Source: Candidatus Baldrarchaeota archaeon (GTDB lineage Archaea; Asgardarchaeota; Baldrarchaeia; Baldrarchaeales; DXJG01). Taken from it: a stretch of 32,000 bases of DNA. Below the pieces are notes generated by a model. The model saw nothing but the letters and a program-made list of their open reading frames with translations. It ran no database searches and was not told the origin of the DNA. A program made the translations under genes and the position numbers. This document shows positions 1-32,000 of this stretch, piece by piece (the stretch's first letter is position 1; each line of letters starts with the position of its first letter). The stretch lies in the NCBI GenBank assembly GCA_019056805.1, contig DXJG01000006.1:1-32000 (forward strand), given 5' to 3'.

Positions 1-191
1 ACTAAAATTCTAGAAAGAGACATTTCACGTTAATGCATATACCTTTCAAGTGTTTTTAAACGCTAACTTGTAAGTTCTAAGTTGTTGCTATATTCTTAGA
101 AAAAGCGAAATAGCTAAAATAATAGGTGTAAAAATTTTAGTAAATATTCAAAATACTTGAAGAAGACATATTCTGTGTTGTATTCTTATAT

Positions 192-206
192 AAAAATATT
201 TATAAG
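192..206 (+). promoter_or_regulatory. BRE-TATA-like promoter of the toxin-antitoxin operon
   Basis: AAAAATA-TTTATAAG lies about 50 nt upstream of the TTG start at 254. A GGTGA RBS is at 244-248. Confidence 0.5.
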
Positions 207-242
207 TATACAAAGGGGAGAAATTATACTTAGTATACTTAG
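204..242. repeat. Operator-like repeats: AAGTATAC (204-211) / GTATACTT (233-240) inverted pair plus tandem TATACTTAG x2 (225-242)
   Basis: Read directly from the sequence. The repeats lie between the TATA box and the RBS of the antitoxin gene. Confidence 0.55.
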
Positions 243-253
243 TGGTGATTTAG

Positions 254-514
254 TTGTCAACTATTAAGGTTAAGAAGGAAACTTTATTGAAGTTAACGAA
301 GTTGGTTGGATATTTAACTGAGAAAACTGGAAAGAGAATGACTTATGATGATGTTATACGTTATTTAATCAGTAATTTTGACAAAAAAGAAATATTAAAA
401 GAGAAAAAAATCGACGAGTTTACTCAAAAATTATTATCATATGTTGAAAAATCGTTTTTGGGTGCTGGACCAGAAGACTTTGAAGAATATGAGTATGAAG
501 ATTTAGGGGATTAA
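254..514 (+). CDS. Ribbon-helix-helix type antitoxin (VapB-like)
   Basis: 86 aa with an N-terminal beta strand (STIKVKKET), a helix-turn-helix ending in TYDDVIRYLI, and an acidic C-terminal tail (EDFEEYEYEDLGD). It ends 1 nt before the PIN gene. Confidence 0.75.
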   Translation: MSTIKVKKETLLKLTKLVGYLTEKTGKRMTYDDVIRYLISNFDKKEILKEKKIDEFTQKLLSYVEKSFLGAGPEDFEEYEYEDLGD

Positions 515-515
515 A

Positions 516-995
516 ATGAATGTTTTTGTCGATACAGAAATATGGAGTTTTGCTCAGAAAGTACCTGCAAAAGAAAAGTTTATGGATAAACTAAAGTATG
601 AGAAGTTTTTAAAGGCACATATTGAAGCAAAAAGTTTTTTGAAAAAAGTTTTAAGCGAAGAAATAATTTACATGTCACTTCATCAAGTTGCAGAAATTTT
701 TCACGTTTTAGGATTCAGAGGTTTTAAACTACCCATAGACTTTGTTACAGAATATGTAAATGCCTTAATACTTTCTGAGCGTGTGATAAAAATACCAGTC
801 ACAATTAATCACTTTCAAGAGGCTTTAAAATTAAGTAAAGAAAGCGGAATACACATATGGGATTTCCTTTGTATAATACCAATAAAAGAATACATAGACA
901 GAATATATACTGTTGACAAACATTTCCTCCACAAAACTTTCCAAAAACTAGGAATAAAAATAGAAAACCCACTAAAAATATGGATAAAAGTCTAA
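516..995 (+). CDS. vapC: PIN-domain ribonuclease toxin (VapC family)
   Basis: Acidic PIN tetrad in VFVDTE, QVAEI, HIWDF and YTVDKHF. Translationally coupled to the upstream small gene. Confidence 0.85.
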   Translation: MNVFVDTEIWSFAQKVPAKEKFMDKLKYEKFLKAHIEAKSFLKKVLSEEIIYMSLHQVAEIFHVLGFRGFKLPIDFVTEYVNALILSERVIKIPVTINHFQEALKLSKESGIHIWDFLCIIPIKEYIDRIYTVDKHFLHKTFQKLGIKIENPLKIWIKV

Positions 996-1036
996 CCGAG
1001 AGTAAAATAATGCTTAAATGAAATTTTTAGGGGAAA

Positions 1037-1095
1037 TTGATTTTGATAAAATATGGAATATTATTCTAAGCTGACTTTACTGAAAGTTGTCAAAT
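1037..1095 (+). repeat. Degenerate copy of the 5' end of the AEP gene (matches about 1969-2030)
   Basis: TTG-ATTTTGAT...GAATATTATTCTAAGC here versus TTGGATTTTGAT...GAATATTATTCTAAGC at the gene start. The 16-mer is exact (1056-1071 = 1990-2005). Confidence 0.75.
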
Positions 1096-1109
1096 AAATA
1101 GCTATAGAT

Positions 1110-1904
1110 GTGATATATTTGGGGAATATGCATGTTTCCTCACTTAACTATGATATTTGGAAAGCTGTAACTCATCTTTACTTAAATGATCCATTAAATC
1201 ATGTTTACCTCATGTATGACCTTATCTACGAGTTAAATAAGGTTGATATCTACTTTCAATTAGCTGGTAAGAAAATTATCGGCTACCTGCTTATTTGGAA
1301 GGGATTTGACACTCCTGGTGTTCATATATGGGGTAGTACCCGTGAAAATTAGTTTTACCTATCGAACGATCAATGGATATCCAAGTATACAGTGAAGATT
1401 TATTGAATCTCTTAGTTAAATATCTTAAATCCAAGGGAAATAATGTAACTGTAAAAACGTATCTTAATATGGTTGTAGATGAGGGTAGCTTTAAACCATA
1501 CAGCCCTGAGAAGGTCATTAGACTTAGTGAGAAAGACTTAAACTTTTTCATGGAGATTAAGAAGGTTCAAGGCCGTATGATGACTAAAGATTCAGCTAGA
1601 GATTTAATAAGAAAATGGAGGTACTATGGTCTTTATGTTGATAATGGGTTAGTAGCTATAGCATGGTCCTACTCTAAAAATGAATGAAGTGTGGATAATA
1701 GGTGATGTATTTACTCACCCAGATTATAGAGGTAGAGGTTATGCGAAGATAGTTACATCAGCAGTAACGAAAGACGCAGTAACTGCGGGAGCAAAAACAT
1801 TTTTACACGTAAAAGAAGATAGCATCTCTGCAATTAAAGTCTATAAAGCATTAGGCTACAAAGTTTTAGGCAAAAGACAATGGATATTCTACAATAAAAC
1901 ATAG
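1110..1904 (+). pseudogene. GNAT acetyltransferase (FR47-like C-terminal domain) broken by two frameshifts, or by sequence errors
   Basis: ORFs 1110-1352, 1373-1687 and 1680-1904 join into about 264 aa if one A is added in the A4 run at 1345-1348 and one base is removed near 1673-1675. The last piece has VFTHPDYRGRGYAK (motif A) and SAIKVYKALGY. Confidence 0.8.
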
Positions 1905-1968
1905 GAACAAATAAAATAGTTGAAATTAATATTAACATTATTAGGAACAGTATATTGAGGGTAAAACC

Positions 1969-3363
1969 TTGGATTTTGATGAAATTGTAGAATATTATTC
2001 TAAGCCGATTGTGAGAAAGGAAATTGTAGAGTATTCACGAGGCAGATGGATTGCTATACATACGTTAAGAGGGGGATTAACAGGACTTTTTGTCCGATAT
2101 TGGAGTAAAACTGGGCCACCGCTACATATTTCTAAAGAAGAAGATCTGGATGGGTTGATGAAGAGGTTTCGGGGTTTAAGACCTAGAACCTTTTATGCAT
2201 CCATAAACGTATATTCTAGGATTTTAAGGAGAGAAGATGTAGAGAATCCTGACAATATTCTATATACTACTCCTATATGGGATATTGATGGATCTTTAGA
2301 ATACTGGGACAAAGTTATCGACGTAGCGAGAGTAATAGTTGATGAACTTGAAAAAGAAGGAGTTTCAAAATCAATATATCTTAAATGGTCTGGAAGAGGA
2401 ATACATATCCATTTACATGAAAAAGCCATTTCAAGCGACGTTTTGTCGAAACATCACCCTCTAGATATAGCTTACTCAATCGTCGACTACATAATTAAAA
2501 AGTGTACAGATAAAATCGTTGAAATCATAAAAAATGTTACAGGTGGAGAAAGACCGTTAAAAGTCGAAAATGAAATGGACCTTAAAAGAGTATTTACAGT
2601 TCCTCTTTCACTCCATAAATCTCTGGACTATGCGGTTATATGCTTTAAACCTAATGAACTAGATGAATTTACTACCGAATGGGCTAAGCCCGACGTATTA
2701 AAACACAATACTGATTGGAGAAGTTATAGTGAAGGAGAAGCTGACGCACTTGCTTTGAAAGCTATGAAGGAAATTGGAGGATACTTTAAGAGGGTTGGCG
2801 AAATTAGAACCGTTGTGCAAACCGTAGAACCTACAATTACTAGGAAGGTTAGTAGAAAACCTACTATGAAAGTAGGTAGATTTCAAGTTATGGCCCTTCT
2901 TCAAGCAGCAAGATACTATCTTTTAACCGGAGATCTTGAAAAAGCGAAATCTTTTGGCCTTAATAGAGCTATATTTTATGCTTGGGCTAAATATCATGGT
3001 AGAGATAGAATATTTAAGAGAAAACTAACGGGTAGAGAAAAAGAGGTTGAATATACCGTTGAACGAGGGAGAAGACTGGTTTATGTTGGCGATGAGGGAG
3101 CCTTTATGTCTGAACGTGGATGGTTCATAATTGGTGATAAAGAACAATTACCTAGTGATTATGATAAAGAAATTGCTAGAAAAATAGACTCTATTGTTCC
3201 ATACGATTTAGCTTGGAAAAGTGCCGTGGAATATTTAAAGAAATTCCCCAAAAACGTTTTACTAAATCAGCAAAAATTTTTCAATGAGGCGTATAAGAGA
3301 GTGAGAGATATCTTCATAGATAAAATTGTTAAAGTCAAAGGATTTGATAGGCCTTTATCATAA
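1969..3363 (+). CDS. Uncharacterised AEP (archaeo-eukaryotic primase/polymerase) superfamily protein fused to a C-terminal domain of unknown function
   Basis: AEP motif I WDID (D105, D107), motif II WSGRGIH (H146) and motif III MDLKRVFTVPLSLH (D204). A Pro/Thr/Lys linker leads to a second domain of about 165 aa starting MKVGRFQVMALLQAAR. Confidence 0.8.
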   Translation: MDFDEIVEYYSKPIVRKEIVEYSRGRWIAIHTLRGGLTGLFVRYWSKTGPPLHISKEEDLDGLMKRFRGLRPRTFYASINVYSRILRREDVENPDNILYTTPIWDIDGSLEYWDKVIDVARVIVDELEKEGVSKSIYLKWSGRGIHIHLHEKAISSDVLSKHHPLDIAYSIVDYIIKKCTDKIVEIIKNVTGGERPLKVENEMDLKRVFTVPLSLHKSLDYAVICFKPNELDEFTTEWAKPDVLKHNTDWRSYSEGEADALALKAMKEIGGYFKRVGEIRTVVQTVEPTITRKVSRKPTMKVGRFQVMALLQAARYYLLTGDLEKAKSFGLNRAIFYAWAKYHGRDRIFKRKLTGREKEVEYTVERGRRLVYVGDEGAFMSERGWFIIGDKEQLPSDYDKEIARKIDSIVPYDLAWKSAVEYLKKFPKNVLLNQQKFFNEAYKRVRDIFIDKIVKVKGFDRPLS

Positions 3364-3372
3364 TTTTTAATT

Positions 3373-4644
3373 TTATTTCTCTGCTTTAGGCAGTGGCGGT
3401 ATCAAAGGAACTTTTGCTGGTGCTATTCTTCTCGTCTCCTTTAACAGCAAGAAGGAAAGAGCAGTTATTGCTCTCAAAATTACACTTATCGTTAACACCG
3501 TGTTTAAAGCTTGTATTTCGCTTTGAAACGTTTGGAAAAACATACCTAGATAGCCACTAAACATTGGACCTATGGAAAAGGCTAAACCAGTTATCGTGTT
3601 ATATGTAGCGAAGTAAGTTCCTCGTTCATGTTCCCCTGAAACATCCAATATATAAGCTGAGATGGCAACCATAGATAATCCGTTAGATATACCACCTATA
3701 ATATTCGCAAGATAAACATAATACATATTTTGAGATAAAATAAATAGAAACGGGTACAAAGGTAACATTATTCGCGATACCACTATTATCGGCTTTCTTC
3801 CAAACCTATCTGCAAGCTTACCCAAGTAAAATTGACTTAAAGAAGCAGTAACCCCAAATATTATCGATGCAATAGCTATTTCAAATTTAGAAGCTTGCAA
3901 TTTCCTTATCATTACAACCGAGAAATAAGGCCAAGACATACTCATAGCTACTCCAAAAATCACCTCTAAAGAACAAAGTCTTCGAAAATACTTATTCTTA
4001 AGAGTTTCCTTAATTGCTCTTTTTAACCCTTGATAGACGGGTGTACCTCCATCCTCAACCGGCTCCCTAAACTTCAAAATGAGTAGAGATCCTAATACGC
4101 CGAAAATAGCGGCTGCTGTAAAAGCAAAAGTATATTGAGATTCTAAAGTAGCTCCCATTATCCAAGTCATAACTATTCCCGCTATAGCTGTTGCAGACAC
4201 TCTCGCTGCAAAAGCTATTCCATTTATTTTACCAAGAGCTTTTCCTCGGACTTTTTCAGGTATTATTTTGCCTAGTAAAGCGTTCCATGCTGGTACTGCA
4301 GCAGACAATATAACAAAGTGAATAGCCAGGAACAATGCAAAAAGCATTGGGGTTTTAGCAAAGAGAAATAAGAGTATTAAAGTACTACCTACAAGATATC
4401 CGAAAAACATGAAGGGTTTCCGTTTTCCTATTTTATCTGATAGTCCTCCCCAAATTGGTTGTAATATTGTTGGCGCAGCGGTGCTAACAGCTGTTATTAT
4501 ACCCATTTCACCGTAAGTTGCCTCTCTTTCCACCGCATATATGTTAAGGTATGGTTGGTATAACCCTCCACTGAATGAGAGGAAACATGCTGTAGCATAT
4601 ATTACTGGTGGAATACCACTGTTCTTACTGTCTTCATTGGCCAT
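3373..4644 (-). CDS. MFS transporter
   Basis: About 12 TM segments with motif A twice (GGLSDKIGKRK and GKLADRFGRK). Start placed at ATG 4644 (MANED) with upstream GGGGGA rather than at 4716. Confidence 0.9.
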   Translation of the reverse strand: MANEDSKNSGIPPVIYATACFLSFSGGLYQPYLNIYAVEREATYGEMGIITAVSTAAPTILQPIWGGLSDKIGKRKPFMFFGYLVGSTLILLFLFAKTPMLFALFLAIHFVILSAAVPAWNALLGKIIPEKVRGKALGKINGIAFAARVSATAIAGIVMTWIMGATLESQYTFAFTAAAIFGVLGSLLILKFREPVEDGGTPVYQGLKRAIKETLKNKYFRRLCSLEVIFGVAMSMSWPYFSVVMIRKLQASKFEIAIASIIFGVTASLSQFYLGKLADRFGRKPIIVVSRIMLPLYPFLFILSQNMYYVYLANIIGGISNGLSMVAISAYILDVSGEHERGTYFATYNTITGLAFSIGPMFSGYLGMFFQTFQSEIQALNTVLTISVILRAITALSFLLLKETRRIAPAKVPLIPPLPKAEK

Positions 4645-4881
4645 CGCTCTTAATCCCCCGCAGTACACATGCAACAAACCAATAAGATTTAAACCTATCG
4701 ATACCGGCTTTAACAATGTATTAATTAGTAGTCGGGCGAGTTAAACAAATAAGAAAAGCTCCACACACTACATTTGTTAAAGAGAAGACAATAAAGTTAT
4801 TTACATAATTTAAATATTAAATTCATAACCAAGAGGACTAGTATGTGGCATCAAAATTAAAACATCAATTGAGATGGTCGT

Positions 4882-5376
4882 ATGTTCAAAAACAAAATTC
4901 CTTTAATTGTTTTATCTCTTTTAGCATTTCCTCTAGCCTCGATATTTGGATATTTCACTTACCACTATTTTCACCTAGCCGCATTAAGCATACATGAGGC
5001 TATACCTGATGAAGCTGTCCTTTTTCTCCCAGTTTTCGCCACTTTGTGGCTTATTCCAACATCTATTGTTGTTCATTTTTCAGCTAAACATTTACATGGA
5101 AAAGGAAGCTACTTGCAAGACCTTGCTGCACTTGGCTTAGCTTTAGCTTTTGTGGACTTACTTATGTGGTTTGGCTGGCTTGGAGGACCATTAACCTTCT
5201 GGTTAGCGCTTGTAATATGTTTTTTCCCATATGTGCTACTACATGGCTGGTTGTTGAAAAATATTCATGAACTAGATTTATATCGTGCTATGTTTGTAGG
5301 CATAGCTGTTTTCTTAACTACACTCTTTGGTTTTATGGTAGCAGTAGAATTGTTAGGATACTTGTACTGGTTATAG
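4882..5376 (+). CDS. Membrane protein, Yip1-like
   Basis: Five hydrophobic segments; HFSAKHLHGKGSY...LAALGLA resembles the Yip1-family loop motif. Confidence 0.6.
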   Translation: MFKNKIPLIVLSLLAFPLASIFGYFTYHYFHLAALSIHEAIPDEAVLFLPVFATLWLIPTSIVVHFSAKHLHGKGSYLQDLAALGLALAFVDLLMWFGWLGGPLTFWLALVICFFPYVLLHGWLLKNIHELDLYRAMFVGIAVFLTTLFGFMVAVELLGYLYWL

Positions 5377-5579
5377 GCAACAAGGCATGTACTTTCACGC
5401 TTTTATATTTAAAATTTTAAGGTAATGGATACTCCTCGTATTACTTAAGCTAAGTTATTAAGTTTTGTGAACAGCTTCATCAACATTTAAAATATAAGCT
5501 TAAAGAGAAATAAATGGATGTTATCTTCTACTAAATGTTTAAAGTTATTTCGTTTTACATTTTATGTTGGTGGTTTGCT

Positions 5580-5858
5580 ATGGCCTTGGTGCTAAATAAC
5601 TCTGATAATGTTGCTGTTGCTTTAAGGGATTTGAAGCCAGGAGACGTTATTAACGTATTCTTAGGGGACATGGTTAAAGTTGTTAAAATCAGAGATAAAA
5701 TTCCTAAAGGACATAAATTTGCAATTAAAAATATCAAGAAGGGTGAAAAGGTTTTAAAATACGGTGAGATTATTGGCATCGCTTCTAAAGACATTTTAGA
5801 GGGAGAACATGTACATGTTCACAATGTTATAAGTTATTATAAGGTCTCTATGGGATAA
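5580..5858 (+). CDS. uxaA: UxaA-family dehydratase small (SAF) subunit, SuyA-like
   Basis: DNVAVALRDL, IPKGHKFA, KYGEIIG and GEHVHVHNV motifs. ATG 5580 follows a GGTGG RBS. Confidence 0.88.
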   Translation: MALVLNNSDNVAVALRDLKPGDVINVFLGDMVKVVKIRDKIPKGHKFAIKNIKKGEKVLKYGEIIGIASKDILEGEHVHVHNVISYYKVSMG

Positions 5859-5862
5859 GAAC

Positions 5863-6839
5863 ATGAAGTTAACTAATATGGAAAACAAGTGCAAGAGGGA
5901 ACATCATAGTTCCGAATTGAATGATCAGTTATCAATAGTTTCTGAACTATCTCTTGAGGATGTAAATCTTGTTAAGAAGATGTTTATTGAACATAAAGAT
6001 GAGGAATTTGTTTATCTTCAAAACATTTACTTATATGACGTATTTTATCACGCTAAATCTTCTAGCCCCCTCATAATAAAAATTGGAAACAACATCGTTG
6101 GAAGCTTATATGCTGCCAAATTTTTTTCAACTCAGGTTACATAGGTGGAGTACTTATACATCGAAAATATAGAAGAAAAGGCATCGGAACACTACTTCTT
6201 AAAAAAGCTTTAGAATGGCTAAAAACACCTCATACATTCCTTTTCGTCGAACCTGAAAACATCGCTGCACAAAAATTGTTTAGGAAATGCGGATTCAAAA
6301 TTCTCTATAGAAGAGTTATATGTCAAGGAGTATACAAACCAAGCAAAGCTCATGAAGATATTAAAACCTATGTCGATTTAAATGAACTTAGTGAAACTAA
6401 ATGCTTTAATAAAAGACAAGGTGTCATACACCTAGGATATTACCCTGTTAAACTGAGCGAAAAAGCATTAAAAACTTTAGAAAGCCAAGGTAAAGTCCTA
6501 AACTACAAATCTACCACCCTAATTTATGAACTTTCTAAAATAGTTAAAATGGGAGAATACGAATTCACCTTTAACAATTATATATTAGAGGAAATTAAAG
6601 ATAAAATACCTCTTACCATAATGGGAAATGTTATTGAGATAAACCCCTTCCATAAAAAACTAGTCAAGAAAGATTTCTCCAAGTTATTAGAACACTTAAG
6701 ACATTTGTACGGCAATATCCAAATGTATGTGTTGACCTATGAAAATGATCCAATCATAAAAGTACTAAAAGAGCTAGGTTTTAAATGTAGACTAGGGGCT
6801 TACGTAATGTGCGCCAATACCGTTAATGTTACATTATGA
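5863..6839 (+). pseudogene. GNAT acetyltransferase with one frameshift, or a sequence error
   Basis: The frame of ORF 6276-6839 is open back to 6126 and reads FNSGYIGGVLIHRKYRRKGIGTLLLKKALEWLK...ENIAAQKLFRKCGF (GNAT motifs A and B). It joins ORF 5863-6144 at the T7 run 6121-6127, giving about 325 aa. Confidence 0.85.
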
Positions 6840-6880
6840 ATAAGGTAGAGAAAAATTCCAAAAATGTATGTGGTGATCAT

Positions 6881-8050
6881 TTGCCTAGAAATATTGATTT
6901 TGAGGGTTATATTAGACCTGATGGAAGTGTTGGCGTTAGGAACCATGTTCTTGTTATTCCTACTGTTGTTTGTAGTGCTCATGTTGCTGAGAAAATTTCC
7001 TGTAGTGTCAACGGTTCTACTTGTATTGTTCATCAACATGGTTGTGCTCAAGCTGGGGAAGATCTTGAACGAACTTTTAAAATTCTTTCTGGCTTTGGGA
7101 AAAATCCTAATGTTGCAAGCGTTCTTATCGTTGCCTTGGGTTGTGAAGCTATTTCATGTGAAAAGCTTGCCGATGAGATTTCTAAGTCAGGTAAACCTGT
7201 TGAAACTTTAATTATTCAAGAAGAAAAAGGGCTTAAAGAGGTCATTGAAAAGGGAATAAACATTGTTAGAAAACTTGTTGAAGAAGCTTCTCATCTTAAA
7301 AGAGAAAAGGTTGACTTAAGCGGCTTAATTGTTGCTGTTGAGTGTGGTGGTTCTGACTGGACTTCTGGTCTTGCTTCAAATCCAGCTGTTGGGTACGCGA
7401 TGGATCTTATAGTTGATAATGGTGGTCGTATCGTTTTTTCTGAAACAACTGAAATTATTGGTGGAGAACGTATTTTAGCTAAGCGATGTATTAACGATAA
7501 AGTTCGAGAGAAACTGCTAAAAATTGTTTCTAGAGTTATTGAAAGAGCTAGATGCGAAGGTATCGACTTAATTGGCACTAATCCTGCCCCAGGAAACATT
7601 AAAGGAGGTCTCTCTACTATCGAGGAAAAATCTCTCGGAGCTATTCTTAAATCTGGATCAAAAACCATCATAGATGTTTTAGAATATGGTGAAGAAATTC
7701 CTAGTAAGAGTGGATGCTATTTTATGGATACTCCCGGACAAGATGTAGAATCTATTTGCGGCATGGTTGCTGGAGGAGCCCAACTCGTTGTCTTTACCAC
7801 TGGTCTCGGTACACCAACCGGAAACCCTATTGTCCCAGTAATTAAAGTCACTGGTAATCTTGATACCTTTAAGAAAATGCCAGATATTATCGATATTTAT
7901 TTGGAAATTATTGAGGAAAAAGAGACTATCGAAGAAGCTGGTAGAAGAATTTTTGGAAAAATTCTCGAAGTTGCTTCTGGCGTTAAAACTTGTTCAGAAA
8001 TAAATGGAAATAAAGAATTTGCTATTTTTAGAACTGGATACACTTATTAA
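6881..8050 (+). CDS. uxaA: UxaA/GarD-family dehydratase large subunit, SuyB-like
   Basis: GYIRPDGSVGVRNHV, HQHGCAQ, ECGGSD, NPAPGNIKGGL, DTPGQD and FTTGLG motifs. Probable start is TTG 6881 after GGTGA; the ORF extends up to 6836. Confidence 0.9.
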   Translation: MPRNIDFEGYIRPDGSVGVRNHVLVIPTVVCSAHVAEKISCSVNGSTCIVHQHGCAQAGEDLERTFKILSGFGKNPNVASVLIVALGCEAISCEKLADEISKSGKPVETLIIQEEKGLKEVIEKGINIVRKLVEEASHLKREKVDLSGLIVAVECGGSDWTSGLASNPAVGYAMDLIVDNGGRIVFSETTEIIGGERILAKRCINDKVREKLLKIVSRVIERARCEGIDLIGTNPAPGNIKGGLSTIEEKSLGAILKSGSKTIIDVLEYGEEIPSKSGCYFMDTPGQDVESICGMVAGGAQLVVFTTGLGTPTGNPIVPVIKVTGNLDTFKKMPDIIDIYLEIIEEKETIEEAGRRIFGKILEVASGVKTCSEINGNKEFAIFRTGYTY

Positions 8051-8073
8051 CATAACTTAACAGTATTTTTAGT

Positions 8074-8751
8074 TCATAGAAGAGATTTATGTTCAAGCTT
8101 CTGTTTTATTTTTTCTATTATGTTTAGTTCTTGAAGCATATTATGTGTTTTCGTGTTTTTTCCAACCTTGATAAACTCTATGAGATCTTCCGGTTTATCT
8201 ATATCAAGAGCTATCCTTGGATTTTTATAAACTTTAAAATGCACATTATTCGCTAACGCTATCTCTCGATGTTTCTCAAAACTTCCAACTCCGTATCTAG
8301 GTGAAATTATATTTGGCGGCTGTCTAAATAAAAGATTTGTACCATAGCCGTCTTTTGAAGGCGAAATTACCACTATTTCTTCAATGTTTTTTCCCATAGA
8401 TACTGCTTCATCTATATCCTCCGGTTTAATTAATGGAATGTCCATGGGAACTATTGTAACATTTTTTGCACCCATTTTCATACAATAATTGGTAGCTATC
8501 ATTAATGACTCATTTAACCCTTTACCACTGTCATGTAGTGCCCTTATTCCAAAATTTTTAGCTTTTGCAAGAACTTTAACATCATTGGTAACCACGATTG
8601 TGTAATCGAGTTGTTTTGAACGAATTAAAGCATTTACAACATCTTCAAACATCGTTAGGCAGAGTAAATGGCGTTCATGTTCCTCTAATAGAGGCGCTAG
8701 TCTATGTTTTGCTTTATCTAACACTTTTACAGGAACTATTGCAAAAGACAA
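8074..8751 (-). CDS. cofC: 2-phospho-L-lactate/PEP guanylyltransferase
   Basis: IVPVK...AKHRLAPLL, LNESL, PMDIPLI, GTNLL, RYGVGSF..H and LDIDKPEDL motifs. Confidence 0.93.
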   Translation of the reverse strand: MSFAIVPVKVLDKAKHRLAPLLEEHERHLLCLTMFEDVVNALIRSKQLDYTIVVTNDVKVLAKAKNFGIRALHDSGKGLNESLMIATNYCMKMGAKNVTIVPMDIPLIKPEDIDEAVSMGKNIEEIVVISPSKDGYGTNLLFRQPPNIISPRYGVGSFEKHREIALANNVHFKVYKNPRIALDIDKPEDLIEFIKVGKNTKTHNMLQELNIIEKIKQKLEHKSLL

Positions 8752-8835
8752 ATTACCACAACTCCCTTACCATTATTCCACTCAATGTTAGGCACTCTAC
8801 GGCATCTTTGCAAGTTAATTTTTATCTTTAACCTG

Positions 8836-8846
8836 TATAAACTTTT
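8836..8846 (-). promoter_or_regulatory. BRE-TATA upstream of cofC
   Basis: The minus strand reads AAAAGTTTATA in the 137-nt gap between the MFS gene and cofC. Confidence 0.5.
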
Positions 8847-8888
8847 ATTTGAAGCTTCCGTATCCTAGATTTTAAGTGTTTATTAACT

Positions 8889-10217
8889 TTATTTTGTTTC
8901 TGGCATCTTTAGAACAATTAACAGAATACTGTATGCTATAGTCAAAGTGGCGACTAAATACGGTATATTAGGTCCAATAAATGAGTAAATTGCACCAGCT
9001 GCTAAGGTAGTAATACTAGCTGTTATGTTAATTATTAGTCCGATTACGGAATTTATTCGCCCTCGAAATTCTAAAGGAGTAAGATCTGTAGTTATTGCAT
9101 TAATAACAATGAACCAAATGGAAAAACCTATTGATGTTAAACTTACAGCAACCAAAGTCAAGATAAATGGATTAGCTGTTACATAAGGTGTTATAAAAAG
9201 AAGGAAATCACCAAATAATTGGGAAATAGCAGAAACTATGATAACAGGTTTTCGACCAATTTTATCAATAAAAAATCCAGAGGGCAAAGTAACGAGGATG
9301 CCAAGAAAATTACTTACTATGAAAATGTAACCCCAAGTGATTTCATCGATTCCAAGAAAATAGACAGAATAATAAGCTGTAAGAAAGCTCATCGAGGCTG
9401 CTACACTAATAACAACATCTATTAGAAGAAGATATTTCAAATTTTCCTTTATGAAGTTTAAAGCTTTCTTATATCCTTCTTTAAACGATAATTGCTTATT
9501 TTCTAACGATTCTTCTCTAAGCAACGTTTCTTTAAGAAATACTGCCCTAATTATAACAACAGTCATACCGCTAAAGAAAGTTAAAAGATAGGCAAGCCTA
9601 ATTGCTGGGACCAGTGTATATCGAGAGATCAAGTAAATAGCTAAAGCGGGTGAAAACGATGCTATAATACTCGGCAAGAAATTATATAGTGAAAATATTT
9701 TTCCACGTTTTTCTTTTGGTGTAGAATCTGACATTAAACTCCATAAAGCTGGTTGATACATCAAAGCAACGCTTGATAAAAATGCGCCAATAACAAGCCA
9801 AGTCCAATCTGGTGAAAAAGCATAAATCAAATATGATGAACTAACTAATGCAGTCATATAAACAACGATTTTCTTTCTGCCGTATTTATCTGCTACATAA
9901 CCTCCTATAAGTCTTGAAAAGCCAAGAGTTATTGTTGAAACAAAAGAAATCACTGCAAGAATTACAGGAGTAGCCCCTAATTCTTTTGCATATAATTGAA
10001 AGTAAGGATGAGTCATATATTGAAAAGGTGCCCAAATAACCCAACTTAGAACCAGACCAAAAACATTCCACTTATAAATTCTTCTAAGATGTTCTTCGTA
10101 GTGTTCATCGAATTCTTTCATAGCCCTTGTTAAATTAAATATGCTTAAAAATATTTTGCGTCTTACTCTTCTCCCAAATTTAACAAAGCTTTGCAACACA
10201 CCACTTAAAAACTTCAT
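8889..10217 (-). CDS. MFS transporter inside the F420 cluster
   Basis: About 12 TM segments with GGYVADKYGRK and GFFIDKIGRK motifs. An alternative start is ATG 10121 (MKEFD). Confidence 0.9.
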   Translation of the reverse strand: MKFLSGVLQSFVKFGRRVRRKIFLSIFNLTRAMKEFDEHYEEHLRRIYKWNVFGLVLSWVIWAPFQYMTHPYFQLYAKELGATPVILAVISFVSTITLGFSRLIGGYVADKYGRKKIVVYMTALVSSSYLIYAFSPDWTWLVIGAFLSSVALMYQPALWSLMSDSTPKEKRGKIFSLYNFLPSIIASFSPALAIYLISRYTLVPAIRLAYLLTFFSGMTVVIIRAVFLKETLLREESLENKQLSFKEGYKKALNFIKENLKYLLLIDVVISVAASMSFLTAYYSVYFLGIDEITWGYIFIVSNFLGILVTLPSGFFIDKIGRKPVIIVSAISQLFGDFLLFITPYVTANPFILTLVAVSLTSIGFSIWFIVINAITTDLTPLEFRGRINSVIGLIINITASITTLAAGAIYSFIGPNIPYLVATLTIAYSILLIVLKMPETK

Positions 10218-10230
10218 ATAAATAAAATTG

Positions 10231-11157
10231 TTAGAGACTCAAACAGTTTAGAGCTTCTTTTGCAAGTCTTATTTTGTCTTCGAGTGTTTTCATTATGGTG
10301 TTGGTTACGGAAACTTTTATTCCAAGTTCCTCTATTCTATATTTCAAGTCTTTATCAACGTTATCTATAATTAAAACATCAATAATGTCTTTATACACTT
10401 TAGCTACACCGACCGCTGATACTTCGATTCCTAATCCTCGCATTAATTTGTCAGCTGGACCTTTTATAGGTGCTCCACCTACAATGGGACTTATAGCAAC
10501 AATTTTTGCTTCTGTTTTCTTCATAGCTTCTTTTACACCTTTAACAGACAATATTGGGCCTATACTTACAATGGGGTTACTTGGACAAATAATAATTCCA
10601 TCGGCATTCAATATAGACTCTATTACTCCGGGAGCTGGTTCAGCTTTTTCTATACCCTCAAATTTTACATCCAAAACAGGGTCCTGGGCCTTTCTTTTAA
10701 CCAAATATTCTTGGAAATGCATCTCACCAACGTTAGTAACTATCTTTGTTTGCACTCTATCATTTGTCATAGGAATTATTTTCACCTTAACTCCCAAGGT
10801 TTTTCGAATATTCTCCGTAACTTCTGACAGTTTCAACCCTTTTTTCAACAATATTGTTCTATGGATATGAGTTGCTAAGTCTTTATCTCCAAGCATAAAC
10901 CATGTTTCATAGCCATACTTTCTAAGCATATCTAAACAGTTGAAAGTATCTTCACGGATCCCCCAACCTTTTTCTTGATCAACAATGTTTGCAAGAGTAT
11001 AGGTAACTATATCAACGTCAGGAGAAATATGTAGTCCATAAAACTCGATATCATCTGCAGTATTAACTATTGTAACTATTTCTTCAGGTGGAACAACATG
11101 AACTAGTCCTTGTAGAAATCTTGCAGCTCCAACTCCTCCAGCTAATGTAGTTATCAT
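10231..11157 (-). CDS. cofD: 2-phospho-L-lactate transferase (LPPG:FO)
   Basis: LAGGVGAARFL, NTADD, ISPDVD, WFMLGDKDLATH, HFQEY, PSNPIVSIGPIL and GPADKLM motifs. Confidence 0.96.
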   Translation of the reverse strand: MITTLAGGVGAARFLQGLVHVVPPEEIVTIVNTADDIEFYGLHISPDVDIVTYTLANIVDQEKGWGIREDTFNCLDMLRKYGYETWFMLGDKDLATHIHRTILLKKGLKLSEVTENIRKTLGVKVKIIPMTNDRVQTKIVTNVGEMHFQEYLVKRKAQDPVLDVKFEGIEKAEPAPGVIESILNADGIIICPSNPIVSIGPILSVKGVKEAMKKTEAKIVAISPIVGGAPIKGPADKLMRGLGIEVSAVGVAKVYKDIIDVLIIDNVDKDLKYRIEELGIKVSVTNTIMKTLEDKIRLAKEALNCLSL

Positions 11158-11775
11158 TTACCATCCCTCCCAATGTAAAATTTCTTCAATAGGCTTTCTA
11201 GGTGGAGGTAAAGGCTGTTCATCCGGGTAACCCACTTCTATTAATGCTTGAGGTTCCACGTCTTCTGGAATATTTAAAACCTTCCTAACTATTTTCTTTG
11301 CGAAGAGAGGAGCACATCTCCAACATGCACCCAACCCTTCAACATACGCAGCTAGCAATAGGTTTTGAATCGCCGCCGCAACACTTTGAACAGCCATAAC
11401 ATACTCCGCCTTTTGTCTCCTTTCGTCAGGATATTTATCCATATCGCGCATAGTTAAACAAGCAATTATTAAGACCGGTGCACTAATCATTCTCCTAATA
11501 GAGGTTTTAACCCTTTTCTCACATTCCTGTTTTGAAAAACCATTAGCCAAAAGATCTTCCCTAAATTTTTCACCCATACTTATTGCAAGCCTTTCTTTTA
11601 CTTCACGACTTCTTATTATGATAAAATGCCACGGCTGAGCATTATGAGCTGATGGTGCCCATATAGCCGCTTTAATCAGCCTTAACAAAACTTCTTTTTC
11701 AACAGGCTTATCTTTAAACTTCCTAACGGTTCTCCTGTTCTCAATTACTCTATAAAAATATTCAATGTCCTCCAT
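11158..11775 (-). CDS. Nitroreductase-family protein resembling the FbiB C-terminal domain / FbiE (dehydro-F420-0 reductase)
   Basis: RRTVRKF, APSAHNAQPWHF and MAVQSVAAAIQNLLLAA..EGLGACWRCAPLF motifs. Its stop codon abuts the cofD ATG with a 0-nt gap. Confidence 0.8.
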   Translation of the reverse strand: MEDIEYFYRVIENRRTVRKFKDKPVEKEVLLRLIKAAIWAPSAHNAQPWHFIIIRSREVKERLAISMGEKFREDLLANGFSKQECEKRVKTSIRRMISAPVLIIACLTMRDMDKYPDERRQKAEYVMAVQSVAAAIQNLLLAAYVEGLGACWRCAPLFAKKIVRKVLNIPEDVEPQALIEVGYPDEQPLPPPRKPIEEILHWEGW

Positions 11776-11974
11776 GAACCATCATCCCTTCGTATGTAGT
11801 TCTGTTCAATAACTAACTACTTGAAACTTTAGCTAAGCTTAAATTTAAAAGATACGGAAAATAAAACTGTAAAACTGGAGAGATAAAAATTCACATATTT
11901 GTATCTAAAAAAACTCGGAGATTTCATTAATATTAGTCTTGGTTCTTAACATAAAATATTCCTATCTAAAGCTT

Positions 11975-11997
11975 TTAATACAAATTTAATGTATTAA
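11975..11997. promoter_or_regulatory. Inverted repeat TTAATACA-N7-TGTATTAA overlapping a BRE-TATA-like AAAGCTTTTAATA
   Basis: Read directly from the sequence, about 50 nt upstream of the ATG at 12048. Confidence 0.4.
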
Positions 11998-12047
11998 CAG
12001 TATTTTGTCGGAAAATTTATTAGAAAGTTAAGAAACCAATTTATCAC

Positions 12048-12590
12048 ATGAGTGTCCACAGAACGATGGGTACTATAGGATTTATTTTGTCAGCTATTGT
12101 GGATCTCTTAGTCTTAGGCAAAATAACAATATTACATGCGCTTCTCGTATACCCTGTAAACATTATATGTCGATCTGTTAGCTGGGTAACCTTAGGTAGA
12201 GCTTTTAAGAAGGGCTTTTACAAATTGACAGGATTAATCGTACTAATATTAGGCATATTTGTTTTTCTGATGTACACAGTAATAGGAAGGGTTCTGGGAG
12301 CCTTAGAGACGGTTATTCTTATGGTCCTATTGTTATGGATAATATATTCCCTTTTTGAATTCGCATCCTACCACAAGCTCAGGAATTTCACCAAGAAGTT
12401 TAGTCTTGCCAGAATAAGTCTTATAGGAATAATACTAATTACAATTGGAATACTTAGCCAACTTGAACAACCTATGGAACAATGGATATCAGGACCCGTA
12501 ACCCTTGGTTTCCTGTTCCTCGTCGTATCCTCCGTCCTAGCGGCTTCGGGTTTTAGAAAGCTTCCAACAAAGCTAGAAGTGTCAACCTAA
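12048..12590 (+). CDS. Hypothetical multi-pass membrane protein
   Basis: 180 aa with about 6 hydrophobic segments; no family recognised. Confidence 0.7.
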   Translation: MSVHRTMGTIGFILSAIVDLLVLGKITILHALLVYPVNIICRSVSWVTLGRAFKKGFYKLTGLIVLILGIFVFLMYTVIGRVLGALETVILMVLLLWIIYSLFEFASYHKLRNFTKKFSLARISLIGIILITIGILSQLEQPMEQWISGPVTLGFLFLVVSSVLAASGFRKLPTKLEVST

Positions 12591-12684
12591 CAATCGATTA
12601 AACGAAATAAATGAATTAACAGTAAAAAATAATTTACCATGAAATTAAACTATTAGTCAGTAGTAACGTGTTTGAACTGTTATG

Positions 12685-13242
12685 TTATTTTTTGATGTTT
12701 ATTAGCATTTCTTTTACATATTCGACGTTTAGTACGAGTGATACTATTATGGCGGAGATTATGACTTCTATGAAAGCCTTTCCAACGATTTGCAGCGCAA
12801 TAAAGATCAAGCTTAATTGAAATGGAGCTCCACCAACGATAACAGCCCAGAAAACGACCACTAGAATTATGTATGGTGCTTCAACGATTTCCCCAATTAT
12901 TGCGCAGAGTACTGGCCAAAAACTTGGTTTTCTTTCCATAACTCTAAGCTTCTTTGCAACAATACCTGTTACTCCTGCCAATATAGCGTTTCCAATGGGT
13001 ATAAAAGGTCCTGCTCCACCGTAGGACCAGATGGTATATGCCATGATTAGTGAACCTATAGCTCCAGTTATTGCTCCTTCTAAAGGTCCAAGTCCTACTG
13101 CTAGGAGAAAATAGGGAAACTGAACTACCTGAAACACTATTGGAACTGGTCCAGGTATAACTATCCTGAAAAACGATAGAACATTGCTGAGAGCCGCCAT
13201 TATTGCTATCAAAGATAATGTTTTAACATTTAGTTTTTCCAT
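12685..13242 (-). CDS. ECF transporter S-component, substrate unknown
   Basis: IAIMAALSNVL (AxxxA-type helix) and LGPLEGAITGAIG motifs, about 6 TM segments, AGGTGA RBS. No ECF AAT module in the window. Confidence 0.85.
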   Translation of the reverse strand: MEKLNVKTLSLIAIMAALSNVLSFFRIVIPGPVPIVFQVVQFPYFLLAVGLGPLEGAITGAIGSLIMAYTIWSYGGAGPFIPIGNAILAGVTGIVAKKLRVMERKPSFWPVLCAIIGEIVEAPYIILVVVFWAVIVGGAPFQLSLIFIALQIVGKAFIEVIISAIIVSLVLNVEYVKEMLINIKK

Positions 13243-13438
13243 GTTAATTCACCTTTCCCCGGAGATTTGAGGTAACACTTCCTCTCAACCTTTAGCTTTA
13301 AATTTTACTACTCAATTTTGAGAAACTTCGATAAATGGACCAGCGTCAATTCATGTTTTATAATGTTTGTAGAGAAGAGTTAAATTCTGTAAATGTAACC
13401 ATAGTATTGTATTATTAACAATAGCTTGGAGGAATTAC

Positions 13439-13900
13439 ATGAGTGTTGAGGAAAAGCTAAAAGCTATGGGTTTAAGTTTACCTAAACCGCCTAAACCTGT
13501 TGCCGCCTATATACCCGCAGTTAAAACTGGAAATCTAATTTTTATCTCTGGGCAAATCCCTGTTGTTAACGGTGAGCTAAAATACAAAGGAAAAGTTGGT
13601 CAAGGTCTCAGTATCGAGGATGGCTATGAAGCCGCTAAAATCTGTGTTCTAAATGCTCTAAGTATAGTAAAAGATATGGTTGGAAGTTTAGATAAGGTTA
13701 AACGAATTGTAAGAGTTGTGGGTTATGTTAACTGTTCAGACGACTTTGAAGAGCCACATAAAGTTGTTAACGGAGCTTCTGAGCTTCTTGTAGAAATTTT
13801 CGGTGAAAAGGGTAGACATGCTAGACTAGCACTAGGTACAAATACATTGCCTCTTGGAGCCACCATAGAATTAGAAATGATTGTCGAAGTAGAAGAATAA
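13439..13900 (+). CDS. ridA: RidA/YjgF family enamine-imine deaminase (long Rid1-like form)
   Basis: LPKPPKPVAAYIPA, FISGQIP, VVNGASELL, GRHARLALG (catalytic Arg) and IELEMIVE motifs. Confidence 0.88.
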   Translation: MSVEEKLKAMGLSLPKPPKPVAAYIPAVKTGNLIFISGQIPVVNGELKYKGKVGQGLSIEDGYEAAKICVLNALSIVKDMVGSLDKVKRIVRVVGYVNCSDDFEEPHKVVNGASELLVEIFGEKGRHARLALGTNTLPLGATIELEMIVEVEE

Positions 13901-13990
13901 TTGCACAATATAGTCGTTCCTAATGTATTAACGAATTTCCATTATATTCACTAACAACTAAACTAAAGAATTAAAAATATACGGGGAGAG

Positions 13991-15175
13991 GTGTCTTCTC
14001 TGAAAAATTCTAATCTTTTAAATTTTCTAATCTCTCTGATAAAAACACCAAGTCTATCTGGACAGGAAGAAAAGGTAGCAAAAATAGTCTTTAGGGAAAT
14101 GAAAAACTTAGAGTATGATGAAGTGTTTACCGATGAACTTGGAAGTGTCATCGGCATCATAAACAGCAAAAGAGGTAAAGTAATCTGCTTTAATGGTCAC
14201 ATGGATCATGTCCCTGAAGGTGATTTAAACAACTGGAAATATCATCCGTATAGCGGAACGATCGATGGAGATTACTTATATGGACGTGGAACAGTTGACA
14301 TGAAAAGTGCACTTGCAAGCATGATCTATGCAGCAGCAAAAGCCCGAGACAATGAACTATTAAACGGAAGAATTATTGTCGCAGCTGTTGTTTTCGAGGA
14401 GTTGCAAGAAGGAATTGCTATGAAAAACATAGTTGAAAATCACAACATAAATCCTGATGTCGTAATTTTAGGTGAACCAACAAATCTTAACTTAGCGATA
14501 GGACATAGAGGTCGAGTAGAAATAGAAATTACAATACATGGGAAAACAAGCCACGCAAGCATGCCTGAACTAGGTGACAACGCAGTTTTCAAAGCACTAC
14601 CACTCTTACAAGTTTTGAAGAATATTAATAAAGAAATGCCAGAACACCCCGTTTTAGGAAAAGAAACCTTAGCCTTAACCAAAATAATTTCAGAGCCACC
14701 AGAAGGACCAATAATACCTGACAAGTGTAAAATATTTTTAGACAGAAGAATATCAGTATTATCAACAAAAGAAGAAATTCTCTTGGAAACACAGAAAATT
14801 TTAGATTCCATCTCAGACAAATTATCAAAAAATGATGTAGAGTATAAAATTATAGAAACAGAGTTAAAATGCTACACAGGCTACACTCTAAAGACAGAAA
14901 GATTCTTCTACAAATGGATACTAGATAAAGAAAACCCTATAGTTAAAAGGGCAATCAAAGCATTAAAAGAAATAGAATTATCACCAAAAATAATGATATG
15001 GCGTTTCGGAACAGACGGTTCCTACACAGCTGGAGAAAAAGGAATTCCAACCATAGGATTTGGCCCTGGAGACGAAAAATTAGCACATCAACCGAATGAA
15101 CGAATTTCAATAAAGGATGTATACAAAGCGGTAAATGGCTATATCTCGCTAGCAAAAAATCTGTTAAAGACGTAA
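13991..15175 (+). CDS. M20/ArgE-family metallohydrolase, YgeY-like
   Basis: GHMDHV, GRGTVDMK, FEEL, GEPT, GKTSHASMP and FGTDGS...GIPTIGFGPGDE.LAHQPNE motifs. Confidence 0.85.
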   Translation: MSSLKNSNLLNFLISLIKTPSLSGQEEKVAKIVFREMKNLEYDEVFTDELGSVIGIINSKRGKVICFNGHMDHVPEGDLNNWKYHPYSGTIDGDYLYGRGTVDMKSALASMIYAAAKARDNELLNGRIIVAAVVFEELQEGIAMKNIVENHNINPDVVILGEPTNLNLAIGHRGRVEIEITIHGKTSHASMPELGDNAVFKALPLLQVLKNINKEMPEHPVLGKETLALTKIISEPPEGPIIPDKCKIFLDRRISVLSTKEEILLETQKILDSISDKLSKNDVEYKIIETELKCYTGYTLKTERFFYKWILDKENPIVKRAIKALKEIELSPKIMIWRFGTDGSYTAGEKGIPTIGFGPGDEKLAHQPNERISIKDVYKAVNGYISLAKNLLKT

Positions 15176-15223
15176 AAAGCAAACTATCTATGTCATGAAA
15201 TTGGAGGTAAAGGAGGTAGGTTG

Positions 15224-16192
15224 ATGTATCTTGTTCCAACGTTTAAAGATGTGTTAAATGCTAAAAAGATAGTTTCTAAGCATCTTATTAGAACACCGCT
15301 TCTATATTCTAAGCAGCTTTCAAGAATGCTTGAATGTGATGCATATGTTAAATGTGAAAATGTTCAGATCACTGGAGCATTTAAAGTTAGGGGAGGAGTT
15401 AATTTAATTTCTAAGTTATCGGATGAAGAGAAACGTAAAGGTGTAATTGCCGTCTCAACTGGAAATCACGGCTTATCAGTTGCTTATGCAGCCTCACTTT
15501 TCGATGTAGATGCAACGATAGTTATGCCTGAAAAAGCTAATCCATTTAAAGTTCAAGCCATAAAAGATCTAGGAGCCAAAGTAGTTTTCCATGGAAAAGA
15601 CTATGATGAAGCAAAAGAATGGACCGAAAAAGAAGCTGTCAAGAAGGGTTATCGATACATACATTCAGGAAACGAACCATATCTAATAGCAGGTGTAGGA
15701 ACACTATACCTAGAAATACTTGAAGATTTGCCAGATGTAGATGTAATAATAGTTCCAGTAGGTGGAGGAAGCGGAGCTTCAGCAGCATGTATAGTAGCTA
15801 AAACAATAAACCCAAAAATAAAGGTTATAGGGGTTCAGTCAAGCGGGGCACCAGCAGTTTACCTCTCTTGGAAAAACAAGAAAACCGTGAAAATGGACAA
15901 AATAAATACCTTTGCAGAGGGTCTGGCTACAAGAGCCCCCTTCGAACTGACACTAGACATCATGTGGAAGTACTTAGACGATATGATTCTCGTGGAAGAC
16001 GAAGAAATAGCTAAGGCAATAATATTACTGCTTAAAACAATTCATCAAGTAGCTGAAGGAGCCGGTGCAGCCGCAACAGCAGCAGCCCTAAAACTCAAAG
16101 AACAAATAAAAGGAAAAAAGGTAGCATTAATTCTAAGCGGAGGCAACATATCCTTCGACAAGCTAAAAGAAATAATCACAAAATACAGCTAA
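15224..16192 (+). CDS. PLP-dependent serine/threonine dehydratase without a regulatory domain
   Basis: KCENVQITGAFKVRG (PLP Lys), STGNHG, PVGGGSG, AEGAGA and LSGGN motifs. ATG 15224 follows GGAGGTAGG. Confidence 0.9.
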   Translation: MYLVPTFKDVLNAKKIVSKHLIRTPLLYSKQLSRMLECDAYVKCENVQITGAFKVRGGVNLISKLSDEEKRKGVIAVSTGNHGLSVAYAASLFDVDATIVMPEKANPFKVQAIKDLGAKVVFHGKDYDEAKEWTEKEAVKKGYRYIHSGNEPYLIAGVGTLYLEILEDLPDVDVIIVPVGGGSGASAACIVAKTINPKIKVIGVQSSGAPAVYLSWKNKKTVKMDKINTFAEGLATRAPFELTLDIMWKYLDDMILVEDEEIAKAIILLLKTIHQVAEGAGAAATAAALKLKEQIKGKKVALILSGGNISFDKLKEIITKYS

Positions 16193-16213
16193 CTAAAACA
16201 GAATACACCAAGG

Positions 16214-16369
16214 ATGCGAGAGATAGTAATTGCGAATTCATTTATTGCTCCTTTAATCTACGCACTTCTAGTAGAAGCTTTAACACTTCTAGCTTTTCCA
16301 ATAAATGGTCTAATGACATTTCTTATAATAGCAACAATAGGAGCATACATCACATTCTCTAAGCACTAA
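16214..16369 (+). CDS. Putative 51-aa two-helix membrane peptide, not in the ORF track
   Basis: Translated by hand as MREIVIANSFIAPLIYALLVEALTLLAFPINGLMTFLIIATIGAYITFSKH. It is in the same frame as the dehydratase, 21 nt after its stop. Confidence 0.35.
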   Translation: MREIVIANSFIAPLIYALLVEALTLLAFPINGLMTFLIIATIGAYITFSKH

Positions 16370-16443
16370 AATAAAAATAAATACGACAATATTTTTTCCA
16401 ATATTAATTATTATTAAATTAAAAGAAAGTAGGAAGACATTGG

Positions 16444-16456
16444 AAGCTTTTAAATA
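16444..16456 (+). promoter_or_regulatory. BRE-TATA-like promoter of copB
   Basis: AAGCTTTTAAATA, followed by a GGAGGTGG RBS at 16501-16508. Confidence 0.45.
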
Positions 16457-16512
16457 TCTTTTGGAATAAAATCTGATTTACCAAGCTTAAATTTCGTGTA
16501 GGAGGTGGGAAG

Positions 16513-18558
16513 ATGCATGAAAAACATTCCAAAAAAGAACATATGAATCATGAACACCATTTGCATAAACATGAGGAAATTACGGCTCAACCTAAACCAC
16601 ATGCCCATCGTGATCATCATGCTCATATGGCTGAAGAATTCAAGAAAAAATTCTGGATATCACTTATCCTAACTATTCCAATACTTATTCTCTCACCAAT
16701 GATACAATCCCTAATGGGCATACAAATAAGATTTCTAGGAGACATGTACCTACTTTTTGCTCTCTCGAGTATAATATATCTATATGGGGGATTACCTTTT
16801 CTCAAGGGAATGGTCGACGAGTTACGTAAGAAAAGTCCAGGAATGATGACCCTAGTTGCAGTAGCAATCACCACCGCCTATGCATATAGTAGTGTTGTTG
16901 TCTTCGGATTGCAAGGAAAAGTATTCTTTTGGGAGCTAGCAACACTAATCGATATCATGCTTCTCGGTCACTGGATTGAAATGCGCTCCGTACTTGGGGC
17001 ATCCAAAGCACTAGAAGAAATGGTTAAACTGATGCCATCAGAAGCTCACCTCTTAATGGAAGATGGTTCAACAATGGACGTACCGATTGAGAAAATAAAG
17101 CCTGGTGACCGCGTACTAGTTAAACCCGGAGAAAAAATACCCGTAGATGGCATTGTAATTCAAGGACGTACAACCGTTGATGAAAGTATGTTAACGGGTG
17201 AATCAAAGCCTGTTGAAAAGAATGAAGGCGATACTGTCATTGGCGGAGCAATAAATAATGAGGGATCAATAATTGTTGAAGTTCAGAAAACTGGTGCTGA
17301 AACATATCTTTCACAAGTAATTGAACTTGTTAGAGAAGCTCAGGAAACTCGTTCAAAGACTCAAGATTTAGCGAATAGGGCTGCATTCTGGTTAACAATA
17401 ATTGCTCTGGGAGGAGGAGCAATCACTTTCTTAACGTGGATTCTAACAGGGAAAGATGTTGCATTTGCATTGGAGCGCGCTGTCACTGTAATGGTTATTG
17501 CTTGTCCTCATGCATTAGGCCTTGCAATTCCACTAGCTGTAGCAGTTTCAACATCTTTGGCTGCTAAAAACGGTTTACTTATTCGAGAACGTAGTGCTTT
17601 TGAACGTGCTAGAAATTTACAAGCAGTTGTATTCGATAAAACTGGAACACTAACCGAAGGTAGATTTGGTGTAACAGATATTATTTCCCTTTCTGGCAAA
17701 GATGAGAATGAAGTTTTAAGTCTTGCAGCTTCCTTAGAATCACGTTCCGAACATCCAATCGCTCTAGGAATTGTTCAAAAAGCTCAAGAAAGAAATTTAC
17801 CACTTAGAGAAGTAACCGATTTCAAAGCTATTACAGGGAGAGGCATAGAAGGAAAAGTAGATGGAAAGATCGTGAGGGTTGTTAGTCCAAGTTATCTAAA
17901 GGAAAATAATATAAAAATCAGTGATGAAAGGGTTGAAAAAGTTTTCAAGCAAGGAAAAACTGTCGTATTTGTTTTAGAAGACAATCAGGTCATCGGAGCA
18001 ATAGCATTAGCGGATATTATACGTAAGGAATCTAGAGAAGCTATTCAAAAACTAAAAGAAATGGGATTAAAATGCATGATGCTTACTGGTGACAACAAAT
18101 ATGTTGCAAAATGGGTAGCAGAAGAATTAGGTCTAGATGACTATTTTGCTGAAGTACTTCCCCACGAAAAAGCAGCGGTTATTCGAAAAATACAGGAACG
18201 TGGCTTAATAGTAGCGATGGTTGGAGACGGAATAAATGATGCTCCCGCCCTAGCACAAGCAGATATAGGAATTGCAATCGGTGCTGGAACTGATGTAGCT
18301 ATAGAAACAGCAGATATAATCTTAGTTCGCAATGATCCTAGAGATGTAGTTGCAATCATTGGTCTCGCGAAAGCAACCTACAAGAAAATGATTCAAAACC
18401 TACTTTGGGCAACAGGATACAATGCCATCGCAATTCCACTCGCAGCAGGTATCCTCTATGGAATTGGAATACTCTTAACTCCAGCAATAGGCGCTATACT
18501 AATGTCTTTAAGCACATTTATCGTTTCCGTCAACGCACGACTACTTTCCCTGGGATAA
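16513..18558 (+). CDS. copB: Copper-exporting P1B-type ATPase with CPH motif (CopB type)
   Basis: His-rich N-terminus, [35 protein letters not shown] and MSLS motifs. Confidence 0.95.
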
Positions 18559-18668
18559 CAATTTCATTATTTCATTGTTTCCGGAGTTTTTCTTTTGTTA
18601 GCAGATCTACGGTTTATCTCATTTTCCCATTTATTCTTGACAACTTAAAAAAATAAGTGAAATAGGAA

Positions 18669-19556
18669 TTATATATCTGATCTGAGTTTAAGTATCTTTG
18701 CTATATTTGCATCCGGGTTTATTACTGGTTTTATTTTTCCATTTGGCGATGTCATCAAAGTTGTTACACCAGGGCCATGACCAGCTATAACACTAATTGT
18801 GTGAACAACAATTCCTATGGAAACTGCCCCAGTTTTATATATTCTTCCATAACTGTGGTCTGCGTTTAAAATAGCTACTAAATCTCCCAGTCTAAGGTCC
18901 TCTAAATGATATTTCTTAACATTCTTTTCGTCGAAGAACTGAATATCATAGTCACCACGATAAGTGTTATCTGCTCCAAGACCGGAACCCATAATTTCTG
19001 CTGGAACAGTATGCGTTACTGGCACCTCCAAATAATCACTTGAAGTCTTTATGTCTATTGCTTTTAGAAATTCTGGTGAAATATTCATCAACTTTATATC
19101 AGGATAATCTAAAAGCTTTAGCCCTACACCGTAAGCTTTTACTAGGATTTTGTCTCCTGGCACCAGTTTTTCAAGTACTTCCCAATCAAAGTCTACTAAA
19201 ACATGTTCTATTCCGCCATGTTTACCAACTACAACACCCTTCTCCCCTTTTGCTTCTCCTGAAATAACAACTGCTTCGTTGCCCACACATGCTAAAGTGT
19301 TTAAAGCATTGTTAAAGTACCGTCTACCGTCAACTCTTTCATAATTTGCAATAGATACACCGGGTTCAACGTGATCTGCTTCCCAATCTACTGCTGAATC
19401 ACCCACACGAACATTGTATGTAATGCCTCCAACACCTGGTCTCACAACAGGTGCGCCATTAGCTCCTACATTGTAAACTCTATCACCCTTTAAAGCGCTT
19501 AGAACTTGCCCTACAACACTAATTTTGACAAGTCTGTTCTCATTTGTTCTTAACAA
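18669..19556 (-). CDS. DUF4438-family protein of unknown function
   Basis: GGITYNVRVGD, DHVEPGVS, GKHGG.EHV, GSGLG, DYDIQ and GHGPGVT motifs. TTG start after GAGGTG. Confidence 0.8.
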   Translation of the reverse strand: MLRTNENRLVKISVVGQVLSALKGDRVYNVGANGAPVVRPGVGGITYNVRVGDSAVDWEADHVEPGVSIANYERVDGRRYFNNALNTLACVGNEAVVISGEAKGEKGVVVGKHGGIEHVLVDFDWEVLEKLVPGDKILVKAYGVGLKLLDYPDIKLMNISPEFLKAIDIKTSSDYLEVPVTHTVPAEIMGSGLGADNTYRGDYDIQFFDEKNVKKYHLEDLRLGDLVAILNADHSYGRIYKTGAVSIGIVVHTISVIAGHGPGVTTLMTSPNGKIKPVINPDANIAKILKLRSDI

Positions 19557-19575
19557 GATTTACACCTCTTAGACA

Positions 19576-19597
19576 TATAATGTTCACAAACATTATA
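19576..19597. promoter_or_regulatory. Perfect palindrome TATAATGTT-N4-AACATTATA over the DUF4438 promoter
   Basis: 9-bp arms overlap a minus-strand TTTATAA (19599-19593) and end 7 nt before the RBS. Confidence 0.55.
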
Positions 19598-19828
19598 AAT
19601 GGAGCACTTACTTCCGAAGACAGCTGACTTACACCAATAGATACTTAAAAACATAACAATTAGTGTAAAGTCACTTCTTTCCTCTTGGTGCTTAGAAATA
19701 ATAAACCTATTTTATGATCCCAAAAGATTGAACAGCAGAGTAATTTTAACAAGTCTCGAAAATACATAATAATCTCCATTAACACAATAACTTTTCTCAC
19801 TAAGCTAAATTTAAATTTAGGTTTGAGT

Positions 19829-20605
19829 TCAAGCTTTAAAATTATCAATTATCCTCATTAATTTATCAGTTAACTTTTCAACGTCATTCAGCCTAATATT
19901 TTCTAAAGATTCGCCTAAAAAATTCTTTTTGGTTATCTCTGCATTGTAACTTATGCTTCCAAGTACTCTCTCTTCTTCTAACTGTTCTCTAAGAATGTTC
20001 ACTGTTTCGTTGTTGACTTTATTAAGTATGAAGTAGAGTGTTTTGTTTATTTTGGATGCCAGTTTCTTGGATTTATCAGCAAGAACTATGGATTCATAGG
20101 TTGGATCTATAATTAAGAGAAGTAAGTCACATGCTTCTTCAACTGCTCTTCCAAAATGTTCAATTCCAGCATCAGTATCTATAAGAACAATTTCTTTATC
20201 TTTTAACACCAATCTTTTGAGGAATTCTCTTGCAAGTGCATTAAAAGGACATGCGCAACCAGAACCATAATCTCCTACCTTACCTATAATCAAAAGTCCC
20301 AATTTATCTTTCCAAATAGTACATTCACTTGGTAAATCGTTAAAATTGAGTAAATCAGGTATTTTCCAATCTAACTCATCTACTCCTCTGAACAAAGCGT
20401 TAGAAACTTTTTTACGACCGCCCATAAAATCAACTAAAGTTTTCACAGGTGTATTTAAACCAAGCATCCTGTAAAGAGTGGTGTTAGACTCGTCCGAGTC
20501 AATCACCAAAGTTTTAAAGCCTCTACGTACAAGACTATGAGCTAAAAGCGAAATAACAGTACTTTTACCAGAACCTCCTTTACCAAAAAATAAAACCTTA
20601 GGCAA
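19829..20605 (-). CDS. cooC: CooC-family nickel-insertion ATPase (CODH/ACS maturation factor)
   Basis: GKGGSGKST, IDSDE, GCACP (CXC), DTDAGIEHFGR and ILNKV motifs. Start placed at TTG 20605 after GGGTGA; the ORF extends to 20629. Confidence 0.88.
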   Translation of the reverse strand: MPKVLFFGKGGSGKSTVISLLAHSLVRRGFKTLVIDSDESNTTLYRMLGLNTPVKTLVDFMGGRKKVSNALFRGVDELDWKIPDLLNFNDLPSECTIWKDKLGLLIIGKVGDYGSGCACPFNALAREFLKRLVLKDKEIVLIDTDAGIEHFGRAVEEACDLLLLIIDPTYESIVLADKSKKLASKINKTLYFILNKVNNETVNILREQLEEERVLGSISYNAEITKKNFLGESLENIRLNDVEKLTDKLMRIIDNFKA

Positions 20606-20826
20606 GCAGTTCACCCTAAACCTCTTCAAAACAAAGAAATATAAACCTATTGATCCCTAGATTTCCTTACTGTTTAATGATTTCAAATGATAAACTCATT
20701 TTTCGTATACTTCCATGAAAATACTTAATAACCAAAGCTCATAAAATGATACTGTTGGTGTTATAGAAAGATAAGTCAGGCTCTAAAGTTATCTACACAG
20801 ATTATATAGGTGATGTGGTGATTCCT

Positions 20827-21891
20827 ATGGCTAAAATTAAGGTGGGAGTTATTGGGGTTGGAAATGCTTGTTCATCATTCATCCAAGGCCTACAACTCTG
20901 TAAGGACATGGGAGAAAAGGTTGAAGGATTAATGCACTGGGATCTCGGCGGCTATACACCCATGGATATTGAAATTGTTGCAGCGTTTGATATTGATAAG
21001 AGGAAGGTAGGGAAAGATCTTTCAGAAGCAATTTTCTCACCACCAAATAACATGCTAAAACTTTGCGAAGTACCAAAACTTGATGTAATCGTTGAAAAGG
21101 GGCATCTACTTGACGAATTTAGCCCTGATATAAAAGAATTAATTCAATTCGATGAATCTCCGCCAGTAGACATCGTTGATTCTCTTAAAAGCAAAGGTGT
21201 AGAAATACTTGTTAATTTAATTCCAAGTAGCGCTGTTGAAACAACAAAATTCTATGCTGAAAAAGCTATTGAAGCAGGTTGCGGCTTCATCAACTGTGTA
21301 CCAGCGTTCATTGCTAGCAATGTTGAATGGGCTGAAAAATTTGAAAAAGCCGGGCTGCCAGTTGCTGGCGATGATCTAGAAAGTCAAGCCGGCTCAACGA
21401 TATTACATAAATGGATACTAGAGCTTTTAACTAGACGAAGCGTAAAGATACGTGAAACGTATGCATTAGATGTAGGAGGTAGCCCGGAGTCTATTCATGC
21501 TCTTGACTGGGAGAAAACATTGGCAAAAAGAATGGTTAAAACTAAAGCAATAAAATCAGCTTTACCTTACGAAGCACCTGTGGTTGCCGGATCTTCTGAC
21601 TATGTTGATTTCTTAGGAGACTTTAGGGACACTCTAATTTGGATAAGAGGAACAATTTTTGGAGGAGCACCCATAACAATCGACCTAAAAATTAAGGTTC
21701 CTGACGGTGCCAATGCTGTAAGTCCATTAATGGATGCTATAAGAGGAGTTAAAATAGCAATGGATAGAGGTATCTCTGGAGCTCTTGAAAGTGTTTCAGC
21801 ATATGCATTTAAGCATCCACCAAAACCAGCTTCTCCTAGAACTGCAGAGAAATGGATGATGGAATTCATTGATGGTAAAAGAGAAAAATAA
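20827..21891 (+). CDS. ino1: Myo-inositol-1-phosphate synthase-like protein, divergent
   Basis: GVIGVGN, IVAAFDID.RKVGKDLSEAI, GDD.xSQ.G.T, SDYV and FKHPP motifs, with several substitutions (see findings). ATG 20827 follows GGTGA. Confidence 0.75.
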   Translation: MAKIKVGVIGVGNACSSFIQGLQLCKDMGEKVEGLMHWDLGGYTPMDIEIVAAFDIDKRKVGKDLSEAIFSPPNNMLKLCEVPKLDVIVEKGHLLDEFSPDIKELIQFDESPPVDIVDSLKSKGVEILVNLIPSSAVETTKFYAEKAIEAGCGFINCVPAFIASNVEWAEKFEKAGLPVAGDDLESQAGSTILHKWILELLTRRSVKIRETYALDVGGSPESIHALDWEKTLAKRMVKTKAIKSALPYEAPVVAGSSDYVDFLGDFRDTLIWIRGTIFGGAPITIDLKIKVPDGANAVSPLMDAIRGVKIAMDRGISGALESVSAYAFKHPPKPASPRTAEKWMMEFIDGKREK

Positions 21892-22063
21892 ACACATTTT
21901 ACCACAACTATATTTATTTTAACATCTCTTTCAGATACCTTATTTTTAACTCATTTTATCGAAGCTGGTGGCTATTTCATCTTGTATATTTAAATACGTG
22001 GTTCTGGCTAATATTTAATGTGAAGTAGTTATATCTAAGGGAGATATAGGAGGCTTAAGCTAT

Positions 22064-23197
22064 ATGGTTTTAGATTTAACAAGTGAACAAGAAAAATTGA
22101 AAAAAGAAGTAGCTGACTTTGTTAAAGATAAGGTAGAACCTATTGCTTCCGGATTAGATGAAAAATGTCAATTCCCTATAGAATTGTTTAAAGAAATAGG
22201 AGAAAAGGGCTGGTTTAAATTTAATGTCCCAGAAAAATATGGAGGAGAAGGGAAAAACACCACAAATCTCTTTATAGTATTTAGTGAAATAGCGAAAGGT
22301 CTTGCGTCGCTTTCAGTTAGCTTAGATACACAATACCTACTAATGGAAGCATTAAATCTCTATGGAAGCGAATATCTAAAAGAAAAATACATTCCACCCT
22401 TAGTTAAGGGAGAAATCATAGGGGCATTTGCAATAACAGAACAAACAGCTGGCTCCGATATAGGTGGAATTACTGGAACAGCTAAGAAAAATGGAAATGA
22501 ATATGTTTTGAATGGTGAAAAATGCGTTGTGGTAAGTGGAGCAGTTGCAGATGCCTTTATTGTTTTTCTAAAAACCGATCCTACAAAAGGTGCTAAAGGA
22601 TTAAGTGCTTTCATGGTAGAAAAAGATATGGATGGAGTCGTTGTAGAACCTCTTAATCCAAGTGGTTTGAGAGCATGTGGTCTCGGAAAACTTGTTTTAA
22701 ACAATGTAAGGATCCCTGTGGAAAACTTAGTTGGAAATGAAGGTGACGGAGCAAAAATAGCTTTATCCGTTCTTGATTTCGGGAGAATTGGAATAGCATC
22801 CACCGCGTATGGCATCGCTCAAGCAGCCTTCGAATCTGCGGTCAACTATGCTAAAGAAAGGAAGCAGTTTAATGTTCCCATATCTAATTTCCAAGGTCTT
22901 CGCTGGATGCTTGCAGATTTAGCTGTGGAAATTGAAGCAACCAAGCTATTAATTCTGGAAGCAGCCAAAACAAGAGATAAAGGTTTAAGATATACTAAGG
23001 AAGCTGCTATGGCTAAGCTTTACAGTAGTAAAGTTGCTGTGAAAGCGGCTTTAACTGCGATACAAATTTTCGGGCACTACGGATACTTAAAAGATAAACC
23101 TCTTGAAAGATATTTGAGAGACGCTAAAGGTTTAGAAATAGCTGAAGGAACAAGTGAAATTCAAAAACTAGTAATTGCAAGACATATCCTAGGTTAA
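22064..23197 (+). CDS. Acyl-CoA dehydrogenase (short/branched-chain type)
   Basis: FAITEQTAGSD, LNGEK, GRIGIAS, ERKQF, QIFGHYGY and IAEGTSEIQK (catalytic Glu) motifs. Confidence 0.93.
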   Translation: MVLDLTSEQEKLKKEVADFVKDKVEPIASGLDEKCQFPIELFKEIGEKGWFKFNVPEKYGGEGKNTTNLFIVFSEIAKGLASLSVSLDTQYLLMEALNLYGSEYLKEKYIPPLVKGEIIGAFAITEQTAGSDIGGITGTAKKNGNEYVLNGEKCVVVSGAVADAFIVFLKTDPTKGAKGLSAFMVEKDMDGVVVEPLNPSGLRACGLGKLVLNNVRIPVENLVGNEGDGAKIALSVLDFGRIGIASTAYGIAQAAFESAVNYAKERKQFNVPISNFQGLRWMLADLAVEIEATKLLILEAAKTRDKGLRYTKEAAMAKLYSSKVAVKAALTAIQIFGHYGYLKDKPLERYLRDAKGLEIAEGTSEIQKLVIARHILG

Positions 23198-23230
23198 CCG
23201 CCCCATAGCTTTAAAACGGAGTGACAGTGC

Positions 23231-24109
23231 TTGAAGAGTTACAATAAAAGTAAAAGTAGAGGGATAATTCTTACCTTCATGGCTGCTACACTCTGGGGTA
23301 CTAGTTTTCCAGTTATAAAATGGGGTCTAACCTATATTTCAGCATATAATTTTGTTATGCTAAGATTCCTAATATCCATCTTAGTACTTGTCCCCATCGC
23401 AATAATAATTGATAGAAAAGACTTCTTTACCCATTTCAAAGAAAAATATATAATTCTTCTTGGACTTTTAAATTCACTAAGCTACTTTCTACAGTTTGTC
23501 GGGCAGCAATGGACAACAGCCACTAAAACAGCTCTACTCACAAATTCAAGCGTTATTTTCGCAGCTATATTATCTTATTTTTGGTTAAAAGAAAGGTTGA
23601 ACTACTTTAAGGCTTCAGGAATTATTATGGCATTTTTAGGTGTTTTTCTAATCGTTACAGGTGGAAGACTAGAAATTTTGCAAAGTGGCACTGTGATAGG
23701 TGATCTTTTTTGTCTCGTTTCAGGAGTATCTTGGGGATTTTATATTGTAATTTCTAAAAAGATTTCAAATCAAGAAAGCAATTCTCTTTCTTTTATTAGT
23801 GCAATGCTCATGTATACATTTCTTTTTACTTTAATTTTTTCTTTTCCTCTACTTGTTCCTGTTGATTTCAGCTTTGAAGTATATTTTGCAATTTTATATA
23901 CAAGCATCTTTTGTACAATTTTACCTTTCCTCTTATGGTATGAAGGCTTAAAAACGATTCAAGCATCTTCCTCTGCTACTTATCTCCTTTTAACAATAAT
24001 TGTAGCAGCAATTATTAGCATAACACTTCTTTCCGAATCTTTCACCTTAACATTGGTGTTTGGGGCTATTTTAATATGTGTAGGTATCTGGATAGTTGAA
24101 ACAAAATAA
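23231..24109 (+). CDS. EamA/DMT family transporter
   Basis: 10 TM segments in two EamA repeats; LWGTSFP and L.ERL..KASGI motifs. Confidence 0.9.
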   Translation: MKSYNKSKSRGIILTFMAATLWGTSFPVIKWGLTYISAYNFVMLRFLISILVLVPIAIIIDRKDFFTHFKEKYIILLGLLNSLSYFLQFVGQQWTTATKTALLTNSSVIFAAILSYFWLKERLNYFKASGIIMAFLGVFLIVTGGRLEILQSGTVIGDLFCLVSGVSWGFYIVISKKISNQESNSLSFISAMLMYTFLFTLIFSFPLLVPVDFSFEVYFAILYTSIFCTILPFLLWYEGLKTIQASSSATYLLLTIIVAAIISITLLSESFTLTLVFGAILICVGIWIVETK

Positions 24110-24305
24110 ATATTAGCAGTGCTAATGTCATTATAGGAAATTACGCTTTGTCTGTTAAACGTTCTAAATTTTTAGGATTAAATGTGAAACTTTTGTGGAA
24201 CCTTAATAAAGGCGAAAAAATATATTTTGGAAAAATTGTTGTAATAAATGATATAACAATTATGTTCTCTACAACATCATAGCAACTAATATGGGGTAGT
24301 CCCAT

Positions 24306-25675
24306 TTGCAAAGAATTCCAAATGAAATAAAAGATTTTTTTAACATAAAAAGAAATAATATACTCTTAGTAAAAGGAAAAGCTGGTTCTGGAAAAACAAT
24401 ATTTTCTCTTGAATGCCTTATAAATCTGGCAGAAAAGGGTTGTGGATTCTATTTTTCAACAAGAGTAGACCCAGAAACTGTATTAACTCAATATCCGCAA
24501 ATAAGTGAACACGTTCCTCCGCAAAATATAATTGACGCTACTTTAACAGCAATTCCTCAAAGCTCAGATATTTACGAAGCAATCCAATATTCCACAGTCC
24601 CCGAATTTCTCCGTGAACTATATGCGAAACTAGATAAAATTAAAAACCAAGGAACTCCTGTTATCGTAATTGATTCCATAGATGCTATTTGTGAGACATT
24701 AAATATTTCTAACACGAAATTCATGCACACTTTTGCTGATTTTACACGGAAATCTGGAGCAAAAGCAATTGTGGTAACTGAGCAATCTGGAAGTACAAAA
24801 CTGGATTATTTAGCTGATGGAGTAGTTTACTTAACACATGATATGATTGAAGGCAGAATATATCGTGAAATGTACATCGAAAAACTTAGATCTGTGAAAA
24901 TAAGGAACCCAATTATTCCATTTACACTTATTGATGGAAGATTTACCCCAACACAATACGTTTTTCACACTGCAAAAGACGTTCTTAACAAAGGACAAAA
25001 ATATTTTAAAAGATAATTTCCAAAATTCAACTTCCACCAGGCCTATATTCAACTGGATCTCTTTCACTTGACAAAGTAATCGGTTATGTTCGTGGAGGAA
25101 ATCTTGTTTTATACGAATTAGAACCTTATGTTCCAACTATTACAATTATAGGGCTAGTGACACTTCATTCAATAGGATTCATCAGCAGAGGATGTAAAGT
25201 AATTCAAATCCCACCAAGCTACAGTCATGGTGAATTTGTATTAAAGTTCCTTAAAACAGTCTTAGGAGACAACATTAAGAATATAGAACTACTGATACCA
25301 GAAACATGTTCTATAGACAGTTTTTCGAAAAAGTTTCTCGAAAAATTGAACGAAATTAATAAAGATGGAAATTTATCCGCGATAATATTCTCTATTGATG
25401 CATTGGAAAGCGCGTTTGGAAGCGATGAAGCATTTCATATTGGAGCAAGAATCGTGGCAGAAGGAAGAAAAAATAACAATGTGATTATAGCATTTGGCCA
25501 TGAAAGTTCAAAAACAAGAGTTTTATTTAGAGATATGGCAGAAAAAGTCATAAGAATATTTTATAAACATGGTTACGTTTTTATTTACGGTGTTCGTCCA
25601 AAAACACCTATTTACAACGTCTACTATAACCCAGAATCACAATATGTTGACGTAAGCCTTCTTGAAGTAGTTTAA
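24306..25675 (+). pseudogene. Two-domain KaiC/RAD55/GvpD-like P-loop ATPase with one frameshift, or a sequence error
   Basis: Domain 1 has Walker A GKAGSGKT and Walker B VIVIDS. The frame of ORF 25157-25675 is open back to 25010 and reads KIISKIQLPPGLYSTGSLSLDKVIGYVRGGNLVLYE. Adding one A to the A4 run at 25008-25011 gives about 456 aa. Confidence 0.8.
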
Positions 25676-25736
25676 CAATTTTATCTCACATGAAAGTTAA
25701 AACAATAAAAATACCTGATATTTTCGATACTTTTTT

Positions 25737-26117
25737 ATGAAAATGTCTTTTACTTTAAATATAATGATGCGTATTAGATCTATTCTTAGAAGGATAGTGC
25801 TAATTGTAACAGGTACTGTTTCTCTTGCAATAATTGTATCGTTAATTATTTCAGCGATTTATAGAATGCCTTTACGTGATGCTCTTGGAATAACTTTGAT
25901 GGTGGAAGTTTTCTTATTATTTCTCCTATCTCTCGCTTTATTAACTGGAATTTCAGAGCGCATGGTTATCCATCAAGCATATACTAATCCCTTTATCCCC
26001 AAAGAAGTAAGAGAAAACATCATGAAAAAACATGGAAAAGATAGAGATACAGGAATCTTTGTATTCGTACTCGCACTAATTTTGCTCCTTATACTATTCC
26101 TATTAACACAACTTTGA
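25737..26117 (+). CDS. Small 3-TM membrane protein, paralog 1
   Basis: Two TM helices, a charged loop (NPFIPKEVRENIMKKHGKDRDTGIF) and a third TM helix. The start may be 25764 or 25767. Confidence 0.75.
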   Translation: MKMSFTLNIMMRIRSILRRIVLIVTGTVSLAIIVSLIISAIYRMPLRDALGITLMVEVFLLFLLSLALLTGISERMVIHQAYTNPFIPKEVRENIMKKHGKDRDTGIFVFVLALILLLILFLLTQL

Positions 26118-26250
26118 TACAATCCAGGTTCTAAGTTACGATACTCTCTCTAACAATTTTGAAATATATTGGTTGAAGGCGAAATGCTTGTTCCCCGTTT
26201 TTTCGATACATTTTTATTTAAAAAGAGTATTAAAACACTTGGGGAAATAT

Positions 26251-26638
26251 ATGAAAATTAAAGTCAGCCCTAAAAAAGTTGGGTTAATTGCTGGGGGAGC
26301 CATTCTCTTTACACTCTGCATAACATTGGCGATCTCAGCTATCTCACATGTATCTTTGTTAGATGCTTTTAGAAAAACTTTAGTCGGAGAAATAGTTGCG
26401 CTCTTTATTTTGGCCTACATTTCAATGGAAAAAGAACAAAAAAAATATTTACGCTCATGGATATATTTACGTTTACGGTTTTGAGCAAGCAGCCATGGGT
26501 AATCCTACCGTTACTCGTGAATTAATAAAACAAGCAAAAGAAAGATATAAACGGGAAAAACAAATTGATACAGGAATTTTCTTTGCAATATTGGCAATCG
26601 TACTACTATTCATTCTATTGTTGACAATACTGATTTAA
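26251..26638 (+). pseudogene. Small 3-TM membrane protein, paralog 2, with a +1 frameshift
   Basis: ORFs 26173-26484 and 26396-26638 join into about 128 aa if one base is removed from A8 (26438-26445) or T4 (26479-26482). It shares NP...DTGIF with paralog 1. ATG 26251 follows GGGGA. Confidence 0.7.
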
Positions 26639-26713
26639 TAAACCTTACACTAATTTTTTACTTTTTCAACACATTTTAACAATCAGTTATGTTATAATTT
26701 GGACTTTTGTACT

Positions 26714-27622
26714 CTATTTTTCAAAGGGTATCGTTAAAGCGGCTGGTGCACCTATTCTCTTCCTAAATTTGCCGCTACTGGCAACAACTAGCACAACTAT
26801 TGTGCAAACATATGGCAAGGTCTTTAATAGGGGTACTGATATGCCTAGAGGTTGAAGTCTGTATTGTAAAATTCTTATTCCTCCAAAAAGATAAGCACCT
26901 ACAGTTGCATATATCGGGTTCCAAACAGCAAATATGACAAGTGCTATAGCAATCCATCCTTGACCAGCAGTCATTCCCTCTATCCAAGTAGGTGTGTACA
27001 CAACTGATAAATAAGCACCACCAAGTCCTGCAAGAGCACCACCTATAAGCGTACAAAGATAACGGATTAAATAAACATCTATTCCCGCAGCATGAACAGC
27101 TTGAGGATTTTCACCACAAGCCCTGATAATAACTCCCAGCTTAGTTTTAAAAAGTATAAACCAAAGCAACACAACCAATACATATGATGTATATGTAACA
27201 GGATCCTGATTAAAGAAAGCACCAATAACTGGTATATCAGAAAGCAAAGGAACAGGTATTTTTCTTATTGTTACAGGAAGCGGTGTACCTATCAATCTTC
27301 TACCAGCAAGCGAACTTATACCAAGACCAAGCATTGAAAGAGCTAAACCAGATATAACTTGATTAGAACGTATAGAGATGCTGAGAAACGCATGTACACA
27401 GGCCAGTAAACAGCCAGTTAAAGTAGCTAGTAAAAATCCGAGAAGTGGATTACCAGTTACAAGTGTAATACCAAATGCAGTTACAGCTCCCACAGCCATC
27501 ATACCTTCGACACCAAGATTAAGAATGCCACTTCTCTCAGCGTAAATTTCGCCCAGTGTAGCCAAAAGTAAGGGTGTTCCAGCACTTATCATCATAGTTA
27601 ACAAATCAGTTACCCACTCCAT
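26714..27622 (-). CDS. Nucleoside/sugar ABC transporter permease 2
   Basis: ERSGILNLGVEGMM, GENPQAVHAAGI, GQGWIAIALV and LPYV motifs. Start placed at ATG 27622 (MEWVT) after GGAGGT. Confidence 0.92.
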   Translation of the reverse strand: MEWVTDLLTMMISAGTPLLLATLGEIYAERSGILNLGVEGMMAVGAVTAFGITLVTGNPLLGFLLATLTGCLLACVHAFLSISIRSNQVISGLALSMLGLGISSLAGRRLIGTPLPVTIRKIPVPLLSDIPVIGAFFNQDPVTYTSYVLVVLLWFILFKTKLGVIIRACGENPQAVHAAGIDVYLIRYLCTLIGGALAGLGGAYLSVVYTPTWIEGMTAGQGWIAIALVIFAVWNPIYATVGAYLFGGIRILQYRLQPLGISVPLLKTLPYVCTIVVLVVASSGKFRKRIGAPAALTIPFEK

Positions 27623-27626
27623 GATA

Positions 27627-28682
27627 CTACCTCCAAGAAATCTTGTATTTTGCAAGAAACTCGCTTGTAAGTAAACAAGCCAATATAATTCCATTGAAAA
27701 TGTTAACTACGCCGAAAGGCAGTCCCATAGATACTTGAATAGCGTCACCGCCAACAAAGAGAATTGCTAGGAAAAACGCGGTTATAATTGAAAGAATTGG
27801 ATTATTTCTGGCAAGTAGCGCAACTATTATTCCAGCGTAGCCATAGCCTGAGGAAATACTAGATGCATAGCGAAGTCTATGATGAACTCCAGCCACTTCG
27901 CCAACACCTGCAATTCCAGCTAATCCACCACTAATAATCATAGCTAATATAATTGCTTTTTCAACACTTATACCAGCATACCTAGCTACACGTTCATCTT
28001 GACCAGCAACCCTTAATTCAAAACCAATTGTTGTTTTAGTAAGTAAGAAATAAAGTAAAACAGCACTTACCAACGCAATAATAAGAGTAGGCCAATGTAT
28101 ACGTGTTTTAGGAATAGTTGGTAACCATGCTGAAATTGGAAATTTATTAGTGTAGGGGAACCCCCATTCTTCAGCTCCTTTCCAGGGTCCATATATGAGG
28201 TAATCAACGAAACAAGCAGCAATATAATTCATCATAAGAGTCGTTATAACCTCATTTGTTCCTAGTTTGCTTTTCAGAACAGCTGGGATAAAAGCCCAGG
28301 CTGCACCTCCGACAAAACCCAACAAAAACATTAGAGGTAATCTTGTGAATTCTGGAACGCTTAAAAATAGTGCTACCCATGTTGCAAGTATAGCACCAAT
28401 AAGTAGTTGCCCCTCTGCACCAATATTCCATGTATTTGCTTTAAAAGCTATAGTGAGACCAATACCACAAAGCAAAAGCGGTATAAGCTTTGTTATTATC
28501 TCTCCCAATCTATGAGCTTTTCTAACTGTTCCAAAAATTTGAGCATAAGCATAAAGTGGATTAATGCCATAAATAAGAAAGATGAAAGCAGCTATTACAA
28601 ATGCCAGTAATATGGCTACAATAGTTGCAATAAGTTCTATTTCAGGTGTCACCTCTCTTCTTTCAAGTCTCAGGTTTAACAC
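27627..28682 (-). CDS. Nucleoside/sugar ABC transporter permease 1
   Basis: WNIGAEGQL, NEVITTLMMNY, GFELRVAG, ARYAGI and GYGYAGIIVALLARNNP motifs. Confidence 0.92.
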   Translation of the reverse strand: MLNLRLERREVTPEIELIATIVAILLAFVIAAFIFLIYGINPLYAYAQIFGTVRKAHRLGEIITKLIPLLLCGIGLTIAFKANTWNIGAEGQLLIGAILATWVALFLSVPEFTRLPLMFLLGFVGGAAWAFIPAVLKSKLGTNEVITTLMMNYIAACFVDYLIYGPWKGAEEWGFPYTNKFPISAWLPTIPKTRIHWPTLIIALVSAVLLYFLLTKTTIGFELRVAGQDERVARYAGISVEKAIILAMIISGGLAGIAGVGEVAGVHHRLRYASSISSGYGYAGIIVALLARNNPILSIITAFFLAILFVGGDAIQVSMGLPFGVVNIFNGIILACLLTSEFLAKYKISWR

Positions 28683-30159
28683 CTCCCATCATCAAACCAA
28701 TTTCTTCAACCTTTGCCTTCTCTGAATCAACAATTCCCATAAAAGTACCCCTATACATAACGGCAATACGGTCACTAAGCTGCATAATTTCTTCCAAATC
28801 TTCAGAAACAAGTAATATAGCAACACCTTTTCGACGAAGCTCAAGAAGCAATTTTCTTATTTCTTCGGTTGCAGCAACATCTAAACCAAAAGTAGGATGG
28901 AACGCAATAAGAAGCTTACATTCCCCTGAAGTCTCCCTAGCTAGTATAAGTCTCGCTATATTACCACCAGAAAGCTGCTGCACAGGCACATTTACGTTTG
29001 GCGTAACAATCTTATATTTCTCAATTAATTTTTCTGCAAGTTCTCTCGCTTTTCTTAAATCTAAAATCCCGTTTTTGGAGAAATTTGTATAGTTTTTTAA
29101 CATTAAATTATCCATAACTGATAATGTAAGAACAGCTCCAACCCTACGATCATCAGGTATGTGAGCCACACCAAGCTTTATAATATCTGCTGAAGATTTA
29201 TTTGTCACATCTTTACCTAAAATCACAACTTCTCCATCTTCAACCCTTCTTAATCCAGTGATAGCTTCAACAAGTTCTCTCTGCCCGTTTCCTGCAACCC
29301 CTGCAATACCAAATATTTCACCAGCTCTAATGGAAAAGCTAACTCCTTTAACAGCCAACAAACCTCTATCATCAAGAACACGTAAATTATTAACCTTTAA
29401 AACCTCTTCACCAAACACTACAGGCTCCTTTTTCAACTCAAATGTTACAGGTCTTCCCACCATTAACTTTGCTAATTCTAATTTTGTTATTTCCTTTGCA
29501 GGAACAGTTGCTATTTTTTTACCACGTCTAAGCACAGTTATACGATCAGCAATAGCAAAAACTTCTTCAAGTTTATGAGAAACAAAAACTATACTCTTCC
29601 CTTCCTCCTTCATTCTTCTAAGGACTTGAAAAAGCGACTCTACTTCAGAAGGAGTTAAAACTGTTGTAGGCTCATCAAGAATTAAAATTTCCGCACCTCT
29701 ACATAAAGCCTTTATTAACTCTAATCTTTGTTTTTCTCCCATTGATAATTCATATACCATTGCATCAACATCTAACTCTAGACCATATCTTTCAGCTAAC
29801 TCCTTAATCATGGATTGTATCTTATTTTTTCTCAATATTTTTCCAGGAAGTAAAAGAGCAAGGTTTTCAGCAACACTTAAATTATCAACCGTCTCGGGAA
29901 ACTGTGGAACCCTTGCTATTCCAAGCTCCATAGCATCTTTCGGCGATCTTATCTTAACCTCTTCTCCTCTTACAAATATTTTTCCCTCATCTGGTCTATA
30001 TAGACCATATAAAATATTCATTAAAGTGGTTTTTCCCGCTCCATTCTCACCAAGCAACGCATGAATTTCGCCAGGTTTTAAGTCAAAATCCACATGATCA
30101 TTAGCCACCACGCCTGGAAAACGCTTCGTTATCCCTTTCATCTCTACAACTGTTTCCAA
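28663..30159 (-). CDS. Nucleoside/sugar ABC transporter ATPase with two NBDs
   Basis: GENGAGKTT, LSMGEKQR, LILDEPT, GVAGNGQ and LSGGN motifs. Start placed at TTG 30159 after GGAGG; the ORF extends to 30174. Confidence 0.93.
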   Translation of the reverse strand: METVVEMKGITKRFPGVVANDHVDFDLKPGEIHALLGENGAGKTTLMNILYGLYRPDEGKIFVRGEEVKIRSPKDAMELGIARVPQFPETVDNLSVAENLALLLPGKILRKNKIQSMIKELAERYGLELDVDAMVYELSMGEKQRLELIKALCRGAEILILDEPTTVLTPSEVESLFQVLRRMKEEGKSIVFVSHKLEEVFAIADRITVLRRGKKIATVPAKEITKLELAKLMVGRPVTFELKKEPVVFGEEVLKVNNLRVLDDRGLLAVKGVSFSIRAGEIFGIAGVAGNGQRELVEAITGLRRVEDGEVVILGKDVTNKSSADIIKLGVAHIPDDRRVGAVLTLSVMDNLMLKNYTNFSKNGILDLRKARELAEKLIEKYKIVTPNVNVPVQQLSGGNIARLILARETSGECKLLIAFHPTFGLDVAATEEIRKLLLELRRKGVAILLVSEDLEEIMQLSDRIAVMYRGTFMGIVDSEKAKVEEIGLMMGGVKPET

Positions 30160-30282
30160 TTCGTTTCCTCCCATGGATTCAGTCGCATTTTACACTGATG
30201 CTGACATCATACATGATAAATTTCCTAAATGACATATAAAAAAGAAGTTAGAGATATGTTTTTCGCTTTGTGAACTGCTATG

Positions 30283-31494
30283 TTATTTTGGAACGGTTGC
30301 AATTATGTTGTCAACAAACCAGTCGATTGTCCATAGTTCGTCGTGAGTCATTCTTCTACCAGCTTCAACTCTTAGGTTACCTTCGTTGTCGTAGATTGGC
30401 CCGGTGAACGGATCAAAGACTACGGTGTCTTCACTCATTTGCTCTAATCTCTTCATGACTAGCTCATAGACACTTATGTTTCCAAATTCTGGGTGATCGA
30501 TGTAAGTGCTATTTAGTATAGGAATGAACTTGGGGTTTATTGGGACTCCAAATTCGCCACCGAGTTCAACAGCGCCTTCTCTAAGCATCCACCAATAGTC
30601 AACGTCTTCAAGGTTTGTTGAGTTATAGTAACCAGCATATATCTTACTTAATATGTCGGCGTAGATGACTTCCCAGTGAACTAGTTGACCACTTACACAG
30701 ACATCGGGTCCAAAGCTCTGCATGGGGCTATAGTGACTGAAAACGTAAACAGGTTCACCAGCATCGTAATGTTCTTGAGCCACTTGAATTACGGTTGGTG
30801 AGTCTTCTGTAAATGCGAGAACGTCGCATCCCTCAGCTATTAAGGCTTCGGCTGCTTCTCTTGCTGCTGATGGGTTATACCAAGCATAAAGCCATCGTAC
30901 ATCTACTGTAGCATTCGGGTTTACTTCTTTTATGCCTAGAGCAAAAGCGTTGATATGTCTGACGACTTCAGGAATTGGGTGAGCAGCTACATATCCGATT
31001 TTGTTCGAGTTTGTTAGAGCGCCAGCCATAAGGCCATTAAGATAGTAGAGTTGATAGAACTCAGCAAAGTAAGTGCCAACGTTTGGAGCCCTCATGTAAC
31101 CTGAACAATGGAAGAAGAGCTTATCAGGATGTCTTTCTCCTGCTTCAATTGTAGCATCCATGTAACCAAAGCTAGTGGTGAATACTACATCGCATCCCTC
31201 TTCCGTGATCAGGCTGTCTATGATTCTAGGTGCATCTGCTTCTGACACCGATTCGACATAAACTGTTTCAAGCCATGGGAATATTTCTTCGCAAAATAGC
31301 CGTCCTTGATCATGAGCATGTGTCCATCCATAATCTCCAATTGGACCGACGTAAATGAAGCCGGCTTTTATTGTCTTTCCAACTATTACCTCTTTTTCAA
31401 CGACTCTCGGTGTAAGGGTATAACATACTGCATAACCCACTATTACGCCAATTATTAACGCTACAATTATTACTGTGGTTGCTTCCTTTTGCAT
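30283..31494 (-). CDS. BMP-family ABC substrate-binding protein (purine/nucleoside type) with an N-terminal membrane anchor
   Basis: AGFIYVGPIGDYGWTHAHDQG, TTSFGY, YLNGLMAG, PIPEVVRHINAFALG and DPFTGPI motifs. Confidence 0.93.
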   Translation of the reverse strand: MQKEATTVIIVALIIGVIVGYAVCYTLTPRVVEKEVIVGKTIKAGFIYVGPIGDYGWTHAHDQGRLFCEEIFPWLETVYVESVSEADAPRIIDSLITEEGCDVVFTTSFGYMDATIEAGERHPDKLFFHCSGYMRAPNVGTYFAEFYQLYYLNGLMAGALTNSNKIGYVAAHPIPEVVRHINAFALGIKEVNPNATVDVRWLYAWYNPSAAREAAEALIAEGCDVLAFTEDSPTVIQVAQEHYDAGEPVYVFSHYSPMQSFGPDVCVSGQLVHWEVIYADILSKIYAGYYNSTNLEDVDYWWMLREGAVELGGEFGVPINPKFIPILNSTYIDHPEFGNISVYELVMKRLEQMSEDTVVFDPFTGPIYDNEGNLRVEAGRRMTHDELWTIDWFVDNIIATVPK

Positions 31495-31741
31495 GATTTA
31501 CCCACTCCCCTTTGGCATGATAATGTTAATTATTTTCTGATATTTATACTTTATTTGACATAAAAATGTATATAAATGATCTAACATAAGCTACAAATCT
31601 TAATCGAAAAAACAAGTCAAAAATACTCGTATGTCATAAACTAATTTCAGCTTTAATTTTTTTAAAATTTTCTAAATACCAATTTTTCTTCTTCTAATGT
31701 TTGCAATGTTAATAACAAATTTAAGTAAACGAAGTTATTAT

Positions 31742-31761
31742 CAATTTATACTTATAAATTG
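31742..31761. promoter_or_regulatory. Perfect palindrome CAATTTATA-CT-TATAAATTG in a divergent intergenic region
   Basis: 9-bp arms, each containing a TATA-like hexamer. Confidence 0.45.
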
Positions 31762-31987
31762 TCCAACTAATTTTTTCAATTTTTAATAAATATATTTTTG
31801 TCAAAACCCTTTACCTGATTGCCTGTTATTGTCGAAAACGCTACAGAAGACCGTCTATGCAATTTCATGTGTAAATTATGTATGAAAAGATGTTGGTAAG
31901 AGAAAATTATTACAAAAATATGATTTGAAGCAAACTTTAATTTATATCTCTCCTAATTTACTTGTTGTTAAAATGACGGGGAAACCG

Positions 31988-32000
31988 ATGTCAAAAAGAG
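31988..32000 (+). CDS. Probable start of a gene truncated by the window edge (MSKR...)
   Basis: ATG preceded by GGGGA. Only 4 codons are visible. Confidence 0.35.

Follow-up and report, generated by a model that had tools for sequence, protein, structure and literature searches.

Repair polymerases of the AEP superfamily are well studied in bacteria, where LigD and Prim-PolC are examples; to our knowledge, almost nothing is known of such enzymes in archaea outside a few Ku-bearing lineages. The OB domain of DNA ligases clamps the DNA and is considered necessary for ligase function. In mycobacteria, Prim-PolC and LigC fill short gaps and seal them in excision repair (PMC5663958). The gene analyzed here lies in the window, that is, the whole stretch of 32,000 nt of DNA that was studied, and its host assembly comprises 1.92 Mb in 18 contigs (91% complete). 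What is new is a predicted repair AEP that carries a novel, widely conserved accessory domain, and the connection of this archaeal fusion to a bacterial mini-ligase module. No description of the family was found in the literature that was searched, and two 2025 papers on Asgard replication and primases deal with PriS and PriL alone.

Prim-PolC (PolD1), which is paired with LigC (PDB entries 5op0 and 6sa0), is structurally near the AEP domain of the window protein at an identity of only 12-13%. It has no counterpart of the 165-aa C-terminal domain (C-domain) described below, and an operon of the LigC type is absent from the window. The polymerase of LigD and the archaeal NHEJ polymerase (P. aeruginosa 2fao, M. 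tuberculosis 2iru, Methanocella paludicola 5dmu) are also near by structure. The window polypeptide differs from LigD in lacking a phosphoesterase or ligase module, Ku was not detected in the 91%-complete host genome, and no LigD equivalent of the tethered domain is known. A bona fide LigD_Prim-Pol was likewise not detected in the host genome, which encodes two full-length ATP-dependent DNA ligases. By analogy, Prim-PolC with LigC would be the closest studied system and LigD the next.

An earlier note on this DNA had read an open reading frame with three AEP motifs, a linker and an in-frame methionine that opens a second domain, and each of these features was found where it had been placed (Table 1). 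The frame is uninterrupted, with 0 internal stops, and in an alignment of 33 sequences the start methionine of the homologues falls at the aligned position equal to that of the window protein. The linker varied in length and sequence among the 33 homologues, and its pLDDT in the model was below 50 at residues 287-299.

Table 1. Features of the fusion gene, with positions counted from the first letter of the window.
Feature	Position	Strand	Remark
Gene of the AEP and C-domain fusion	1969..3363	+	464 aa, TTG start, stop 3361-3363; ORF list and translation
N-terminal AEP (primase-polymerase) domain, aa 1-281	1969..2811	+	
AEP motif I, WDID, aa 104-107 (D105, D107)	2278..2289	+	
AEP motif II, SGRGIH, aa 141-146 (H146)	2389..2406	+	
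AEP motif III region, MDLKRVFTVPLSLH (D204; MDLKRVF... from aa 203)	2575..2616	+	
Linker, flexible, aa 282-299 (VVQTVEPT... from aa 282)	2812..2865	+	length-variable in alignment; low pLDDT
C-terminal domain, fold unknown, aa 300-464 (MKVGRFQ, in-frame Met 300)	2866..3360	+	
Helical hairpin of the C-domain, near-invariant (GRFQVMALLQAAR...AKSFGLNRAIFYAWAK), aa 303-343	2875..2997	+	alignment and model

The catalytic residues were compared across the 33 full-length homologues, whose identity to the window protein ranges from 48 to 86%. D107, H146 and D204 were invariant, and D105 was conserved in at least 90% of the sequences. Motif II also contained invariant S141, G142 and G144, and the motif III region, besides D204, invariant R207, V208, F209, T210, P212, L213 and H216. 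This conservation of the catalytic motifs reflects selection and not chance. A whole-protein AlphaFold2 model built on the same alignment had a mean pLDDT of 86.7 and a pTM of 0.62; the blocks of the N-domain mostly lay at 91-98, and pLDDT was high in the motif blocks. When this model was used in Foldseek, AEP structures were matched at E about 2e-5, and re-alignment with VIA-align showed that the match covers aa 1-279. The AEP fold with an intact triad, previously proposed from the motifs, is supported by the model and the structure matches, and the protein shows the marks of the superfamily (the catalytic fold together with conserved DxD, sGxGxH and the motif III acid).

The affiliation of the N-domain within the superfamily was less clear from profiles. 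The window protein scored 13.5-14.7 bits with Pfam LigD_Prim-Pol (PF21686), below the cut-off of 27.4; Pfam DNA_primase_S (PF01896) gave no match to it, and NCBIfam profiles gave nothing. Among the 33 members, weak matches to LigD_Prim-Pol were present in 9 and to DNA_primase_S in 14 (best E 5e-4), all under the cut-off, and the best relative with LigD_Prim-Pol, P0146, reached 24.6 bits (cut-off 27.4). Sequence searches of the whole protein and of family alignments against solved structures returned nothing meaningful. As far as sequence can tell, PriS and the LigD polymerase are equally close and the N-domain is a family of its own. By its modelled fold, it is a repair-type AEP polymerase, with Prim-PolC and the LigD/NHEJ polymerase as nearest structural neighbours in VIA-align, nearer than PriS.

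The replicative primase of the host was located on contig 6, in a cluster of PriL (DNA_primase_lrg, 91 bits), PriS (DNA_primase_S, 66.8 bits) and Gins51. Because this canonical PriL-PriS-Gins51 cluster sits on another contig, the window gene is an additional AEP. The proposal that it encodes an enzyme separate from the replicative primase, which would have failed had this been the only PriS of the genome, thus held. The protein contains two cysteines only (Cys179 and Cys225), so that a Zn element between motifs I and II, as in PriS, or an Fe-S cluster is impossible; it also differs from PriS/Pri1 in the absence of the Zn knuckle, in its different C-terminal domain, and in that no priL was found among the neighbours of the gene.

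An additional AEP could still be a primase, and the main rival reading, which we consider unlikely, takes the protein for a second primase that is similar to PrimPol and specialised in re-priming or the restart of replication; the C-domain would then be an initiation helper that holds nucleotide and template, in the manner of the PriL-CTD, PriX and PriCT helix bundles of other AEPs. The intact catalytic residues and the sub-threshold DNA_primase_S matches in 14 of the 33 members are compatible with it, and full-length homologues remain about 50% identical across Bathyarchaeia, Nezhaarchaeales, Methanomethylicia and Nitrososphaerota, which suggests a housekeeping role. Many AEPs, moreover, require a fused helical helper for dinucleotide synthesis (PMC2965215, PMC5862659). 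The modelled structure, however, is nearer to repair polymerases than to PriS, and the C-domain supplies further points against a primase, which are given with the results below. The reading towards which we lean, with a confidence only slightly above even, is that the gene encodes a chromosomal, non-replicative repair-class AEP polymerase tethered to an accessory domain of about 165 aa, with a Ku-independent role in gap filling or end repair.

A separate model of the C-domain, built on an alignment that combined fused with stand-alone members, had a pLDDT of 88.9 and a pTM of 0.85. The model consists of a long helical hairpin, followed by a small four-strand sheet and then five helices. The block means of pLDDT for the hairpin helices (304-320 and 323-343) were about 84-94 in the whole-protein model and 98 in the domain alone. 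In the models the two domains look flexibly tethered, given the disordered linker and the pTM of 0.62 of the whole protein. Residues invariant in the 33 homologues include G303, R304, F305, M308, L310-A313, R315 and A326-A334, with long invariant runs (GRFQVM..LLQAAR and AKSFGLNRA.FY.WAK). No Pfam or NCBIfam family was found for residues 300-464, and Pfam was also empty across 30 family members. A Foldseek search of solved structures with the C-domain model gave no match (best E 0.7). PriX, PriCT and PriL-CTD structures were not among the matches listed, which speaks against the helper of a second primase, although the search was inconclusive; at this best E of only 0.7, no OB or ligase chain was among the matches listed either.

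The earlier note had suggested that shorter archaeal proteins carry the RFQVM..LQAAR motif alone. Many such proteins of 150-215 aa, starting at the equivalent of M300, were indeed found. The C-terminal part is thus an independent domain that forms a separate gene elsewhere, as had been suspected, and the direction of the event (fusion or fission) is unresolved. The window C-domain could be aligned over its whole length, the shared invariant hairpin included, with 18 stand-alone proteins (identity 28-53%). Stand-alone members in general were 37-48% identical to it; within the stand-alone subfamily, identity was 46-66%. A word-indexed search returned 617 relatives at E<=1e-3, all of them unnamed or 'hypothetical', and an exhaustive HMMER search returned 257 clusters at 50% identity, among them proteins with the N-domain only (about 280-420 aa) and others with the C-domain only (about 150-215 aa). 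The protein cluster closest to the window protein (86% identity) bears Baldrarchaeia and Odinarchaeota source names; the named contigs are in agreement, which assigns the window to an Asgard archaeon.

The distribution was scanned with one genome per GTDB species. The family proved strongly conserved: at least 559 species-level genomes from Thermoproteota and several Asgard lineages encode the C-domain, and in all cases the annotation reads 'hypothetical'. Contigs with the C-domain came from Thermofilaceae, Desulfurococcales, Bathyarchaeia, non-ammonia-oxidising Nitrososphaeria, Methanomethylicia and Nezhaarchaeales, and also from Korarchaeia-like organisms, Brockarchaeota and Culexarchaeota; the Asgard carriers were Baldr, Odin, Njord and Asgardarchaeum. 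Within the phylum of the window, matches were present in 41 of 400 genomes, some as the fusion, some as split N and C genes, and many as the C-domain alone. Most genomes contained one copy. In some lineages a well-conserved C-domain follows an AEP remnant without motifs I and III, as in P0181. Because such remnants and C-only forms occur, the C-domain is the more persistent half of the fusion; its retention beside an AEP that has lost these motifs, or alone, speaks against an initiation helper of a second primase. A tree of 117 C-domains contained two deep clades (support 100). The first comprises bacterial ligase-coupled proteins and Asgard stand-alone copies. The second comprises the archaeal fused and split forms, with the window protein grouping with Baldr/Odin and Thermofilaceae. 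Other domain fusions of the C-domain were sought by running Pfam on ten candidates, P0182 and P0248 among them; the only match was an unrelated M24 peptidase, probably from a chimeric gene call.

The stand-alone genes revealed a second context of the domain. One of them abuts the gene of a 431-aa protein that bears a ligase adenylation domain. With a bacterial-type profile, 80 metagenomic stand-alone loci were retrieved, and the 74 that were not cut by a contig end were counted. A ligase core without an OB domain was found directly upstream on the same strand in 56 of these 74 loci: as a ligase of about 190 aa consisting of the nucleotidyltransferase (NTase) only in 41, and as the C-terminal half of a 416-467-aa AEP-like/NTase fusion in 15. 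The gaps between the ligase core and the C-domain gene were mostly -37 to +31 nt, so that the genes mostly abut or overlap. The NTase contains the KxDG lysine (EPKIDGWR) and motifs III, IIIa, IV and V and ends at WRKIK; since the protein ends after motif V, it has no OB domain. In nine further loci the N-terminal half of the fusion is a separate 231-aa gene, whose product contains AEP-like motifs (LDIDP, TGNG, D-LPRIGKVIGT). This bacterial AEP-like domain is only remotely similar to the window family: the motifs align in the right register, with weak hhalign statistics (probability 14.5%, E 0.0019). According to source names and neighbouring genes, the hosts are thermophilic bacteria: WOR-3, Thermodesulfobacteria, Aerophobetes, Omnitrophica, Coprothermobacterota and Caldisericota.

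In bacteria, the coupling of the C-domain to OB-less ligase cores is near-obligate. The strongest genomic partner of the domain is a ligase core, and not a primase or helicase, which speaks against a re-priming primase. Because the C-domain almost always stands directly after a stripped-down ligase in thermophilic bacteria, its family probably belongs to an undescribed system for the repair of DNA gaps or breaks. The neighbouring genes were also recorded. In one WOR-3 genome, a run on one strand encodes a 3-methyladenine-type DNA glycosylase, the NTase ligase, the C-domain protein, a DUF1722 protein and a photolyase, and the first three genes overlap; in one Thermodesulfobacteria genome, the ligase/C-domain pair lies beside the YebC-RuvC-RuvA genes, which are on the opposite strand. 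A complex prediction for the NTase-only ligase and the downstream C-domain protein scored 0.00 without controls and speaks neither for nor against binding.

The nature of the NTase also bears on the substrate. An RNA substrate in repair or tailing, with an AEP that adds ribonucleotides and a C-domain that partners RNA-ligase-like NTases, could be argued from the weak matches of the NTase to Pfam RNA_ligase (E 1e-5 to 1e-7) and from the preference of repair AEPs such as Prim-PolC for rNTPs (PMC5663958). The same NTase, however, matched Pfam DNA_ligase_A_M far better (E 1e-20 to 1e-23), its sequence relatives in the PDB are DNA ligases, and the associated genes encode DNA glycosylase, photolyase, RuvC/RuvA and canonical DNA ligase; we regard the RNA reading as improbable. 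Polymerase activity, the choice of DNA over RNA as substrate and the ligand of the C-domain are all inferred, and there are no biochemical data for any member of the family.

The bacterial operon and the window protein have in common that an AEP is combined with a homologous C-domain with shared hairpin motifs. In the operon, the C-domain is a separate protein of 160-170 aa that follows the ligase core, whereas in the window protein it forms one chain with the polymerase; the bacterial ligase core lacks the OB domain, whereas the window genome contains full-length ligases only. Neither an OB-less ligase nor the bacterial-type AEP-like domain was found in the window genome or in ten others that carry the domain, five from Asgard archaea and five from Thermoproteota. 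The domain-carrying archaeal genomes that were checked contained full-length ligases only, usually two or three. The tight coupling to a ligase belongs to the clade of bacterial and Asgard stand-alone proteins and not to that of the window protein. The earlier statement that the gene is not next to a ligase stands for the window, but not for the family as a whole, in which the C-domain is tightly linked to ligases.

Within about 8 kb of the window gene, the neighbours encode GNAT, MFS transporters, a SAF domain protein with altronate dehydratase, CofC, CofD and nitroreductase. They are metabolic or other genes, and the absence of replication or repair genes beside this gene, noted previously, was confirmed over this distance. 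The gene lies 2 kb from the contig end. Beside it are a PIN-like ORF, which remained below the threshold (Pfam E 0.008, 17.3 bits against a cut-off of 23.6), and the GNAT gene, which is possibly broken. A tRNA scan of the window found none.

These surroundings are the ground for considering a domesticated or resident replicase of a mobile element or defence system, of the plasmid/virus prim-pol type and without a core cellular role. Mobile elements are the source of many prokaryotic AEPs (PMC5862659), and the nearby contig end and the two doubtful adjoining ORFs would be in keeping with such an origin. Against this, no helicase, integrase or repeats were found near the window gene among its metabolic neighbours, and no signs of mobile elements were found around the loci of the family. 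Its members occupy varied chromosomal contexts on contigs of up to 776 kb, mostly as one copy per genome, and the family is broad across Thermoproteota classes. A mobile-element origin was thus judged highly improbable, and the repair-class polymerase remains the preferred reading.

The neighbourhoods of the archaeal fused genes were mostly unconserved. Recurring neighbours were rejected because they belong to large families of paralogues (DHO dehydrogenase/Fer4, ABC and MFS transporters) or reflect synteny local to a lineage, and the GNAT genes near some loci were too common to weigh. In Thermofilaceae, stand-alone C-domain genes are translationally coupled to a gene of 570 aa, which is Na+/H+ antiporter-like and was treated as incidental. 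A canonical DNA ligase (N, M and C domains) was located no more than 6 kb away in 6 of 80 named archaeal loci: three of Nezhaarchaeales, where the ligase is directly 3' of the fused gene, and one each of a Korarchaeia-like organism, Bathyarchaeota and Thermoprotei. Because a gene present in one or two copies would be expected within 6 kb by chance in roughly 0.5-1 of the 80 loci, the adjacency is suggestive of a link between the canonical ligase and the fused gene in archaea.

The C-domain most likely binds DNA (a nick, a gap or a 5'-phosphate end) or couples the polymerase to a ligase. This is inferred from its company with ligase cores that lack the OB domain, from the flexible tether, from its persistence where the polymerase half has decayed, and from its most conserved surface, a hairpin with many invariant Arg, Lys, Gln and Asn residues (R304, Q306, R315, K327, N332 and R333 are examples). 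The argument is weakest where the bacterial evidence is applied to the archaeal clade, with its complete ligases and loose neighbourhoods: because archaeal ligases already have OB domains, the logic of the 'missing OB' cannot be carried over directly.

On the repair reading, the AEP domain would use a two-metal site formed by D105, D107 and D204, with H146 contacting the nucleotide, and would lengthen 3' ends at breaks or over short gaps, with priming as a further possibility. The basic and polar, near-invariant hairpin of the C-domain would keep the enzyme on nicked or gapped DNA or, alternatively, the domain might pass the product on to an ATP-dependent DNA ligase. Paired with either of the host's two full-length ligases, the fusion protein could then constitute a Ku-independent fill-and-seal route analogous to Prim-PolC/LigC or LigD. 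The evidence favours the idea of the earlier note that the gene may represent a distinct system for repair or nucleotidyl transfer, equipped with a nucleic-acid-binding module, with its activity remaining an inference. Establishing the function of the C-domain would explain how OB-less minimal ligases work and would define a repair route in organisms without Ku.

A broader proposal is possible but doubtful: that the C-domain is an ancient, unrecognised DNA-repair module of a Ku-independent fill-and-seal pathway common to TACK archaea, Asgard archaea and thermophilic bacteria, a DNA-holding or ligase-activating subunit that replaces the OB domain for minimal ligases, is tethered to a polymerase in archaea and has distant eukaryotic descendants. 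The last element came from the AlphaFold DB clusters. The first matches of the C-domain model were the family itself (stand-alone proteins of 207 aa and 150 aa and a two-domain form of 396 aa), and the next were uncharacterised proteins of eukaryotes, among them R4XFD0, E1Z7W2, A0A1Y1IBP5 and M5EBP5, whose accession codes are typical for fungi, green algae and protists. The eukaryotic proteins matched with a probability of 0.98-1.0, a TM by query of 0.45-0.55, about 15% identity and E values of 6e-3 to 0.25. Their kinship to the C-domain, which rests on predicted structures, is taken as a lead, and work on the C-domain would test the descent of these look-alikes.

The C-domain was well conserved (55% identity) in the family protein P0181 and its relatives P0179, P0185, P0187 and P0190 (366–433 aa), whose AEP part had lost both the region around motif I and the aspartate of motif III; judged from sequence, these AEP parts look like inactivated polymerase halves. 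The Asgard split-gene set comprised genomes G286, G288, G289, G290, G005 and G283 (loci L021, L023–L025, L051–L055 and L059). In some Asgard genomes, the split genes for the AEP half encoded 418–429 aa, with an extra tail of ~130 aa without family. Besides these genes, the C-domain was encoded there as a separate protein belonging to the bacterial-type clade, and a small number of the genomes had the fused form too. Mixed bins remain possible for this whole set. At locus L130 of one archaeal genome, 2.7 kb separated the gene for the AEP half from that for the C-domain, an arrangement that may represent a step between separate genes and the fusion.

When AlphaFold DB clusters were compared with the predicted C-domain model (m5f73ef25c7f1), uncharacterised eukaryotic proteins were matched with probability 0.98–1.0, although identity was only about 15%. 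Among them were R4XFD0, E1Z7W2, A0A0N0NKG9, A0A1Y1IBP5 and M5EBP5 (256–528 aa). Based on this predicted fold, they may be distant relatives in eukaryotes.

The canonical replication cluster of G000, the genome containing the window, was located elsewhere, as were its two ATP-dependent DNA ligase paralogues, with frames of 590 and 576 aa. Two or three ligases were also found in most archaeal genomes carrying the C-domain. In a WOR-3 bacterium, the gene run in L227 began with a 3-methyladenine-type DNA glycosylase, an NTase ligase without OB domain and a C-domain protein; the next genes encoded a protein resembling DUF1722/2-thiouracil desulfurase and a DNA photolyase. This run was followed by a Cmr locus of a type III CRISPR system.

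Locations of the genes discussed
Feature	Location	Strand	Remark
PriL-PriS-Gins51	G000 contig 6, 95850-99479 (L001)		one strand, genes overlapping
DNA ligase paralogue	G000 contig 9, 240945-241544 (L224)		full-length
DNA ligase paralogue	G000 contig 9, 473695-474282 (L225)		full-length
Glycosylase-to-photolyase run	WOR-3 bacterium, L227 4387-8317		one strand
AEP half (408 aa)	L130 2037-3263	same as next	
C-domain half	L130 5980-6498	same as previous	
86-aa ORF abutting 159-aa ORF	window 254-995	+	159-aa ORF: weak PIN-domain match, E 0.008
GNAT acetyltransferase, two overlapping ORFs	window 1373-1687 and 1680-1904	+	directly 5' of AEP fusion gene
CofC	window 8074-8751	-	
CofD	window 10231-11157	-	
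Nitroreductase family	window 11158-11775	-	

Within the window, only the second GNAT ORF, not the first, was matched by GNAT models, and the gene was probably split by a frameshift or sequencing error near the A-run at about 1675–1690. The ORF pair close to the contig end may be a toxin-antitoxin pair. The CofC, CofD and nitroreductase-family genes suggest that coenzyme F420 is made by this Asgard genome; an MFS transporter gene sits amid this group (8074–11775, minus strand).
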